NCBI GenBank assembly: GCA_022709525.1
Contig: JAKLIQ010000001.1
Span: 210,679 to 274,678 of the forward strand
Source of the DNA: Candidatus Omnitrophota bacterium
GTDB taxonomy: Bacteria; Omnitrophota; Omnitrophia; Omnitrophales; Aquincolibacteriaceae
Direction of reading: 5' to 3'
DNA: 64,000 nt
The notes under the pieces are model-generated. The model ran no database searches. It worked only from the letters and a program-made list of their open reading frames with translations, and had not been told where the DNA came from. The translations under genes and the position numbers were made by a program. How positions within the stretch are numbered: position 1 is the first letter of the stretch; the number at the start of each line of letters is the position of its first letter. This document shows, in pieces, positions 1 through 64,000 of this stretch.

Positions 1-21
1 CCGCAATATGGCTTATTTTTA

Positions 22-936
22 ATGCCGATTTACCCCTTTACTATGGCGTATTTTATGATCAAGAGGGGGTTATTTGACGTTGAAGAACTCGCCCAGGCAG
101 CACACCGAGACAAACTCATGGCAATCGGAGTTTTAGCGGCCAGCATCAATCATGAGATCCGGAGCCCGCTTTTCCTGATCAAAGGGTCGGCCGAGAATTG
201 TCTGGAGAAACAAAAAGAAGGCCTTTTGTCCGAACCGTCGGAAGTGATCCAAAAGGGAAATGAAGCGCTTCAGAAAAATATCGAACAAGCCAACCGGGCG
301 CTCGATATCATCAAACGTCTTTCATCTTTCGCCAAGGCTGGGGTTGAGAGCAAGTTGAAAATAGAACCGGTTTCGGTGGCGGAAGTTATTGAGAATGTTC
401 TTCCGCTCGTCCGTCATGAGCTTACGGTTAATCAGATCTGTTTTCACAAAGAGATGCCGGAAAATACCCCTAAAGTTTTGGCCGATGCGCTATGCCTTGA
501 AGAAATCTTTTTTAATCTTATCGTGAATGCCTGCCAGGCTTTGAAAGAAAAACCGGATAACCGTGAGATCAGGATCGCGGCCAAAACGGGGGATTCGGGA
601 CTAGGGACTAGCCCCTCGTTTTTTTCAGACCTGCGAATCCTCCGCCAAAGGACGGATCCGTCCAGCGAATTGTGGCGGACGGGTCCCAGCCTGTCCGGCA
701 GGCAGGCCAAGGAACGAGTCCCGGTCATTGTCACCATCCAGGACAACGGTCCCGGTATTCCGGAAGACAAGATCGACGAGGTATTCCGTCCTTTCTATAC
801 CACCAAAGCCGAAGGCACCGGTCTCGGTCTTTATGTAGTCAAACAGCTGATCGAAAAAAACCGCGGTCACATCGAAGTCCAGTCGGTGCTCAATATTGGC
901 ACAAAATTCATTTTATCTATGTTAGGAGTTTCTTGA
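22..936 (+). CDS. Sensor histidine kinase, C-terminal part (HisKA H-box 'INHEIRSPL' plus HATPase_c); 5' end lies outside the window
   Basis: ORF track; H-box, N-box 'NLIVNACQA', G1 'DNGPGIP', G2 'GTGLGLY'. Carries an in-frame REP-like insert at 596-723. Confidence 0.8.
   Translation: MPIYPFTMAYFMIKRGLFDVEELAQAAHRDKLMAIGVLAASINHEIRSPLFLIKGSAENCLEKQKEGLLSEPSEVIQKGNEALQKNIEQANRALDIIKRLSSFAKAGVESKLKIEPVSVAEVIENVLPLVRHELTVNQICFHKEMPENTPKVLADALCLEEIFFNLIVNACQALKEKPDNREIRIAAKTGDSGLGTSPSFFSDLRILRQRTDPSSELWRTGPSLSGRQAKERVPVIVTIQDNGPGIPEDKIDEVFRPFYTTKAEGTGLGLYVVKQLIEKNRGHIEVQSVLNIGTKFILSMLGVS
596..723. repeat. REP/MITE-like palindromic element (CGGGACTAGGGACTAG ... GAGTCCCG) inside the HK1 coding frame
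   Basis: Terminal inverted repeats CGGGACT/AGTCCCG. 5' and 3' ends nearly identical to the copy at 2083-2171. Same GGGACT family as the intergenic copies. Confidence 0.6.
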
Positions 937-941
937 TAATC

Positions 942-2396
942 ATGAATTATTACGCATTCACCAGCTTATTCAACGGAGCGGTTGTACTCGCGATAAGTTT
1001 TTATCTTTTTTTTCGCCAACGACAAAACGATCTTTATCAAAGTTGCGCCATTTTTGCGATGTGCATCGGTCTGTGGTGCATTTTTTATGCTGTTTGGCAG
1101 ATGCAACATTCTTACCACGAAGCATTGACGTATATACGTCTGGCCATGATTCCATGTTACGCGATCCCTTTTGCTTTCTTGTGGTTTGCATTAAAACTAA
1201 CAAATACTTCCTATCATTCTTGGCAACCAGCCGCACTTCTTGCCATTCTTTTATTTTTTATGTTTTTTAGTTTTAATCCTCTGATGATAAGAAGTGTGGA
1301 ACCTGTAACTGGTTTTAATTTTTGGCCTCGTCCTGGAGTTTTAATGAATTTGTATGTTTCGCTTTTTTTTCTAATAATTTTATTGGGTTATTGGTTTTTA
1401 TGGCAAGCATATCGCAACGCTCGCGATACGCGACGTTGGCAGATTCGATGGGTGATGTTGTCATTACTGCCGGGCTGGTTGGGGGGAGCAACTAACTGGT
1501 GTCTTTGGTATGGTATTCCGGTCCCGCCGGTGGCACATATTTTCGTTGGCGTTGGATTTTTGTTGCTCTTCTACGCAATCGTGCGGGGTCGGTTATTCGA
1601 TGTAGATGTTTTGGCCGATCTTGTGCAAGAAGCAAAGCTTTCAGCGCTTGGGATCATGGCAACAAGTATCAATCATGAAGTGCGGAATCCCTTATTTGTG
1701 ATCAAAGGTCTTGCGGAAACGCTTTTAGAACGGGATGATGCGGATAGAGCGAAGGTCAAAGACATCGCTCAAAGGACCCTTGCGCAGGCCGATCGCGCGC
1801 TTGAGATCATTAAAAATTTTTCCGAGTACGCCAAACGGCAAAGCTCTAAAACATTTGATAAAGCGCCGCTTGATCTTAGAGAAATTCTGGAGGGCATTGT
1901 TCCATTTGTTCGCAGTGAACTGGCGCTGGATAAGATCACGCTAATTCTAACTATCCCGACGGGAACGACCATACAAGCCGATCGTCACTCAGTTGAAGAA
2001 ATCTTTCTAAACCTTATCGTCAATGCCTGCCAGGCTATGCCTGGTGGCGGGGAGATTAAAATCACAGCCAAAACAGGAGACCCGGGACTAGGGACTAGCC
2101 CCTCGTTTTTTTCAAAGCCACGAGCCACGAGTCCCTGCCTGTCCGGCAGGCAGGCCGACGAACGAGTCCCGGTTATTGTTACCATCCAGGACAACGGCCC
2201 TGGGATACCAGCCGAACAGCTGACCCACATTTTTGAGCCGTTTTATACCACCAAGTCCTCCGGGACCGGCCTGGGGCTTTATGTAGTCAGGCAACTCATC
2301 GAAAAAAACCGAGGCCGCATCGAAGCCCAATCAACGCAAGGCGTTGGCGCGACCTTTACGATTTACTTCTCCCGAGGGGCGACAAAACAGTTATAA
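942..2396 (+). CDS. Membrane sensor histidine kinase (multi-TM N-terminus plus HisKA plus HATPase_c); tandem paralog of the upstream partial kinase
   Basis: ATG 942 with AGGAG 13 nt upstream. H-box 'INHEVRNPL'; 'DNGPGIP', 'GTGLGLY'. The ORF-track extension back to 672 overlaps HK1 and is not coding. Confidence 0.85.
   Translation: MNYYAFTSLFNGAVVLAISFYLFFRQRQNDLYQSCAIFAMCIGLWCIFYAVWQMQHSYHEALTYIRLAMIPCYAIPFAFLWFALKLTNTSYHSWQPAALLAILLFFMFFSFNPLMIRSVEPVTGFNFWPRPGVLMNLYVSLFFLIILLGYWFLWQAYRNARDTRRWQIRWVMLSLLPGWLGGATNWCLWYGIPVPPVAHIFVGVGFLLLFYAIVRGRLFDVDVLADLVQEAKLSALGIMATSINHEVRNPLFVIKGLAETLLERDDADRAKVKDIAQRTLAQADRALEIIKNFSEYAKRQSSKTFDKAPLDLREILEGIVPFVRSELALDKITLILTIPTGTTIQADRHSVEEIFLNLIVNACQAMPGGGEIKITAKTGDPGLGTSPSFFSKPRATSPCLSGRQADERVPVIVTIQDNGPGIPAEQLTHIFEPFYTTKSSGTGLGLYVVRQLIEKNRGRIEAQSTQGVGATFTIYFSRGATKQL
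2083..2171. repeat. REP/MITE-like palindromic element inserted in-frame in the HK2 HATPase domain
   Basis: 'cgggactagggactagcccctcgtttttttca ... cctgtccggcaggcaggcc..gaacgagtcccg'. 89 nt, frame preserved, G1/G2 boxes intact downstream. Confidence 0.6.
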
Positions 2397-2511
2397 AATA
2401 AATCGTTTTAAACCGAAACTTTTAATGTTGTTACCCTTTTACTTTTTTCAAGAATAACTGCTTTTCATCCGATAATATCCAAAAGATTTTAAACCAAAAA
2501 AGGTGGTAATT

Positions 2512-3048
2512 ATGGCAAAAATATTTGTGGTTGATGACGACATTTTAGTTTTAAAAGCAATCAGCAAGTTGCTTTCAATTAAAGGTTATTCAGTAAAAGA
2601 AGCTCGTAGCGGACAGGAGGCGATACAAATTTTAAAAAATGAAGTTTTTGATTTAATAATCTCGGATATTCGAATGGCGGGAATTGATGGGATTCAAGTT
2701 GTTGAGCAATTACGCAATATGGGAAGAAATACTCCCGTAATTCTGGTTACAGGGTATGCCAGCGAAGAAGCTCCTGTCGAAGCGTATAGATTAGGAGTCA
2801 GTGATTATATTTTGAAGCCTTTTGATAAAGATGACTTACTAAATAAAGTTGAGAAAAACTTAATCAATCGTAAAGAAAAAATCATTGATTTGTCAAAGCT
2901 TTTAGCAGAACTTGAAAACACAGTTGAACAATTTCAAAATAAAAATGATTTATTAATTTTCGAAAATGAAGAACTGAAATTTTTTTTAAAAAAGCTCGAT
3001 GCCATAATTTTTTCACTTAAAAAATATCAGGTCAAAGTGAATGCATAA
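2512..3048 (+). CDS. Response regulator: REC domain plus C-terminal coiled coil, no DNA-binding domain
   Basis: 'VVDDD...DLIISDIRMAGIDG'. RBS AAAAAGGTGG before ATG 2512. AT-rich codon usage. Confidence 0.8.
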   Translation: MAKIFVVDDDILVLKAISKLLSIKGYSVKEARSGQEAIQILKNEVFDLIISDIRMAGIDGIQVVEQLRNMGRNTPVILVTGYASEEAPVEAYRLGVSDYILKPFDKDDLLNKVEKNLINRKEKIIDLSKLLAELENTVEQFQNKNDLLIFENEELKFFLKKLDAIIFSLKKYQVKVNA

Positions 3049-3955
3049 TAATCGTATAAAGTACTTTTTTTTTAGAATTTTTAGAAAAATTCGAAATTTT
3101 CAGAAAAAAGTTACTCTTTTTTCTATAGAGGTCCGATATCGCTTCTTTCGAAGAATTTTTAATAAATTTATTTCAGCCTCGCAGCAAGCCGCCTTCTTAT
3201 ATCTTAGATTTTTGAGAAGATTACGATTTCGCATCTTAAGATTCTTGGTTTTTTTTATGTGGAAACGATGGCTAGATAGAGTGGATGGTTTGGAAAATAT
3301 TCCTTGGGGTGAGCCAGCTATAATTGCCTCTAATCATCTAAGTTATTTTGATTTTTTTGTTTTGGCCTCATTTTTAGAAAAACAAACAGTATTTATTGCC
3401 ACTAAAGGGCTCGACCAGCGTCAATTTGTTGGATGGTTTATGAAGCTAGATACTATTATTTATGTTGATCGAGATAAACCAGGGTACAGTTTCTTTAAGG
3501 AAATAATAAGACAAGCAAAGAATAAAAAATTAATTGTAATCTATCCAGAAGGAATGCGATCCCGAAGCGGGAAAATGCTCCCCCCAAAAACAGGATTTAT
3601 CAAACTAGCGCTTCTTTGTGGAATTCCTGTTATTCCATTGGCTATGAAAGGAACTTATGAAATTCTTCCACCGCACAGGCATTTACCAAAATTTACCAGA
3701 TGTAGTATAGAAATTGGGAGTAAAATATATTTATCTCCGTCCAATCCAATCCTTAAAGATATTTTTTATAGATGCGCCCAGTCTAAAAAATTCTCAGATT
3801 TAACAGATGAAGGGATCGAGGAAATTGCTTTTCGGATCATGAATCAAGTCAGGGTTATGGCAGGTCAAGAGTGGGATGACACTGCGGTTCTTAAGGCAAA
3901 ACAATATGGTTTATTGCCTCATTCCACGGTAGCAGTTCTCAGTCAAACCTTATGA
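3041..3955 (+). CDS. 1-acyl-sn-glycerol-3-phosphate acyltransferase family (PlsC-like)
   Basis: HX4D motif 'NHLSYFD' and 'IYPEGMRS' block. Exact start uncertain (very basic, Phe-rich N-terminus); overlaps the RR stop. Confidence 0.7.
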   Translation: MHNNRIKYFFFRIFRKIRNFQKKVTLFSIEVRYRFFRRIFNKFISASQQAAFLYLRFLRRLRFRILRFLVFFMWKRWLDRVDGLENIPWGEPAIIASNHLSYFDFFVLASFLEKQTVFIATKGLDQRQFVGWFMKLDTIIYVDRDKPGYSFFKEIIRQAKNKKLIVIYPEGMRSRSGKMLPPKTGFIKLALLCGIPVIPLAMKGTYEILPPHRHLPKFTRCSIEIGSKIYLSPSNPILKDIFYRCAQSKKFSDLTDEGIEEIAFRIMNQVRVMAGQEWDDTAVLKAKQYGLLPHSTVAVLSQTL

Positions 3956-4614
3956 TAAAAGCCGCCTTTTTCGATATTGATGGCACATTAATTTCTTGTC
4001 AAAGCCAGCAAGAATTATCTAAATTTATGTTCAAAAAGCGAGCCCTTTCTTTTGCTAGTATGTTAAAACTTTTTTTTTGGTTTACAGGTTATAAGCTAGG
4101 AATTTTTAGAAAAACCGTTAGCATTCGAAAAAAAATGTATCGCATACTTTCTTTAAAAAATAAAAACCAAATTGATTTATTCATCAAAGAAACGTATGAA
4201 AAAAATATATATCCTCAGAGAAATCAAATTTTCAAATCAATCATACAAGGACTCAAAAAAAGAAAATATATAGTTGTTGGCATATCCGGCACGCTTCAGC
4301 AATTTTGCGATTTTATAAAAGTAGAATTTGATATGGATTACGCCTTTGGAACTAAACTTTGTGAAGAAAAGGAGCGATATAGCGGTCGTTGGATAGGCAA
4401 AATACTAGAGGGTGAAGATAAAGCAGAATTTATTCAAAAATTTTCTAAAACAAATAATGTAGATTTAAACAATAGTATATTTTATGGTGATAGCAGTTCT
4501 GATATTCCGTCGATGAAGTTGGTTGGAAAAGCGATTGCCGTGGCCCCAGATATCAAATTAGAGCGATTAGCTAAGAAGAAAGGTTGGGACATTATTGATG
4601 CAGGAAGTTTTTAA
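3952..4614 (+). CDS. HAD-superfamily subfamily IB hydrolase (phosphoserine-phosphatase-like)
   Basis: Motif I 'FFDIDGTLIS', motif IV 'GDSSSD'. ATGA overlap with the PlsC stop. Confidence 0.75.
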   Translation: MIKAAFFDIDGTLISCQSQQELSKFMFKKRALSFASMLKLFFWFTGYKLGIFRKTVSIRKKMYRILSLKNKNQIDLFIKETYEKNIYPQRNQIFKSIIQGLKKRKYIVVGISGTLQQFCDFIKVEFDMDYAFGTKLCEEKERYSGRWIGKILEGEDKAEFIQKFSKTNNVDLNNSIFYGDSSSDIPSMKLVGKAIAVAPDIKLERLAKKKGWDIIDAGSF

Positions 4615-6925
4615 AGATCAATACATGCTGGCATCTAGCTTTACGGCAGCGTCAACCTTTTTGTTAGCGGCTTTGGTTTTTTGGAAGAATTATAAGCGGC
4701 GATTGAACCTGCTTTACTTTTTTTGGGCTTTTTCAGTAGGATTTTGGAGTTTGGCACTTGTTTTTAACATTTTTTCATCAAATTTTACATCAGCGATTTT
4801 TTGGTCAAAAATTTTACATTTTTGGGCAATTCTTCTTCCTCCTATTTATGTTCATTTTGTCCTTCTTTTTTTACAAAAGGAAAATAAGTTCAAACGCTTA
4901 ATTATAGGCATATATCTACTTTCCTTCGTAACAATTCTTTTAGATTTTTCACCTTGGTTTTTGACATCAACTTATCGAGAAAAATTCCATTTTTTTGTTA
5001 CCAAGCCTTTAGCGCTTTATCCATTACATATTGTTTTATTTGTATTCTGCATTTTGTTTGCAATTTTCCAACTCTTTCTAAGTTTTAGAGAAAGTAAGGG
5101 AAAATATAAACAGCAGGTATGGTTCTTTTTTTTAGCAACGTTAATTGGTTATTCAGGGGGAATCACGAATTTTTTAATTAATTATGATTTTTTGATTTAT
5201 CCTCTTTATCCTTTTGGAAACTATACAATTTGTGCATATGTCGTTGTAATAGGTCTCGGTATTTTAAAATATCAGCTAATGGATATTTATGTAATCATTA
5301 GAAAAACTTTGGTTTTTGCAGGATTGTTTGGTCTTTTACTGTTGGTGGTGGGAACAATCACGGCGTTGACACAAAGTTATATCGGGCAACTTGTTGGAAT
5401 CGGAGCAACGACGAGGCAGATCTTAAGCATTTTGATTGCGATGGTGCTGTTTGATCCAGTCCGAAAATTTCTTACAAACGTTACTGATAAATTTCTTTTT
5501 CAGAAAAAATATGATTATCACAAGCTGCTGAAGGATGCGTCGCGGGGGATGTCGAATATCGAGTCGCTCGAGCGCTTGCTAGGACTCGTGGTGCACTTTG
5601 TGACGATGAAAATGCGCATCAAGAACGCCGCGGTACTGATGCGGGAGGGGGCAAGCGATCAATATAACCTTGTTTACCAGCGCGGATTCGACAAGAAATT
5701 CCTCACGCTTACCCTCTATCAAAACGATCCTCTGATCCACTATCTCGAGACGCACAAAGAAGCGGTGGATATCGAGCGCATCAAAGAACAGATCGAAACG
5801 GCTTCTTCCCGCCGTCACGGCAAAATCGCCGAAGATTATGATTACGAGGCGATCCGGGAACGGATGGACCAGCTTCAGGCAGCCTGCTGCGTGCCGAGTT
5901 TTCTGGGGCGCGAACTGCGGAACATCCTCCTCATGGGCGAGAAAAAATCCGGCGAATACTATTCCAATGAAGACCTGAACCTCCTTTATACGCTGGCCCA
6001 GGAATCCTCCATCGCGATCGAGAACGCCCGGCTCTACGATGAGGCGATCAAAAAATCCAGAGAGCTCGAGCATATCAACGACCAGCTCGAACATTCCAAG
6101 ACGCTTCTCATGAAGGCCCTTCAGGAGGCCGAAGGGGCCAATAAACAGCTTCAGGATACCCAGGCCCAGCTGATCCACGAACAAAAGATGGCGACGCTTG
6201 GCCGGCTGGCGGCCTCGGTCGGTCACGAGGTCAATAACCCCCTTACCATCCTTTCCATGAACGTTTCGCGCGTGATCCTGAAACACCGCAAGCATCCGGA
6301 CATGAAGGTGACGGAGATCATCGATGTGTTCGATAAGATGGAAAAAAATATCGAGCGCATCAAGGCGGTTGTGAACACGCTGACCGGCCTTCTTAAAAAA
6401 TCAGAGAAGGGAAAATTCGAAGCGCTATCGCTTAAGCTGATCCTGGAGGAAACCCTGCCGCTCGTGCAGTTCCAGACTTATCTTGATAATCTTTCCGGAA
6501 CGGAGGTCGATTTCAACGTGCCGGGCAACGTTCCCCTCATCCGCGGTGATCTCGAGCGCCTGCAGGAGGTTTTCCTTAATCTTTTTATTAACGCCTTCCA
6601 CGCCATGGCGGGGAAGCGGCACCGGAGGATCGAAGTCCATGCCGAGATGGACCCGCAGGACCCGAATATGGTCGCCGTCCATTTCAAGGATAACGGCTCC
6701 GGCATGACCGAGGATGTCATGAAAAAGGTCTTCAATTACGGGTTTACGACCAAGGCGCCGGGAAAAGGCTCCGGTCTCGGGCTTTACATGTGCAAATATA
6801 TCGTCGAACTCCACGGCGGCACGATCCGGGTCCAAAGCAAGCTCGGGGAGGGAACGACCTTCACGCTGACTTTGCCGATCTATTCCGAAACCTCGACTGT
6901 AAAAACTGTTTCGTCTTCGTCTTAA
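4598..6925 (+). CDS. Large membrane sensor histidine kinase (multi-TM sensor, GAF-like/coiled-coil linker, HisKA, HATPase_c)
   Basis: 'LAASVGHEVNNPL' H-box; 'GSGLGLYMCKYIVELHGG'. 5' third strongly AT-rich, 3' two-thirds GC-rich. Confidence 0.85.
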   Translation: MQEVFKDQYMLASSFTAASTFLLAALVFWKNYKRRLNLLYFFWAFSVGFWSLALVFNIFSSNFTSAIFWSKILHFWAILLPPIYVHFVLLFLQKENKFKRLIIGIYLLSFVTILLDFSPWFLTSTYREKFHFFVTKPLALYPLHIVLFVFCILFAIFQLFLSFRESKGKYKQQVWFFFLATLIGYSGGITNFLINYDFLIYPLYPFGNYTICAYVVVIGLGILKYQLMDIYVIIRKTLVFAGLFGLLLLVVGTITALTQSYIGQLVGIGATTRQILSILIAMVLFDPVRKFLTNVTDKFLFQKKYDYHKLLKDASRGMSNIESLERLLGLVVHFVTMKMRIKNAAVLMREGASDQYNLVYQRGFDKKFLTLTLYQNDPLIHYLETHKEAVDIERIKEQIETASSRRHGKIAEDYDYEAIRERMDQLQAACCVPSFLGRELRNILLMGEKKSGEYYSNEDLNLLYTLAQESSIAIENARLYDEAIKKSRELEHINDQLEHSKTLLMKALQEAEGANKQLQDTQAQLIHEQKMATLGRLAASVGHEVNNPLTILSMNVSRVILKHRKHPDMKVTEIIDVFDKMEKNIERIKAVVNTLTGLLKKSEKGKFEALSLKLILEETLPLVQFQTYLDNLSGTEVDFNVPGNVPLIRGDLERLQEVFLNLFINAFHAMAGKRHRRIEVHAEMDPQDPNMVAVHFKDNGSGMTEDVMKKVFNYGFTTKAPGKGSGLGLYMCKYIVELHGGTIRVQSKLGEGTTFTLTLPIYSETSTVKTVSSSS

Positions 6926-6950
6926 GCAAGCTAGAATGAATCATAAAGCT

Positions 6951-7026
6951 GGGACTCGGGACTAGTTCCTCGGGACTCGATAAAACGAGGGACAAAACGA
7001 GTCCCTAGTCCCGAGGGACGAGTCCC
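6951..7026. repeat. Intergenic REP-like palindromic element (GGGACTCGGGACTAG ... GAGTCCC) followed by a T-run
   Basis: Inverted arms plus TTTT at 7027-7030. Sits between the HK stop and the RR start and probably acts as a terminator. Confidence 0.6.
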
Positions 7027-7036
7027 TTTTAAAATT

Positions 7037-7393
7037 ATGAAAAAAATCCTTATTGTCGATGACGAGGTGGGGATCATTCAGGAGGTCAAGGAATTCCTGG
7101 AAGAGGAAGGTTACGAGGTCCACACCGCGGACACAGCCAAGGCGGGGATGAAGCTGATCGAGGAGGTCCGTCCGGATGTGATCCTGATCGATATCAAGCT
7201 TCCCGACGCTTCCGGCAACGAGGTGCTCCGGTTCTGCAAAGAAAGATCCCCGAAGACCAAAACCGTGATCGTGACAGGCTATGTGGACCAGCACGTGATG
7301 GATGAGGCGGAGCAGCTCGGCCGCGACGCATTCCTTCAAAAGCCTTTCAATCTCGAAAAGATCATCAACGAAATCCAACGCCTGACGGCGTAA
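7037..7393 (+). CDS. Single-domain CheY-like response regulator
   Basis: 'KILIVDDE...ILIDIKLPDASG...KPF'. Confidence 0.85.
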   Translation: MKKILIVDDEVGIIQEVKEFLEEEGYEVHTADTAKAGMKLIEEVRPDVILIDIKLPDASGNEVLRFCKERSPKTKTVIVTGYVDQHVMDEAEQLGRDAFLQKPFNLEKIINEIQRLTA

Positions 7394-7398
7394 ACAGC

Positions 7399-7468
7399 CG
7401 GGACTCGGGACTAGGGACTCGTTCTCTTTCTTTGTTTTTCGAGTCCCGAGGAGCGAGGGGCGAGTCCC
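7399..7468. repeat. Intergenic REP-like palindromic element (CGGGACTCGGGACTAGGGACTC ... GAGTCCC plus TTTT)
   Basis: Same family; terminator-like. Confidence 0.6.
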
Positions 7469-7483
7469 TTTTAGAGGTTTCAT

Positions 7484-8029
7484 ATGAACTTTATCAAAAC
7501 CGAGATCGACGGCGTGATCGCGATCGAACCGAAAATTTTTAACGATCCGCGCGGTTTTTTCTACGAAAGCTACCGCAAGAAGCTTTTTGCCGAGCACGGC
7601 ATCAAAGATGATTTCGTCCAGGACAATATCAGCTCCTCCGCCAGGGGAGTGCTTCGCGGGCTTCATTACCAGATCGCGCCCCGCGCGCAGGCTAAGCTCA
7701 TGCGGGTGCTCCGCGGCTCCGTTTACGACGTGGTCGTGGATATCCGTCCGCGGTCCGGAACCTTCGGCAAATTCGTCGCCATGACGCTTTCGGCCGAAAA
7801 CAAAAAAATGCTCTATGTGCCCAAGGGATTCGCGCACGGTTTTTGCGTCCTGGAGGACGGCACGGAATTCCTTTATAAGGTCTCGGATTACTATTCCCCG
7901 GAACATGAGCGGGGGATCCTCTGGAACGATCCCGCGCTGGCCATTCCCTGGCCTAAGCTCGACCACCCGTTCATCCTTTCGGAAAAAGATAAAAAATATC
8001 CCACCTTGCAATCAGCCAAAGCTGATTGA
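7484..8029 (+). CDS. rmlC: dTDP-4-dehydrorhamnose 3,5-epimerase
   Basis: RmlC cupin motifs 'RGFFYESY', 'LRGLHYQ', 'KLMRVLRGSVYDVVVDIR'. Confidence 0.85.
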   Translation: MNFIKTEIDGVIAIEPKIFNDPRGFFYESYRKKLFAEHGIKDDFVQDNISSSARGVLRGLHYQIAPRAQAKLMRVLRGSVYDVVVDIRPRSGTFGKFVAMTLSAENKKMLYVPKGFAHGFCVLEDGTEFLYKVSDYYSPEHERGILWNDPALAIPWPKLDHPFILSEKDKKYPTLQSAKAD

Positions 8030-8135
8030 GACTACAGCCGCAACAGAATTCAATTTCGTAAGTCGAATGGGCCGCAGGTTAATCATGCTTTTAAATAAAA
8101 TTTAAATTGATTTTATATTAATAATAGATTATTCT

Positions 8136-8217
8136 TCCGGCATGAAAAACGAGCATGTGCCGGTTGCAAAAATACATACTTTTATGTATACTCTAAATGC
8201 ATACTTTAAGCATTTAG
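8136..8217 (+). promoter_or_regulatory. Candidate operator region for the TA operon: hairpin ccggcatg..catgtgccgg plus two palindromes ATACATA-cttt-TATGTAT and TAAATGC-atactttaa-GCATTTA
   Basis: Read directly; lies immediately upstream of the RHH antitoxin start. Confidence 0.35.
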
Positions 8218-8228
8218 GGGAGAACATT

Positions 8229-8474
8229 ATGGAACACTTGAGTATTACTTTTCCGGAGACTTTGAAAGCCGCGCTTGATCTGGAAGCCAAGCGGGAGGGA
8301 ACGAAAAGGAGCACGCTTATTCAAAAGGCGGTGCTTATTTATTTGAAATTAAAAAAACAAAAAACCACACAGGATCTTCTCAAAGAAGGGTATCTGGAAA
8401 TGGCCGGCGAATCCGAGCGGCTTTTAAACGAATTCAAAGATCTTGATGCGGAGTCCTTCGGCTATGCCGATTAA
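8229..8474 (+). CDS. Ribbon-helix-helix (CopG/MazE-like) antitoxin
   Basis: 'MEHLSITFPETLKAALDLEAKREGTKRSTLIQKAV'. GGGGAG RBS. Overlaps the toxin start. Confidence 0.6.
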   Translation: MEHLSITFPETLKAALDLEAKREGTKRSTLIQKAVLIYLKLKKQKTTQDLLKEGYLEMAGESERLLNEFKDLDAESFGYAD

Positions 8475-8808
8475 ACGGGGGGACCTTTTTTGGGTCGACC
8501 TTGCCTCGACGCGGGGTTCGGAACAGGCGGGCCGGAGACCTGTACTGGTTATTCAAAATGATATTGGCAATGAATTTGCCCCGACGGTCATTGTGGCCCC
8601 CTTGACAACCAAAAGTTTTTCAAAAGACTATCCCACCAATGTTCATGTCCCGAAGTCGATTGGCGGACTAAAATCTGATTCCACGGTCCTTTTATCACAG
8701 ATCCGCACTCTGGATAAAAAACGTCTTGAAAAAAAGATCAGCCATCTTTCCGATACGTATCTTGAAAAGGTCAATCAGGCCATCAAAGTAAGTTTGGGGT
8801 TGGTCTGA
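8464..8808 (+). CDS. mazF: MazF/PemK-family mRNA interferase toxin
   Basis: 'RGDLFWVDL...GSEQAGRRPVLVIQND...PTVIVAPLTT'. Confidence 0.8.
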   Translation: MPIKRGDLFWVDLASTRGSEQAGRRPVLVIQNDIGNEFAPTVIVAPLTTKSFSKDYPTNVHVPKSIGGLKSDSTVLLSQIRTLDKKRLEKKISHLSDTYLEKVNQAIKVSLGLV

Positions 8809-8812
8809 CAGG

Positions 8813-9043
8813 ATGATGAAATTCTCAGTTACCGTCAAAACCCAGGCCAGGGAAAATCGCGTTGAAGAAGTAAGCCCGGGCGGATTGCGCGTTTGGGTCA
8901 AAGCGCCGCCGCGGGAAGGCCGCGCCAACGAAGCGGTGGTCGAAACGCTGGCGGCTTATTTTAAGGTCCCCAAAAGCCGGGTGGCCATTGTCGGCGGTTT
9001 TAAAAGTAAGACAAAAATTGTAGCAATCGGGACTCGGGACTAG
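8813..9043 (+). CDS. DUF167/YggU-family small protein
   Basis: 'VKAPPREGRANEAVVETLAAYFKVPKSRVAIVGG'. Last codons and the TAG stop lie inside a REP element. Confidence 0.7.
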   Translation: MMKFSVTVKTQARENRVEEVSPGGLRVWVKAPPREGRANEAVVETLAAYFKVPKSRVAIVGGFKSKTKIVAIGTRD

Positions 9044-9170
9044 TTCCTCGCCTGGTTCTCATGAATTTTTGACAGAAACCAGTGCAGTACCTGATAATCT
9101 TTTAAATTTTAAAGAAATCAAGCACGGGACTCAATAGAACGAGCCCCGAGTCCCCAGGGGCGAGTCCCCC
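9028..9170. repeat. Composite REP-like element: left arm 9028-9053 (CGGGACTCGGGACTAG...), AT-rich 70-nt spacer, right arm 9124-9170 (...GAGTCCCCAGGGGCGAGTCCCCC)
   Basis: Same GGGACT family; the arms form an inverted repeat. Confidence 0.5.
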
Positions 9171-9223
9171 GATTCTATTAAAAAAGAAAGTCTTATTTCA
9201 ATAAAGTTCGGTTAAAATAAGGT

Positions 9224-11575
9224 ATGTTCCGTCATTTCGCAGAATTCGTACATCATTTCCGGTGGCCGGTCCTTCTGGCTATCCTGCTAAGCGTCTTTAT
9301 CCTCGGGATGGCGGTCTTGCGTCTCCAGGTCGATCCCTCCATGGAAACCCTCTTCATCAAAAAATCCCCCGAATACCAGTATTACCAGCAATACCGCGGA
9401 AAATACGGCAGCGACCAGATGATCGCCGTCGCCATGGCCACCGACGATCTCTTCACGCCCGCAAATCTCCGGATCCTTAAAAGCATTACCGACGGGATCG
9501 CCAGTTACGGGCAAGTGGAGCGCGTGATGAGCCTCGCTAACGCCATGGATATCCGCCACAAAATGCTCGGCGTCAAAACCGTTCCGGCGCTGGAGGGGGT
9601 GTTCGAAGGGGAGCGTTCGATCGAAACCGTCAAAGAGGAAGTGTTGCGCAATGAACTTTATCTCAGCAACATTGTTTCCAAGAACGGCAAGATCGCCAAC
9701 ATCCTGGTTTATCTGAAGCCGGCGGAAAAGAACAGTGCGGCGGCCAACGGCGCCTTTATCGAGGAGCTGCGGGCCTATCTCGAGGATTTTGAAGGTCCCG
9801 GCGTGAAGTTCTACATGGCCGGCGCCCCGGTCGAGCAGTATGAATTCATCGATCTTATCCACCGCGACCAGATGGTGTTCGTGCCGATCATTACGGCGAT
9901 CCTCGTCCTCATGACGCTTTTGATCTACCGGAGCTTTACCTGTATGGTCCTTTCGATGTCGATCGTGTTTACGACGCTTATCTGGACGCTCGGGACGATC
10001 GCGCTTTTAGGGCAGGAGCTCAACCTGATGACGTCACTTCTGGCGCCCGTGATCATGATCGTGTCGGTGATCAATTCCACTTACCTCATCAATCTTTTCT
10101 TCGAGGTCCGGCCGCATCACAAAAGCTTGAAAGAAGCGGTAAGCGTCACGATCCAACAGCTCGGGATGCCGTGTTTTTTGACGCATTTTACGGCGATCCT
10201 CGGGTTCGGCTCGCTCGCTTTGAGCCCCATCCCGGCGATCCAAAGCTTCGGGATCTTTGCGGCACTCGGGACTTTCTATTCCTATATCGTCGAGCTGGTC
10301 ATGACGACGCTGCTTCTGCCGATCCTGCCGTACCGGATTCCGAATCCCGGCAAGGCGCCGGAAGGGCATTTTTTTAACCGAGTGCTTTTGGGATTTCTTG
10401 AGAAGCTTGAATTCCGGTGGAAATGGCTCATCCTCATCGTGACCGCGATCGTGCTCGCGTTTTCCGTCCAGGGGGTCCGGAAGCTTGAAGTCGATACGAA
10501 TATCGTTAAACAAATGAAGCCGAACCTGCCGCTCGCGGTCGCGACGCGGTTCATCGACGATAACTTGACCGGCGTTTATTCGCTGGGTTTTGTTTTCCGC
10601 CGCAAGGACGGAGAAAGCATCGTGGACGCCAAGACCCTGGGTCTGCTTGACCAGTTCAAAACCTACCTGGAAGGGGAGCCCGGGATCGCAAAGGTCAACA
10701 GCATCACGACGCTGGTTAAAAAGATCAATGAAGCGCGGCAGAACGACCCCGACGCTTACCGCATTCCGCGGAGCCCGATGATCCTCAATCTTTATTTCAA
10801 GGGCATGGCCCAGTCCAAGGATCCCGAGCTTTGGAAGCTTGTCTCGCCCGATTTCAAAGAAGTGCGCCTGGAAGCGCGCATGCGGGCGATCGGGACAACG
10901 CAGGGGGCGCTTCTGGAGGAGCGTGTCCGGGAATATCTGAAGACCCATATGAGCGATTTCTTTGAATACAAGCTGACGGGCAATGTGGTGCTTTTGGGCA
11001 AGATCGCCAAGAGTCTTGTGCATGAGCAGACGCAGAGCTTCGCGTTCGCTTTCGCCTCCATCCTGATCGTGATCGTGCTCATCTTCCGCTCGATCCCGCT
11101 GGGGCTCCTGGCGGCGGTTCCGAACGTTTTTCCGATCCTGACGGTTTACGGGATCATGGGGTTCGCGGGGATCGAGCTTTCAACGGCGACCGCTATGATC
11201 GCGAGCATTGTTCTCGGCCTTGTCGTAGACGCCTCGATCCAGTTTCTCTACCGGTTCCGCAAAGAGTTCCAGCACCGGTCGCATTATATCCAGTCCCTTC
11301 ACCACACTTACCGGAACATGGGCCAATCGATGGTGGTTTCGACACTGATCCTCTGCATGGGGTTTGCCGCGAGCGTTTTCGCGAGTTTCCGGATCACGGT
11401 GCATTTCGGTGTTCTGACGAGTCTTACGATCTTTCTGGCGCTTCTTTGTTCTCTTTTGGTGATGCCGGTGCTCCTGATCATGATGAAGCCGTTCGGCCCC
11501 CAGCGTCTTTTCAAACGCAAAGTCGCCGACAAAGACCCTTTGTACGCGGCCAAACATCCCGTCAAGCATGTCTAG
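9224..11575 (+). CDS. RND-superfamily / MMPL (HpnN-like) exporter with two 6-TM bundles
   Basis: 783 aa with two hydrophobic bundles and periplasmic loops; typical MMPL/SSD topology. Confidence 0.75.
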   Translation: MFRHFAEFVHHFRWPVLLAILLSVFILGMAVLRLQVDPSMETLFIKKSPEYQYYQQYRGKYGSDQMIAVAMATDDLFTPANLRILKSITDGIASYGQVERVMSLANAMDIRHKMLGVKTVPALEGVFEGERSIETVKEEVLRNELYLSNIVSKNGKIANILVYLKPAEKNSAAANGAFIEELRAYLEDFEGPGVKFYMAGAPVEQYEFIDLIHRDQMVFVPIITAILVLMTLLIYRSFTCMVLSMSIVFTTLIWTLGTIALLGQELNLMTSLLAPVIMIVSVINSTYLINLFFEVRPHHKSLKEAVSVTIQQLGMPCFLTHFTAILGFGSLALSPIPAIQSFGIFAALGTFYSYIVELVMTTLLLPILPYRIPNPGKAPEGHFFNRVLLGFLEKLEFRWKWLILIVTAIVLAFSVQGVRKLEVDTNIVKQMKPNLPLAVATRFIDDNLTGVYSLGFVFRRKDGESIVDAKTLGLLDQFKTYLEGEPGIAKVNSITTLVKKINEARQNDPDAYRIPRSPMILNLYFKGMAQSKDPELWKLVSPDFKEVRLEARMRAIGTTQGALLEERVREYLKTHMSDFFEYKLTGNVVLLGKIAKSLVHEQTQSFAFAFASILIVIVLIFRSIPLGLLAAVPNVFPILTVYGIMGFAGIELSTATAMIASIVLGLVVDASIQFLYRFRKEFQHRSHYIQSLHHTYRNMGQSMVVSTLILCMGFAASVFASFRITVHFGVLTSLTIFLALLCSLLVMPVLLIMMKPFGPQRLFKRKVADKDPLYAAKHPVKHV

Positions 11576-11713
11576 CAGAGAATATCAAAAGAGATAAAAA
11601 AAGCTAGCATGCGTCTTATGACAGTGGTAGAATCCGAGCCCTTGAGATTCAAGGAAAATTTTGCATTGCGTTTGGTATGGTTTCTATTAAACAAAACCAG
11701 CAGGAGGTTGAAG

Positions 11714-13234
11714 ATGTTCCATTCGAAAAAACTTATCCCTCTTCTCGCTTTAGTGCTTGTGGTTGGAACGGCCTTTGTGCTGTCCGGCTGCGCAAGTTGC
11801 TGCGGCGAAGCAAAATCCAAACCCGCTTCTACGGGCGGCGCGCTTCGCGGCGTGCTAGGGTGTGATGACTGCGAAAAATCCTCCAGTCCTCTTCACATCG
11901 AAAAAGAAATGCCGCGTCAGATCGTCGTGGGAAAACCCTACACTTATACGATCAAGGTCTCCAATGAATCCTCCTGTGTGTTGGAAGACGTGGTCGTGAA
12001 CGAAAGGGTCCCTGAGAAATACGAAATGCAGACCGCGACTCCCAAGCTGAGCAATGTGGCCGGGCGCGTCGCAACCTGGGATCTCGGCTATTTGAAAGCC
12101 GGAGAGACCAAAGTGATCACCATTACCGGTATTGCTTCAGATGCTAGCGCGACGACGGCTTGCACGACGGGCGATTATACCCCTGTCCTGTGCCTTAGCC
12201 CCGAGGCGATCTCCCCGAGCTTGAAAGTCGCTATCGAAGCTCCGGATCAGGCGCTCATCTGCGATACGATCCCGGTCAAGATCACCGTGACCAATAGCGG
12301 CACCGGTTACGCGCAGGGCGTTGTGATCACCCAAGCCCTTCCGAAAGGCCTTACCACGACGGACGGAAAGACCTCCGTCACGATCAATGTCGGGGACCTC
12401 GCGGGCGGCGCCTCCAAGGCGTTCAGCGTGAACCTCAAAGCCACGGAGACCGGTAGCTTCGCCAACAAGGCGAGCGCCGAGGCCTCTAACGGCTTGTCCG
12501 CTGCGTCCGGTTCCGTGACCACCGAAGTGAGCCAACCCGTGCTTAAGGTCAATATCGCGGGCCCGAGCAAGATCTTCGTTACGAAGAACGCGAACTATGA
12601 AGTGACGGCGCAGAACGTGGGCGATGCCGCTTCGGCCAATACCGTTGTGAGCGCGACCATTCCTTCGGGCATGAAATTTGTGAGCGCCACCAACGGCGGC
12701 GCCGCGGATGGCGGCAAAGTCGTATGGAATATCGGCACGCTTGAAGCCGGTAAGTCCGTGAAGCTCGGTATGACCTTGAACAGTGTGACCGGCGGCACCG
12801 GCGAAAGCGTTGCCAGGGCGACCGGTACTTGCTGCCAGGAAGCTGGCGCAAGAGTCCAATCCGATGTCCAGGGTATCCCGGCCATCCTTTTGGAGGTCAT
12901 TGATACCGAAGACCCGATCCAGGTTGGCGGAACGGAAAAGCTTTACATCACCGTGACCAACCAGGGATCCGCTCCGGATAACGACATTGTCGTGAAAGTG
13001 AAATTCGAAGAGAATCTCGACTATGTCGCCGCGTCCGGTCCGACGCCCGGAAGATCCGATGACGTCAAGAGCGTCGAATTCGCGCCGCTTGCGTCCCTCG
13101 GCGCGGGACAAAAAGCAACATGGGAAGTGACCGCGAAAGCGGCCAGTGAAGGCGACCATCGCACGACCGTTGTTATGACCAGCGATGCGATCAGCCGCCC
13201 CGTGCAGGAAACGGAAGCGACCCGGATCTACTAA
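11714..13234 (+). CDS. Cysteine-rich lipoprotein with DUF11/Chlam_OMP6-type repeats (OmcB-like), long paralog
   Basis: Lipobox 'LSGCASCCGEA'. Repeated Ig-like DUF11 units. C-terminus '...ETEATRIY' shared with the paralog at 22333. RBS CAGGAGG before ATG 11714. Confidence 0.7.
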   Translation: MFHSKKLIPLLALVLVVGTAFVLSGCASCCGEAKSKPASTGGALRGVLGCDDCEKSSSPLHIEKEMPRQIVVGKPYTYTIKVSNESSCVLEDVVVNERVPEKYEMQTATPKLSNVAGRVATWDLGYLKAGETKVITITGIASDASATTACTTGDYTPVLCLSPEAISPSLKVAIEAPDQALICDTIPVKITVTNSGTGYAQGVVITQALPKGLTTTDGKTSVTINVGDLAGGASKAFSVNLKATETGSFANKASAEASNGLSAASGSVTTEVSQPVLKVNIAGPSKIFVTKNANYEVTAQNVGDAASANTVVSATIPSGMKFVSATNGGAADGGKVVWNIGTLEAGKSVKLGMTLNSVTGGTGESVARATGTCCQEAGARVQSDVQGIPAILLEVIDTEDPIQVGGTEKLYITVTNQGSAPDNDIVVKVKFEENLDYVAASGPTPGRSDDVKSVEFAPLASLGAGQKATWEVTAKAASEGDHRTTVVMTSDAISRPVQETEATRIY

Positions 13235-13255
13235 GCCGAGGTCCTTGTTTTATGC

Positions 13256-13293
13256 AAAAGCGCCACGGATTTCTCCGTGGCGCTTTTGTTCTT
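13256..13293 (+). terminator. Rho-independent terminator (aagcgccacgga-tttc-tccgtggcgctt plus T-run)
   Basis: Perfect 12-bp stem followed by TTTTGTTCTTT. Confidence 0.75.
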
Positions 13294-13334
13294 TAAGGTT
13301 TCACAGCTTTTAACCATCCAATGAAAAGGGGAGG

Positions 13335-13517
13335 ATGTCCATGAACACCATTCTAGGTCTGATCGTTCTGGTGCTTGATATCATTGCGATTGTGGATTGC
13401 GTGAAAAGTTCCGTGGCTACGGGAAAGAAAGTCCTTTGGATCATTTTGATCCTGATCCTGCCGTTGATCGGTATGATCCTGTATTTCCTGTTGGGGAAGC
13501 AGAAAAAAGCGGCGTAA
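13335..13517 (+). CDS. PLDc_N-like small membrane protein (2 TM, YxlE-like)
   Basis: 'LGLIVLVLDIIAIVDCVKS...KVLWIILILILPLIGMILYFLLGK'. RBS AAAGGGGAGG. Confidence 0.55.
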   Translation: MSMNTILGLIVLVLDIIAIVDCVKSSVATGKKVLWIILILILPLIGMILYFLLGKQKKAA

Positions 13518-13541
13518 GCTTTTAAAACTCGCAAAACAAAA

Positions 13542-13580
13542 AAGGCCTGATCTTTTCAGATCAGGCCTTTTTTGTTTCCA
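13542..13580. terminator. Bidirectional terminator hairpin (aggcctgatc-ttttca-gatcaggcct) flanked by A- and T-runs
   Basis: Perfect 10-bp stem with a T-run 3' and an A-run 5'. Sits between convergent genes and abuts attR. Confidence 0.7.
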
Positions 13581-13588
13581 GATAAATC

Positions 13589-13605
13589 TGGGGAGTAGTG
13601 GATTC
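13589..13605. repeat. 17-bp direct repeat TGGGGAGTAGTGGATTC (attR candidate), identical to the 3' end of tRNA-Tyr at 21301-21317
   Basis: Exact 17/17 match; flanking bases differ on both sides. Confidence 0.6.
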
Positions 13606-13724
13606 CTAAAACCCCCTATACAAAAAACGCGCGCTCTTTTTCATATAGGAAAAATTTTCTTCGGTTTGTTTTCTTTCGTCTTTTTATGATCCTTTTTAGT
13701 CCCCAATCGGTCCCAGAAAGACAT

Positions 13725-14357
13725 TTAACTGAACTGCAAGCGCCTATCAAGACCAAGGTGTTGGAAACGAATCCCGGCTGCCCAGTCACTCACCTGAAAC
13801 ACTTCTGATAGTTTTTGTATCGTAATTAAGTGCACTGTTGTGAGAGGCGAAGAATCATGCGCTTCGTCCTGGAAAATCTCATTTGCCTTTTCTTCGAAAA
13901 GATGTGCCGGCATTAAAATAGCAGCGGCAAGATATTTTGCATTTTTATCCATGAGTCGATAAATCGCTGGATCCAAAGAGTCGTAAAGGTTCAGATAATC
14001 TTCTGGAGTTTTAACATTTTTGAAAAGGTCCTTATGTATGATTGCATGCGCTCCTTCCTCCGCCAGGGTAAAACGGTAGCGCCGCTCATTTGAATCAAGA
14101 TCCATAAACATAGGATCCATCCTGATCGCACGCCGGCTCAGGGTAATGTAAGCCTCCATACCGTAAAGGCGTTTCAAGGACTGGAATTCTATGATGGAGA
14201 TATCGAGATCCCTTTCCAGAATCAATTCGATATCGACAGGGATAGAATCGGGAGGTTTGTGAAACTGTTTTAAAAACTCTTCAGCTATCGCTTCTAACTC
14301 CCCAGTATTGTAAATGCGCGGATCTAAACTGGGTTTGTTAGGTTCCTTTGATGTCAC
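13725..14357 (-). CDS. ImmA/IrrE-family (DUF955) metallopeptidase-like protein with variant motif EEGAH in place of HEXXH
   Basis: 'FTLAEEGAHAIIH' aligns to ImmA 'FTLAHELGHLLLH'. Coupled to the upstream XRE gene by a 20-nt overlap. Confidence 0.55.
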   Translation of the reverse strand: MTSKEPNKPSLDPRIYNTGELEAIAEEFLKQFHKPPDSIPVDIELILERDLDISIIEFQSLKRLYGMEAYITLSRRAIRMDPMFMDLDSNERRYRFTLAEEGAHAIIHKDLFKNVKTPEDYLNLYDSLDPAIYRLMDKNAKYLAAAILMPAHLFEEKANEIFQDEAHDSSPLTTVHLITIQKLSEVFQVSDWAAGIRFQHLGLDRRLQFS

Positions 14358-14715
14358 GAATCAGCTGCCGGATTTGTTCTTTTGTGAGTTTTTCGTTTTT
14401 GATGGTTCTCGCCATTAACGGAAGTTCTTCCATTGCTTCGATCTCTTCAAAATACTCCTGAACATCGGCGGATATTTCGCCTTCCTTTGTGGCAAGGTCA
14501 AACAATTTCCCGTAATCTTGGTCCTTGTCTGACAGCCCCAATGCTGAAGCGATTCTTTTCAGAATTTCTGGCGCTCTAGGGGGGTTGGCTTTTCCGCACT
14601 CAATGTTACTCAGGTTCGACGGAAGAATCTCCACCACTTTGGCAAACGACCTCAAACCCAATCCTTTAGCGAGCCGTAGTTTTCGCACGAAACTGCCAAA
14701 TGTAGTTTTGCTCAT
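14338..14715 (-). CDS. XRE-family helix-turn-helix transcriptional regulator
   Basis: 'FGSFVRKLRLAKGLGLRSFAKVVEILPSNLSNIECGK'. Confidence 0.75.
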   Translation of the reverse strand: MSKTTFGSFVRKLRLAKGLGLRSFAKVVEILPSNLSNIECGKANPPRAPEILKRIASALGLSDKDQDYGKLFDLATKEGEISADVQEYFEEIEAMEELPLMARTIKNEKLTKEQIRQLIRDIKGT

Positions 14716-14823
14716 CTAGGTGCCCTCCTGTTATGAAGTATACATAACAGAACTACGGAAAACAAGGGCAAAACTTTAGTTTTTAATAGGGGTATTCTCG
14801 ATAGGAAATGCCGTAGAGCCAGG

Positions 14824-15339
14824 CTAATCTTGGATAGATTCGGCAAGCGGGACATGAAATGACAGGCTCACGAGCCCATATTGCGAAAAAGTCTCATCGG
14901 AAGATATCTTCTTGCCGTCAAAATAGGCCTCGGCCCGCAAGTGCGAACAGTCCGGGTTCTGGAGCTGACAGGTCATTGACATTATGTAGGGATTAGCGGC
15001 CAGCTGAAGTTTTGTTTTTTGGCGTTCTTCTTTGCTCTGGCTATTGGCCTCTCGAATTGTTTGATCGAACGAGGTAACAGTCACAAATGGCGTATGGTTT
15101 TCTCCGGAGAACCCCGTAGATCCTTGCCCTAAACCAATCCCCGAAAAATTGCAATTAATCTTATTAACTCCGCCCCAGCCCTGGTCGCTTTCAATGAGCA
15201 ACATCAACGAGTTTTTTGAATTCTGAAAATACGCCTGTTTTTCTGCGTCATGTGTTGCTCTGACATTCTGGTAATAGGCGCATCCGGACAGAGCCAGCAC
15301 GAGAAGCAATGCTGACAATCTCTTGATCGTGTTTTTCAT
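14824..15339 (-). CDS. Lipoprotein of unknown function (island cargo)
   Basis: 'MKNTIKRLSALLLVLALSGC' lipobox. GGAGAGGGGG RBS. The ORF-track start at 15438 is an upstream extension. Confidence 0.5.
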   Translation of the reverse strand: MKNTIKRLSALLLVLALSGCAYYQNVRATHDAEKQAYFQNSKNSLMLLIESDQGWGGVNKINCNFSGIGLGQGSTGFSGENHTPFVTVTSFDQTIREANSQSKEERQKTKLQLAANPYIMSMTCQLQNPDCSHLRAEAYFDGKKISSDETFSQYGLVSLSFHVPLAESIQD

Positions 15340-15485
15340 AATCCGCCCCCTCTCCAGCGATTTTATAGATTTCATCAGAATTTTTTGCTCGCATTTGGTC
15401 CAGGACGCGCGATCCGGACCTGCCAAGACATAAGGCATGACCCTCTTTCCGAGAAAGTCTGCTCCGCTTCGCGCGCCAAGTCAAG

Positions 15486-15525
15486 ATTGAGTGTAGCACT
15501 ACAGTCAATTGAGTTTAGCACTACA
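15486..15525. promoter_or_regulatory. Two 18-bp direct repeats ATTGAGTKTAGCACTACA, followed by palindrome GTAGCGCTAC, in a divergent intergenic region of the island
   Basis: 17/18 identity, 22-bp spacing. Related inverted copies at 19784-19827. Confidence 0.35.
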
Positions 15526-15671
15526 AAACATGTTGCGTAGCGCTACGCTATGCATCCCTTGGACGTCAATGCGAAGAATAAATTTACGGTGCCTCCGCAC
15601 AATGCGAAAATTTCCCCGCGACAAAGATTGATCCACAAGAAACTGAACATTGAAAAAAAGGAGAAAGATGT

Positions 15672-15938
15672 ATGAACAAGCAACCAACTGCTACTCACTC
15701 TATCCCCTCCGGATCCGAAACCACGGAAACAAACTCCATCTATGAGGCCGCTTACCTTTTGTGCCGGAATTTAAAACTTTGCAGAATGGACCGCAGCGGC
15801 GGCTCTAAAGTAACCTTTGTCTTTCAAGGAAAAGACGCCACTAAAAAGGCTAATGAATTCTTTAACGGCGCGAAGGTTGGAGCGCGTGCGTATTCAGATG
15901 CGGTCCGCAGCCTAAAAGACCGAATTTTTAAACGCTGA
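15672..15938 (+). CDS. Hypothetical small protein (island cargo)
   Basis: ORF with RBS 'aaaggagaaag'; no confident family call. Confidence 0.4.
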   Translation: MNKQPTATHSIPSGSETTETNSIYEAAYLLCRNLKLCRMDRSGGSKVTFVFQGKDATKKANEFFNGAKVGARAYSDAVRSLKDRIFKR

Positions 15939-15964
15939 TCCACTAACCAGGAAGATGGTGGGTT

Positions 15965-16891
15965 ATGCGCGAAGAGAAAAATGATTCAGGAGAGAAGCAG
16001 CATTTTTACATGCTCGAAGCCAGGCACGCGGAACTGGTCGAGTTGGGAAAAATCTCCCTTGAGGATCTTGGCGCCCTTTCCCTCATGGGGTGCAATATCA
16101 ATCCTCACAATGGATACATGATAACCGGGCATAGCGATTATGCCGGAAGGGCAAATATTAAACCGTCCCAAGCGCGCTATCTTTTCGAAAAACTTGAGAG
16201 CGCCGGGCTTATCCGTTTTTTACTTCTCCAGCGCGGGCGATACAGTAAGGGATTGCTGTTTGTAATGGGCCGGAAGTTGGCTGGAGGCATGACGGTTAAC
16301 GATGAATTTGTTTCAAAAACAGCCAAAAAACGAGGCGTTTTTTCCGAATTGGAAAGCGACTTTCCGAATAAGAAAATTACCGAAATCCCCTCTACGGACA
16401 CTCTAGAAGTAAATGACGGATTCCGAATTGACCGAGAGGGAGAGGGAAAGGAGACGGAGACAGAAAGGGAGAGGGATAACGAGCCAATCCTTATTAAAGC
16501 GCCAAGGCTCACCATGGAAATAGCAAAGCATCCCCTTTTTAAACGCATCACGGAAGCGAATTGGGATCTCATTTACAAGAAATACGAATATGCTTGGCTA
16601 GATAACAAACTTCAGGACCTTGCTGGACGGCTTAATAAGGGACCTATATCTTTCGATCGATTGAATGGAATGCTCCAAGATGACTGGACCCAGCGAAGGC
16701 CAGCAAAAGATTATCGTCGCGAGGATGAGAAACAAAAAGCCGATATGCGCCAATGGGCCGCAGATCAAAAGGCAGACGAAGGGAAACCAGATCCGGAGTG
16801 TTTGATTGAGTGGCGAAAGAAGCGTGATCGCATGAAAGGATCGGGGACAACCGAAGCAATGACTGAAGCCGGCGCTGGTGAAAGCACATGA
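15965..16891 (+). CDS. Hypothetical protein with winged-helix-like N-terminal region and acidic ER-rich tract (replication-organizer-like?)
   Basis: 'ARYLFEKLESAGLIRFLLLQRGRYSKG'. Low-complexity 'EGEGKETETERERDNE'. Confidence 0.4.
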   Translation: MREEKNDSGEKQHFYMLEARHAELVELGKISLEDLGALSLMGCNINPHNGYMITGHSDYAGRANIKPSQARYLFEKLESAGLIRFLLLQRGRYSKGLLFVMGRKLAGGMTVNDEFVSKTAKKRGVFSELESDFPNKKITEIPSTDTLEVNDGFRIDREGEGKETETERERDNEPILIKAPRLTMEIAKHPLFKRITEANWDLIYKKYEYAWLDNKLQDLAGRLNKGPISFDRLNGMLQDDWTQRRPAKDYRREDEKQKADMRQWAADQKADEGKPDPECLIEWRKKRDRMKGSGTTEAMTEAGAGEST

Positions 16892-17148
16892 GTAAAGAAT
16901 ACGAGCTTGATAAGCGGATCTTTGACTTTGGGATGGATTGTCTCGAAGGTGCATTCTGTGGCAAATTCAACCGGACCGCTTACTGGCGCGAAGTAAAAGA
17001 AATGGGATCGTTTGAATTTATGCGCGGGATTGAGTTTGTCGTCAAGACGGTAACTTTTGGTGATGGCCTCATACCATACAAAATTCGAAAAGGTGGCAGA
17101 CTTAAGACGTGTGCTTTTTGCAAAGGACTAACAGAGGGAAAAGGATGA
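16888..17148 (+). CDS. Hypothetical small protein
   Basis: Translationally coupled ORF chain; several Cys. Confidence 0.3.
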   Translation: MSKEYELDKRIFDFGMDCLEGAFCGKFNRTAYWREVKEMGSFEFMRGIEFVVKTVTFGDGLIPYKIRKGGRLKTCAFCKGLTEGKG

Positions 17149-17366
17149 AACGGCTAAAGCGCTGGCTTGTCTCGGTGTTTAAGGATCCGCCAAGAGGCCG
17201 GAAGGATCCGAAGCCGTGCGGCATGGGCCCGGAGTGCTCATTTTGGGACTGGTGCAAAGAAACAGATTTTAAGAGGCTTCCAGGTTCAAGAGACCGCAAA
17301 TGCTATGTGGAGACATTCCTTTCCTCGATGAAGGAGACTACCGGTAAACAACGCGCGAAGCGGTAA
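17145..17366 (+). CDS. Hypothetical small basic Cys-containing protein
   Basis: Overlaps the previous stop (ATGA). 'MKRLKRWLVSVFKD...CGMGPECSFWDWC'. Confidence 0.3.
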   Translation: MKRLKRWLVSVFKDPPRGRKDPKPCGMGPECSFWDWCKETDFKRLPGSRDRKCYVETFLSSMKETTGKQRAKR

Positions 17367-17426
17367 CCATAAAATTATACGATTTATATGTAATAAAAAA
17401 GGACAGGGAAAAGGATAAATGAAGCC

Positions 17427-17660
17427 ATGGGCGGCGAGGACCGGAGGGAATACTTCGCGCATTTCAGGCAGTTCGACAAAGACGGACAAGAGTCAGATCT
17501 TTTTAACATGGTCGCGTTCTTTACTTACTTCGATCACAACTGGGAAAGTTCGGGAGCGAATTTTCGAAACCGTCCGCTGACTGTTAAACCCGCGCATGAG
17601 GTCAAATGGAAGCTCGGTAAAGGCGAGGAAAATAACAACTGGACGAGGACCTATTGTTGA
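17427..17660 (+). CDS. Hypothetical small protein
   Basis: ORF with RBS 'ggaaaaggataa'. Confidence 0.3.
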   Translation: MGGEDRREYFAHFRQFDKDGQESDLFNMVAFFTYFDHNWESSGANFRNRPLTVKPAHEVKWKLGKGEENNNWTRTYC

Positions 17661-17759
17661 GCGGAAAAATATCAAGGAATAAGTTGATTTTTAAAACGCT
17701 CCAATGGAGAATCTTACCCAAGAAAAGCATTTTGTAGGGACAGAAGAAAGAAGTTTGTT

Positions 17760-19253
17760 ATGGCAGTAGATACGCAAGCAAGTATCATTTTGAGGCTCAA
17801 GGATGAGTTCTCAAAAAATCTGAAATCCGCAGGAAATAATTTTCAATCCTTCGCGCGCCAAATTGACCAAGCCGGCGCATCTATTACCCGGACCGGGATG
17901 AAGATGGTGGCCGTAGGCACCACTATGAACGCCCCCTTTTTCGCCGCCGTAAAGACGATGGAGAAGTATTCTTTTGCCGCTCAAAACGAGATGAGACGCC
18001 TAAACAATGAGTTTGTTGCTCTATCAAAAACAATCTCCGAAGCGGCTTTACCCACGATCCGGCAATTCAATGACAACTTCTCTAAACTCATAAACGGGCT
18101 TAAAACCTTGGATCCGGCTCTGCTTCAAAATATCGCGCACTGGTCAATGGTGGCTGGGCAAATTTTGATCGTTGCCGGGACGCTCGAGATATTTATCGGA
18201 AAAGTGATAAGCCTAATCGCGAAATTGGGCCATTGGGGGAGGACGCTAGTTATCTTTAGCGGTGGGGTAATTCCCGGACTTATCGCAGTGATCGGAGGAC
18301 TAATCTTTGCCTGGATAAAATTTCACGACCAATTTGTCCTGGTTGTGGATTCCTTGCGGTTTTTATGGCTTCAATTTTGTGATTCCCTTATGGCCGCATG
18401 GCAAAAGGTCCTGCAGATCATTTCAAAGGTTCCGGGCGCAAATAGTTTTGCGGCGCAGGTGGACCAGCTGACGATTGCTAGACAAAAACTTAAACAGGAA
18501 ATGAACGCACTCGCAAGTGGCGGAAACTCGGAATGGAGTCAGCAACTTCAAAATTTTTCCAATCAAATCCAAAAGGCCGTTGCCGGATTCCAAAAGAGTT
18601 TTAACAGCGCCTCCCAAAACGTCGAGACTGTCATGCGGGATATGAAATCTAGAATTCAAGATACCGCCTTTTCGCTTTCAGATGGGTTTGCCGATGCGTT
18701 CGATAGGGTCTTGTTCGAAGGTGAGCGATTTGGCAATTCGATGAAATCCCTCTTTGCAAATATGGGCCGCAGTATTTTAAAAGACTTCGTTTCCACGGTT
18801 GGAAAGAACCTCTTTGGAGCTATTTTAGGGACCTCCGGCACAAACTCCGGATCCGGAATAGGTGGCCTTGCTGCCGCCGGCCTTGGGTCGTTCTTTGGCC
18901 CAATAGGGACCGGAATAGGCGCTCTTTTTGGAAGCCTCTTTAAATTCCACGAGGGAGGGGCTATTTACGCTCATGCCGGCCTTGCCCCTGATGAGGTGCC
19001 AATAATCGCCCAAACAGGCGAAGGAGTGCTTTCCAGGCGCGGAATGGCAACCATTGGCGGATCCGGGAACCTTCGCGCACTTAATGCGGGGCAATCTCCG
19101 GGAGGCCAAACTGTTGTAATTAATCTTACACAGGTGATTAAGGCATGGGATTCACAAGACGTTTACAGAAATCGCAAAGCGTTTACCGCAGCCATCGAAG
19201 AAGACATTATGAATAATGGCCGGATCCGTAATGCGATCAAATCCTACGGCTGA
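17760..19253 (+). CDS. Phage tail tape-measure-like protein (coiled coil, TM hairpins, Gly-rich segment)
   Basis: 'GSGIGGLAAAGLGSFFGPIGTGIGALFGS'; C-terminal '...HEGGAIYAHAGL..DEVPIIAQTGEGVLSR'. Confidence 0.4.
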   Translation: MAVDTQASIILRLKDEFSKNLKSAGNNFQSFARQIDQAGASITRTGMKMVAVGTTMNAPFFAAVKTMEKYSFAAQNEMRRLNNEFVALSKTISEAALPTIRQFNDNFSKLINGLKTLDPALLQNIAHWSMVAGQILIVAGTLEIFIGKVISLIAKLGHWGRTLVIFSGGVIPGLIAVIGGLIFAWIKFHDQFVLVVDSLRFLWLQFCDSLMAAWQKVLQIISKVPGANSFAAQVDQLTIARQKLKQEMNALASGGNSEWSQQLQNFSNQIQKAVAGFQKSFNSASQNVETVMRDMKSRIQDTAFSLSDGFADAFDRVLFEGERFGNSMKSLFANMGRSILKDFVSTVGKNLFGAILGTSGTNSGSGIGGLAAAGLGSFFGPIGTGIGALFGSLFKFHEGGAIYAHAGLAPDEVPIIAQTGEGVLSRRGMATIGGSGNLRALNAGQSPGGQTVVINLTQVIKAWDSQDVYRNRKAFTAAIEEDIMNNGRIRNAIKSYG

Positions 19254-19258
19254 CACGA

Positions 19259-19747
19259 ATGACAGACCAGAACCCACCCCAAGCAACGGACCAAGCAATA
19301 CCTCCTCCGTTGCCGAAACGCAGGCTTAAAACACAAACCCGGAAGATGCTGGCTGTTCTTCGCGGGATTGCAAAGGGAAATACGATCTCGCTCGCTTGTG
19401 AGAGCGCTGGGATTACCGCGATGACATTCTGGAACTGGCGGAAGAAGTGGCCGCGCATTTCTGCATTAACCGAAAGCCTTATTGCGAGCAAAATTCAAGC
19501 GGTAGAGGATAAACTTTTTAATCAGTGCGTTAATGGCAATATGACAGCCATCATCTTTTTTCTCACGAATCGATGCCCGGAGCGCTGGTCCGATCGACGC
19601 GCTTTGGTAAACAATACGAACGTCTTTAACGCGCGAAACGCGCCAGCTAAAGATGAGTCCAAGGAAAGCGTCGAAGCGATTTTTTCCAGAATTGAATCGA
19701 TACGCGCATCATTGATCCCACCGGACGGCACAAAACAACTTCCCTAG
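19259..19747 (+). CDS. Phage terminase small-subunit-like HTH protein (COG5484-like)
   Basis: 'LRGIAKGNTISLACESAGITAMTFWNWRKK' and 'MTAIIFFLTNRCPERWSDRRAL' resemble terS proteins of alphaproteobacterial prophages and GTAs. Confidence 0.45.
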   Translation: MTDQNPPQATDQAIPPPLPKRRLKTQTRKMLAVLRGIAKGNTISLACESAGITAMTFWNWRKKWPRISALTESLIASKIQAVEDKLFNQCVNGNMTAIIFFLTNRCPERWSDRRALVNNTNVFNARNAPAKDESKESVEAIFSRIESIRASLIPPDGTKQLP

Positions 19748-19885
19748 GTTCCGGGATTTTTAGAGGGCGGGCAAGTAAAGCGCTTTAGTTTAGTGGTAAA
19801 GTAAAATGGTTTAGTTTAGTGCTACAGTTCAATTCGGCGACAGGAAGGGCTGGATTCTCGGAAGTATCCAGAACGGCAGAACGAC

Positions 19886-20056
19886 TTAAACGGTCGCTAC
19901 AAAAGCCTCGATGCTCGCAAGCGTCTTGCGGTCCTTTTTGGGAAACCCGCCAAACTTCATAGCCTCAAGCCCAATCTTAAGAGCCGAGCGGATGAGTTGA
20001 TATTTAGTTTTGCTGATACAAACGCATTCTTCGTTTGCCTGTTTCTTCGCCTTCAT
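19886..20056 (-). CDS. Small ORF (56 aa), possible excisionase/AlpA-like; overlaps the integrase 3' end
   Basis: Perfect AAGGAGG RBS 7 nt upstream. 'MKAKKQANEECVCISKTKYQLIRSALKIGLEAMKFGGFPKK...'. Below the ORF-track cutoff. Confidence 0.25.
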   Translation of the reverse strand: MKAKKQANEECVCISKTKYQLIRSALKIGLEAMKFGGFPKKDRKTLASIEAFVATV

Positions 20057-21179
20057 GTTTGTCCTCCTTGTTTTTGGTCGTCCCTCGTTCCCCTGGTAAT
20101 ACGTTCAATTTCTCTACTGCTTCGCGCAAGTGTCCCGGCGTTTGATGTGCATAGATAAGCGTGGTTTGGATATTGCTGTGTCCCATAAGGGTTTTGACTG
20201 TGAAGGCGTCTGCGCCCCGCATAAGGAGCTGGCTGGCAAAAGTATGCCGTAGGGAGTGAACTTGCGTTAGATCGTAAATGCCGGCGTTCTGCGCTATCCG
20301 TATGAGGTCTAGCCGGAGTTGGTTGCCACTTATGGCATTGCCGTTCTTATCCGGGAAAACGAAATGGCTTTGACGCGGAAGGCCATCGAGCACAGCGGCC
20401 ACTGCTTCGGACATTGGTATTTCACGCTCGCCGGTCTTGGGAACCCAAAAGTCTTTGCGCTGGATCTTGATAACACGGTGTTTAAAGTCGAGATCTTTCC
20501 ATTCGAGATTCAGAAGTTCTCCCTTTCTCATCCCGGTATGGACCATGACAAAAAAGACCGGATAAAATTCGGGCTCACACGCGCGAAGTAGACGGCCTAT
20601 TTCCGCATCCGTCAAAAACCTTCTTTGCTTTGCATCATCGGCTTTCAGAAAACTAACGTCCCGGACCGGGTTTTCATCCAAAAACTTTTGCTTAATGGCA
20701 AGGTTGAAAATCGTGCGGAGCGTGCCGATCTCGAAATTAACCGTATTTGACTTCGCGCCCTTCTTAATGGTCGTTTTCTTCGTCAGAGGGCCCTTCTTGC
20801 CGTTCTTTGAAACTGGGGCACTCTTACGGTGCTGTTTGAACTTTTCGATCAGGGCGGGCGTTATATCGCGCAAACAAGCCACTTGGGGGACCGTCTTTAG
20901 AAACTCAAGGAAGTTGCTTACGGCGGAACGATAGCGGACGGTCGTAGCCGGCCTGTGATTCGTTTGGGAGTATTTCAGATAATCTTCGAGGAAGGTCTTG
21001 GGATCTGCTTGTTCTTGGTCGAGGAAACCTAGCTGGTTTCGCTCGTCTTTTACTTCGTGATCTTTCAGGGCGAGCTCGGCGATTTTCTTATCCCGGCTTA
21101 CTCGCTTGCGGTATCTTCGACCATTCTTCAGGTAAAGATCGATGTAATACCACTCGCCGCGCCTTCGGATAGTGCCCAT
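20004..21179 (-). CDS. int: Tyrosine site-specific integrase (phage integrase family)
   Basis: 'HSLRHTFASQLLMRGADAFTVKTLMGHSNIQTTLIYAH' (R..HxxR..Y). Adjacent to the tRNA-Tyr 3' end. Confidence 0.9.
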   Translation of the reverse strand: MGTIRRRGEWYYIDLYLKNGRRYRKRVSRDKKIAELALKDHEVKDERNQLGFLDQEQADPKTFLEDYLKYSQTNHRPATTVRYRSAVSNFLEFLKTVPQVACLRDITPALIEKFKQHRKSAPVSKNGKKGPLTKKTTIKKGAKSNTVNFEIGTLRTIFNLAIKQKFLDENPVRDVSFLKADDAKQRRFLTDAEIGRLLRACEPEFYPVFFVMVHTGMRKGELLNLEWKDLDFKHRVIKIQRKDFWVPKTGEREIPMSEAVAAVLDGLPRQSHFVFPDKNGNAISGNQLRLDLIRIAQNAGIYDLTQVHSLRHTFASQLLMRGADAFTVKTLMGHSNIQTTLIYAHQTPGHLREAVEKLNVLPGERGTTKNKEDKHEGEETGKRRMRLYQQN

Positions 21180-21300
21180 GCTTTTTCCCTCATCTGGTCT
21201 GGTTTTGGTCCCTAAACGGTCCCAAGTCCTACATGAGGGATTCTAGCGTGCACTTAATTCATTGTCAAACAAGCATTTACAGCATCACTCTAAAAAAGAG

Positions 21301-21384
21301 TGGGGAGTAGTGGATTCGAACCACTGAAGGCTAAAAGCCAACAGATTTACAGTCTGTCCCCTTTGGCCGCTCGGGCAACTCCCC
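21301..21384 (-). tRNA. tRNA-Tyr (anticodon GTA), long variable arm, CCA not encoded
   Basis: Hand-folded: GGGGAGT acceptor, ACAGA/TCTGT anticodon stem with loop CTGTAAA, AGTGG-TTCGAAT-CCACT T-arm. Confidence 0.85.
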
Positions 21385-21469
21385 GTGTCGGACGGGAATA
21401 TCAAATTCCCGCCGGACACGCACTTGCGCAATGAGCGTAAGTGCATAAGATCAAAATCATATCAAAATC

Positions 21470-21541
21470 AGCTGGTGGAGGGATTTGAACCCCCGACCCG
21501 CTGTTTACAAAACAGCTGCTCTACCCCTGAGCTACACCAGC
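21470..21541 (-). tRNA. tRNA-Thr (anticodon TGT)
   Basis: Hand-folded: GCTGGTG acceptor, GCTGT/ACAGC anticodon stem with loop TTTGTAA, GGGGG-TTCAAAT-CCCTC T-arm. Confidence 0.8.
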
Positions 21542-21885
21542 AAAAACGAAATCTTACCATGACAAAGAACGCCGAGTTTTATAACCCCTGTCCGCCTGAA
21601 GGTATCTTTCAGGACGGATCCGTCCTCCGCATGGATTTCTGCGGAGGCGGAAGCTACACCAGCACTGATTCTCATTTTAATTAAAAAATCAAATGTTTCC
21701 AAGCCGATATCAATAGAAGGATCCGATCGAAAGCGCGTCATTCTACAAGAATCCCCGTCAAAAATAAAGCGGGCAAAATTTTCAAAACATCTTGACCCCA
21801 TCTCCTCATAGGCGTAGACTAAAAACGCTGTTCTCTTGAATGCGAAAATTTTTCAACCTGCACCGCAAAAAAAAAGGAGAAGGCC

Positions 21886-22251
21886 ATGAAGAAAATGATG
21901 ATTTTTTTCCTGATCGCAGGATTATTTTTGGCGCCAATGACGGGCTTCGCGGCCAGTCCTTGGACGCAGGAGGATAATTACAACGATCGCATGTCGGGGA
22001 AGTTGCGTTTTGGCGTGATCAACACCCTTTTTGGCTGGACGGATATTTTCTTTGAGCCGATCAAAGGGGCGCGCAAATGCGAATCCTGCGATAGCGTCTG
22101 GACAGGTATCGGGAAAGGTTTCACGGATGCCGTAGTCAATGAAGTGGGCGGCGCTTTGCAGCTGCTGACCTTCCCTCTAGTATTTGATATACCGCTTCCC
22201 GATGATGGCGTCCAATTCGCCACGTGTTGCGGTTGCGGTTCTTCGAAGTAA
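21886..22251 (+). CDS. Small secreted protein, paralog family A, with Cys-rich C-terminus 'ATCCGCGSSK'
   Basis: Signal peptide. Conserved 'W..E..Y..K.KL.FG..N..GW...EP......G.GKG....N.VGG....FP...D.PLP' shared with 38377 and 38726. Confidence 0.55.
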   Translation: MKKMMIFFLIAGLFLAPMTGFAASPWTQEDNYNDRMSGKLRFGVINTLFGWTDIFFEPIKGARKCESCDSVWTGIGKGFTDAVVNEVGGALQLLTFPLVFDIPLPDDGVQFATCCGCGSSK

Positions 22252-22332
22252 TTTAATCGCATCGCTGAATAGCGTGCCCCGCGTTGGCGGGACACGCTAT
22301 TCGTGTCTTTGCCTTTAACAAGGAGGTTAGAA

Positions 22333-23187
22333 ATGAAGAGAACGGTGGCGAACATTTGTGTTTTAGTTTTCATGGTCGCGATCGCTTTTGCCCTTTCCGG
22401 TTGCGCGTCCTGTTGCGGAGAGGCGGCCCCAGCGAAGGCCCCTGCAACCAAGGGAATGCTGCATGGAACGATCGGATGCGATGATTGCGAGCTTTCCTCC
22501 AGCCCATTGAGGGTTGATAAGGAAATGCCGGGCCAGGTCGTGGTCGGGAAGCCCTATACCTACACGATCAAGGTCACCAACGAGGCCTCCTGCGTTCTTG
22601 AGGATGTCGTCGTGATCGAAAGGGTTTCCGAGGGCTACAAGATCGAATCCGCCAATCCTTCGGCGACCAAGGTTTCCGGCCGCGTTGCGGAATGGGATAT
22701 CGGCTATCTGAAGCCCAACGAGACCAAAGTCATCACGATCACGGGAGTGGCATCCAGCCCCAGCGCGACAACTTCCTGCACGAAAGCCGATTATAACCCG
22801 GTGCTTTGCCTCGGTCCGGGGGTGGGGATCCCGGCGATCCTGCTTGAAGTGGTGGATACCGAAGATCCCGTCCAGGTTGGCGGAATGGAGAAGTTCTATG
22901 TGATGGTAACGAACCAAGGAAATGCCGTGGATTCGGATATCGTCGTGAAAGTGGATTTTGAAGAAAATTTTGACTATGTGTCGTCGGGCGGTCCCACCGC
23001 GGGCAAGGCGGAAAGCGCCAAAACCGTTACGTTCGCTCCTCTAGCCGCTTTGGCCCCCGGGCAGAAAGCGACATGGGAAGTGACCGCGAAGGCCGTTTCG
23101 GAAGGGGATCATCGCACCTCCGTGAAGTTGACAAGCGATGCGATCCAGCGTTCCGTCGACGAAACTGAGGCGACCCGGATCTATTAA
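22333..23187 (+). CDS. Cysteine-rich DUF11/OmcB-like lipoprotein, short paralog
   Basis: 'LSGCASCCGEA' lipobox. N- and C-terminal domains homologous to 11714..13234; ends '...ETEATRIY'. RBS AAGGAGG. Confidence 0.7.
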   Translation: MKRTVANICVLVFMVAIAFALSGCASCCGEAAPAKAPATKGMLHGTIGCDDCELSSSPLRVDKEMPGQVVVGKPYTYTIKVTNEASCVLEDVVVIERVSEGYKIESANPSATKVSGRVAEWDIGYLKPNETKVITITGVASSPSATTSCTKADYNPVLCLGPGVGIPAILLEVVDTEDPVQVGGMEKFYVMVTNQGNAVDSDIVVKVDFEENFDYVSSGGPTAGKAESAKTVTFAPLAALAPGQKATWEVTAKAVSEGDHRTSVKLTSDAIQRSVDETEATRIY

Positions 23188-23244
23188 GCGTCATTGCGTT
23201 AGCAATCCGGTACGAAGTTCCATGAGATCTTTCATGGGATGCTG

Positions 23245-23296
23245 AAAAATGGGCACGCCGTTCCTCCCTGGGAAGTTGGCGTGCCCATTTTTTTTG
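23245..23296 (+). terminator. Rho-independent terminator (atgggcacgcc ... ggcgtgcccat plus T8)
   Basis: 11-bp stem followed by TTTTTTTT. Confidence 0.7.
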
Positions 23297-23461
23297 ACCA
23301 GCCTTGGTTCTCGCTATTTTTTATGCACTCCAACAAGGTCTTTTAATGGCAAATAATTTATAGCAATAACTATCATAAATATCAATTTATAGCAATATTA
23401 ATCTATAATTAATTCATAAACAGCTTTTTAAATAAAATTTAATAAAAAGTATCTTATTTTA

Positions 23462-23489
23462 TTGAATATTTGAATTACTATGCTATACT
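23462..23489 (+). promoter_or_regulatory. Sigma70-type promoter TTGAAT-N16-(TGc)TATACT in a 270-bp AT-rich intergenic with AATTTATAGCAATA direct repeats
   Basis: Extended -10 'tgctatact'. Direct repeats at ~23353 and ~23384. Confidence 0.4.
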
Positions 23490-23571
23490 GTTCACGAGGA
23501 TTCCGAAAACGAAAAAACCTAGCTATTGCTAGTGATTGATATTTTTGACTGTGTAAGGAAGGGCGATTTTT

Positions 23572-25725
23572 ATGGAGAAAAAGCCGGTCAAAGTGCTTGT
23601 GATCGAAGACGATCCTAATTATTTCATCCTCGTCAATGAGCGTCTGTCTTTAAGCCATGACCCGGTCTTTGAGATCATCCGCAGCAAGCACATGCAGTCC
23701 GGCCTCGAGCGTCTCAAAGACGGGGATATCGATATCGTTTTATTAGACCTGATGCTCCCCGACAGCGAAGGTATTCACAGCTTTACTACGGTTCACAACG
23801 CCTTTCCTTCAGTGCCCGTTATCATTCTGACCTCCGTCGATGACGACGAGCTGGCGGGCCGGGCCATCGGGCTTGGCGCACAAGATTATCTGACCAAAGG
23901 CAGCTTTGACCGGGAGCTGCTCGTCAAAAGCATTTGTTATGCCATCAGCCGCCACAAGGTCCAGGCCGAGCTTCAAAAATACTACCAGGAGAATGAACGT
24001 TCCAAGCAGACCCTGCAGGACCGGGACGAGCGTTTCCGGAGTCTCGTTTCCAACATCCCGGGCGCCGTCTACCGCTACACGTTGGAGCAGAGTAATAAAT
24101 GGAATATGGAGTTCATTAGCGACATGATCATGGCGATCTCCGGCCTCCCGTCTTCCGTTTTTATCGACCGCACGATCGACGCCTATTTTGAAAGGGTCCT
24201 CCCGCAAGACCTTCCGTTGCTTCAGGAGGCGTTCCGGAAGGCGGTCAAGGAGGGGTCGCTTTTCAGTGTGGACTACCGGATCCGTCACAGCAGCGGGGAC
24301 TTTCGCTGGGTGCATGACCAGGGCCGCGCCATTCAGAACACCGAAGGTAAAGTGACCCACGTCGACGGCGTTATCTCGGATATTACGGAGCGGACCAGGG
24401 AAAAAGAGCGCTTCAAACAGCTGGTTTCCTACGATTCTCTGACAAGCCTTCCGAACCGGGAGCTTTTTGTCGACCGTCTGGACCAGGCCATCGGGCAGGC
24501 GCGCCGCAAAAAAGAGATCGGCGCCGTGCTCGCTTTGGACCTGGATCACTTCAAGCGCATTAACGATACCTTGGGCCATACCATCGGCGATCAGTTGATC
24601 AAGGCGGTTTCCGTGCGGCTGCAGAAAACCCTTTTTGATTCCGACACCATTACCCGCATCAGCGGCGGGACCTTCATCATCCTTTTGCCCAGGATCGTAA
24701 AGGCGGACCATGCGGAGAATGTCGCCAACAAAATTCTGATGGCCTTCAAGGCGCCTTTTCTGATCCATCAGCATGAGCTCTTTACGGCCTGCAGCATCGG
24801 GATCGCCCTTTTCCCGAACGACGGCGAAGCAAGCGATATCCTGATCAAGAACGCCGACGCCGCAATGCATATCGCCAAAGAGCGCGGCAAAGACCGTTTC
24901 CAGCTCTATTCTTCCGCGATCGCCAACAACAGCTTTGAACGCCTCGTGCTGGAGAACAGTCTCCGCCGGGCCCTTGACCGCGATGAGTTCCGGTTGTATT
25001 ACCAGCCCCAGCTCGATCTCCGGACCGGGAAATCGATCGGAGTCGAGGCCCTCATCCGCTGGCAGCATCCGGACCTTGGGTTCATCCCTCCGATGGAATT
25101 CATCCCGATCGCCGAGGAGACAGGCCTGATCCACTCGATCGGGGAATGGGTCTTGAAGACCGCCTGCGAGCAGAAAAAGATCTGGGACCAGCAGGGTTTT
25201 AAATACCTGCGTGTTTCCGTGAATTTATCGGCCCGCCAATTCCACTATGCGAATCTGGTGGAGATGATCGACAGCGTCATCAAAAAGACCGGCATCGACC
25301 CGCAGGACCTTGATCTCGAATTGACGGAAAGCACCATCATGGAGCATTTAGAAGAGACCACAGAGACTTTGCGCAAGCTGAAGGATATGGGGACGCATAT
25401 TTCGATCGATGACTTCGGCACGGGTTATTCTTCCCTGATGTATCTGAAGACCTTTCCGATCGATACGATCAAAATCGATAAGTCCTTCGTCAAGGATATG
25501 ACCACCGATTCCGACGACCAGGCCATCACGCAGGCGATCATTTCCATGGCCCACAGCTTGAAGCTGGATGTTGTCGCCGAAGGCGTGGAGACCAAAGAAC
25601 AGCTTGAGCTCCTCAAATCCCAGAATTGCGACATCATCCAGGGGTATCTTTTCAGCCGGCCCATCCCGGCCGACGACATCCCGCCGCTTCTTTTGAACGG
25701 CGCGGCCAAGAAGATCCTCGCCTGA
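23572..25725 (+). CDS. Response regulator with REC-PAS-GGDEF(degenerate)-EAL architecture (c-di-GMP phosphodiesterase likely)
   Basis: REC 'VLVIEDD...LLDLMLPD'. GGDEF site reads 'RISGGTF'. EAL motifs intact ('EALIRW', 'DDFGTGYSSL', 'KIDKSFV'). Confidence 0.85.
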   Translation: MEKKPVKVLVIEDDPNYFILVNERLSLSHDPVFEIIRSKHMQSGLERLKDGDIDIVLLDLMLPDSEGIHSFTTVHNAFPSVPVIILTSVDDDELAGRAIGLGAQDYLTKGSFDRELLVKSICYAISRHKVQAELQKYYQENERSKQTLQDRDERFRSLVSNIPGAVYRYTLEQSNKWNMEFISDMIMAISGLPSSVFIDRTIDAYFERVLPQDLPLLQEAFRKAVKEGSLFSVDYRIRHSSGDFRWVHDQGRAIQNTEGKVTHVDGVISDITERTREKERFKQLVSYDSLTSLPNRELFVDRLDQAIGQARRKKEIGAVLALDLDHFKRINDTLGHTIGDQLIKAVSVRLQKTLFDSDTITRISGGTFIILLPRIVKADHAENVANKILMAFKAPFLIHQHELFTACSIGIALFPNDGEASDILIKNADAAMHIAKERGKDRFQLYSSAIANNSFERLVLENSLRRALDRDEFRLYYQPQLDLRTGKSIGVEALIRWQHPDLGFIPPMEFIPIAEETGLIHSIGEWVLKTACEQKKIWDQQGFKYLRVSVNLSARQFHYANLVEMIDSVIKKTGIDPQDLDLELTESTIMEHLEETTETLRKLKDMGTHISIDDFGTGYSSLMYLKTFPIDTIKIDKSFVKDMTTDSDDQAITQAIISMAHSLKLDVVAEGVETKEQLELLKSQNCDIIQGYLFSRPIPADDIPPLLLNGAAKKILA

Positions 25726-25776
25726 TCCTCCAAGATTCTCTGGAATTTTTTGCCAAAAAAGCCATAATGGCATCCT

Positions 25777-27117
25777 ATGTCCTACCGGTTTCTGTGCGAT
25801 CATTGCGGTAAAAAATTCGAGCTCGAAACTCCCGAGGCCAAGGAGTGTCCGTTCTGTTTCTGGACCTCTTCGGTCAAACGGGAAGACGAGGCGGCGTTAA
25901 CTAAAAAAAGCGCTTCCGCTTCTTTCCGGAAAGCTGTTTCCGGCGCGGGAACGAAAGCCCCTCCAGGAAATCTCTCTAAAAAACTGGCCTTTCTTTGGCG
26001 GAGCTTATTGTTCGTCGTTCTTCTCGCCGCCGCGGCTTTTTTAGCGCTCAAGGGCTGGCAGGCCTATCGCGCGTCGTCCTCTAAATCACCCGTGATCTCG
26101 CTCGCAAAACCCGGAAAGGAAACCGGAAAAGCGCCGGCGTCCGTGGCGGCCGCGCCGGGGATCGCTTCTCTTTCAGCTAAAGATAAAGAAATTCTTTACC
26201 GCGAAGTGACCGTTCCAGCCGATCGCGAGCCGGACCCCGCCGAACAAGCGGTCCTCTCCAAAGCCGTTCCGTTCCAGACGGGATGGACGGAAAAGCTTTC
26301 CTCGCCCGTTTGGACGCTCGCGCAATACCAGAAATTGATCGCGGATCAGGAAGCGTTCTACAAGATGCCCTTTGCGCGAAGTTATAAGAAAAAACTCGAA
26401 GAACTTTTTAATGCCAAATATCTTGCCGCGGCGGACGCATTTACCCAAGGGGACATCCTTGCCGCCCGGAATCTCTGGATGGAATCGCTCGCATTTCCGC
26501 TTTATTCGACCGATCTTCAAAAACACCGCGCGGTCGCGTTGACCATGCTCCGGCCTTTCATCAACGACACTCTGTCCAAAGTAAGCGCCATGAACCAAAG
26601 CATTATGGAAAGCGGCAAAAGGGCCAAAGAAAAAGCGTTAAGCGAGAATTATCAAAAACTTGCGCAACTGATCTCTCAAAAGAAATGGCAGGACGCCCTG
26701 GCCCTCGCGAGCTCCATGACCGGGGCGATCCAGGAGCTTCGCAAGGCCGCCGCCCCGCAAGAAGCGCCGCCGGCCTATCCCGCTTCTTTTGGCACGATCG
26801 ACGCCGATCTTCAACGCGCTCTGATGGATCTGATGGCGCCGGCGCCCTCTTCCACGGCCGATCTTCAACCCCTGCAGCAGGATCTTGTCGAGAAAAAAGA
26901 GGTGATCGAAACATTTACGGAACCTTATCTCCAGAATGCCGCTGCGGCTTACCGCGCGGCGCTTGAGGCGATCAAAGCGGAGAAGTGGCAGGAGGCGATC
27001 GGGGCCCTTAGCGCTATCCAGGGCCCGCCCGCGCTGCAGGAAGATGCGATCCAAAAGGCCGCCATCCTTGCTAAAATCATCCCGCCCGGGCTTGATTCGG
27101 CGGAGAAAACAGACTAA
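25777..27117 (+). CDS. Zinc-ribbon-anchored membrane protein with Ala-rich extracytoplasmic helical domain; unknown function
   Basis: 'CDHCGKKF...CPFCFW' followed by a TM segment. Confidence 0.5.
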   Translation: MSYRFLCDHCGKKFELETPEAKECPFCFWTSSVKREDEAALTKKSASASFRKAVSGAGTKAPPGNLSKKLAFLWRSLLFVVLLAAAAFLALKGWQAYRASSSKSPVISLAKPGKETGKAPASVAAAPGIASLSAKDKEILYREVTVPADREPDPAEQAVLSKAVPFQTGWTEKLSSPVWTLAQYQKLIADQEAFYKMPFARSYKKKLEELFNAKYLAAADAFTQGDILAARNLWMESLAFPLYSTDLQKHRAVALTMLRPFINDTLSKVSAMNQSIMESGKRAKEKALSENYQKLAQLISQKKWQDALALASSMTGAIQELRKAAAPQEAPPAYPASFGTIDADLQRALMDLMAPAPSSTADLQPLQQDLVEKKEVIETFTEPYLQNAAAAYRAALEAIKAEKWQEAIGALSAIQGPPALQEDAIQKAAILAKIIPPGLDSAEKTD

Positions 27118-27134
27118 GCTTCAGGGGTCGAGGC

Positions 27135-27536
27135 GTGGAACAAGATATATTAAAGACAGGCGCCATTAAAATGCGCCGCGGCGTTTTCGCACTGGTCAAA
27201 GACATGAATGCGGCATCGCAGATCTCAAAATGCGCCTCGGGGCTTCATGTCGGCGTCAGGAATTTTGACGAAGCGCGGAAGCTTCTTGATCAGGCCGCGG
27301 GTGAAAAGCCCTTTCTGCTGATCCTTGATTTTGAAAAATGCGAAGCCGAAGCATTTAAAGCGCTCAAAGAATTGCGCGAAAATGCCGATTTAAAGAGTGT
27401 CCCTGCGGTGGGTTTCGTGACGCAGGAGAAAATCATGGTAAAACCGGAGGCCGAGAAGGCCGGATGTTCCCGGGTCTATATGAAAACGGAGTTCGGCAGG
27501 GAATTGCCGAACCTGATAGCGAGGTATGCGGTATGA
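27135..27536 (+). CDS. Receiver-like (REC-fold) single-domain protein with atypical acidic pocket
   Basis: 'VFALVKD...FLLILDFE...VPAVGFVT' matches the REC beta-strand pattern, with KD in place of DD. Confidence 0.4.
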   Translation: MEQDILKTGAIKMRRGVFALVKDMNAASQISKCASGLHVGVRNFDEARKLLDQAAGEKPFLLILDFEKCEAEAFKALKELRENADLKSVPAVGFVTQEKIMVKPEAEKAGCSRVYMKTEFGRELPNLIARYAV

Positions 27537-27838
27537 TCTTCCATGTCGGTCACGAGCTTCCTGTCACGGAGTCCAGAGAACTGGATTGCGAATCCCCGTC
27601 TTTTACGGCCGAAGAAACACGCATCATCAAAAACCAGATCCGCAAGAATATGGCCGTGATCGACGAGCATGTCCGCCGGATCGATCTTTTTGTGAATCAT
27701 GAGCGCCACGCGTCGCGCGCGCCGCTCGTCGAGAAATTGCGCGAACGCCTCGCCCTTTTAATGGAAGAAAATGACACTTTTCGAAGGGCTCTTTGGAGGC
27801 AATTTGAACGAGAAAGTTTTGGGACGAGCCTGATATGA
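27532..27838 (+). CDS. Hypothetical coiled-coil protein, translationally coupled on both sides
   Basis: ATGA overlap with the upstream stop and with the glgC start. Confidence 0.4.
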
Positions 27839-29097
27839 GCCGCCGCGTTACGACCTTGATCCTTGGCGGCGGGCAGGGGAAGAGGCTTTTTCCGCTCACG
27901 AGTTACCGTTCCAAACCCGCGGTCCCGATCGGCGGCAAATACCGCTTGGTCGATATCCCGATCTCGAACGCGATCAACTCGGGGCTCCGGCGCATTTTTG
28001 TCCTGACACAGTTCAATTCCGCTTCGCTTCACCGGCATATCCACCGGACCTATCCCTACGAAGCGTTCACGAAAACCAGCGTCGAACTTCTCGCGGCCGA
28101 GCAAACCACCGAGAATACCGACTGGTTCCAGGGGACAGCGGATGCCGTCCGTAAATGCTTGCCTCATTACCACACCGCCTCGACCGATGTTTTTTTGATC
28201 CTTTCCGGGGACCATCTTTACCGCATGAATTACAAGGAGATCCTGGGCTTTCACGAGATGCAGCGCGCCGATGTAACGGTCGCGACCGTGCCGGTGCCGG
28301 AACGCTTGATCAAGGGTTTCGGGATCATGAAACTTCAGAAAGACGGCCAGATCACGGATTTTCTCGAAAAACCGACCAAGAACGACGCGACAGAATCCTT
28401 TGCCATGCCCAAGCCGCTTTGCGACCTTTACCGGGTCAAGGCGAAAAGCCCTATGTATCTCGCGTCGATGGGGATCTATGTCTTCAACCGGGACGCGCTT
28501 CTTGACGTGCTCGCCGGAAAAGAGAAGGATTTCGGGAGAGAGGTCATCCCGAAGGCCATCAAGAATTACAAGGTCTTCGGCCATGTCTACACGGGTTACT
28601 GGCGCGACATCGGGACGATCGGGAGTTTTTATGAGGCGAGCATTGAGCTGACGAACGCGAATCCGCCGTTCAGCTTTTTATCCCCCGAGGGCCGCATCTT
28701 CACCCGCCCGCGTTTTCTGCCGCCTTCCAAGATCATCGAAACCGAACTGGATCACGTGATGATGTCGGAGGGTTGCCTTTTGACCGGTTCCAAGATCCAG
28801 CATTCGGTCGTCGGTTTGCGTTCGATCGTGGGGCCCGGGACAGTCATTCGCAAAAGCATCTTGATGGGTAACGATTACTACGAATGGCCGGACCAGTCGC
28901 AGGAGAACCGTATCGGGGTCGGAAAGAACTGCGTGATCGAAAATTGCATTATCGACAAGAACGTTTCGATCGGGGACGGCGTCAGCATCACGAACGCCAA
29001 AGGCCTCGAAGAAAAAGACGAGGATCATTATTATATTCGTGACGGGATCGTGATCATCCCGAAAGGCGCTTATATCCCGTCCGGCACCAAGATCTAA
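27835..29097 (+). CDS. glgC: Glucose-1-phosphate adenylyltransferase
   Basis: 'LILGGGQGKRLFPLT...KPAVPIGGKYRLVDIPISN'. Confidence 0.9.
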   Translation: MSRRVTTLILGGGQGKRLFPLTSYRSKPAVPIGGKYRLVDIPISNAINSGLRRIFVLTQFNSASLHRHIHRTYPYEAFTKTSVELLAAEQTTENTDWFQGTADAVRKCLPHYHTASTDVFLILSGDHLYRMNYKEILGFHEMQRADVTVATVPVPERLIKGFGIMKLQKDGQITDFLEKPTKNDATESFAMPKPLCDLYRVKAKSPMYLASMGIYVFNRDALLDVLAGKEKDFGREVIPKAIKNYKVFGHVYTGYWRDIGTIGSFYEASIELTNANPPFSFLSPEGRIFTRPRFLPPSKIIETELDHVMMSEGCLLTGSKIQHSVVGLRSIVGPGTVIRKSILMGNDYYEWPDQSQENRIGVGKNCVIENCIIDKNVSIGDGVSITNAKGLEEKDEDHYYIRDGIVIIPKGAYIPSGTKI

Positions 29098-29114
29098 TCC
29101 CAAAGAAGGCGGTA

Positions 29115-29441
29115 TTGAACCTCATGTTCTTTCGGCCAAACAACCCGGTGATCCGGAAATTTTGCTTTATGCTTCTGTTCTTGTCCGCCGCGCCCGCCGC
29201 TTTCGCGGTTGTCCGGGATGCGGACCCTGAACCTTCCTCGCAGGAGATCTCCCAGGCCCAGGCCACGATGGCTTCGCTTTTCGGCCGCGGAGCCACCATG
29301 CCGGCCACGCCCCGCATGGGCGGAACGATCGCCCTTCCTTCTTTTGACAATTCGGAGATGGAGGTCAGCAAAGAATCGCTTGAAGAAGCCCAGCAGAGGG
29401 ATCTGGACGCCGCCATGGCGTCGGCGAACGAGGGGATTTAG
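29115..29441 (+). CDS. Small secreted protein, unknown function
   Basis: Signal peptide 'FCFMLLFLSAAPAAFA'. Confidence 0.4.
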   Translation: MNLMFFRPNNPVIRKFCFMLLFLSAAPAAFAVVRDADPEPSSQEISQAQATMASLFGRGATMPATPRMGGTIALPSFDNSEMEVSKESLEEAQQRDLDAAMASANEGI

Positions 29442-30535
29442 TAATTCGCTTTTTCCAGTTTAAAAAAAGCGAATGTCGCGAAGATCATATTCCCGCCCCA
29501 CGCGCTTAAAAAAGGCCAAAGCCGCCCCGATTTTCCAAGAGCCAGAAAGACCGCGTCGCTTACGTGGAATGCGAATACCGAGGCCGCGCAGATCAGGACG
29601 CTCATCGCGATGGCTTTCCGGTTCCGCACCGAGCCCAGGAAGGGAATGGCCAGCAGCAGCATGACCACGCCTTTCCAGGGCGCCGCCAGACGGCTATAAA
29701 GATCGACTTTTTCCGAATAAACGGCGATGCCGTTCTCTTTGAGTTTTTCGATCGTATATTTCAGTTCATGGTAGGAAAGAAAAACACTGTCGCTGGCCGT
29801 ATTGATCAGGTCCCGCGGCGTGATCGTGACATCGGGGTAACTTTTTTGGGGAATGATCTGGGGTTTTCCGAGGACGTCGCCCTGGACATCCGTTTGATAT
29901 TCGGTCACACCTTCAAAGACCCAGTGGTCTTCGGCCCAGGCGCCTTTTTGCGCGAAGATCTTTTGGGTGGTGTGATGCGTGACGGGATCCAGCCAGATGA
30001 TGATCGCATCTTCCACCGTCTTCGTTTTCGGGGCGAATTTCCTGAAATAATAAAGCGTGTTCCCGCCGCTGTAATAAGTGACGTTCTTGAAAACCTTCCG
30101 GTCTTTGGCGCCTTTTTTCTTCTCGATATAGATCTCAAGAAGTTCGTTTGCGGTGCGATAGGTCGGCGGAACGACGCGGTCGGCCACCAAAAAAGTAATG
30201 ATCCCGAGTAAAAGCCCCAGGAAGATCATCGGCCGGACGATGGTCAGGATCTTAAGCCCCGCCGCTTTCATGGCCATCAGTTCATTGTGGAGGCCTAAGT
30301 GGACCAAAAGGAAGATCGTGCCAAGCCAGACCGCCCAAGAGATAGTTTGGGTAAAAGAGATCGGGATCAGGGAAAGGTAATAGCGCAGGATGATCAGGAC
30401 CGGCGTCTTATTTCTCAGGAGCTCGTCAAGATTATCGAAGAGGTCCGCCACAAGGATCAGGAATACAAGCGTCAGGGAACAGAAAACGATGGGGAAGATC
30501 AGCTCCCGCACCAGGTACCGGTCTAAAACCTTCAA
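29438..30535 (-). CDS. LptF/LptG-family LPS export permease (YjgP/YjgQ)
   Basis: 365 aa, 6 TM, with the periplasmic beta-jellyroll region typical of LptF/G. Confidence 0.7.
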   Translation of the reverse strand: MKVLDRYLVRELIFPIVFCSLTLVFLILVADLFDNLDELLRNKTPVLIILRYYLSLIPISFTQTISWAVWLGTIFLLVHLGLHNELMAMKAAGLKILTIVRPMIFLGLLLGIITFLVADRVVPPTYRTANELLEIYIEKKKGAKDRKVFKNVTYYSGGNTLYYFRKFAPKTKTVEDAIIIWLDPVTHHTTQKIFAQKGAWAEDHWVFEGVTEYQTDVQGDVLGKPQIIPQKSYPDVTITPRDLINTASDSVFLSYHELKYTIEKLKENGIAVYSEKVDLYSRLAAPWKGVVMLLLAIPFLGSVRNRKAIAMSVLICAASVFAFHVSDAVFLALGKSGRLWPFLSAWGGNMIFATFAFFKLEKANY

Positions 30536-30638
30536 AAGGGTCTCTCCTTATGGATTTGTTTTAAGAGGCTAGCGCCGCCCATTTAAAAATAACGTCACTG
30601 GCACAGCGCAGGTATCTTATCCGTCTGCGGGGCGAATC

Positions 30639-31406
30639 TCAAACTGTTTTTGCGTGGGGGCATTGTTTACAGTGCCCCCGTCCTAAGGGAGCCCGGAGAG
30701 CGACGCTTAGGATCCTGTTTTTTTCCTCGGGCGCCACGGTCCTGGCGAGGGCCAGGAAGTCGACCCGCTTGGCGCCGTGGTGTTTCAGGAGCCGGGCCGC
30801 TTCATTCGCGGTCGCGCCGGTGGTCAGAACATCATCCAAAAGAAGGAACGATCCGCCCGCGACGCGGCGGGGGTCCTTCAGCCGGAAGGCGCCATAAACA
30901 TTGATCGCGCGTTCTTCCCGGGTTAGCGCCGTCTGGCTGGGAATGGAATGGCGTTTGGCAAGCAGGGAAAGCCTGAGAGGGGGCGTCAGCCAGGGGGCGA
31001 TCATCTCGGCCAGGATCTCCGCCTGGTTAAAATGCCTTTTAACGAGCTTGAGGCGGTCGATCGGGATGGGAAGGATGGCGTCATACCAGAAATCCGAAGT
31101 CACGGCTTGAGCCAGCCGGATCATTTTTTCACGACATGTTTTTAAGAGATAATCCTTTCCTGCGTACTTCACGCCATGCAAAAGCTCTTTGAGCGGGGAT
31201 TCGTAAGCATAAAGGGCCCAGGCATGGTCCAGATGCTCGAAGCGCTCTTCGACTAAGGTTTCTTCCATCGGCCAGCTCAAAACATCCAAGCGCCCGGCGC
31301 AATCCCGGCAGAGAATGTTCTCTTCAAGGTGCAGCATGGCATGGCATATCTCGCACGCGGCGGGGTAGAAAAGGCGAATCAACGCTTCTTGGTATTGGCG
31401 GAACAT
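30639..31406 (-). CDS. comF: ComF-family protein (zinc finger plus phosphoribosyltransferase domain)
   Basis: 'CEICHAMLH...CRDCAGRL'. PRTase motif 'LLLDDVLTTGAT'. Confidence 0.75.
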   Translation of the reverse strand: MFRQYQEALIRLFYPAACEICHAMLHLEENILCRDCAGRLDVLSWPMEETLVEERFEHLDHAWALYAYESPLKELLHGVKYAGKDYLLKTCREKMIRLAQAVTSDFWYDAILPIPIDRLKLVKRHFNQAEILAEMIAPWLTPPLRLSLLAKRHSIPSQTALTREERAINVYGAFRLKDPRRVAGGSFLLLDDVLTTGATANEAARLLKHHGAKRVDFLALARTVAPEEKNRILSVALRAPLGRGHCKQCPHAKTV

Positions 31407-31482
31407 GGGGCGGTATTTTAATGGCTTCCGGAGAAAATCGCTACATCTTTGCGGCGGGGCCGTTTAAGCCCAGTTATTTTCT

Positions 31483-31510
31483 TTGCCACGCGGCGGCTTT
31501 TCCGTATAAT
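31483..31510 (+). promoter_or_regulatory. Sigma70-type promoter TTGCCA-N16-TATAAT upstream of rpsU
   Basis: Hexamers read directly; ~40 nt upstream of the GTG start. Confidence 0.5.
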
Positions 31511-31550
31511 ACCGCCCTCATCAATCCACACCAGAGAGGGTGAATAACGA

Positions 31551-31730
31551 GTGCTAAAAGTTGACGTTGGAAATCACGAGCCGCTTGAGCGGGCCCTGAA
31601 GCGCCTGAAAAAAAAGATGGAACGCGAAGGGATCCTGAAGATCCTGAAGGCGCGGAAGAATTACGAAAAGCCCAGCGAGAAAAGGCGTCGTAAATCCCGC
31701 ATGTCCAAGTCCCGCAAATTCAGCTTCTAA
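31551..31730 (+). CDS. rpsU: 30S ribosomal protein S21 (missing from the ORF track, 59 aa, GTG start)
   Basis: Manual translation 'MLKVDVGNHEPLERALKRLKKKMEREGILKILKARKNYEKPSEKRRRKSRMSKSRKFSF'. RBS AGAGAGGGTG. Confidence 0.8.
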   Translation: MLKVDVGNHEPLERALKRLKKKMEREGILKILKARKNYEKPSEKRRRKSRMSKSRKFSF

Positions 31731-31880
31731 TCAAGGGACTCTTTCCGAAAAAGTTCTCTGGTACCGCTTGAAGCGAGGAGTGTGTATTTCCATGTTGTGG
31801 AAATACGCTTCTTCTTCTAGTATGATAAATATTCACATGCGGCGATCATTCAGAACGAAAGGGCGGCGCTACCGCAGTCT

Positions 31881-33145
31881 ATGACGGCAAAATTCCAAGG
31901 TTTCCCCGGGATGGACGACATCCTTCCGGGCGAGATCGAAAAATGGCAATGGGTCGAAGAAAAAGCCCGTATTTTCTTCGAAGCCGCGGGATTTAAAGAA
32001 ATACGCACCCCCCTTCTCGAACCCACCGAACTTTTCACGCGTTCCATCGGCGAGTCGACCGATATCGTCCATAAGGAAATGTATACCTTCGAAGACCGCG
32101 GCAAGCGTTCGATGACGCTCCGGCCCGAGATGACGGCGTCGGTAGCCCGCTGCGTGGTCGAAAAAGGGCTTCTCACTCAGGCTAAATCGCTCCGTTTTTA
32201 TTATATCGGCCCCATGTTCCGCGCCGAACGCCCTCAAGCCGGCCGCAAACGCCAATTCCACCAGATCGGTGTCGAGATCATCAACGAAGGCGCCGCCGCC
32301 GATCTTGAAAGCATCGCGCTGCTTTACAAATTCCTCCAATACGTGGGACTTTCGGACATACAGTTGAATCTCAACGATCTCGGCGAAGAAGAAGGTCGGG
32401 TGAAAGTGCGCAAAGCGCTTACTGAATATTTCTCGAAAGAAAGATCCAGGCTTTGCAAGGATTGCCAGTGGCGGCTTGAAAAGAACGTGCTTCGTGTTTT
32501 TGACTGCAAGATCAAAGAATGCCAGCCCGTGATCGAATCGGCTCCCTGGGAGAATTTTTTTCCTTTAAGCGAATCGTTCAAATCGTTGGAAGAAAAACTT
32601 AAAACGGAAGGGATCCCGTACCGGATCAACAGGCGTCTTGTGCGCGGCCTGGATTATTATAACGGCGTTGTTTTTGAGATCACGGCCGAAGGGCTCGGCG
32701 CGCAGAACGCCGTCGCAGGCGGCGGCCGCTATGACCGTCTTTATCAAGACCTTGGCGGCAAACAAACCCCCGCAACGGGATTCAGTTTGGGGGTAGAACG
32801 CTTGATCGCTGCTTTGGAAAAATCAAATCCTGATTTCGCAAAACTCATCTTTCAAAGATATTGTTATATCGCTCCGATCGCAAATAGTCCGGAGGTCGAA
32901 CGCTATGTTACTGACATTGTCAGCGAACTCATCAAGCGAGGTTATCGCTGCATGAAAACACCCGGTGTTTACGGGTTGGATGCTCACCTCAAGAAAGCGA
33001 ACCAGTTCGGGGTCCGCTATATGGCGATCATAGGTTCAGATGAAGCGGCAAAAGGGACGGTCGCCTTCAAGGATTTAAACGCAAGGAAACAAGAAAACAT
33101 TTTAAAGAAAGATTTTTTATTCAAATTTGAAGAGGCGTTAAGATC

Positions 33146-33152
<7 letters not shown>
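31881..33152 (+). CDS. hisS: Histidine--tRNA ligase
   Basis: Class II motifs 'RTPLLEPTELF', 'FRAERPQAGRKRQFHQIGVE', 'GGGRYD'. Confidence 0.9.
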
Positions 33153-34939
<1,787 letters not shown>

Positions 34940-34957
34940 CGACGAAAGGGGCCCTCA

Positions 34958-35914
34958 TTGCAAAAGATCATCAAGCTGCATTCTAATGAAGAGGCAAGAG
35001 CGCTTTACGGCAATCTGGACCAGAATATCCGTCAGGCCGAAAAAGACCATCGCGTTAAGATCGTGGCCCGTAATGACCGGCTCAAGATCATGGGCGATAA
35101 GAAGAATGTCGAAGATGCCCACCGTTTTTTTGTGCGGCTCCTTGAAATGCAGCGCAAGGGCGGCAAATTGATCGAGAGATCGCCGGCGGAAACCGGCTCT
35201 AAAAAAGAAACTCACGTAGCCCCGCCCCATAGCGGAGGGATCCATTTCTTTCATCGCGGAAAAGTGATCCAGGCGCGAAGCGAGAACCAACTCGCTTACT
35301 TAAAAGCGATGCAAGCGCGCGATATCGTGATCGCGATCGGGCCCGCCGGTACCGGAAAAACTTATTTGGCCATGGCCGCGGCGGTGGAAGCGCTTAAGAA
35401 AAAATACGTGGCCCGGATCATCCTGACGCGCCCGGCCGTAGAAGCCGGGGAGAACCTCGGGTTCCTGCCGGGAGACCTTGCCGCCAAAGTGAATCCTTAT
35501 CTTCGTCCGCTCTATGACGCGCTTTATGATATGCTCGAATTCGACGAGGTGGCGCGCTATACGGAACGCGGCGCGATCGAGATCGCCCCGATCGCTTACA
35601 TGCGCGGGCGGACGCTTAATGATTCCTATGTGATCCTCGATGAAGCGCAGAATTGCACGCACAACCAGATGAAGATGTTCCTGACGCGTTTGGGCCAGAC
35701 CTCCAAGGTCGTGATCACCGGCGATATCACGCAGATCGATCTGCCGTCTCCCAAAAAATCCGGTTTAGTCGAGATCCGCAGTATTCTGGCGGATATTCCT
35801 GATATTCAGTTCATCTACCTGAATGAAACCGATGTCGTGCGCCATCCTCTCGTCCAGGAAATCATCAAGGCCTATGAAAAACATGAGCGCAAAAGAACCC
35901 AGGACGAATCCTGA
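34958..35914 (+). CDS. ybeZ: PhoH-like ATPase (YbeZ)
   Basis: Walker A '[11 protein letters not shown]'; 'ILDEAQN'. TTG start with GAAAGGGG RBS. Confidence 0.85.
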
Positions 35915-35954
35915 CCGCTCTTTTCGATGCCGAATGCCCGCATGAGACCCTCTT

Positions 35955-36425
35955 ATGGCGCATGAGATCCTCCTGAAACATGAGTGCCCGAGGATCAAGG
36001 TGTCCGAGGCCAAACTTAAAAAAATCGCGGCGCGGATCCTAAGCGATCTTGGATTTAAAAAGGCCGCTTTAAGCGTCCTCTTAGTCGACGGTCCTGAGAT
36101 GCGGCGTCTCAATCGGCGTTATCTGCGGCACGCCTGGTCGACGGATGTGCTGGCCTTCAGCGAAAAAAAGTCTCGTGGCCGCGCGCAAACAAGAAACCCT
36201 GGCCGGGATAACGCCGATTTTCTCGGCGATATCGCGCTTTGCCTGCCCACCATCCGGTCCCAGGCCAAAGAGTATGAGCACACCTTCGAAGAAGAGCTCC
36301 ACTATTGCCTATGCCATGGCATTCTGCATCTGATGGGCTATGAGGATAAGAACCGGAAAACTTCGAAGACCATGCACCGTAAACAGGGTCAGATCCTCAA
36401 ACGCGTCAAAAAGAAAAGCGTTTAA
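35955..36425 (+). CDS. ybeY: rRNA maturation endoribonuclease YbeY
   Basis: 'HGILHLMGYEDKN' metal-binding motif. Confidence 0.85.
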   Translation: MAHEILLKHECPRIKVSEAKLKKIAARILSDLGFKKAALSVLLVDGPEMRRLNRRYLRHAWSTDVLAFSEKKSRGRAQTRNPGRDNADFLGDIALCLPTIRSQAKEYEHTFEEELHYCLCHGILHLMGYEDKNRKTSKTMHRKQGQILKRVKKKSV

Positions 36426-36431
36426 GGTTCC

Positions 36432-37193
36432 ATGAGCATTCATAAAACCGAAGCGCTCGTTCTTAAAACCTCGCCTTTCCGCTCCAGCTCTCTCATCGTC
36501 ACATTCTTTACGCCGCATTTCGGGAAAGTGCGCGGCGTCGTGAAAGGCGTCCATCGGGAAGGGGAGATCCGGCAGGCCGGGTTTGAACCGTTCACACATG
36601 CTGAATATATTTTTTATGAAAAAAAGCGTTCGGACCTTCATTTGATCTCCGAGGCCTCGATCCTGGATAGCCATCACGCGCTTCGAGACCGTCTTGAGGG
36701 GATTGCTTACGCCAGCTATTTTTGCGAACTGGTCGATGAGATGACGGAGATCCAGGACCCGCACCCGAGGATCTTCGACCTCCTCAAGGAAAGTTTCCGT
36801 TTTCTCGCCGTGATCCCGCCGCCGCGGCTGGCAACCATTTTTGTGGCGCAATTGCTCCGGGAGATGGGCTGGCTTCCTTACCTCGAAAGCTGCCTGGAAT
36901 GCGACGCCAAACCTCTAGAAGACGGTTTTTTTTCGATCCGTCACGGAGCATTATTGTGCAAAAACTGTCGCAGCAAAGACACGGCCGCCAAGCCCGTGGG
37001 GGCGGCCACGCTCGCTGTTTTACGTTCCTATAGTAGGGATGCCCTGGCGGATTGCCTTCGGGCCTCGCACAGCGTTTCGGTCGAAACCCAGATCAGCGTT
37101 CTCATCACAACTTTTCTTAACTACCGCCTCGGAAAACCCCTCAAAACCCGGAAGTTTCTCGATTCCATCCTTCCAAAATCCGCACCAAGATAG
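36432..37193 (+). CDS. recO: DNA repair protein RecO
   Basis: OB-fold N-terminus; zinc finger 'CLECDAKP...CKNC'. Confidence 0.85.
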   Translation: MSIHKTEALVLKTSPFRSSSLIVTFFTPHFGKVRGVVKGVHREGEIRQAGFEPFTHAEYIFYEKKRSDLHLISEASILDSHHALRDRLEGIAYASYFCELVDEMTEIQDPHPRIFDLLKESFRFLAVIPPPRLATIFVAQLLREMGWLPYLESCLECDAKPLEDGFFSIRHGALLCKNCRSKDTAAKPVGAATLAVLRSYSRDALADCLRASHSVSVETQISVLITTFLNYRLGKPLKTRKFLDSILPKSAPR

Positions 37194-37310
37194 AAAATAA
37201 AAAATCTGTAAGTTATTTATTATCAATGACTTATAAAATTAAGGAAATTTGACTTTTTTAAATTGCAATGTTATGTTTCCTTTAGATGGTGGAAATTATA
37301 CATAATTTAT

Positions 37311-37333
37311 CTATGCTATATATTGCTATATAT
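37311..37333 (+). promoter_or_regulatory. Extended -10 (TGcTATATA) with tandem TGCTATATAT repeat in an AT-rich intergenic upstream of 37350
   Basis: Shares the 10-mer CTATGCTATA with the promoter at 23478. Confidence 0.3.
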
Positions 37334-37349
37334 TAGAGAAAGATAAAAA

Positions 37350-38150
37350 ATGAGTGAAAACCAAGGGCAAGAACAAGTTATTCCGCGACTGTATGTCAGC
37401 CTCTCAGCTGAAGAGCGCGAATCGGCTATCTATTTTCTCCTCGAATCGATCCTTAAGGCCAAAGACCAGTCTCAAGGCCTGACGCGCACTCTTAGTTTTG
37501 ACGAGGATGTGAATATTTACCTAGCCCATCTGCTTTTCGCGGTCTCGCTGCCGGAATACCAAGACATGGCCGCGCCCTTTCTTTCCAATAACGCGGAAGA
37601 GATTTTTGAATGGGTCCGAGAAGCGAATGATCCGATGCTTCGCTATTTCATCTTCAAAGTGAATGCCGATCACCTGCTGATCCGGTCAACCATCTTTAAC
37701 CCGGATCCTGAGCTGGCCAAGCGGTTTTCCGTCAAGAAGAACGGAAGCGGGGACGCGCGGACCGAGGATCAGATGGCCGCCGTGCTGTATTACAATCAGG
37801 CGTCGCGTTGTCATGCCGGTGTTTATGACAAAAAAACCGGCGTCGGGGAAGTGCTCGGGAAGATCGCTTCACAGTTCGATGTCTACCGCCAGGTCCTTTT
37901 GAATGTCAAAACCGATTATTTCAAATTTATCGAATGTTTCCGCGAGCAGGCCTTCCAGCATTTTCTGGTAAAACTCAGCGCTTATGAAAGAGATTATTTA
38001 AAGGATATCAAGATGGAGCGGTTCTTGGAGCTCTATCAGAAATGGCTGATCACGAAGGCGCCTGAATTGAAAGGCCAGATCCTTGAATTGACCCGGGAAC
38101 TTAACCGCCTGGATCCCGGATTCCGTTTTGACACCGGGAAACTCGGTTGA
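37350..38150 (+). CDS. Hypothetical protein (266 aa)
   Basis: ORF with RBS 'agagaaagat'; no family recognised. Confidence 0.5.
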   Translation: MSENQGQEQVIPRLYVSLSAEERESAIYFLLESILKAKDQSQGLTRTLSFDEDVNIYLAHLLFAVSLPEYQDMAAPFLSNNAEEIFEWVREANDPMLRYFIFKVNADHLLIRSTIFNPDPELAKRFSVKKNGSGDARTEDQMAAVLYYNQASRCHAGVYDKKTGVGEVLGKIASQFDVYRQVLLNVKTDYFKFIECFREQAFQHFLVKLSAYERDYLKDIKMERFLELYQKWLITKAPELKGQILELTRELNRLDPGFRFDTGKLG

Positions 38151-38376
38151 AGAGCCAATGCCATGAGCCCCGTCCACTTGCAGCAGGAGATCCGCTCCAA
38201 ACTCGATGAATTTCTCGATGTCTATTCTTTTTATCTCAAAACCCGTATTTCCCTTATCCGGGACGAGGCACGCCTCCGCGCTTATGAACTCCAGCTTCTC
38301 GATCGGAACCAATTCGCGCGCGAGCGAGTTCGATTTCTTGACTTGTAAGTAGTAAAACAGTAGTATTTTTCCGCCT

Positions 38377-38742
38377 ATGAGACCATTCTCCTTAACTCTT
38401 TCTTCGGTTCGGACGCGAGCCCTCGCGGCTCTCGTCCTTTTTTGTTTCTTGTCGGGGACCGCTTACGCCGGTTTTTTTGAGTCAAGCGACTGGACGCAGG
38501 AACCCACTTACCTCGGCAAGATCTCGCGTAAGCTCGGTTTCGGGTTCCTCAACATGACGGCCGGCTGGACAGCTTTATTCTATGAGCCCTGCAAGGATCA
38601 GAACTTCTTTGTTGGCGTCGGCAAAGGCCTTGGCTATATGGTGACAAACACGGTGGGCGGTGTGATCCACGCGGCCACATTTCCTATTCCTTTGGATGTT
38701 CCTCTTCCGCACGGCGGGATCGCCTATGAATATCAAAGCTAG
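38377..38742 (+). CDS. Small secreted protein, paralog family A
   Basis: Signal peptide. Conserved W/G-rich core shared with 21886 and 38726. Confidence 0.55.
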   Translation: MRPFSLTLSSVRTRALAALVLFCFLSGTAYAGFFESSDWTQEPTYLGKISRKLGFGFLNMTAGWTALFYEPCKDQNFFVGVGKGLGYMVTNTVGGVIHAATFPIPLDVPLPHGGIAYEYQS

Positions 38743-39133
38743 CCGTTTTTTTCTCGCGTTTGCCGTCATAGCCGTTTTTATGCTGGCAGGCATTGCGCCG
38801 GCGCATGCGTCACCTTGGGCGGAGAAAAAAACATACGGGGAAAAAACGATGGGGAAACTCGGTTTTGGCCTCAAGAATTCTTTGCTGGGATGGATGACCC
38901 CCTGGGCCGAAGCCAGGAATTCCAAGTATTCCAAACAATGGGTCGGTTTCTCGGCCGGGATCGGCAAAGGCGCGATCAATATGATCGGCGGGGTGATCCA
39001 GCTCGGCACTTTTTTTATCCCAGTCGATTTCCCGGATATTGGACAGGGATTGCCTATTCCGGATCCGGAAAAAGCTAAAAATCCACCCAAACCCTACGCC
39101 CCTTACACGAAAAAGCCCAACCCGTTCTTTTAA
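38726..39133 (+). CDS. Small secreted protein, paralog family A, tandem copy with Pro/Lys-rich tail
   Basis: Signal peptide 'MNIKASRFFLAFAVIAVFMLAGIAPAHA'; same core motifs. Confidence 0.55.
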   Translation: MNIKASRFFLAFAVIAVFMLAGIAPAHASPWAEKKTYGEKTMGKLGFGLKNSLLGWMTPWAEARNSKYSKQWVGFSAGIGKGAINMIGGVIQLGTFFIPVDFPDIGQGLPIPDPEKAKNPPKPYAPYTKKPNPFF

Positions 39134-39247
39134 GGATCGGTTCCCCGTTCGATTCCCGCCGTTATTCCCAAGAAGGGGGGAGTTTGATATAATGCGCCCC
39201 TCGTGCATCCTTGAGTTTCGATCCATCAACCCATTTCAGGATAGACC

Positions 39248-40444
39248 ATGCTAAAACAGCCGATATCTTTCGAACCGACCGGACGCCTCCAAAAACTGCC
39301 CCCTTATCTTTTTGCCGAGATCGATAAAAAGAAACGGGAACTGATCGCCAAAGGCAAAGATGTGATCGACCTTGGCGTAGGCGACCCTGACATTCCGACC
39401 GCGGATTTCATCATCGAAGCTTTAAGCGCCGCCGCCAGGAACCCGCGCAATCACCGCTACGCGCTCGATCAGGGCATGCCCGAATTCCGCCACGCGATCC
39501 GCGACTGGTTCCAACACCGTTTCGGCGTCAAGCTTGATCCGGACAAGGAGATCCTGCCGCTCATCGGGTCCAAAGAAGGCATCGGCCATCTCCCGCTCGC
39601 CGTCTTAAATCCCGGTAATGTCTGTCTTATCCCGGACCCCGGTTATCCCGTTTACCGGTCCGGAACGCTTTTCGCGGAAGGCATTCCTTACACAATGCCG
39701 CTCCTTGAAAAGAACCGCTACTTTCCGGATCTTGACGCGATCCCGGCGGATATCCTGAAGAACGCCAAACTCATGTTCCTCAATTATCCGAACAATCCGA
39801 CCTCGCAAGTCGCCGACAAGGCTTTTTTTGAAAAAGCGGTGGCGTTCGCGCATAAACACCGGATCCTGATCGCCCATGACGCGGCGTATTCAGAAATGAC
39901 CTTCGACGGTTTTAAGTCGCCGAGCATCCTCGAGATCCCCGGCGCGAAAGAGGTCGCTGTTGAGCTTTTCTCTCTTTCCAAGACCTACAGCATGACAGGC
40001 TGGCGTGTCGGCTTCGCCGTCGGCAATGCGCAAGTGATCGCGCTTCTCGCGAAGGTAAAATCAAACCTGGATTCCGGTATTTTCCAAGCGATCCAGATCG
40101 CCGGCATGACGGCGCTTCAGGAAGGACAGAAGACGCTGGAGCAGAATCTCAAGATCTATCAGGAGCGCCGCGACCTTTTGGTCCAGGGGCTTCGTGATCT
40201 TGGATGGAAAATTGAAGCGCCGAAAGGGACCTTTTATGTCTGGATCCCGGTCCCGGCCGGTTACACCTCCGCGGAATTGGCCCTGAAATTCCTTGAAGAG
40301 CTCAATATCGTCGTGACGCCGGGCAACGGATTCGGCCCCAACGGCGAAGGGTATTTCCGGATCTCGCTGACTATGGCCGAATCGCGGATCATGGAAGCCC
40401 TGGACCGGATCAAAAAAAGTCATCCGCATCACTCAAAGCTTTAA
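39248..40444 (+). CDS. dapL: LL-diaminopimelate aminotransferase (DapL-type class I aminotransferase)
   Basis: N-terminal 'YLFAEI...IDLGVGDPDIP' DapL hallmark. PLP-lysine 'SLSKTYSMTGWRVG'. Confidence 0.75.
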   Translation: MLKQPISFEPTGRLQKLPPYLFAEIDKKKRELIAKGKDVIDLGVGDPDIPTADFIIEALSAAARNPRNHRYALDQGMPEFRHAIRDWFQHRFGVKLDPDKEILPLIGSKEGIGHLPLAVLNPGNVCLIPDPGYPVYRSGTLFAEGIPYTMPLLEKNRYFPDLDAIPADILKNAKLMFLNYPNNPTSQVADKAFFEKAVAFAHKHRILIAHDAAYSEMTFDGFKSPSILEIPGAKEVAVELFSLSKTYSMTGWRVGFAVGNAQVIALLAKVKSNLDSGIFQAIQIAGMTALQEGQKTLEQNLKIYQERRDLLVQGLRDLGWKIEAPKGTFYVWIPVPAGYTSAELALKFLEELNIVVTPGNGFGPNGEGYFRISLTMAESRIMEALDRIKKSHPHHSKL

Positions 40445-40460
40445 GACGGTCCGGTCGCCC

Positions 40461-40946
40461 ATGCCCAAAGTCTTTATCGGGGTTGGATCCAATCTCGGAG
40501 ACCGGGCGGGTTACCTTGAATCAGCCCGGAAAGAAATCCTTTCAATCAAAGGCATCCGCGACCTTCGATGCTCTCCGGTCTATGAAACAGAACCTGTGGC
40601 GGCCGAAGGCGGCTCTTTCCTGAATGGGGTCTGGAGTTTTGAAACGGAATTAACTCCCCGGGAGATCCTTCAAAACCTTTGGGCGATCGAAACAAAAGCG
40701 GGACGCCGGCGCGATAAAATAAATAGCGCACGGACGCTCGATCTGGATCTCCTTTTTTACGGGGATGAAACGATCCGGGAAAAAGATCTGATCGTGCCGC
40801 ATCCGCGGCTTCATGAGCGGGGATTTGTGATCGCGCCCTTTTGCGATCTCGCGCCGGATCGGGTTCATCCAGTGTTAAAAGAAAACATAGCGACGCTTAA
40901 AAAACGTCTGGGCAGGATCTTAGGCATCCGGAAGATAAAAACATGA
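40461..40946 (+). CDS. folK: 2-amino-4-hydroxy-6-hydroxymethyldihydropteridine pyrophosphokinase
   Basis: 'VFIGVGSNLGDR...SPVYETEPV...LDLDLL'. Confidence 0.85.
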   Translation: MPKVFIGVGSNLGDRAGYLESARKEILSIKGIRDLRCSPVYETEPVAAEGGSFLNGVWSFETELTPREILQNLWAIETKAGRRRDKINSARTLDLDLLFYGDETIREKDLIVPHPRLHERGFVIAPFCDLAPDRVHPVLKENIATLKKRLGRILGIRKIKT

Positions 40947-41791
40947 AGATCATTCGCGATCCATGTCAGCTTCAAAAAATACTTCAAAGGGAGCGGGCTC
41001 GAGGCAAGGCGGTCGGTTTTGTTCCGACCATGGGCGCGTTGCACGAAGGGCACCTTTCCCTTGTCCGCGCATCAGACCGCGCGAACGATGTGACGGTCGT
41101 AAGTATTTTCGTTAACCCGACGCAATTCGGCCCTAAAGAAGATTTTAAAAAATACCCGCGCACGCTCGGGACGGATCTAAAAAAACTCCGGAAAACAAAA
41201 ACCGATTATCTTTTTCTTCCTTCAGTCGCGGCGATGTATCCCGAAGGCTGCATAACCCATGTCGAAGTTGATCCGAAATTGTCCGGCACCCTTTGCGGCA
41301 AATTCCGCCCGGGGCACTTCCGGGGCGTAGCGACAGTAGTCGTAAAGCTTCTCAATATCGTCGGGCCTTGCCGCCTTTATCTGGGCTCCAAGGATTACCA
41401 ACAGGCAGCGATCCTAAACCGTGTTGTCGAAGACCTTAGGATCGACTGCAGAGTCCATGTCATGCCGACGGTGCGCGAAGCGGACGGGCTTGCGATGAGT
41501 TCACGGAACCGTTACCTGAGCTCCTCGGAAAGGCGCCGGGCGCTTGGGATCTCACGCGTCCTTACGGCTTTAAAGCGGGATATTTTGAAAAAACGCGGGG
41601 CGATCGCCAGGTTGAAAGTGCTGGCGTTAAAAGAACTGAAAAAAAACGTCGACCGCGTTCAATATCTTGAAGTCGTGGATCCCGTAACGCTTCACCCGCT
41701 CAGGAAATATCAAAAGAAAATGACCGCTTTGGCAGCCTGTTTTGTCGGCAAGACAAGACTGATCGATAATGTTATAATCCGTTCCCAGTAA
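40943..41791 (+). CDS. panC: Pantoate--beta-alanine ligase
   Basis: 'GFVPTMGALHEGHLSLV'; overlaps the folK stop. Confidence 0.9.
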   Translation: MKIIRDPCQLQKILQRERARGKAVGFVPTMGALHEGHLSLVRASDRANDVTVVSIFVNPTQFGPKEDFKKYPRTLGTDLKKLRKTKTDYLFLPSVAAMYPEGCITHVEVDPKLSGTLCGKFRPGHFRGVATVVVKLLNIVGPCRLYLGSKDYQQAAILNRVVEDLRIDCRVHVMPTVREADGLAMSSRNRYLSSSERRRALGISRVLTALKRDILKKRGAIARLKVLALKELKKNVDRVQYLEVVDPVTLHPLRKYQKKMTALAACFVGKTRLIDNVIIRSQ

Positions 41792-41819
41792 TCAGAGGTC
41801 AGCCGTCAGCTGTCAATTT

Positions 41820-42185
41820 ATGCAGAAACAGAAATTCAGAAATTTTAAAGTTTGGCAGCGGGCTATGGATTTGGTGGAAAAAATCTACCGCCTCACTGAA
41901 CATTTTCCTTCGTCCGAAAAATTTGGACTGACAAGTCAATTGCGTCGTTCAGCAAGTTCAATCGCATTGAATATTGCCGAGGGAAGCGCTTCAAGCTCTC
42001 CAAGCGAATTTGGAAGGTTCTTGGAGATTTCTCTAAGATCCAATTATGAATTGGTCTGCGGTATTGAAATCGCCAAAAGGCTAGGTTATTGTCGATGTTT
42101 AGAAAAAGACAGTTTACTGGCAGAACTGGATGAAATCGCCGCCATGCTGTCTGGTTTTAAAAAGAAACTAAAAACCGATCACTGA
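41820..42185 (+). CDS. Four-helix-bundle protein of the 23S-rRNA-intervening-sequence (IVS) family, lying between panC and panD
   Basis: 'FKVWQRAMDLVEKIYRLTEHFPSSEKFGLTSQLRRSASSIALNIAEGS'. Confidence 0.75.
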   Translation: MQKQKFRNFKVWQRAMDLVEKIYRLTEHFPSSEKFGLTSQLRRSASSIALNIAEGSASSSPSEFGRFLEISLRSNYELVCGIEIAKRLGYCRCLEKDSLLAELDEIAAMLSGFKKKLKTDH

Positions 42186-42210
42186 TCACTGAAAACTGAA
42201 AGCTGAGTGT

Positions 42211-42573
42211 ATGCAACGACAGATCATGCACGGAAAGATCCACCGCGCGACAGTCACGGAAGCGCATCTTGATTATCCCGGCAGCATCACGATCGATAAG
42301 AAACTTATGGATAAAGCCGGCATCCTGCATCACGAAAAAGTCCTGATCGCCAATCTGACGAATGGTTCTCGCATCGAAAGTTACGCCATCCCCGGGCCTG
42401 CAGGTTCGGGAGTGATCTGTCTCAACGGCGGAGCCGCCAAACACGGTAAGGCGGGTGATATGGTCATCATTCTCGCTTTCGGAGTGATGTCTGAAAAAGA
42501 AGCTAAGAATTATCAACCCAAGATCGTCTATGTTGACCGTCACAACCGCATTGTGAAGAAAAAATCAAAATGA
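42211..42573 (+). CDS. panD: Aspartate 1-decarboxylase
   Basis: 'MHGKIHRATVTEAHLDYPGSITID' (pyruvoyl Ser in GSIT). Confidence 0.9.
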   Translation: MQRQIMHGKIHRATVTEAHLDYPGSITIDKKLMDKAGILHHEKVLIANLTNGSRIESYAIPGPAGSGVICLNGGAAKHGKAGDMVIILAFGVMSEKEAKNYQPKIVYVDRHNRIVKKKSK

Positions 42574-43385
42574 AAAGAAAGATCAAGGTCGGGATCATCG
42601 GGGGAGGGACGATCGGCACAGCTCTCGCGCATGCCGTGGTGGCCGATCTTAAGGCCTTCGCGCAACTCCGCTTCCTTTGTGAAAAACACAAAGAGAAGGC
42701 CGCGACACTTCAAAAAAAATTTCAATTTCACGCCAAACTCGTTCCCATGACGCAATTGGTCCGGCGCTCGGACCTTATTATCGAAGCCGCTTCACCGAAG
42801 GTTGCGGCGCAGGTCGTCAAACTCGCTTGTAAATGGAATAAAAAAGTTCTCATCATGAGTGTCGGCGGACTGCTTCAGCCGCAGATCGCGGAGCTTCTTA
42901 AGAAAAACCTTTCCCGTATTTTTTGCCCTTCCGGCGCTATTACAGGTGTCGACGGCGTTCTGGCGGCGGCCAACGGAAAGATCCGCAAGGTCCGGCTGAT
43001 CACACGGAAACCTCCCGAAGCCTTGATGGGCGCGGCTTATTTTCTTAAGAAAAGATTCCCCGTTCTCAAAACTTCTTCTGAAGAACGGCGTGTTTTCCGC
43101 GGAGTCGCGGCGGAAGCCATCGAACATTTTCCGCAGAATATCAATGTCGCGGCCGTTTTAAGCCTCGCCGGGCTTGGCCCCGAAAAGACCCAGGTCGAGA
43201 TCTGGACCTCCCGCGCCTACAAAGGAAACCAGCACGAGGTCCTGGTGGAAGGCGATTTCGGGACTTTCACCACCGTTACGAAGAACCGGCCCGCTCCGGG
43301 GAATCCCAAGACCAGCTATCTCGCCATCCTTTCGGCGATCGCCACGCTTAAAAAAGCGTTCGCTTCCGTTCGCGTCGGCACTTAG
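42570..43385 (+). CDS. L-aspartate dehydrogenase-like (NadX family)
   Basis: Rossmann 'VGIIGGGTIG'; 'CPSGAITGVDG', 'NPKTSYLAI'. Coupled to the panD stop. Confidence 0.6.
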   Translation: MKRKIKVGIIGGGTIGTALAHAVVADLKAFAQLRFLCEKHKEKAATLQKKFQFHAKLVPMTQLVRRSDLIIEAASPKVAAQVVKLACKWNKKVLIMSVGGLLQPQIAELLKKNLSRIFCPSGAITGVDGVLAAANGKIRKVRLITRKPPEALMGAAYFLKKRFPVLKTSSEERRVFRGVAAEAIEHFPQNINVAAVLSLAGLGPEKTQVEIWTSRAYKGNQHEVLVEGDFGTFTTVTKNRPAPGNPKTSYLAILSAIATLKKAFASVRVGT

Positions 43386-43413
43386 ACGGAGCCCGGCCGG
43401 AAGGATCCCGCGC

Positions 43414-46188
43414 ATGGAAGAATTCATCGAGATCCAAGGGGCCCGAGAGCACAATCTCAAGAACCTCTCGCTCAAAATTCCCCGGAATAAATTCACGGTC
43501 GTGACCGGCCTCTCGGGTTCCGGAAAATCCTCGCTCGCCTTCGATACCATTTATGCCGAAGGCCAGCGCCGCTATCTTGAAAGCCTTTCTTCCTACGCGA
43601 AGCAATTCCTCGAAAAACTTAAAAAACCGGATGTCGATCATATCTCCGGTCTTTCGCCCGCGATCGCGATCGAGCAGCGTTCCGTTACGCATAACCCGCG
43701 CTCTACCGTCGCGACCGTTACCGAGATTTACGATTATCTCAGGCTTCTTTTCGCCAAGGTCGGGACATCGCATTGTCCTTCCTGCGGCGAAACGCTCCGC
43801 GGCCAGACCCGCCAGGAACTCTTTCAGGACCTTCTTCAGCGTTTTTCGGGGAAAGACATCCAAATCCTGGCGCCGCTCGTGCGCGGCCGCAAAGGGGAAT
43901 TCCAGAAACTTTTTCAGGATGCCCTCAAAAAAGGCTTCGACCGGGCCCGCATCGACGGCCATGTCAGGATCGTCAAGCCGGAGATGAAGCTCCGGAAGTC
44001 ATTCCGGCACGATATCGAGATCGTCATCGATGAACTGATGCCTTCCGCGGATGAAGATAGGCGGTTCAAAAATTCGCTAATGTGCGCGCTAGACCTCGCC
44101 AAAGGCCATGTCGCGATCCTGGAGCGATCACGGGAAAAATCGGCACAGCCTCATTTCTTTTCCACCACCAAGACCTGCGCCAAATGCCAGCTCAGTTTGC
44201 CGGACCTGACCCCCAACATGTTCTCCTTTAACAGTCCTTACGGCGCCTGCGCCAGATGCAAGGGTCTCGGGAAGCTTTCCCAGGTTTTCGTCAAAGGTCT
44301 GATCGCGTCGCCGCAAAAACCGCTCATGAACGCGCTCCATCAGGATGTTTTTTTCTCGTTCAATAAATATTTCATCGAAGACCTCCTTCATGACCTGACG
44401 CAAAAATACAATTTCGAATGGGATACGCCGTACCAGGATTGGCCGGAGGACGCCAAGGAGGCCTTTTTCTTGGGGGATGGCGACATTTCCGGGCTTGTCG
44501 AAGAATGGGAACGGCTTTTCCATGAAACGAATTCCGAGGAAGTGCGCGCGAAGATCCGGAAATTCCTGCGGGAAGAAGTTTGTCCGGAGTGCGCGGGCAA
44601 ACGCCTTCGTAAGGAAAGTCTTGGCGTTCTCGTTGCCGGAAAAAACATCGCGGAGATAACGGCCCTTGCCGTTGAGGAAGTGGCGCCGTTCTTTCAAGCG
44701 CTCCGCTTCGAAGACTCGGAAAAAATGATCGCCGAACCCATCTTGCGGGAGATCCGGGAGCGGCTCGCGTTCCTTCTAAATATCGGTCTCGGATATCTCA
44801 CGCTCGACCGCACGGTCGCGACGCTTGCCGGCGGGGAGTTGCAGCGCATCCGTCTGGCTGCCCAGATCGGTTTAGGGCTTACGGGCGTTCTTTATGTGTT
44901 GGACGAACCGAGCATCGGCCTGCATCCCCGAGATAACGGAAAACTACTTGATGCGCTGGAAAAACTCCGGGACCTTAAAAATACAGTCCTTGTCGTGGAG
45001 CATGACGAAGAAACGATCCGGCGCGCCGATCATGTGATCGATCTTGGGCCGGGCGCCGGGATCGAAGGGGGCAAAGTCGTTGCTCAAGGACCGTTGACAG
45101 AACTTAAGGATTGTCCCGATTCGCTGACACTTCAATATCTCTCCGGCGCGCGTTCGATCGAAGTGCCGAAAAAAAGAAAATTTGATCCCAAAGCCCCAAA
45201 GCTCATCGTCAGAGGATGTCGTGAGCACAACCTCAAAGACATCGACGCGGTTTTTCCCCTCGGACATTTTATTTGTGTTACCGGCGTGTCCGGCTCGGGG
45301 AAAAGCACGCTTGTTCACGATATCCTCTACAAAGAGCTCCATAACCGGATCTGGAAGACCCAGTATAAAGCCGGTGCTTTCGGGACCCTTGAAGGGGCGG
45401 AATCGATCGACAAGATCATCGAGATCGACCAAGCTCCCATCGGCCGGACGCCACGCTCCAATCCGGCGACCTATACGGATATCTTTGCTTTTATCCGCAA
45501 GCTCTATAGCGATATGGAGCTTTCAAAGCTCCGTCGCTACTCGCAATCGCGCTTCAGCTTCAATCTCAAAGGCGGCCGTTGCGAGACATGCCGCGGGATG
45601 GGGTTCGAGAAACTTGAAATGAGCTTCATGCCGGATCTTTTCGTGGTCTGCGAATCCTGCCGGGGCAAACGTTACAACGAACCGACCCTCGATGTCCGCT
45701 ATCAGGGAAAAAATATTGCGGAAGTTCTGGACCTTTCGGTGCGCGAAGCGATCGGTTTTTTCAAGAAATTCTCCATGATCCGCGAGCGGCTTGAAATTCT
45801 GGATGCGGTCGGTTTAGGGTACGTGAAGCTCGGGCAATCATCCGCCACGCTTTCAGGCGGGGAGGCGCAGCGCATCAAGATCGCGGCCGAACTTATCAAG
45901 AAAGCCACCGGAAAAACACTTTATCTTTTGGATGAACCTACAACGGGGCTTCATTTCGGCGATATCCAGCATCTTTTGAACGCGCTTTTTGAGCTTCGCG
46001 ATCAGGGGAATACCGTTGTCGTGATCGAGCATAATCTTGATGTCATCAAGACAGCCGATCATGTGATCGATCTGGGCCCTGAAGGCGGGAAGGACGGCGG
46101 GCGTGTCGTGGCTTGCGGTTCCCCGGAAGAGGTCGCGGATGTCCCTGGCTCCTATACGGGACAATTTCTCCGGAAGATTCTCAAGTAA
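43414..46188 (+). CDS. uvrA: Excinuclease ABC subunit A
   Basis: Two ABC ATPase modules, zinc fingers, conserved N-terminus 'MEEFIEIQGAREHNLKN'. The ORF-track start at 43174 is an extension; RBS GGAAGGA before 43414. Confidence 0.9.
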   Translation: MEEFIEIQGAREHNLKNLSLKIPRNKFTVVTGLSGSGKSSLAFDTIYAEGQRRYLESLSSYAKQFLEKLKKPDVDHISGLSPAIAIEQRSVTHNPRSTVATVTEIYDYLRLLFAKVGTSHCPSCGETLRGQTRQELFQDLLQRFSGKDIQILAPLVRGRKGEFQKLFQDALKKGFDRARIDGHVRIVKPEMKLRKSFRHDIEIVIDELMPSADEDRRFKNSLMCALDLAKGHVAILERSREKSAQPHFFSTTKTCAKCQLSLPDLTPNMFSFNSPYGACARCKGLGKLSQVFVKGLIASPQKPLMNALHQDVFFSFNKYFIEDLLHDLTQKYNFEWDTPYQDWPEDAKEAFFLGDGDISGLVEEWERLFHETNSEEVRAKIRKFLREEVCPECAGKRLRKESLGVLVAGKNIAEITALAVEEVAPFFQALRFEDSEKMIAEPILREIRERLAFLLNIGLGYLTLDRTVATLAGGELQRIRLAAQIGLGLTGVLYVLDEPSIGLHPRDNGKLLDALEKLRDLKNTVLVVEHDEETIRRADHVIDLGPGAGIEGGKVVAQGPLTELKDCPDSLTLQYLSGARSIEVPKKRKFDPKAPKLIVRGCREHNLKDIDAVFPLGHFICVTGVSGSGKSTLVHDILYKELHNRIWKTQYKAGAFGTLEGAESIDKIIEIDQAPIGRTPRSNPATYTDIFAFIRKLYSDMELSKLRRYSQSRFSFNLKGGRCETCRGMGFEKLEMSFMPDLFVVCESCRGKRYNEPTLDVRYQGKNIAEVLDLSVREAIGFFKKFSMIRERLEILDAVGLGYVKLGQSSATLSGGEAQRIKIAAELIKKATGKTLYLLDEPTTGLHFGDIQHLLNALFELRDQGNTVVVIEHNLDVIKTADHVIDLGPEGGKDGGRVVACGSPEEVADVPGSYTGQFLRKILK

Positions 46189-46200
46189 AATAACCCTTTG

Positions 46201-46226
46201 AGTGCCTGGCTCTAGAGCCAGGCACT
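46201..46226 (+). terminator. Perfect 11-bp hairpin (agtgcctggct-ctag-agccaggcact) after uvrA, with no T-run
   Basis: Read directly; terminator-like or REP-like. Confidence 0.4.
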
Positions 46227-46364
46227 GGAGGGGTAGTGGCTATTGTGGATGAATACCATCGTTCCTTCGAAGGAAAAATAATAAAGTTCTTTTAATCAGA
46301 ATCACTTTTTGCTATATTGTGCACGTTCGTTTGATAAAAATCCTGTTTCAAAAGGAGTCCCCTC

Positions 46365-46568
46365 ATGATCATGGAAATTGGAATTGTGGCCGGAGAGATC
46401 TGGCACTTCCTTGATGAAAAAAAGAACGCTACTGCGGATGAACTCACCAAAGGATTGAAGCGCCCCCGCGATCTTGTGCTTATGAGTCTCGGCTGGCTTG
46501 CTCGCGAAGGTCATATCACCCTAGGGACTCCGGAAAGCGGTTACTCGGCGACGCTGAACCGAAAATAA
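46365..46568 (+). CDS. Small winged-helix-like protein
   Basis: AGGAG RBS; 67 aa. Confidence 0.45.
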   Translation: MIMEIGIVAGEIWHFLDEKKNATADELTKGLKRPRDLVLMSLGWLAREGHITLGTPESGYSATLNRK

Positions 46569-46577
46569 TCAAGACGC

Positions 46578-46895
46578 GTGAAATATTTCTGCGTTCTTAC
46601 GACAGTTCCAAAAATTTCAAAGGCCCGCTCGTTAGCGGGCCTTTTAATTTCTAAACGCCTTGCGGCTTGCGTCCAGATCCTTCCCGGCCTCGAATCCCAT
46701 TACCGCTGGCGCGGCAAAAAAGAAACCGCCAAAGAAATCCTTCTCCTGATCAAAACTCGCGCGTCTGCTTATAAGAAGCTCGAAAAAGCCATTCTTCAAA
46801 ATCATCCCTACGAAGTCCCCGAGATCGTCGCCTTTCCCATCACCAAAGGCAGTAAAACCTATCTTGATTGGATCGATGCGGAAGTGAAGAAGTAA
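46578..46895 (+). CDS. cutA: CutA1 divalent-cation tolerance protein (PII-like)
   Basis: 'AACVQILPGLESHYRWRGK...HPYEVPEIVAFPI'. Confidence 0.75.
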   Translation: MKYFCVLTTVPKISKARSLAGLLISKRLAACVQILPGLESHYRWRGKKETAKEILLLIKTRASAYKKLEKAILQNHPYEVPEIVAFPITKGSKTYLDWIDAEVKK

Positions 46896-46900
46896 AAAGT

Positions 46901-47455
46901 TCAGATCTTGGAAGGGGAGACCGCGATAAAGATTTTTGCGGGTTTCTGGCCTTCGTTCACGATCTGATGGGGGAAGGAGGCGTCGAAGTAAAGCGTTTCC
47001 TGCGCCTTGAGGTCGTATTCCTGGCTCTCAAGCTTGATCTTGATGTGCCCGTCGATCACCCACACGAATTTTTCAACGCCCCGCTCATTGTGTTCTTTCT
47101 CGGTTTTGCCTCCGCCCTGGAGCGTTAGAAGGAGAGGCGTGATCTTTTTCTTCGAGCTTTCCTGCGTGAGCAGTTCGACATGGACATCTTTAGTGTGATG
47201 CGTGGCCGTGCGGGCTTCTTTGGCTTGATGGCTGATCTGTTCGTACCGGCGATCCACCCCGGAATAAAGTTCCGCAAGCCCGATCCCGAGCGTTTCGGCG
47301 ATCTTCTCGTGCGATTCCACCGTCCCGATCATAGTACCGGTCTCGATGCGGGAGAGGGTAGCCTGGGCGATGCCGGTCTTTTGGGAGATCTCAACCAGCG
47401 TGAGCCCTTTTTCCTTACGAAGCGAGCGGATTCGATTTCCTAGATTTTTGAGCAT
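46901..47455 (-). CDS. XRE-family HTH regulator with C-terminal cupin domain
   Basis: 'IRSLRKEKGLTLVEISQKTGIAQATLSRIETG'; cupin beta-barrel at the C-terminus. Confidence 0.75.
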   Translation of the reverse strand: MLKNLGNRIRSLRKEKGLTLVEISQKTGIAQATLSRIETGTMIGTVESHEKIAETLGIGLAELYSGVDRRYEQISHQAKEARTATHHTKDVHVELLTQESSKKKITPLLLTLQGGGKTEKEHNERGVEKFVWVIDGHIKIKLESQEYDLKAQETLYFDASFPHQIVNEGQKPAKIFIAVSPSKI

Positions 47456-47602
47456 GGACGCATTCTAACGGAAAGCTTCTTACCGTCAAGCTTAATATAA
47501 CTTAAATGAATAAAATAAGATATGATTTTATTTAAATATGATATTGACAAATAATCATATTTATGATAACCTCCCGTCAACGTCAAAAATGGAGGTGTAA
47601 AC

Positions 47603-47944
47603 ATGTTGTACCGAACAGAAGTGAAACAAGCTTTGGGCCTTGTGGTCCTGGCGACTTTTTTCTTTGGCGGCCTTTCCATGATCGCCGCGGAAAAAGCGCT
47701 GGCCGCGGAACCCAAAGCGGTTCTGCAGCTTCAGGGCCAGAACCAGCCCGCGGTGATGGTGAATGTCAATAAAGCCACCACCGAAGAGCTGATCAAGGTC
47801 CGGGGCATCGGGCCGGTCATGGCCAAGAGGATCATCGAGTATCGCGAGAAGAACGGCGCGTTCAAATCGATCGATGATCTGACGCAGGTCCAGGGGATCG
47901 GCGGCAATAAGCTGCAGAAGATCAAAGATCAAGTAACGGTTTAA
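47603..47944 (+). CDS. comEA: ComEA-like helix-hairpin-helix DNA-binding competence protein
   Basis: Signal/TM N-terminus. 'VNVNKATTEELIKVRGIGPVMAKRIIEYREKNGAFKSIDDL..VQGIG'. RBS GGAGGTG. Confidence 0.75.
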   Translation: MLYRTEVKQALGLVVLATFFFGGLSMIAAEKALAAEPKAVLQLQGQNQPAVMVNVNKATTEELIKVRGIGPVMAKRIIEYREKNGAFKSIDDLTQVQGIGGNKLQKIKDQVTV

Positions 47945-48018
47945 TACCGGAGCTTGAGACCCGTACGCGAGGGGACAGCCGCTTTTCCGGGGGCTGTCCC
48001 TTTGCGCTTTAAGGATCT

Positions 48019-48354
48019 ATGAAAGCCGATCAATTAAAAATTTCTGAGTCCACGAACAATTATTTCCGGTGTCTTGCGAAGGCGATGGACAGGACCCGCC
48101 AGTTGCTCTGCAGAAAAGATCTAACGCCAAGCCATAAAGGGATCCATTCCGTGAAATCTATTCTCTATGCCGCGATCGAGCGGGCGGGCATGGAATCGGA
48201 ACGCTTGATCTCCGCGCAGGAGCTTTTACGCGAACTCTTGGCGTTCGTAGCGCTTCAAGCGGACCCCGCGCCCGGCGAACGGGAGGAAGCGCTCAGGATC
48301 CTTAAAAAACTTCAAGCACACCACTTTATGATAAATAACGATGTTTCCAGATGA
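48019..48354 (+). CDS. Hypothetical protein (111 aa)
   Basis: ORF only. Confidence 0.35.
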   Translation: MKADQLKISESTNNYFRCLAKAMDRTRQLLCRKDLTPSHKGIHSVKSILYAAIERAGMESERLISAQELLRELLAFVALQADPAPGEREEALRILKKLQAHHFMINNDVSR

Positions 48355-48376
48355 TTTCAAATTTGAAATCTCAAAT
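48353..48376. repeat. Palindromic motif GATTTCAAATTTGAAATCTCAAAT (core TCAAATTTGA) upstream of the IVS-family gene
   Basis: Perfect palindrome CAAATTTG. Related copies at 48671-48702 and 48885-48908. Confidence 0.5.
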
Positions 48377-48394
48377 AGATTTAGAGAAAAATAA

Positions 48395-48877
48395 ATGAAA
48401 TTCGAGCGTTTTGAAGATCTACCGGTCTGGAAAGACAGCGTTGAACTGGCAACCGCTATTTTTCGAATGACCCGGAGCCATCGATTTCGCGGGCTTGGAG
48501 ATATTTCGAACCAGATACAACGGGCGGGGCTTTCCATATCCAATAATATTGCGGAAGGATTCGAGCGCGGTACGACTCAGGAGCTACTCTCTTTTCTTTA
48601 TTACGCAAGGGGCTCGGCAGGAGAAGTGCGCTCCATCTTATCGGTCATGGAAAATCTCGAAAATCTCCATGATCTCAAATTTGAAATTTCAAATCTGAAA
48701 TCCGCCGCTGAAGCGGTTTCGCGCCAGATCCGAGGTTGGGCGGCGGCGTTACAGAATACACCCATTCGTGGGCAGCGGTATCTTGGCGAACAATCAAAAG
48801 CAGCATTCGATCAAGAAAAAAGCCGCAAAATGTTTAAGGAAACGCTCAAACGATATTATCAACCTCCGGTCTCTTAA
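48395..48877 (+). CDS. Four-helix-bundle protein of the 23S-rRNA-IVS family (second copy)
   Basis: 'ISNQIQRAGLSISNNIAEGFERGT'. Contains an internal copy of the palindrome, encoding 'DLKFEISNLKS'. Confidence 0.75.
   Translation: MKFERFEDLPVWKDSVELATAIFRMTRSHRFRGLGDISNQIQRAGLSISNNIAEGFERGTTQELLSFLYYARGSAGEVRSILSVMENLENLHDLKFEISNLKSAAEAVSRQIRGWAAALQNTPIRGQRYLGEQSKAAFDQEKSRKMFKETLKRYYQPPVS
48671..48702. repeat. Internal copy GATCTCAAATTTGAAATTTCAAATCTGAAATC of the palindromic motif, inside the coding sequence
   Basis: 17/17 identical to the copy at 48885-48901. Confidence 0.5.
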
Positions 48878-48884
48878 GATTTAA

Positions 48885-48908
48885 GATCTCAAATTTGAAA
48901 TTGCAAGG
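48885..48908. repeat. Downstream copy GATCTCAAATTTGAAATTGCAAGG of the palindromic motif
   Basis: Immediately after the stop codon. Confidence 0.5.
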
Positions 48909-48951
48909 CCGCAAATCGCTACGGCATAACATTTTCGGTTCGCTCCTTAGC

Positions 48952-48980
48952 TTGATTCGCCGTAGGGTTTTTGTTAGAAT
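48952..48980 (+). promoter_or_regulatory. Sigma70-type promoter TTGATT-N17-TAGAAT upstream of glyQS
   Basis: Hexamers read directly; ~60 nt before ATG 49038. Confidence 0.45.
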
Positions 48981-49037
48981 GCCGCCTCTTTAAAGAAGCG
49001 CCGATAACCCTCTTTCAGAGCCTTTCTAAGGAAAACG

Positions 49038-49925
49038 ATGCCTAAAGCTTTGACATTTCAGGAGTTAATACAAAAACTGAACGACTACTGGTCAAAGCAG
49101 GGGTGTCTTATCATGCAGCCCTATGACCTGGAGGTCGGCGCCGGCACTTTTTCCCCTCACACCTTCCTCCGCGCTCTTGGTCCCGAGCCATGGAATGCCG
49201 CTTATGTGGAGCCCTCCCGACGGCCTACGGACGGCCGCTACGGAGAAAATCCGCACAGAACCCAGCATTATTATCAATACCAGGTGATCCTGAAACCTTC
49301 GCCGGAAAATACCCAAGAGCTTTATCTCAACAGCCTCCGGGCGGTCGGCATCGACCCGCTTTCCCACGACATTCGATTCGTGGAAGATGACTGGGAATCT
49401 CCGACCTTGGGCGCATGGGGATTGGGCTGGGAAGTTTGGCTCGACAGCCTTGAGATCACGCAGTTCACTTATTTCCAGCAATGCGGTTCGATCGATCTGG
49501 AGGTTATTTCCTGCGAGATCACCTACGGCCTTGAGCGCATCGCCATGTTCCTGCAGCAGAAAGAATCCCTTTTTGATATCCAATGGAACAATCAGGTGAC
49601 CTACGGCGACGTTCATCTTCAGGGGGAAAAAGAATTCTCGAAATTCAATTTTGAAGGCTCCGACCCCGAGATTTACCGCCGTCATTTTGAAGATTATGAA
49701 AAACAAGCTACGCGGCTTCTTGAAAGCGGGATGGTCCTTCCGGCCTACGATTGCTGCCTGAAAACCTCGCATATCTTTAATCTTTTGGACGCGCGCGGCG
49801 CCGTGAGCGTCAACGAACGGCCCCGCTATGTCGCGCGGGTTCGCGCCCTGGCTCGCCGCTGCGCGGAAGGATACCTCGAAAGCCGCAAGGTGCAGAACTT
49901 TCCGCTTATCAGGAAAACGAAGTGA
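49038..49925 (+). CDS. glyQ: Glycine--tRNA ligase alpha subunit
   Basis: '[35 protein letters not shown]'. Confidence 0.9.
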
Positions 49926-49928
49926 CTC

Positions 49929-52028
49929 ATGCCTAATTTACTCATCGAGATCGGAACCGAAGAACTGCCGGTCGGGAGTCTGGACGTTCTCTACCAGGAA
50001 TTGGAGTTTAAAACACGCCAGAAGCTCGTCGATGAAAGGGTTGCTTTCTCGGAAGTAAGAACGGAAGCCACGCCGCGTCGCATCGCGCTTTTTGTTCAGG
50101 GCATCGCTACCATGCAGCCGGACCGCACACTCGAGATCCCGGGGCCTTTGCAGGAAAAATGTTATGACGCGCAGGGCAAGCCGACGCAAACCCTTCAGGG
50201 CTTTCTGAAGAGCAAACAAGCCGCTGCAAAAGATATCGAGATCCGTGAAACGCCCAAAGGAAAATTTATTTTTCTGAAGAAAAAAGAAAAAGGCAAACCC
50301 GTCGCGGCGCTTTTGCCGGACCTCATCAAGGACATTCTCGCCTCGCTTTCTTTCCCGAAACTCATGCGCTGGGAATCCTCGGGTTTCCGTTTCCCGAGGC
50401 CCATCCGCTGGGTCGTTGCTTTGATGGACGTTAAAAAGGTCCCGCTCGCGCTTGCCGGCGTGAAATCCGGCAATAAAAGTTTTGGCCACCGTTTTCTCGC
50501 CCCGCAGGGTTTTTCGATCCCCCGGGCGGATTGGAAGGCCTACATCGCGCTTCTTAAAAAGAAACATGTACATCTTCCGCTTGAGGCCCGCGAGGCCATG
50601 GTCCGGAACGCTTTGAGGAGCCGCTTCGGGCAGAAAAAGATCGACGAAGAGCTCGTGCATATCAACGCGCATCTGGTCGAAGAGCCCTTTTTTCTGCAAG
50701 GGACTTTTTCCCAGGAATACCTTGAACTGCCCGCGGAAGTGCTCGCCAATTGCATGAAGAAAAATCAAAAAGTCTTCGCCTGTTATGACGCCAAAGGGCA
50801 GCTGAAGAATGGATTTGTCGCGGTCATGAACGGCAAGCGGAACAACCTCGCCAAGATCCGCGCGGATTACGAGAACGTCCTGGATTCGCGCCTGAAAGAC
50901 GCGCGCTATTTTTACGAGATGGACACGCGCGAATCTTTCGAAAAGAAAAAACCGGTCCTTGGCCAGCTGGTTTATCTCGGGAAGCTCGGCTCCATGCTGG
51001 ATAAAACGCACCGGCTTGAAAAAATGGCCTCTATTTTCACCGAGGCGGCGGGGCGTAAAGACCTGTCCCGGGACCTTGAGCGCGTCGCTTCGCTTTCCAA
51101 AGTCGATCTTGTAACGCATCTGGTCTATGAAATGCCGGAGTTGCAGGGGATCGTGGGAGGGGAATACGCCCGCGAGGCCGGCGAGAAAGAAGAGGTCGCT
51201 TCCGCCGTCAGCGTCCAGTATCTGCCGAAAAATCTCGGCGAAGATCACCACATCGTCAAACAATCGATGGACCTTCTCGGCGCTTTTTTCGGGATCATCG
51301 ACCGGCTGGACCTTTTAACCGGGGCTTTCGGTACCGGGATCGAACCTACGGGGAGTCAGGATCCTTTCGCGCTTCGCCGCGCGGGAGGTGTTGTGGTCAA
51401 GCTTGTCCGCGCGTTCGACATTCCGTTCTCTTTGGAAGCGGTTGTTGAAGCGAATATCAAGCTTTACGGCGATAAGCTGACGCAAAAGAATGATCTGAAA
51501 ACCAGGCTTTTCAAATTCCTGCAGGAGCGCGTTTCCTTCGAATTAGGCGTCAAGCCCGGCACAAGGCCTTATGAGATCCTGCAAGCCGTCATGCGTTCCT
51601 CCTTCGATGACCTGGCGGACGTGTACCGGAGATTTGAAATTTTGACCGCGATGGATGAGAAAACGTTGATCAAGGCGGCCAAAGTGATCCAGCGCACGGC
51701 CAATATGCTCAAAGGGTACGGCAAAACGCCGGGCGAGCCCAAACCGGAGCTTTTGATCGAATGGCAGGAGCGGAAACTTTTTGAGTTGATCCAGGACAAG
51801 TCCCAGGAGGTCGCCGGGCCGATCTCAAAGAAGGAATACGAAAAAGCGACCCAGTTTTTTGCCGAGATCTTCGCCGCTCCGCTGCATGATTTTTTTGACC
51901 ATGTCCTGGTCAATGCCGAAGACGCCGGCTTGAGGGAAAACCGGATGGCCATGGTCGCCAGGATCAACCGTCTTTATGCCGGAAAAGTCGCCGATCTTTC
52001 TCTGCTATCCAGAATCGATGAAGAGTGA
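49929..52028 (+). CDS. glyS: Glycine--tRNA ligase beta subunit
   Basis: 699 aa, immediately downstream of glyQ. Confidence 0.9.
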   Translation: MPNLLIEIGTEELPVGSLDVLYQELEFKTRQKLVDERVAFSEVRTEATPRRIALFVQGIATMQPDRTLEIPGPLQEKCYDAQGKPTQTLQGFLKSKQAAAKDIEIRETPKGKFIFLKKKEKGKPVAALLPDLIKDILASLSFPKLMRWESSGFRFPRPIRWVVALMDVKKVPLALAGVKSGNKSFGHRFLAPQGFSIPRADWKAYIALLKKKHVHLPLEAREAMVRNALRSRFGQKKIDEELVHINAHLVEEPFFLQGTFSQEYLELPAEVLANCMKKNQKVFACYDAKGQLKNGFVAVMNGKRNNLAKIRADYENVLDSRLKDARYFYEMDTRESFEKKKPVLGQLVYLGKLGSMLDKTHRLEKMASIFTEAAGRKDLSRDLERVASLSKVDLVTHLVYEMPELQGIVGGEYAREAGEKEEVASAVSVQYLPKNLGEDHHIVKQSMDLLGAFFGIIDRLDLLTGAFGTGIEPTGSQDPFALRRAGGVVVKLVRAFDIPFSLEAVVEANIKLYGDKLTQKNDLKTRLFKFLQERVSFELGVKPGTRPYEILQAVMRSSFDDLADVYRRFEILTAMDEKTLIKAAKVIQRTANMLKGYGKTPGEPKPELLIEWQERKLFELIQDKSQEVAGPISKKEYEKATQFFAEIFAAPLHDFFDHVLVNAEDAGLRENRMAMVARINRLYAGKVADLSLLSRIDEE

Positions 52029-52056
52029 TATAATCCCCCCTCTTCTAGACCTCTTT

Positions 52057-52137
52057 CAAGTACCGCTTGAAGATCAATTTATGGGTTAGCGGTACTTGCA
52101 CTGTGAACCCATAGAATTAACATAGACGCAGTGCAAG
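52057..52137 (+). promoter_or_regulatory. Structured 5' leader of ppdK with two mutually exclusive hairpins (52057-66/52089-98 and 52094-102/52129-37); -10 TATAAT at 52029-34
   Basis: Complementary 9-10-nt stems read directly; they share the 'cttg' segment. Confidence 0.3.
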
Positions 52138-52210
52138 ACCCCTGAAGGTCCTTCGAAGGAAAGCGTATTAACTGTGTCAGCCAAATCAACAAGGAGTTAA
52201 AGGAGCTACA

Positions 52211-54889
<2,679 letters not shown>

Positions 54890-54950
54890 GCCCGCGTTTT
54901 TTAGGAATTGATTCCGGCCCTGTTCCAACGGGGCCGGGAACCCGGATCCT

Positions 54951-56120
54951 ATGGCAGGCAAAAAAAATAAAAAAAAGAAGGTCCGTCCCCTCCGCGGGAC
55001 GAAACCGAAGCATTCCAAGAAAAAAACAGGACGGGGACGCTCCAGGCGTTCCCGTTCCGTTTCTCTTATCCCTAAATCCGCAAAATCCAAGAACCCTTCT
55101 TCCAAGAAACCCCTTAAGGCCAAAGACGAGATCGATGCTCTTTTGCGCCGCGATAAGGCCCTTCGGCGGGAAGCCGAGAGCGTCCTAAAGCTTGAAGGCG
55201 GCGCAGATCGCCGGGCGCGCGAACGCGAAGATGAGGAGCCCGACGCGCACGCTGATGACGCGATGGATCAAACGCTCGACCGCACGCCGATGCGGATCTA
55301 TCTTGACCAGATCGAACATATCCCGCTTCTTACACCCGAAGAAGAGATCTCATTAGCCGAAAAAGTTCAGTCGGGCGGCCATGACGCCGAAACGGCGCGC
55401 CATAAAATGATCCGTTCCAATCTCCGGCTGGTGATCGCGATCGCGAAACGTTATGCGCACATGGGTTTGGCCTTCTCGGACCTTGTCGAAGAGGGGAATA
55501 TCGGCCTGATGCGGGCCGTGGAAAAATTCGACCCGAAGCGCGGATACCGTTTTTCGACCTACGCCTCTTGGTGGATCAAGCAGGGCATGATGCGTTCTCT
55601 TTCCAACCAGGGAAAGACCATCCGCATTCCGGTCTATATGTATGACATTATTTCCAAGTGGCGGCGTGTGCGGGACGCGCTCACGCAGCGCCTGAACCGC
55701 ATGCCGACCCGCCGCGAGATCGCCAAGGTCCTCGAAGTTCCGGCCTCCAAGGTCAAGGAGATCGAAACGATCGTTAGCCGTCCGAGTTCGCTCAATACGC
55801 CGCTCAGCATTGACGGAACGGCGGAACTGATCGACGTCCTTGAAGACAATAAGGAACGGAATCCGGATGTTCTGGTCGGTGAAGCGCTTAAGAACGAACG
55901 GGTGCGGAAGATCCTGGAGACCCTTGACGACCGCGAGCGCGAGGTCATGACCCGCCGTTTCGGTTTGGACCATCATGATCCTCACACGCTCGAAGAGGTC
56001 GCGCAGCATTTCAAGGTCACACGGGAGCGCATTCGCCAGATCGAAGGCGTGGTCTTAAAAAAGATCCGCGCCCAGCTGACCCTGGAAGGCGATCAATTCA
56101 CGAATTATCTCGCGCATTAA
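54951..56120 (+). CDS. Sigma-70 family sigma factor (RpoD/RpoS-like regions 1.2-4), with possible Lys/Arg-rich N-terminal tail
   Basis: Region 2 'DLVEEGNIGLMRAVEKFDPKRGYRFSTYASWWIKQ'; region 4.2 'TLEEVAQHFKVTRERIRQIE'. Alternative start at the 'MDQTLDRTPMRIYLDQI' Met is possible. Confidence 0.8.
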   Translation: MAGKKNKKKKVRPLRGTKPKHSKKKTGRGRSRRSRSVSLIPKSAKSKNPSSKKPLKAKDEIDALLRRDKALRREAESVLKLEGGADRRAREREDEEPDAHADDAMDQTLDRTPMRIYLDQIEHIPLLTPEEEISLAEKVQSGGHDAETARHKMIRSNLRLVIAIAKRYAHMGLAFSDLVEEGNIGLMRAVEKFDPKRGYRFSTYASWWIKQGMMRSLSNQGKTIRIPVYMYDIISKWRRVRDALTQRLNRMPTRREIAKVLEVPASKVKEIETIVSRPSSLNTPLSIDGTAELIDVLEDNKERNPDVLVGEALKNERVRKILETLDDREREVMTRRFGLDHHDPHTLEEVAQHFKVTRERIRQIEGVVLKKIRAQLTLEGDQFTNYLAH

Positions 56121-56158
56121 GTCTTTTTAGCGCCGAAACACATTCAAAAGGAGCAAGT

Positions 56159-56680
56159 ATGAGCCTGAAATCCCTGGAAGCCAAAGTCCGGAGCATCCCC
56201 GATTTTCCAAAAAAAGGCGTTTTGTTTCGCGACATTACGCCGCTTCTTAAAGATGCCTGGTCGCTTAAGGAGATCATCGCGCGCCTGGCGGGATCTTTGA
56301 AAGGACGGAAGGTCAGCGCTGTCGTAGGGATCGAATCGCGCGGCTTTATTTTCGGGACCGCGCTGGCGACCAAGCTTGGGGTGGGATTTGTTCCGATCCG
56401 GAAAAAAGGGAAACTTCCCTGGAGGACGAAACGGATCGCTTGCACGCTTGAATACGGACAGGAGATCCTCGAGATCCACCAGGATGCCGTCAAACCGGGC
56501 GAGAAAGTCGTGATCGTTGACGATCTTCTTGCGACGGGCGGGACCGCGGCCGCCGCCGCCAAACTTGTGGAAAGCATCGGCGGCAAAGTGGTAAAGGCCG
56601 CTTTTGTGATCGAGCTCGGATTTTTAGGCGGGCGGGGGAAGCTAAAAAAATACGACGTATTCTCCCTGATAAAATATTAA
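56159..56680 (+). CDS. apt: Adenine phosphoribosyltransferase
   Basis: 'VVIVDDLLATGGTAAAAAKLVESIGGKVV'. Confidence 0.9.
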   Translation: MSLKSLEAKVRSIPDFPKKGVLFRDITPLLKDAWSLKEIIARLAGSLKGRKVSAVVGIESRGFIFGTALATKLGVGFVPIRKKGKLPWRTKRIACTLEYGQEILEIHQDAVKPGEKVVIVDDLLATGGTAAAAAKLVESIGGKVVKAAFVIELGFLGGRGKLKKYDVFSLIKY

Positions 56681-56683
56681 TAC

Positions 56684-56762
56684 AGGGCCAGAGACTAGAG
56701 ACCGGAGACTGGAGCAAAAACGCTTTGGGGTTTTGGTCTAGGGTCTGTAGTCTGTGGTCTGG
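56684..56762. repeat. Inverted AGACT/GGTCT-rich repeat pair (ccagagactagagaccggagactggag ... ggtctagggtctgtagtctgtggtctgg) upstream of tRNA-Arg
   Basis: GAGACT hexamer variant of the GGGACT repeat family. Confidence 0.4.
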
Positions 56763-56766
56763 AAAA

Positions 56767-56840
56767 GCCCCCATAGCTCAATTGGATAGAGCATCTCCTT
56801 CCTAAGGAGAGGGTTGCATGTTCGATTCATGCTGGGGGCA
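56767..56840 (+). tRNA. tRNA-Arg (anticodon CCT), followed by a T7 run
   Basis: Hand-folded: GCCCCCA acceptor, TCTCC/GGAGA anticodon stem with loop TTCCTAA, GCATG-TTCGATT-CATGC T-arm. Confidence 0.85.
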
Positions 56841-56857
56841 TTTTTTTGAGGTTCTTG

Positions 56858-57409
56858 ATGAATAGAACGTTTAAAAATCAAAAAATAAACTACTTCGCGG
56901 TCACTGCCTGCCTTTTTTTGTCTTTGTCCGGCGCGGCCTTCGCCCAAGAAACGGAGTTCATAGAAGACGCTCCCGTTCAGGATGAGGCATCCGCCCCGCA
57001 ATCGGAGCTGGAAAAAATGAAAAAAGAATGGGAAGCGGTCCGGGACCAGCAGATCCAGATGATCCGCGAAAAGGAAGATCAGCTTGAAAAGCTTAAAGAA
57101 GAGATCTTCGCTAAAATGAAAACTTCCGGCATTTCGGTCGCGCCGCCCGCGGAGGTAAAACCGGAATTTTCAAAAGCTTCCGAACCGATCCTGCCGATCG
57201 ATACGGCGGGAGCGGCGGGCCTTGCAGGCAGCGCCGAGCTTGAAGCCCAGCGGGAGGCCCTTCAGGCCGAACGCCAGAAATTCTTCGCCGAGATGAACCG
57301 CCAGAAAGAAAATCTGCTCCAATTCCAGGCCTCTCTGGATATTAAAGCCAAACAACTTGAGGCCGAACGCGAGCGGTTCGAAGAAGAAAAGAAAGCGGCC
57401 GCCGCGTAA
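56858..57409 (+). CDS. Secreted coiled-coil protein (E/K/Q-rich), unknown function
   Basis: Signal peptide 'FAVTACLFLSLSGAAFA'. The ORF-track TTG start at 56846 is less likely than ATG 56858. Confidence 0.45.
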   Translation: MNRTFKNQKINYFAVTACLFLSLSGAAFAQETEFIEDAPVQDEASAPQSELEKMKKEWEAVRDQQIQMIREKEDQLEKLKEEIFAKMKTSGISVAPPAEVKPEFSKASEPILPIDTAGAAGLAGSAELEAQREALQAERQKFFAEMNRQKENLLQFQASLDIKAKQLEAERERFEEEKKAAAA

Positions 57410-57443
57410 GATTTGCGGCTCTCCGAAAGGGGCTCTCCGATCT

Positions 57444-57986
57444 ATGTCCGCCAAAAATTCCTTCAGAAGGATGGTCCTCGAAAAAAGGAAAAATATCCCG
57501 GCCGTTTCGAGGCGCGCCAAGAGCAAAAAGATCTTCAAGCGTTTGATCCAAACCTCTGTTTTCCAAAGGTCCGCTCACATCGCCTTTTACTGCGGGATCA
57601 CGCCCGAGGTATCCACGCAATCGTTCCTTAAGGCCGCTCTCAAAGATAAAAAGATCTATCTTCCCAGGGTCCAGTTAAGAAAAAAGCGCCTGCAATTCCA
57701 TCGCGTGCGTTCCCTCGGGGATCTCCGGCGGGGGCCTTATGGTATCCTGGAGCCGAAACCTTCTTGCGCCGCGATCCCGGCGAAGCGCCTCGAACTGATC
57801 ATCGTGCCGGGAGTCGCATTTGACAGAAAGGGCGGGCGTCTGGGCCGCGGCGCCGGGTATTACGACCGTTTTCTGAAAAAAGCCAAGCAGGCGGTCAAGG
57901 TTGGCCTCTGTTTTCGGGAACAGATCGTCAAAAAGATCCCGATGAAGCATCACGACGTTCGGATGGATCGGATTATTACAGATTAA
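57444..57986 (+). CDS. 5-formyltetrahydrofolate cyclo-ligase (MTHFS)
   Basis: 'VPGVAFDRKGGRLGRGAGYYDRFL'. RBS GAAAGGGG before ATG 57444. Confidence 0.8.
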   Translation: MSAKNSFRRMVLEKRKNIPAVSRRAKSKKIFKRLIQTSVFQRSAHIAFYCGITPEVSTQSFLKAALKDKKIYLPRVQLRKKRLQFHRVRSLGDLRRGPYGILEPKPSCAAIPAKRLELIIVPGVAFDRKGGRLGRGAGYYDRFLKKAKQAVKVGLCFREQIVKKIPMKHHDVRMDRIITD

Positions 57987-57990
57987 AAAA

Positions 57991-58046
57991 CGGGACTCGG
58001 GACTCGTAAACGAAGAACCAAAACAAGTCCCGAGCTACGAGTCTCT
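57991..58046. repeat. Intergenic REP-like element (CGGGACTCGGGACTCG ... CAAGTCCCGAGCTACGAGTCTC)
   Basis: Same GGGACT family; lies between the MTHFS stop and the xseA start. Confidence 0.55.
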
Positions 58047-58055
58047 TTAAGCTAA

Positions 58056-59312
58056 GTGAAAACAAAAATGAGAATACAGGAAGAAAATCTTCTCAAAGGG
58101 TCGGAGAGTCGGAAAATTTATACGGTCAGCCAGCTCAACCGCCAGGCCCGTATGCTTTTGGAATCAAGATTTCCCACGGTATGGGTGGAAGGGGAGATCT
58201 CGAATTTCAAGCGGCACACTTCGGGCCACATTTATCTGACGCTCAAGGATGAGGCGTCGCAGATCCAGGCGGCTTTTTTCAACCAGTATCATCGCGGGCT
58301 CAAATTTGAATTGAAGGACGGGCTCAAAGTCCTCGCGTTCTGCCGCGTTTCCATTTATGAGGCGCGGGGGCAGTACCAGCTTTACGTCGAACGCATCGAA
58401 CCTCAAGGCGTGGGCGCGCTCCAGCTCGCGTTCCAGCAATTAAAAGAACGTTTGGAAAAGGAAGGGCTTTTTCTTCAAGAAAGAAAACGCCCGATCCCCC
58501 CGTTCCCGAAAATAGTCGGCGTGATCACGTCGCCCACGGGGGCTGCGATCCATGATATCTTAAACGTCGTGAACCGCCGTTTTTGCGGGACACACATCCA
58601 GCTTTATCCCGCGAAAGTCCAGGGCGAGGGCGCGGCTGATGAGATCGCGGCCGCCCTCCGGGTCATGAATGAGCGCTCGGAGGCTGAAGTTCTGATCGTC
58701 GGGCGCGGCGGCGGGAGCTTGGAAGATCTTTGGGCTTTTAATGAGGAGGCGGTCGCCCGCGCAGTCTTTGCATCCCGGATCCCGGTCATCTCGGCGGTAG
58801 GGCACGAGACCGACTGGACGATCTGCGATCTTGTTGCGGATCTCCGGGCGCCGACACCATCCGCCGCGGCGGAACTTGTCGTTTCAAGCCGCCTGGAGCT
58901 GGAAGCGCGGCTTCAGCGATCCGGGGAGAGGATCCAATTTGCGGCAAATAACATGCTTGAAAATTTCCGGTCCAGGCTTGAAAATTTGATCTCCAGCGCC
59001 GGATTCAAAGAACCACAGTATCTTTTGGAGCAATTCCTCTCAAGAGTTGACGAGGCGGGGCGCCATATGGAGGAACGCTTTAAAAATTTTATGAATTCCA
59101 AAGAGCAGATCTTTCAGGGCCTGACGGGCCGGTTAAACGCGCTCAGTCCCCTTGCTATTCTAGAGCGGGGTTATTCTGTTAGTTTTGATGAGCATGGGAA
59201 GATCGTTAAAAAAACCGGACAAGTGTCGGTCGGGAGCTCCATGCGGACCCGTTTCCGGAAAGGTTCGGTGCTTTCAAAGATCACCGCTATTCAAGAAGAT
59301 GAGGAGATATAA
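58056..59312 (+). CDS. xseA: Exodeoxyribonuclease VII large subunit
   Basis: OB-fold N-terminus 'IYTVSQLNRQARMLLESRFPTVWVEGEISNFKRHTSGHIYLTLKD'. GTG 58056 or ATG 58068. Confidence 0.85.
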   Translation: MKTKMRIQEENLLKGSESRKIYTVSQLNRQARMLLESRFPTVWVEGEISNFKRHTSGHIYLTLKDEASQIQAAFFNQYHRGLKFELKDGLKVLAFCRVSIYEARGQYQLYVERIEPQGVGALQLAFQQLKERLEKEGLFLQERKRPIPPFPKIVGVITSPTGAAIHDILNVVNRRFCGTHIQLYPAKVQGEGAADEIAAALRVMNERSEAEVLIVGRGGGSLEDLWAFNEEAVARAVFASRIPVISAVGHETDWTICDLVADLRAPTPSAAAELVVSSRLELEARLQRSGERIQFAANNMLENFRSRLENLISSAGFKEPQYLLEQFLSRVDEAGRHMEERFKNFMNSKEQIFQGLTGRLNALSPLAILERGYSVSFDEHGKIVKKTGQVSVGSSMRTRFRKGSVLSKITAIQEDEEI

Positions 59313-59606
59313 ATGACCGAGAAGAGAGAAAAATTTCAATTTGAAAAGGCGTTAGAGATCCTTGAAAAGATCGTCGAATCCATGGAAAGCGGGGAGCTCA
59401 CGCTCGATCAGGCGCTTCAAAAATACGAAGAAGGCGTCGGGCTTGTGCGGGCGTGTCAGACCCAGCTCAACGAGGCAGAAAAAAAGATCGAGATCCTGAC
59501 CAAAACCTTGGACGGTGCGCTCCGGAAAGAACCCTTCGATCCGGAAGATCCCTCTCGCGGGGCCAGGAAGGGCAAAAGGAAAAAAGATCCCGAGGATGAG
59601 GCATAA
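59313..59606 (+). CDS. xseB: Exodeoxyribonuclease VII small subunit
   Basis: 'FEKALEILEKIVESMESGELTLDQALQKYEEGVGLVRACQ'. Confidence 0.85.
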   Translation: MTEKREKFQFEKALEILEKIVESMESGELTLDQALQKYEEGVGLVRACQTQLNEAEKKIEILTKTLDGALRKEPFDPEDPSRGARKGKRKKDPEDEA

Positions 59607-59609
59607 AAC

Positions 59610-60449
59610 ATGACTTACCGTCGGCTTTTCAAGAATTCCCTGGCGCTTATCGAAAAAGGATTGCGGGATCTTCTGCGCGCGCAGCGGACGCCGCCCTTGA
59701 GCATCCATCGCGCGATGGAATACGCCGTTTTTTCCGGAGCCAAAAGGTTCCGGCCGGTCCTTGCCTTAAGCGCCTGCGAGGCGTGCGGCGGTGACCCTCG
59801 CAGAGCCCTTCCGGCGGCCCTGGCGATCGAGCTCATTCATACTTATTCACTCGTCCATGACGATCTTCCCGCTTTGGATAATGACGCCTTAAGGCGCGGC
59901 AAGCCGACCTGTCATAAGAAATTCGGGGAAACGAACGCGATCCTTGCGGGGGACGCGCTGTTGACGCTCGCGTTCGAATTATTGGCAAAGATCAAGCCCG
60001 CCGAACGCGCGGTCCGGCTTCTCCGGGAAATATCGACGGCTGCCGGAACGCATGGTATGATCGGAGGCCAAGTCGCGGACCTGGAGATCCCGGCCCGTAA
60101 AAAGACCGTCGCTTTACACCGTTTTATCAGCGAGCGGAAAACGGGAGCGCTTATTCGCGTGAGCGCGGCTGCGGGAGCGATCGCGGCCGGCGCCACAACG
60201 CGTCAATTTCGCTCGATCGTCCGTTACGGCGAATATCTCGGCCATGCGTTCCAAGTTGTGGATGATATCCTGGACCGGGACGGTTATTGCGAGGCGATGA
60301 GCGTTCCGGCCGCCATCAAAAAAGCGGAACATCTCATCGGACAGGCAAAAAAAGAACTCCGTATTTTCAGCCGGAACGCGCAGCCGCTCTTTTTCTTGGC
60401 CGATTTTTTAAAAGCAAGAATACCCTTGCGAACCCTTTCAACCTCGTAG
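59610..60449 (+). CDS. ispA: (2E,6E)-farnesyl diphosphate synthase / geranyltranstransferase
   Basis: First DDxxD 'LVHDDLPALDND'; second 'FQVVDDILD'. Confidence 0.85.
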   Translation: MTYRRLFKNSLALIEKGLRDLLRAQRTPPLSIHRAMEYAVFSGAKRFRPVLALSACEACGGDPRRALPAALAIELIHTYSLVHDDLPALDNDALRRGKPTCHKKFGETNAILAGDALLTLAFELLAKIKPAERAVRLLREISTAAGTHGMIGGQVADLEIPARKKTVALHRFISERKTGALIRVSAAAGAIAAGATTRQFRSIVRYGEYLGHAFQVVDDILDRDGYCEAMSVPAAIKKAEHLIGQAKKELRIFSRNAQPLFFLADFLKARIPLRTLSTS

Positions 60450-60473
60450 CTTGAAATGGTCTAAGGATCATTT

Positions 60474-62363
60474 ATGACGCAATGGATCGATAAAATAAAG
60501 TGCCCGCAGGACCTGAAACAGGTGCCTTTGGAAAAACTGCCCGAGGTCGCGCAGGAATACCGTCATTTCCTGATCGAATCCGTGGCTAAAACGGGCGGTC
60601 ATCTGGGCGCAAGTCTCGGCGCGCTTGAGCTGAGCATTGCCCTCCATTATGTTCTGAACTCCCCGGAAGATAAGATCTGCTGGGATGTCGGCCATCAAGC
60701 GTATGTCCATAAAATGATCACGGGCCGCAAGGACCGGATGCAAACGCTTCGCCAGCCGGGCGGTTTGAGCGGGTTTCCGGCGCCCTGGGAAAGTCCGCAT
60801 GACCCTTTTATCGTCGGCCATGCTGGCACAGCGATCACCCAAGCCCTCGGGCTTGCCGCAGCGAGGGATCTCCGGCAGGGGAGCGAAAAAGTCGTTGCTG
60901 TCGTCGGCGACGGGGCGATGACCGCGGGGCTTTCTTACGAAGCGCTCAATAGCGCCGGGCATCTGAAAAAGAACATGCTGATCGTTCTCAATGATAACGA
61001 GATGTCCATCGCGAAGAACGTGGGCGCGATGAGCCGTTATCTGAACCGCGTGATCACGAACCCTCTTTACAACCGCATCCGCGGAGAAGTCGAAAAGCAG
61101 CTCAAACGTTTTCCTCGCCTCAAGAAATTCTCCAATGCCTCCCTTGAGGGCATGAAACATCTTTTTGTTCCGGGCATCATTTTTGAAGAGCTCGGATTCC
61201 GGTATTTTGGCCCCGTCGACGGCCATGATGTTATTGGCCTGGTGAAAACTTTGCGTGATATTCTGACTCTCAATACTTGCAGCATTCTTCATATCCTCAC
61301 AAAAAAAGGCAAAGGATGCGCCTTCGCCGAAAAAGACGAAGAAAAAGGCCACGGCGTCGGTCCGTTCGATGTCAAGACCGGAGAAAAGATCGAAACCGTT
61401 TCCTCCCAGGAAGAGGCCTCAGACGTTTCCTATACCCGCGCTTTCGCTGATGCCCTTTCCAAGCAGGCGCGCCGCAATCCCAAGGTCGTCGCCATTACCG
61501 CGGCTATGCCTTCCGGCACGGGCCTTCTTCATTTCCAGAAAGAATTCCCGGAACGTTTTTTTGATGTCGGGATCGCGGAGCAGCACGCCGTATCTTTTGC
61601 CGGGGCCCTGGCCCGCGGCGGCCTAAAACCCGTAGTGGCGATCTATTCTTCATTCCTGCAGAGGTCCCATGATTCGGTCATGCATGACGCGGCCCTTCAA
61701 AGACAGGGTATCGTGCTCGGGATCGACCGCGCAGGGCTCGTCGGCGCCGACGGCGCCACGCACCAGGGGATCTTTGATATGGCCTACCTGGGGTCCGTGC
61801 CCGGCATTGTCCTGGCTTCCCCGGTCGACGAATACGAAATGGAAAAAATGATGGAACTCGCGCTAAGCCATCCCTCGGTTTTCGCGATCCGCTATCCACG
61901 GGCTTATATCCCCAAAATGTTCGATGCTTTCCCAAAAAAAGGTTTTGAAACAGGAGAGGGCGAAGTGCTTTTTGAAGGCGAAGATGTGACGCTGCTTGCC
62001 CTCGGGAGCATGGTGGAAGCGGCTTGTAAAGCCCGCGCGTTCCTCGAAAAAGAGGGCGTTTCGGCGCGCGTCGTCAATATGCGTTTCGCGCGACCGCTTG
62101 ATGAGCAGATCATCCTCGATTCCCTGCAAAAAACAAAAATCCTTTTCACGCTGGAAGAGCATGTCGCCACGGGCGGCTTCGGCTCGAAAGTCCTGGAATT
62201 TCTCGAAGAAAAAAATATTCGCCACATGCCGCTCAAACGCCTGGCCCTTCCCGATGAATTCATTGAGCACGGCGCCCGCGAAGCGCAATTGGATGAATTC
62301 GGCCTCTCGCCCGAAAAGATCGCCGCCTCGGTCCTCAAAGAGCTCTCCCGCCAGACAAAGTAA
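60474..62363 (+). CDS. dxs: 1-deoxy-D-xylulose-5-phosphate synthase
   Basis: ThDP motif 'GDGAMTAG...NDN'; 629 aa. Confidence 0.9.
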   Translation: MTQWIDKIKCPQDLKQVPLEKLPEVAQEYRHFLIESVAKTGGHLGASLGALELSIALHYVLNSPEDKICWDVGHQAYVHKMITGRKDRMQTLRQPGGLSGFPAPWESPHDPFIVGHAGTAITQALGLAAARDLRQGSEKVVAVVGDGAMTAGLSYEALNSAGHLKKNMLIVLNDNEMSIAKNVGAMSRYLNRVITNPLYNRIRGEVEKQLKRFPRLKKFSNASLEGMKHLFVPGIIFEELGFRYFGPVDGHDVIGLVKTLRDILTLNTCSILHILTKKGKGCAFAEKDEEKGHGVGPFDVKTGEKIETVSSQEEASDVSYTRAFADALSKQARRNPKVVAITAAMPSGTGLLHFQKEFPERFFDVGIAEQHAVSFAGALARGGLKPVVAIYSSFLQRSHDSVMHDAALQRQGIVLGIDRAGLVGADGATHQGIFDMAYLGSVPGIVLASPVDEYEMEKMMELALSHPSVFAIRYPRAYIPKMFDAFPKKGFETGEGEVLFEGEDVTLLALGSMVEAACKARAFLEKEGVSARVVNMRFARPLDEQIILDSLQKTKILFTLEEHVATGGFGSKVLEFLEEKNIRHMPLKRLALPDEFIEHGAREAQLDEFGLSPEKIAASVLKELSRQTK

Positions 62364-62455
62364 AGCACTAGTATTATTTTATGCAGATAGCAAAATCGTA
62401 CCAAGTACACAGGGGACAGATTAATCGAGATATTTTAAAAAGGGAGGTAAAACGC

Positions 62456-62620
62456 ATGCAAGCCAATGAAGCTGAAAGGCTCCGCAAAGAATGGGGCGCA
62501 AAACCTTGTGAGCATCCTAAATGGGAAAAAGAGTATATTTTAGGCTCGGACACAGGTGATAAAGTCTGTTCACAATGCGGAGCATTAGATTACGACATTA
62601 AGAATAAGAAAAAAGGATAG
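62456..62620 (+). CDS. Small zinc-ribbon protein (54 aa) in the AT-rich patch
   Basis: Strong RBS AAGGGAGGT. 'CEHPKW...CSQCG'. The ORF-track start at 62381 has no RBS. Confidence 0.35.
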   Translation: MQANEAERLRKEWGAKPCEHPKWEKEYILGSDTGDKVCSQCGALDYDIKNKKKG

Positions 62621-62621
62621 A

Positions 62622-63704
62622 TTGACATCGAGTTGCTTATTTCTCAATAAAATGTCCAGAATACCAGCAGAGGAATTTCAACAACTTTATTGTGATAAAA
62701 AAATGAAGATGAGCGAAATAGCAGCTCATTTCAATACTACTATTTATTATCTGCATCGATTAAGAAAGCGTTACGGCATTCCTAGGCGAAATAAAGGAGA
62801 GCCAAATTTTAAACCTGAAACTTTAAAAAAAATCGAAACCATTAATGAGCTTTATCTGCAAGGCCTACACCCGCGAGTAATTGCCGAAAACCTAGGCATT
62901 ACAGAGAAAGCCTTGCGAACATTTTGTTGGATTCATCAGATTAAAAGCAAAGGACAGCAATATTGGTCCCCTTATTCCATAAATGAAAGATTTTTCTCAA
63001 ATTGGTCTAATGAAATGGCGTGGGCGCTTGGTTGGATTCTTACAGATGGCGTCATAGTTTTTCAAGGAATAGTCCATCAACTAAAGTTTCAAATCACAGA
63101 TAAAGAAGTAGTGGAAAAAATACGCACTATTATGGGGTCAACGCATCCAATAACCGATGTAAAACCATACGGCAATTCAAAAAAAGTGCAATATCGTATT
63201 TTAATATCTAACCAAAACATCATAAAAGATCTAGCCAGATTAAACATTGTTAAAAGGAAAAGCTTAATCGTGAAAATGCCCGAAATGCCCGCAGAGTATT
63301 TTGGTCATTTTTTACGGGGAGTTTTTGAAGGCGATGGATCTATTCATATTAACCACCGAAGCAAAAGCGGTGAGCCTTCCTACCGAGTAAAAATTGTTTC
63401 TGGATCAAAGCTTTTCATCGAAGGACTTCAACGCAAAATGATTGAATTGCATGGACTAAGTAGCTCATTACATAAAGATAGGGCCAGAGAATTTTACGAA
63501 CTGAACTGGAATAGTGCGAATGATATTTACAAAATGGGCCGCATTATGTATGAAGGCGTCAGTGACAATTTAATTTTAGCGAGAAAGCGGAATATATTTC
63601 ATGAGTTTCAAACAACGCAATACAAAAGATTCTTAGACAAACGTAAAATGGTACAAGGTGCAGCGGAAGCCCCGCACCATAAGTCTGCGGGGCAAGCAGG
63701 TTGA
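62622..63704 (+). CDS. Free-standing two-motif LAGLIDADG homing-endonuclease-like protein with N-terminal HTH domains
   Basis: 'LGWILTDGVI' and 'LRGVFEGDGSI' LAGLIDADG motifs. HTH 'MSEIAAHFNTTIYYLHRLRKRYGI'. AT-rich codon usage. Start TTG 62622 or ATG 62652. Confidence 0.7.
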   Translation: MTSSCLFLNKMSRIPAEEFQQLYCDKKMKMSEIAAHFNTTIYYLHRLRKRYGIPRRNKGEPNFKPETLKKIETINELYLQGLHPRVIAENLGITEKALRTFCWIHQIKSKGQQYWSPYSINERFFSNWSNEMAWALGWILTDGVIVFQGIVHQLKFQITDKEVVEKIRTIMGSTHPITDVKPYGNSKKVQYRILISNQNIIKDLARLNIVKRKSLIVKMPEMPAEYFGHFLRGVFEGDGSIHINHRSKSGEPSYRVKIVSGSKLFIEGLQRKMIELHGLSSSLHKDRAREFYELNWNSANDIYKMGRIMYEGVSDNLILARKRNIFHEFQTTQYKRFLDKRKMVQGAAEAPHHKSAGQAG

Positions 63705-63740
63705 TTTTGAATAACTTTTCTTATTCCGGCTGGAGTTTTT

Positions 63741-63953
63741 ATGAATGAAATTCCTTTTACCCCCGCGGGAGAATTCATAGAGCTTTTCAAGCTTCTCAAG
63801 GCGACTGGTCTTTGCGACAGCGGGGGATTGGCCAAATATGCGATCGCGAATTCTCAGGTCAAAGTCGACGGCCAAATAGAAACCCGCAAAGCCTGCAAGA
63901 TCCGCCAAGGTCAACGGGTCGAGTTCTCCGGCCATACCATCCTGGTCCGGTAA
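63741..63953 (+). CDS. S4-domain RNA-binding protein (YbcJ-like)
   Basis: 'GLAKYAIANSQVKVDGQIETRKACKIRQGQRVEF'. Confidence 0.7.
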   Translation: MNEIPFTPAGEFIELFKLLKATGLCDSGGLAKYAIANSQVKVDGQIETRKACKIRQGQRVEFSGHTILVR

Positions 63954-64000
63954 TCCACATTTCCTCTCCTGAAAAGGCATGTTCTGGCCGTTAAATACCA

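Follow-up and report, generated by a model that had tools for sequence, protein, structure and literature searches.

The window analysed here, a 64,000-nucleotide stretch of DNA from an uncultivated Omnitrophota bacterium, contains what sequence comparison identifies as a precise insertion of 7,712 bp (13589-21300) in the 3' end of a tRNA-Tyr gene. We consider it likely that this element is an integrated phage satellite, whose own small terminase subunit (TerS) would redirect the packaging of a helper phage and whose own tail tape-measure protein (TMP) would build chimeric tails. The genes for these two proteins are the only virion genes kept in its 7.7 kb. This reading rests on empty sites in sister species, a conserved gene order, purifying selection, an island-specific TerS clade and a co-occurring phage that carries homologues of both proteins. 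The element belongs to a small, previously undescribed island family.

The 17-mer TGGGGAGTAGTGGATTC occurs at 13589-13605 and 21301-21317 and nowhere else in the window in a search allowing up to two mismatches, which supports the att duplication proposed in the earlier note. On the minus strand, it comprises the 3' half of the T arm, the 3' acceptor strand and the discriminator base of tRNA-Tyr. Sister Omnitrophota species provide the empty tRNA-Tyr site that the earlier note suggested looking for, with one copy of the 17-mer. In two of them (L023 and L018), the PLDc_N gene, a terminator hairpin and tRNA-Tyr adjoin, and positions 2567-2592 of L023 receive both flanks of the window, the left one to 13604 and the right one from 21289. 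Because the sister-species site is empty and holds a single 17-mer, we place the insertion at 13589-21300. The perfect 17-bp duplication flanks it and regenerates the tRNA, which is intact and identical to that of the sister species L016 at 84 of 84 bases; a tRNA-Thr(tgt) gene lies nearby, as previously noticed (21470-21541, minus strand, ARAGORN). The terminator formerly ascribed to the far end of the element does exist, as a 20-bp perfect hairpin (13534-13577), but it lies outside the repeat and is the terminator of the host PLDc_N gene; the empty sites have a hairpin in the corresponding position. The island has a GC content of 0.47, lower than the 0.51 of the remaining window sequence and the roughly 0.55 of the DNA immediately on either side.

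Two metagenome contigs stop in or near the tRNA genes, as an assembly chimera could produce. We rejected a chimera, and likewise a chance repeat, given the boundaries defined by the empty sites and the 100% identity of the locus over 11-21 kb in four independent assemblies, two of which (L001 and L002) span both junctions. Moreover, none of 100 shuffles yielded at least two matches to the 17-mer.

Features of the element and of its insertion site (window coordinates)
Feature	Position	Strand	Evidence or remark
attR core, distal copy of the 17-bp tRNA-Tyr 3' end	13589-13605	.	Exact repeat; single copy in sister-species empty sites
22-bp repeat, ~90 bp inside attR	13694-13715	+	Candidate integrase arm-type site
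ImmA/IrrE-type M78 metallopeptidase, 210 aa	13725-14357	-	PF06114 E=4.7e-8; PHROG metallo-protease; PADLOC CapP E=2.8e-14
XRE-family repressor, 125 aa	14338-14715	-	HTH_31/HTH_19; PHROG_3 repressor; PADLOC CapH
Lipoprotein, 171 aa from Met before LSGC lipobox	14824-15339	-	Lipobox visible in translation; accessory slot variable
22-bp tandem repeat and overlapping palindromes	15486-15545	.	Divergent intergenic; repeats D14, I16, I17; candidate operators
DUF5659 protein, 88 aa, opens rightward operon	15672-15938	+	PF18903 E=1.1e-6
308-aa protein	15965-16891	+	N-terminal winged helix, disordered linker, helical C-terminal domain; candidate replication initiator
Conserved 86-aa ORF (p86)	16888-17148	+	84% identical in L111; dN/dS 0.09
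Conserved Cys-rich 73-aa ORF	17145-17366	+	62-84% identical in L010, L111; 85 aa from GTG at 17109
Conserved 77-aa ORF (p77), directly 5' of TMP gene	17427-17660	+	69-87% identical in L010, L111, L112; dN/dS 0.11-0.16
Tail tape-measure protein (TMP), 497 aa, full length	17760-19253	+	Homologues 489-516 aa; dN/dS 0.09
Small terminase subunit (TerS), 162 aa	19259-19747	+	PHROG_309 E=3.4e-13; dN/dS 0.085
26-bp tandem repeat, terS-int intergenic	19773-19824	.	Repeat D6; candidate pac, ori or recombination site
56-aa ORF (orf56), overlaps int 3' end by 53 nt	19886-20056	-	Candidate excision factor
Tyrosine integrase (Int), 391 aa	20004-21179	-	PF00589 E=2.5e-32; PF13102; PHROG_1 E=1e-72; dN/dS 0.06
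22-bp repeat, ~80 bp inside attL	21203-21224	+	Repeat D9; candidate arm-type site
Promoter-like site upstream of int (TTGACA, 17-nt spacer, TAGAAT)	21240-21268	-	11/12 consensus; consensus match only
tRNA-Tyr(gta); 3' 17 nt (21301-21317) = attL core	21300-21384	-	ARAGORN and exact repeat

The gene content largely agrees with that described in the earlier note. The tyrosine integrase gene lies beside the tRNA, and the small ORF overlapping it recurs at the equivalent position in L001, L004, L112, L114 and a second island (ERZ1426829), with 73-95% identity; its excision role is that of a candidate. The two 22-bp repeats near the ends are symmetrically placed direct repeats (86% identical), the one near attL falling within a 93% conserved stretch common to the window and L112. 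At the other end, the XRE and M78 peptidase genes overlap by 20 nt and are the coupled pair recognized before. The lipoprotein gene, also anticipated, has a longest ORF starting at 15438, and gene calls on metagenome contigs give it 171 or 204 aa; in the second island its position is taken by a bPH_2 membrane protein. In L010 and L111, conservation reaches 89-90% in parts of the divergent intergenic region that holds the candidate operators.

The rightward operon opens with the DUF5659 gene, kept in the second island and in L010 (56% identity). The 308-aa protein is a candidate replication initiator on account of its generic winged-helix fold and shared domain architecture; no primase, helicase or recognised initiator domain was found in the island. 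The small ORFs noticed earlier are conserved in relatives, and we assigned the 73-aa ORF to its later Met because L111 has a stop in the longer frame. Searches with Pfam and PHROG profiles bore out the reported absence of capsid, portal and large terminase (TerL) genes from the island, and found no lysis genes. The island has no conjugation genes either.

The order DUF5659, 308-aa winged-helix protein, small ORFs, TMP, TerS, 56-aa ORF and integrase is repeated on metagenome contigs, some of them partial, which come from independent samples and encode proteins 52-94% identical to those of the window. The second island encodes DUF5659, proteins of 286, 73 and 116 aa, a 507-aa TMP, a 170-aa TerS, the 56-aa ORF and an integrase, and is 59%, 52% and 72% identical to the window in the 308-aa protein, TMP and TerS, respectively. 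L112 (p77, TMP, TerS, orf56, Int, tRNA-Tyr, tRNA-Thr; 82% nucleotide identity to the window) sits in a different host, since its tRNA spacer differs, and L010, L113 and L114 are partial copies. With 82% identity, the islands of the window and of L112 are about as far apart as the sister-species hosts are from one another (~80% in the MMPL gene). Vertical descent of the island with repeated loss is formally a possible account of its sharing.

The genes that could be tested (p77, p86, TMP, TerS and Int) have dN/dS values of 0.06-0.16, which points to strong purifying selection. Conservation extends to the noncoding terS-int and int-tRNA regions (91-93%), flanked by genes with pS of 0.36-0.58; the terS-int region is ~91% identical to L112 as counted from the alignment, compared with 82% for the whole element.

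The island TerS is 57-59% identical to genes located directly 5' of TerL in L006 and L007, and in phages its homologues immediately precede TerL, portal, protease and MCP. Profile match and context thus identify the terminase-like HTH gene of the earlier note as a genuine full-length small terminase homologue. Island TerS proteins form a clade of their own (200/200 bootstraps); they differ from phage TerS in the HTH and have the conserved C-terminal part in common with it. This island-only clade indicates long independent descent.

Homologue length and phage gene order (tube, chaperones, TMP, DUF2460, Tail_L, NlpC/P60, gpJ) likewise identify the tape-measure-like gene as encoding a genuine, full-length TMP. 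No tail chaperone homologue was found beside the island TMP, and the 77-aa ORF shows no similarity to phage tail chaperones. The window TMP is 66-67% identical to that of phage contig IMGVR_UViG_3300010429_000133, and the second-island TMP is 66.7% identical to that of a 23-kb phage contig from the same sample, with which it pairs in 195/200 bootstraps, so that the TMP of each of the two islands matches that of a phage from its own sample. Monophyly of island TMPs was recovered in 0-1 of 200 bootstraps over the full length, residues 1-160 or residues 161-440, and in 23/200 over the short C-terminal segment 441-497. Within the window TMP, residues 161-440 join phages L033 and L008 (199/200) and residues 1-160 join another phage type. 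We interpret the island TMPs as mosaic with phage TMPs, and the island TMP probably has a working role in a parasitic strategy rather than being a leftover.

Both sets of homologues belong to one siphovirus lineage with contigs up to ~38 kb. IMGVR_UViG_3300010429_000133, which encodes both and was recovered from the metagenome that also yielded host contig L002, shares only the TerS and TMP genes with the window, and no homologues of the island's other genes were found in more than 80 phage loci. A link between these phages and the host is suggested by same-sample co-occurrence and by Omnitrophota labels on distant TMP homologues; the window itself holds no helper prophage.

Such a shared origin of TMP and TerS would also suit a cryptic, decayed prophage of the siphovirus lineage in which deletions merely happened to spare int, an immunity module, TMP and TerS, an alternative raised in the earlier note. 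The GC content of the island, below the host's, the missing head, TerL and lysis genes and the interruption of TMP in one related copy (L111 together with L114) fit this account, which we nevertheless regard as improbable. The phages have TerS before TMP and the island TMP before TerS, an order that a single deletion does not produce. Nor would decay readily account for a compact gene order that recurs in diverged copies, the low dN/dS of every tested gene, conserved noncoding sequence, perfect att repeats, genes without homologues in those phage loci and the long separate history of the TerS clade.

Selection on TerS and TMP and their tracking of co-occurring phages could alternatively reflect an integrative, non-packaged, phage-derived defence island, in which both proteins act as decoys that poison siphovirus packaging and tail assembly, the lipoprotein acts in superinfection exclusion and the element persists by protecting its host. 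The resemblance of the XRE/M78 pair to the CapH/CapP regulators of defence systems and the accessory slot are consistent with this, as is the presence at this locus, in sister species, of other integrase islands that carry defence genes (ThsB-TIR, for example). Searches recovered neither a copy of the island from IMG/VR nor the exact empty-site junction from JGI metagenome contigs, and the island is integrated in all four identical assemblies that carry it. We judge this explanation unlikely, although somewhat less so than decay: interference alone leaves unexplained the changed DNA-binding HTH of the island-specific TerS clade, the conserved noncoding element by terS and the candidate replication module, and occupation of tRNA-Tyr in at least two host species with empty relatives calls for a transfer route. 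It overlaps the satellite model more than it replaces it, as known satellites combine interference and transfer.

In the satellite model that we favour, the XRE repressor would shut off the rightward operon via the repeats at 15486-15545 until DNA damage or phage infection leads the ImmA/CapP-type peptidase to inactivate it. The integrase would excise and integrate the element at the 17-bp core, possibly assisted by the 56-aa ORF, with the terminal 22-bp repeats as putative arm-type sites, and the 308-aa protein may initiate replication of the excised circle. Island TerS would bind an island site through its different HTH and pass island DNA to the helper TerL. The island has no recognisable gene for capsid resizing, so packaging would probably involve concatemers; five units amount to 38.6 kb, a length close to that of the longest phage-lineage contigs (37.6-38.9 kb). 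The island TMP would replace the helper TMP in helper-made tails, as described for Vibrio PLEs, and recombination with phage TMP genes may maintain its compatibility with the current helper or its distinctness from it.

In ImmR/ImmA-type and CapH/CapP systems, a peptidase cleaves the repressor upon DNA damage or another signal. The overlapping XRE and M78 genes resemble these switches (as in ICEBs1 and temperate phages), but the element shares only this module with ICEBs1 and CBASS systems, lacking conjugation and CBASS genes. PICIs and SaPIs are defined by an end integrase, divergent regulation, a replication then a packaging module and their own TerS, within ~10-15 kb. Our element has a comparable layout, with a candidate replication module and a TerS related to but distinct from the helper's, and without TerL, capsid, portal or lysis genes. 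It differs in being half the usual size, in lacking a primase/replicase and recognisable capsid-size or packaging-interference genes, in carrying a virion structural gene, in using an XRE and ImmA pair instead of Stl or AlpA, and in its Omnitrophota host. Hence the satellite part of the PICI-like reading in the earlier note stands, whereas its PICI assignment does not; the element also falls outside PLEs, PICMIs and EPIPs.

PICMIs of Vibrionaceae (~6 kb) encode a tyrosine integrase and a small overlapping gene, iolg, needed for excision, lack capsid-remodelling genes and are packaged as concatemers totalling the helper genome size (PMC10803314). Minimal size, integrase type, an orf56 that parallels iolg and the lack of capsid-remodelling genes are shared, which by analogy suggests packaging of five 7.7-kb units. 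The PICMI core, inserted next to fis, consists of int, alpA and a primase gene, and the authors of that study found no terS (PMC10803314), whereas our element has TerS and TMP but neither alpA nor primase and is inserted in tRNA-Tyr.

It was not until 2025 that TMPs encoded by satellites were reported, in PLEs and EPIPs (bioRxiv 10.1101/2025.01.29.635557; PMC12822802). The 11-kb EPIPs of Mycolicibacterium resemble our element as small satellites with both TerS and TMP, the latter stressed as otherwise absent from satellites, but their gene set extends to a major capsid protein, a scaffold and head-tail adaptors, and their integrase is of the serine type (PMC12822802); the element lacks these structural genes and has a tyrosine integrase at a tRNA. 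PLEs of Vibrio cholerae parasitise a lytic myovirus, also encode a tail chaperone and baseplate hub, and have TMPs ~20% identical to the helper's (bioRxiv 10.1101/2025.01.29.635557), in contrast to the mosaic island TMP, 66-67% identical to a siphovirus TMP and without a detectable adjacent chaperone. Experiments showed that PLE TMPs are selectively built into chimeric tails and needed for efficient transduction (bioRxiv 10.1101/2025.01.29.635557), and a satellite TMP homologous to the helper's thus offers a mechanistic precedent for the proposed role of the island TMP.

The element occupies the 3' end of a tRNA-Tyr(gta) gene, which ARAGORN detected beside a tRNA-Thr(tgt) gene. The 17-mer TGGGGAGTAGTGGATTC, which on the minus strand comprises the 3' half of the T-arm, the 3' acceptor strand and the discriminator base of tRNA-Tyr, has its sole matches in the window at 13589-13605 and 21301-21317, with up to two mismatches permitted, and none of 100 dinucleotide-preserving shuffles contained two matches. 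The integrase gene adjoining the tRNA and the copy of the tRNA 3' end at the far side of the island, both described in the earlier note, are thus borne out by ARAGORN, by domain searches and by the exact repeat, and within the window the 17-mer is not the generic repeat at many loci that would have spoken against insertion. Some 80-90 bp inward from either end is a copy of a 22-bp direct repeat, and the two copies look like candidate integrase arm-type sites. The GC content is 0.47 in the island, 0.51 in the remainder of the window and ~0.55 in the immediate flanks. The locus is not an assembly artefact, since four metagenome contigs from separate samples match the window with 100% identity for 11-21 kb. 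Two of these contigs, L003 and L004, end at window ~21471 and ~21354, inside or just past the tRNA genes, which could reflect strain heterogeneity at the locus or merely an assembly break at tRNA repeats.

Scanning a genome collection for empty sites with the neighbouring MMPL transporter gene yielded 20 loci from sister Candidatus Omnitrophota species (82-88% protein identity, except for two weaker matches at 73% and 50%; ~80% nucleotide identity). At several of them, tRNA-Tyr and tRNA-Thr directly follow MMPL or a small PLDc_N gene, and the unoccupied tRNA-Tyr site that the earlier note proposed to seek in relatives is present in L018, L023, L013, L015 and L020. The left flank of the window (to 13604) and its right flank (from 21289) both align to a single stretch of L023 (2567-2592) with one copy of the 17-mer; the element therefore entered the 3' end of tRNA-Tyr precisely, as a 7,712-bp insertion at 13589-21300. 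The target tRNA was regenerated and matches the tRNA-Tyr of sister locus L016 at 84 of 84 positions. L018 and L023 share the order PLDc_N, terminator hairpin, tRNA-Tyr, tRNA-Thr, and the 20-bp perfect hairpin at 13534-13577, previously taken as the boundary of the element, is the host PLDc_N terminator, as in these two loci. The exact empty-site junction (41 nt) had no match in JGI metagenome contigs, and a scan of JGI metagenome contigs with the flanking CLIPPER protein gave no confirmed relative.

The tRNA-Tyr/tRNA-Thr site of the window lies between two paralogous genes for DUF11/CLIPPER lipoproteins (11609-13234 and 22303-23187). Across the sister-species loci L012-L031, the stretch from MMPL to GGDEF/EAL is highly variable: some have the CLIPPER and PLDc_N genes and others lack them, and L014, L016, L022, L025 and L028 carry the tRNA pair in inverted orientation. 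The same locus holds other tyrosine-integrase islands in L019 (14773-22205) and L030 (13091-18106), with integrases 29-32% identical; each encodes a Phage_rep_O-type initiator, and the L019 island also a ThsB-TIR protein and a helicase/HNH-repeat protein. It looks as if small integrative elements have a hotspot here.

Features of the island and of its insertion site, in window coordinates
Feature	Position	Strand	Remarks
22-bp direct repeat, left copy	13694-13715		
M78/ImmA peptidase	13725-14357	-	domain searches
XRE repressor	14338-14715	-	gene overlaps peptidase gene
Lipoprotein	14824-15339	-	to 15438 with earliest start
22-bp tandem repeat and palindromes	15486-15545		divergent regulatory region
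DUF5659 protein	15672-15938	+	
308-aa protein	15965-16891	+	winged helix
Three small ORFs of 86, 73 and 77 aa	between 308-aa gene and TMP	+	
Tail tape-measure protein (TMP), 497 aa	17760-19253	+	
Small terminase (TerS), 162 aa	19259-19747	+	starts five bases after TMP
26-bp tandem repeat	19773-19824		terS-int noncoding region
56-aa ORF (orf56)	19886-20056	-	overlaps int
Tyrosine integrase (Int)	20004-21179	-	
22-bp direct repeat, right copy	21203-21224		
tRNA-Tyr(gta)	21300-21384	-	ARAGORN
tRNA-Thr(tgt)	21470-21541	-	ARAGORN
Predicted attP junction			CATCACTCTAAAAAAGAG-TGGGGAGTAGTGGATTC-CTAAAACCCCCTATAC; synthetic sequence
Predicted attB junction			TTTCCAGATAAATC-TGGGGAGTAGTGGATTC-GAACCACTGAAGG; synthetic sequence

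Searches of the island ORFs with Pfam, PHROGs and NCBIfam identified no capsid, portal, TerL, tail tube, lysis, primase, helicase or conjugation gene, in agreement with the earlier observation that capsid, portal and large terminase are missing; the genes of an autonomous virion are therefore absent from the set searched. PADLOC returned no defence match for the lipoprotein or the small ORFs. The repeats and palindromes of the divergent regulatory region look like candidate operators. A fold search with the 308-aa protein gave generic winged-helix matches only, with no primase or helicase domain, and the protein has no similarity to the Phage_rep_O-type proteins of the L019 and L030 islands. 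Direct-repeat pairs (TTTCCGAATNNGAAA twice and GACNGANAGGGAGAGGGA twice; 16341-16375 and 16430-16476) lie inside the DNA coding for its disordered linker, a position that weakly recalls an origin inside an initiator gene.

Judged by homology, TerS and TMP are phage genes, both from one phage lineage. The island TerS is 57-59% identical to the product of a gene on two IMG/VR contigs, where it lies directly 5' of TerL and is followed by a portal/Mu-F fusion, a protease and the major capsid protein. Members of the TMP family measure 489-516 aa and can be aligned from end to end with the island protein, which is thus not a fragment, and the phage neighbourhood reads tail tube, two chaperone-position ORFs, TMP, DUF2460, Tail_L, NlpC/P60 and gpJ. 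These homologues and gene orders establish the previously noted terS-like and tape-measure-like genes as a TerS and a full-length TMP. Both homologues reside on IMGVR_UViG_3300010429_000133 (27.8 kb; 57% identity for TerS and 66-67% for TMP), which comes from the same metagenome as the host contig L002, one of the four carrying the window's island, and shares no other gene with the window.

Only the coding TMP and TerS regions align between island and phages, with no shared noncoding cos/pac sequence, and no CRISPR-spacer-like short match between the window and the phage contigs was found outside these two genes. The whole island DNA had no match among 50,697 phage records; IMG/VR scans with an island-type TerS profile returned distant phage TerS genes only and no island copy; and hhalign comparison of the small ORFs p77, p85 (73 aa) and p86 with phage tail chaperones gave probabilities below 1%. 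The gene upstream of the phage TerS was considered as a TMP, as in the island, and is a ParB-methyltransferase. In the candidate helper phages, genes for methyltransferase, radical-SAM and glycosyltransferase proteins separate the major capsid gene from the head-tail connector genes (L006 11972-15536; L008 276-2945; L009 4038-6765), an unusual place for them. The second ORF 5' of the phage TMP, a position usually taken by a frameshift extension of the tail chaperone, encodes a separate 102-103-aa Cys-rich protein with CRAC...C...C motifs (L008 5863-6174; L009 9703-10011; L033 9691-10002).

The 308-aa protein had only two other matches among 5.8 billion proteins, and a profile search of 1.84 billion gave 26 representatives. 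One match belongs to a second island, on a 6.8-kb contig of ENA ERZ1426829, which encodes a bPH_2 protein (-), DUF5659, proteins of 286, 73 and 116 aa, a 507-aa TMP, a 170-aa TerS, a 56-aa protein (-) and Int (-) in the same order as the window, with protein identities of 59% (308-aa protein), 52% (TMP) and 72% (TerS). Contig L112, from another sample, is 82% identical to the window in nucleotides and carries p77, TMP (87%), TerS (85%), orf56 (95%), Int (94%), tRNA-Tyr and tRNA-Thr; since it has another tRNA spacer than the window, its host is a different one. Further partial copies are found on L010, L113 and L114. L111 and L114 (JGI 3300027914; L111 1-6058, L114 1-1888) represent a rearranged copy, in which TMP is interrupted after ~residue 354-380 by unrelated sequence with a minus-strand ORF, and 293-aa and 559-aa ORFs replace the DUF5659 gene and the N-terminal part of the 308-aa gene. 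Compared with L112 or L111, the window gives Nei-Gojobori dN/dS values of 0.06-0.16 for p77, p86, TMP, TerS and Int. L112 matches the terS-int noncoding region and the int-tRNA region at 91-93% identity, and synonymous-site differences in the neighbouring genes amount to 36-58%. The divergence of the island between host species is similar to that of the hosts, and vertical descent with repeated loss is accordingly a formal possibility.

The earlier note had left open whether the element is a satellite or a decayed prophage. Decay is at odds with (i) the low dN/dS, (ii) the full-length TMP, (iii) the perfect att repeat, (iv) the synteny kept in diverged copies and (v) a gene order not contained within that of the phages. 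Since phages have TerS upstream of the structural module and TMP far downstream, the TMP-then-TerS order of the island cannot result from deletion alone. Over 80 phage loci of the lineage contain no homologue of the island's regulatory, replication and small genes.

Trees of TerS (neighbour-joining; eight island-type sequences and phage TerS) and TMP, each with 200 bootstraps, revealed contrasting histories. The eight island-type TerS form one clade apart from phage TerS in 200 of 200 bootstraps. The two groups differ mainly in the helix-turn-helix (IAKGNTISLACE in islands versus LRFGSALSVACR in phages) and share the C-terminal RRALVNNTNVFNA and IRxSLIPP motifs. Island TMPs are never monophyletic, with support of 0-1/200 for the full length, residues 1-160 and residues 161-440, and 23/200 over the short C-terminal segment 441-497. 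In 195/200 bootstraps the TMP of the second island pairs with its counterpart on a 23-kb phage contig that likewise comes from ERZ1426829 (66.7% identity). In the window, TMP is a mosaic: residues 161-440 group with the phage contigs L033 and L008 (199/200) and residues 1-160 with another phage type (0/200 for the L033/L008 grouping), which explains why this grouping reaches only 60/200 in the full-length tree. We therefore interpret these trees as the retention of a private TerS lineage, with repeated recombination of TMP with TMPs of co-occurring phages. The island-phage pairs at 3300010429 and ERZ1426829 point to specific exploitation of an identifiable helper lineage, and the link between phage and host rests on co-occurrence in the same samples. 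A defence island in which TerS and TMP serve as decoys only is a less probable reading, and would explain less well the private TerS lineage, the conserved site by terS and the spread across hosts.

A phage satellite is the best-supported reading of the element, given the insertion with its empty sites in sister species, the gene order kept across copies, the purifying selection on the genes, the TerS clade, the derivation of TerS and TMP from one phage lineage and the co-occurring phages. The tyrosine integrase, maybe aided by the 56-aa ORF, would integrate and excise the element at the 17-bp core. The XRE/M78 pair would act as an ImmR/ImmA- or CapH/CapP-type switch, the mechanism known for such pairs, and the winged-helix 308-aa protein may replicate the excised circle. 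The island TerS would bring the helper TerL to island DNA and the island TMP would be built into helper tails. The lack of a recognisable capsid-resizing gene, and the correspondence between five 7.7-kb units (38.6 kb) and the largest contigs with TMP or TerS homologues (37.6-38.9 kb), make concatemer packaging as in PICMIs plausible but speculative. We tentatively suggest, as a possibility falling slightly short of probable, that the element is the first member of a hitherto undescribed family of minimal Omnitrophota satellites, whose entire helper kit would be two genes, a private TerS with altered DNA specificity and a TMP with cassettes repeatedly swapped with the current helper siphovirus, with ~5-unit concatemers packaged into full-size capsids with chimeric tails. 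If so, satellite-encoded TMPs would be a recurrent strategy across distant phyla, beyond PLEs and EPIPs.

Phage satellites are well characterised in a few cultivated groups only, and we came across no description of one from Omnitrophota. Two 2025 preprints state that satellite-encoded TMPs were previously unrecorded. A 7.7-kb element keeping exactly TerS and TMP, with two independent island-phage pairs sharing their samples, suggests that tail-interior piracy may be a general satellite strategy and not a Vibrio peculiarity. It also provides an uncultivated phylum with a helper and satellite specific enough to be tested together. Satellite detection built on primase, AlpA or a lack of structural genes would overlook such islands.

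PICIs are defined by a pri-rep module, the absence of phage structural genes, an integrase, divergent regulators and a packaging-redirection gene such as terS. The island shares the integrase, the divergent regulators and the terS-type gene but has no primase/replicase domain in any ORF, carries a full-length TMP and is half the usual size. PICMIs share a core of int, alpA and primase, lie beside fis and lack terS (PMC10803314), whereas the island lacks alpA and primase, encodes TerS and is inserted in tRNA-Tyr; its 56-aa ORF parallels the int-overlapping PICMI gene that is essential for excision (PMC10803314). EPIPs encode a serine integrase, the major capsid protein, scaffold, head-tail adaptors, TerS and TMP, and according to the authors describing the TerS- and TMP-carrying Mycolicibacterium EPIPs, other satellites lack TMPs (PMC12822802); the island, in contrast, uses a tyrosine integrase and is devoid of genes for capsid, scaffold or adaptors. 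An experimental precedent for the proposed role of the island TMP comes from Vibrio cholerae, whose PLEs all encode a TMP; this protein is selectively put into chimeric tails, and its deletion cuts transduction by 96-99.9% (bioRxiv 10.1101/2025.01.29.635557). The PLE set combines TMP with a tail assembly chaperone and a baseplate hub (10.1101/2025.01.29.635557), whereas the island has TMP alone, neither of the other two being found by hhalign of p77, p85 and p86 or with Pfam and PHROGs. As it departs from the defining features of PICIs, PLEs, PICMIs and EPIPs, we do not place it in any of these four families; on present sequence evidence, it combines the structure of a tRNA-inserted integrase island with the gene content of a phage satellite.

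Follow-up and report, generated by a model that had tools for sequence, protein, structure and literature searches.

We propose that the AT-rich patch downstream of dxs in this Candidatus Omnitrophota genome is a horizontally acquired two-gene cassette, the larger gene of which encodes a free-standing, single-chain LAGLIDADG homing endonuclease with tandem HTH modules, a reading that we hold to be probable by a comfortable measure. It draws on the modelled fold of the protein, the presence of both motif aspartates, the intergenic place of the gene and seven empty junctions in related genomes, and it strengthens the case for the free-standing homing or selfish element that the sequence-only reading of this DNA had put forward.

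An insertion between dxs and an S4-domain gene

The window, i.e. the entire 64,000-nucleotide stretch that was analysed (GCA_022709525.1 JAKLIQ010000001.1:210679-274678), has the following features at and around the patch.

60474..62363, + strand: dxs, the host gene on the left flank (Pfam DXP_synthase_N, E 1.3e-111)
62364..63725, no strand assigned: inserted AT-rich cassette, 1362 nt, from the dxs stop codon to the retained 15-nt spacer
62442..62447, + strand: Shine-Dalgarno-like GGGAGG, 8 nt 5′ of ATG 62456, with a function presumed from sequence
62456..62620, + strand: small orphan ORF, 54 aa from ATG 62456 as set by gene callers
62609..62624, + strand: ORF junction, comprising an A6 run (62609-62614), AAGGA, TAG (62618-62620) and a TTG start (62622)
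62622..63704, + strand: LAGLIDADG endonuclease ORF, 360 aa; an alternative start, ATG 62652, gives 350 aa
63726..63740, + strand: retained host spacer CCGGCTGGAGTTTTT, directly 5′ of the S4 gene ATG; matches CCGGCCGGAGTTTTG of the L008 empty site
63741..63953, + strand: S4_2/YbcJ-like gene, the host gene on the right flank, 70 aa (Pfam S4_2, 82.5 bits)

Across 62350-63700 the GC content of the window falls from about 0.55 to 0.35-0.40, and GC3 is 0.38 in the small ORF and 0.33 in the 360-aa ORF, compared with 0.61-0.64 in xseA, xseB, ispA, dxs and the S4 gene. The earlier description of an AT-rich patch between dxs and an S4-domain gene was right in both place and content. The bounds of the insert, 62364-63725, were fixed by aligning occupied and empty junctions; the flanking genes keep their host composition right to these boundaries, and dxs (stop codon at 62361-62363) and the S4 gene are both full length around the insert. 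The S4 gene also scores 69.5 bits against the NCBIfam YbcJ model, under the model cut-off of 95.

Scans with Dxs recovered relatives with Dxs proteins 88-91% identical, from other metagenomes and a Candidatus Omnitrophota MAG. The nearest genomes that bear a name assign the host to the Omnitrophota, as does the source of the sole database entry for the small ORF. Because the S4 gene begins 12-27 nt after the dxs stop in seven relatives (L008, L009, L011, L012, L013, L016 and L091), the patch is an insertion and not a conserved piece of synteny. Occupied junctions are those of the window, L001 and L002, which are mutually 99.98-100% identical and represent one population, so that presence and absence vary at a fixed site among related genomes with a single occupied lineage. 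Comparison of the dxs 3′ flank across these genomes thus gave the outcome expected of a mobile patch: rather than being conserved, syntenic and typical in composition, it is missing from close relatives and foreign in its GC3. Other relatives carry unrelated genes at this position. In L014 an 840-nt insert at the dxs/S4 junction (1621-2460) encodes a Gp49 protein (HigB-like, PF05973) and an HTH_3 protein, and in L010 (6891-8105) HTH_3 and Fic genes directly follow dxs, and no S4 gene turns up in the following 5 kb. The dxs/S4 junction therefore seems to be a hot spot at which small selfish cassettes insert.

The endonuclease ORF is intergenic, placed after the stop codon of dxs and before the start of the S4 gene, and Rfam detects three tRNAs and no intron at gathering score in the whole window, and neither an intron nor anything else relevant at E ≤ 1 in 62200-64000. 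With the flanking genes intact as well, an intron- or intein-borne ORF is ruled out, in keeping with the earlier impression that neither context is evident. A transposon or IS is also ruled out: no terminal direct or inverted repeats and no duplication were found at 62364/63725, and no transposase appears among the Pfam, NCBIfam and PHROGs family matches. No second copy of the cassette was found within the 64-kb window.

Near the right end of the cassette, a perfect 7-bp GC-rich hairpin (GCCCCGC, an 11-nt loop, GCGGGGC) occupies 63669-63693, which falls in the final 12 codons of the endonuclease ORF. These codons belong to a GC-rich tail (aa 341-360), modelled with low confidence, outside the region common to most relatives. 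A T-rich stretch is located about 10 nt 3′ of this hairpin, which may be a terminator or a cassette end structure.

Elsewhere in the window, 2000-6000 is a second AT-rich stretch (GC 0.31-0.43 versus about 0.53). Going by translations only, the proteins encoded there resemble a response regulator, an acyltransferase, a HAD-type hydrolase and the membrane portion of a histidine kinase, and the stretch may likewise have been acquired as a block. Two histidine-kinase-like ORFs, at 22-936 and 672-2396, have in common an unusual, nearly identical segment (…AKTGD[SP]GLGTSPSFFS…SGRQA[KD]ERVPVIVTIQDNGPGIP…), which points to a duplication of recent date or to recombination between the paralogues. At 8142-8808, neighbouring overlapping ORFs of 110 and 121 aa, the second of them resembling by sequence a MazF/PemK-type toxin (…GDLFWVDL…RPVLVIQND…), form a probable toxin-antitoxin pair.

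The two genes of the cassette

The domains of the larger protein map to the window as follows.

62667..62774, + strand: HTH module 1, aa 16-51, with three model helices (16-25, 30-36, 41-51)
62814..62933, + strand: HTH module 2, aa 65-104, with three model helices (65-79, 84-91, 95-104)
63009..63239, + strand: LAGLIDADG domain 1, motif 1 LGWILTDG, catalytic-position D142 (GAT 63045-63047)
63291..63551, + strand: LAGLIDADG domain 2, aa 224-310, motif 2 LRGVFEGDG, catalytic-position D238 (GAT 63333-63335)

The 350-360-aa protein with 'LGWILTDGVI' and 'LRGVFEGDGSI' that the sequence-only reading had described is present, with these segments starting at L136 and L231, so that two LAGLIDADG motifs (aa 136-143 and aa 231-239) occupy a single chain. 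Pfam LAGLIDADG_3 matches aa 230-301 with 33.3 bits against a cut-off of 22.5, and phrog_4645, annotated 'endonuclease', spans aa 23-328, nearly end to end, with an E-value of 1.1e-44; no NCBIfam model matches the 360-aa protein. In the AlphaFold model of the 360-aa protein (mean pLDDT 89.7, pTM 0.77) the domain elements occupy aa 130-206 and aa 224-310, and D142 and D238 are each found at the end of one LAGLIDADG helix. Every one of the best 50 matches of this model in a Foldseek search of the PDB is a LAGLIDADG enzyme or maturase, the best fold matches being I-AniI, I-Tsp061I and I-DmoI, with TM-scores normalised to the target of up to 0.70 for the latter two. Single-sequence searching of solved structures returned a weak tandem-HTH match alone (2lvs, E 0.15), and a profile search was needed to reach the solved LAGLIDADG structures. 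The family profile aligned with both motifs and halves of I-Tsp061I (E 8.5e-13), followed by I-HjeMI, I-AniI, V-ATPase inteins, I-DmoI and PI-PfuI. Together with the Pfam match above cut-off, these profile and fold matches uphold the LAGLIDADG identity first assigned by eye.

Eight positions are invariant in a 44-member alignment of the family, namely F125, G137, D142, G143, K213, G233, D238 and G239, and all eight are kept in the Omnitrophota protein. They include the GxxxxDG cores of both motifs, as well as K213, the one conserved lysine that was identified. The acidic residues sought in 'TDG' and 'GDG' are accordingly present as D142 and D238. The corresponding acidic residues at the motif ends of I-DmoI, D20 and E117, are its catalytic ones, and a metal-binding role is assigned to D142 and D238 because D20 and E117 have that role (PMC3384342). 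As modelled, then, the protein displays a complete two-domain LAGLIDADG fold with both metal-binding aspartates, and the retention of every invariant family position makes it likely that the enzyme is active.

The two HTH-like segments that had been noticed ahead of the LAGLIDADG motifs correspond to two three-helix bundles in this confident model, and Pfam HTH_23 scores 22.3 bits on aa 77-107, just under its cut-off of 24.6. Residues 16-117 also match the N-terminal parts of phage HNH endonuclease PHROGs and of a D5-like regulator family. Because of the match to HNH endonuclease N-termini, the predicted DNA-binding head is considered a module common to different nuclease families. Nuclease-associated modular DNA-binding domains of this kind were reportedly treated by Sitbon and Pietrokovski in 2003.

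The small upstream ORF is much less readily classified. Its longest reading (62381-62620) is 79 aa and contains the Cys/His arrangement C42-x-H44 ... C63-x2-C66, and a small ORF is present as originally described. The zinc-ribbon label is putative at best: the ORF matches no family in Pfam, NCBIfam, PHROGs or PADLOC, its model is of low confidence (pLDDT 57.5), and a search of 5.8 billion proteins returned the ORF itself alone, in an Omnitrophota MAG, where its contig measures up to 420 kb. One base separates its TAG from the TTG start of the endonuclease, an arrangement that suggests translational coupling combined with weak initiation of the nuclease.

The endonuclease frame carries no stop from about 62586 on and overlaps the 3′ end of the small ORF, with the A6 run at 62609-62614 in the overlap, and by the reading frames a +1 shift at this run would join both ORFs. 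Four relatives (P0002, P0011, P0017 and P0026) have a CxxC...CxxC segment fused ahead of their HTH modules. A fusion by +1 frameshifting is at this point an idea only, prompted by the position of the run, the frames and the same domain order in these four proteins; by BLASTP the Cys-rich N-terminus of P0002 shows no homology to the small ORF (E at least 0.16). If true, it would recreate the zinc-ribbon-HTH-LAGLIDADG order and would throttle the dosage of the nuclease.

A large and largely phage-borne family

An exhaustive HMMER search yielded 15,897 clusters (50% identity level) at E ≤ 0.001, of which 4,029 reached E ≤ 1e-10, most of them 200-470 aa in length. No close relative of the endonuclease was found among about 15 billion proteins; identity rises above 40% in just two relatives, P0002 (42-43%) and P0007 (41%), and these nearest relatives (about 41-43% identical) do not adjoin dxs. 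P0002 is located amid unannotated genes. P0003, which is 26% identical, is encoded by a stand-alone gene in a bacterial chromosome, with small HTH genes around it and rpoN adjacent; in its islet (L171, 5339-7479) a DUF134/sigma70_r4-like gene lies upstream and HTH_17/HTH_3 genes downstream. Neither the P0002 nor the P0003 locus has a composition that gives a clear island signal. The earlier remark that a stand-alone bacterial LAGLIDADG enzyme is unusual was therefore overstated. It is correct that the Omnitrophota gene stands alone, but a family of some 15,900 clusters, together with the context of P0003, indicates that stand-alone members in bacterial chromosomes are not exceptional.

The family is shown to be not only very large but largely phage-borne. 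Scanning IMG/VR yielded more than 500 confirmed matches on viral contigs, and tblastn against 50,697 phage records matched 132 records at about 25% identity. In Providencia phage PR1 and Brevibacillus phage Jenst the homologue is located between the pieces of a split DNA polymerase gene, and the Staphylococcus Silviavirus homologue lies between a 'DNA repair protein' and a 'DNA repair recombinase', such that family members split phage polymerase and recombinase genes. Gene splitting of this type is classical behaviour for homing endonucleases. No group I introns were detected around the phage homologues L088-L090 at Rfam gathering score.

The closest known counterparts of the Omnitrophota enzyme are these PHROG 4645 phage enzymes (PR1 gp092, Jenst gp054 and the Silviavirus 'putative endonuclease'), which match over the full-length profile (E 1e-44), are about 25% identical over the HTH and LAGLIDADG regions, belong to the same size class and share the HTH-then-nuclease order. 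They differ in context, the phage genes being placed inside split polymerase or recombinase genes, whereas the Omnitrophota gene lies between intact housekeeping genes. The monomeric LAGLIDADG enzymes of solved structure, I-Tsp061I, I-DmoI, I-AniI and I-HjeMI, are intron-encoded, unlike the window gene; they are 14-17% identical to it and lack the N-terminal tandem-HTH extension of about 115 aa.

The features of free-standing endonucleases are known in part from the literature on seg and mob genes. As in the T-even Seg and Mob systems, the gene described here is a stand-alone gene in a short spacer that separates conserved genes, patchily distributed among close relatives and lower in GC than its neighbours, and it joins a nuclease domain to modular HTH-type DNA-binding domains (PMC3984707). 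Seg and Mob, however, are GIY-YIG or HNH enzymes of phage genomes for which homing in mixed infections has been demonstrated, while here the nuclease is of the LAGLIDADG type, is located in a chromosome, and is a predicted homing enzyme. WhiA/DUF199 proteins also combine a LAGLIDADG fold with an HTH domain in bacterial chromosomes, but they have lost the catalytic residues, carry the HTH at the C-terminus and are universal in their clade (PMC3384342), none of which is true of the protein described here.

Homing, entry and competing explanations

The targets of LAGLIDADG homing endonucleases are long, about 14-40 bp. We propose that the enzyme would make a site-specific double-strand break in such a long target, of which its two β-sheet saddles would read approximately 20 bp, with the HTH modules serving to lengthen or anchor recognition. 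The target would lie near the insertion point in empty alleles, and when an endonuclease-free allele meets an occupied one, repair would copy the cassette into it, a process of 'intronless homing' like that of the phage T4 seg and mob genes (PMC3984707). Nuclease expression would probably be low, with the strong Shine-Dalgarno sequence serving the small ORF and the nuclease starting at TTG. Cleavage and homing are in this sense predicted from the protein sequence and its context. In the empty alleles the start of the S4 gene is conserved as ATGGAARAGATCYYTTTT, from which the occupied allele differs at five positions; ATGGAARAGATCYYTTTT is a candidate endonuclease target, and nothing more.

Low GC and the absence of close relatives suggest that entry was recent and single, probably from a phage or other low-GC donor, into a junction that accepts cassettes. 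Because the flanks are host-like right to the boundaries, the first entry would not have been homing from an AT-rich donor; illegitimate recombination is the probable route, and the gene may be a passenger of recent arrival that is still intact. The distribution of the cassette also tells against a homing element to some extent: it is carried by one population, and nothing indicates that it has spread to this junction in other lineages, because its nearest relatives are 41-42% identical and are not found by dxs. Furthermore, the unrelated cassettes of L014 and L010 at the same junction make selection of the site by the endonuclease less certain; the junction may simply be permissive instead of an enzyme-selected target.

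These same facts would be accommodated by an element that arrived illegitimately, e.g. with a phage, at a tolerant junction, has no target in its host and is idle, remaining intact since it is recent. Carriage by a single population, the absence of close relatives in protein searches, a composition that has not ameliorated, the unrelated cassettes at the junction and host-like flanks without a sign of co-converted donor sequence are all consistent with such a history. The full-length ORF, the retention of every invariant residue and operon signals that look intact argue for an active element instead, although a recent arrival and an active element look alike in sequence alone; overall, we regard idleness as unlikely, while granting it appreciable weight. 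A broader alternative, to which we give a slim chance, is that the dxs/S4 spacer is a landing pad with interchanging two-gene cassettes, the LAGLIDADG pair being an addiction or defence unit, or that the nuclease is made as a frameshift-controlled fusion with the small ORF.

Taken by itself, an addiction or defence function, with the nuclease as toxin or as effector against phages and the small Cys/His ORF as its antitoxin or regulator, is improbable. Toxin-antitoxin-type pairs do occupy the same junction in relatives (Gp49 and HTH_3 in L014, HTH_3 and Fic in L010), the window ORFs are tightly coupled, and P0003 likewise has small HTH genes on its flanks, but PADLOC returns just a weak generic 'HEase' match for the nuclease (E 0.0013) and none for the small ORF, which is an orphan and was found beside no other member of the family, and the phage relatives behave as gene-splitting homing endonucleases. 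The sequence-only reading had offered, in addition, a domesticated DNA-binding regulator that reuses the LAGLIDADG fold and HTH in the manner of WhiA, and the resemblance in composition (PMC3384342), as well as the housekeeping neighbours, would fit this. However, the protein retains both aspartates and has its HTH modules at the N-terminus, whereas WhiA lacks the acidic residues and has a C-terminal HTH (PMC3384342); in the PDB profile search WhiA is matched on the HTH part only, with an E-value of 0.17. Such a regulator is also difficult to reconcile with a gene of foreign GC3 that is missing in seven close relatives, and the patchy distribution, foreign composition and retained catalytic residues leave domestication very improbable indeed.

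Our preferred reading, a free-standing homing endonuclease within an acquired cassette, leaves the knowledge of homing endonucleases unchanged, the family being very large and well represented in phages. The Omnitrophota protein is a divergent new endonuclease, and its gene, found here in an uncultured phylum, is a selfish gene of a familiar kind that does not depart from known biology. As a divergent meganuclease scaffold, about 42% identical at most to anything else and provided with an extra tandem-HTH reader, it is of possible interest to enzyme engineers. Because both the occupied and the empty alleles are available, a guess at its target site lends itself to a direct test.
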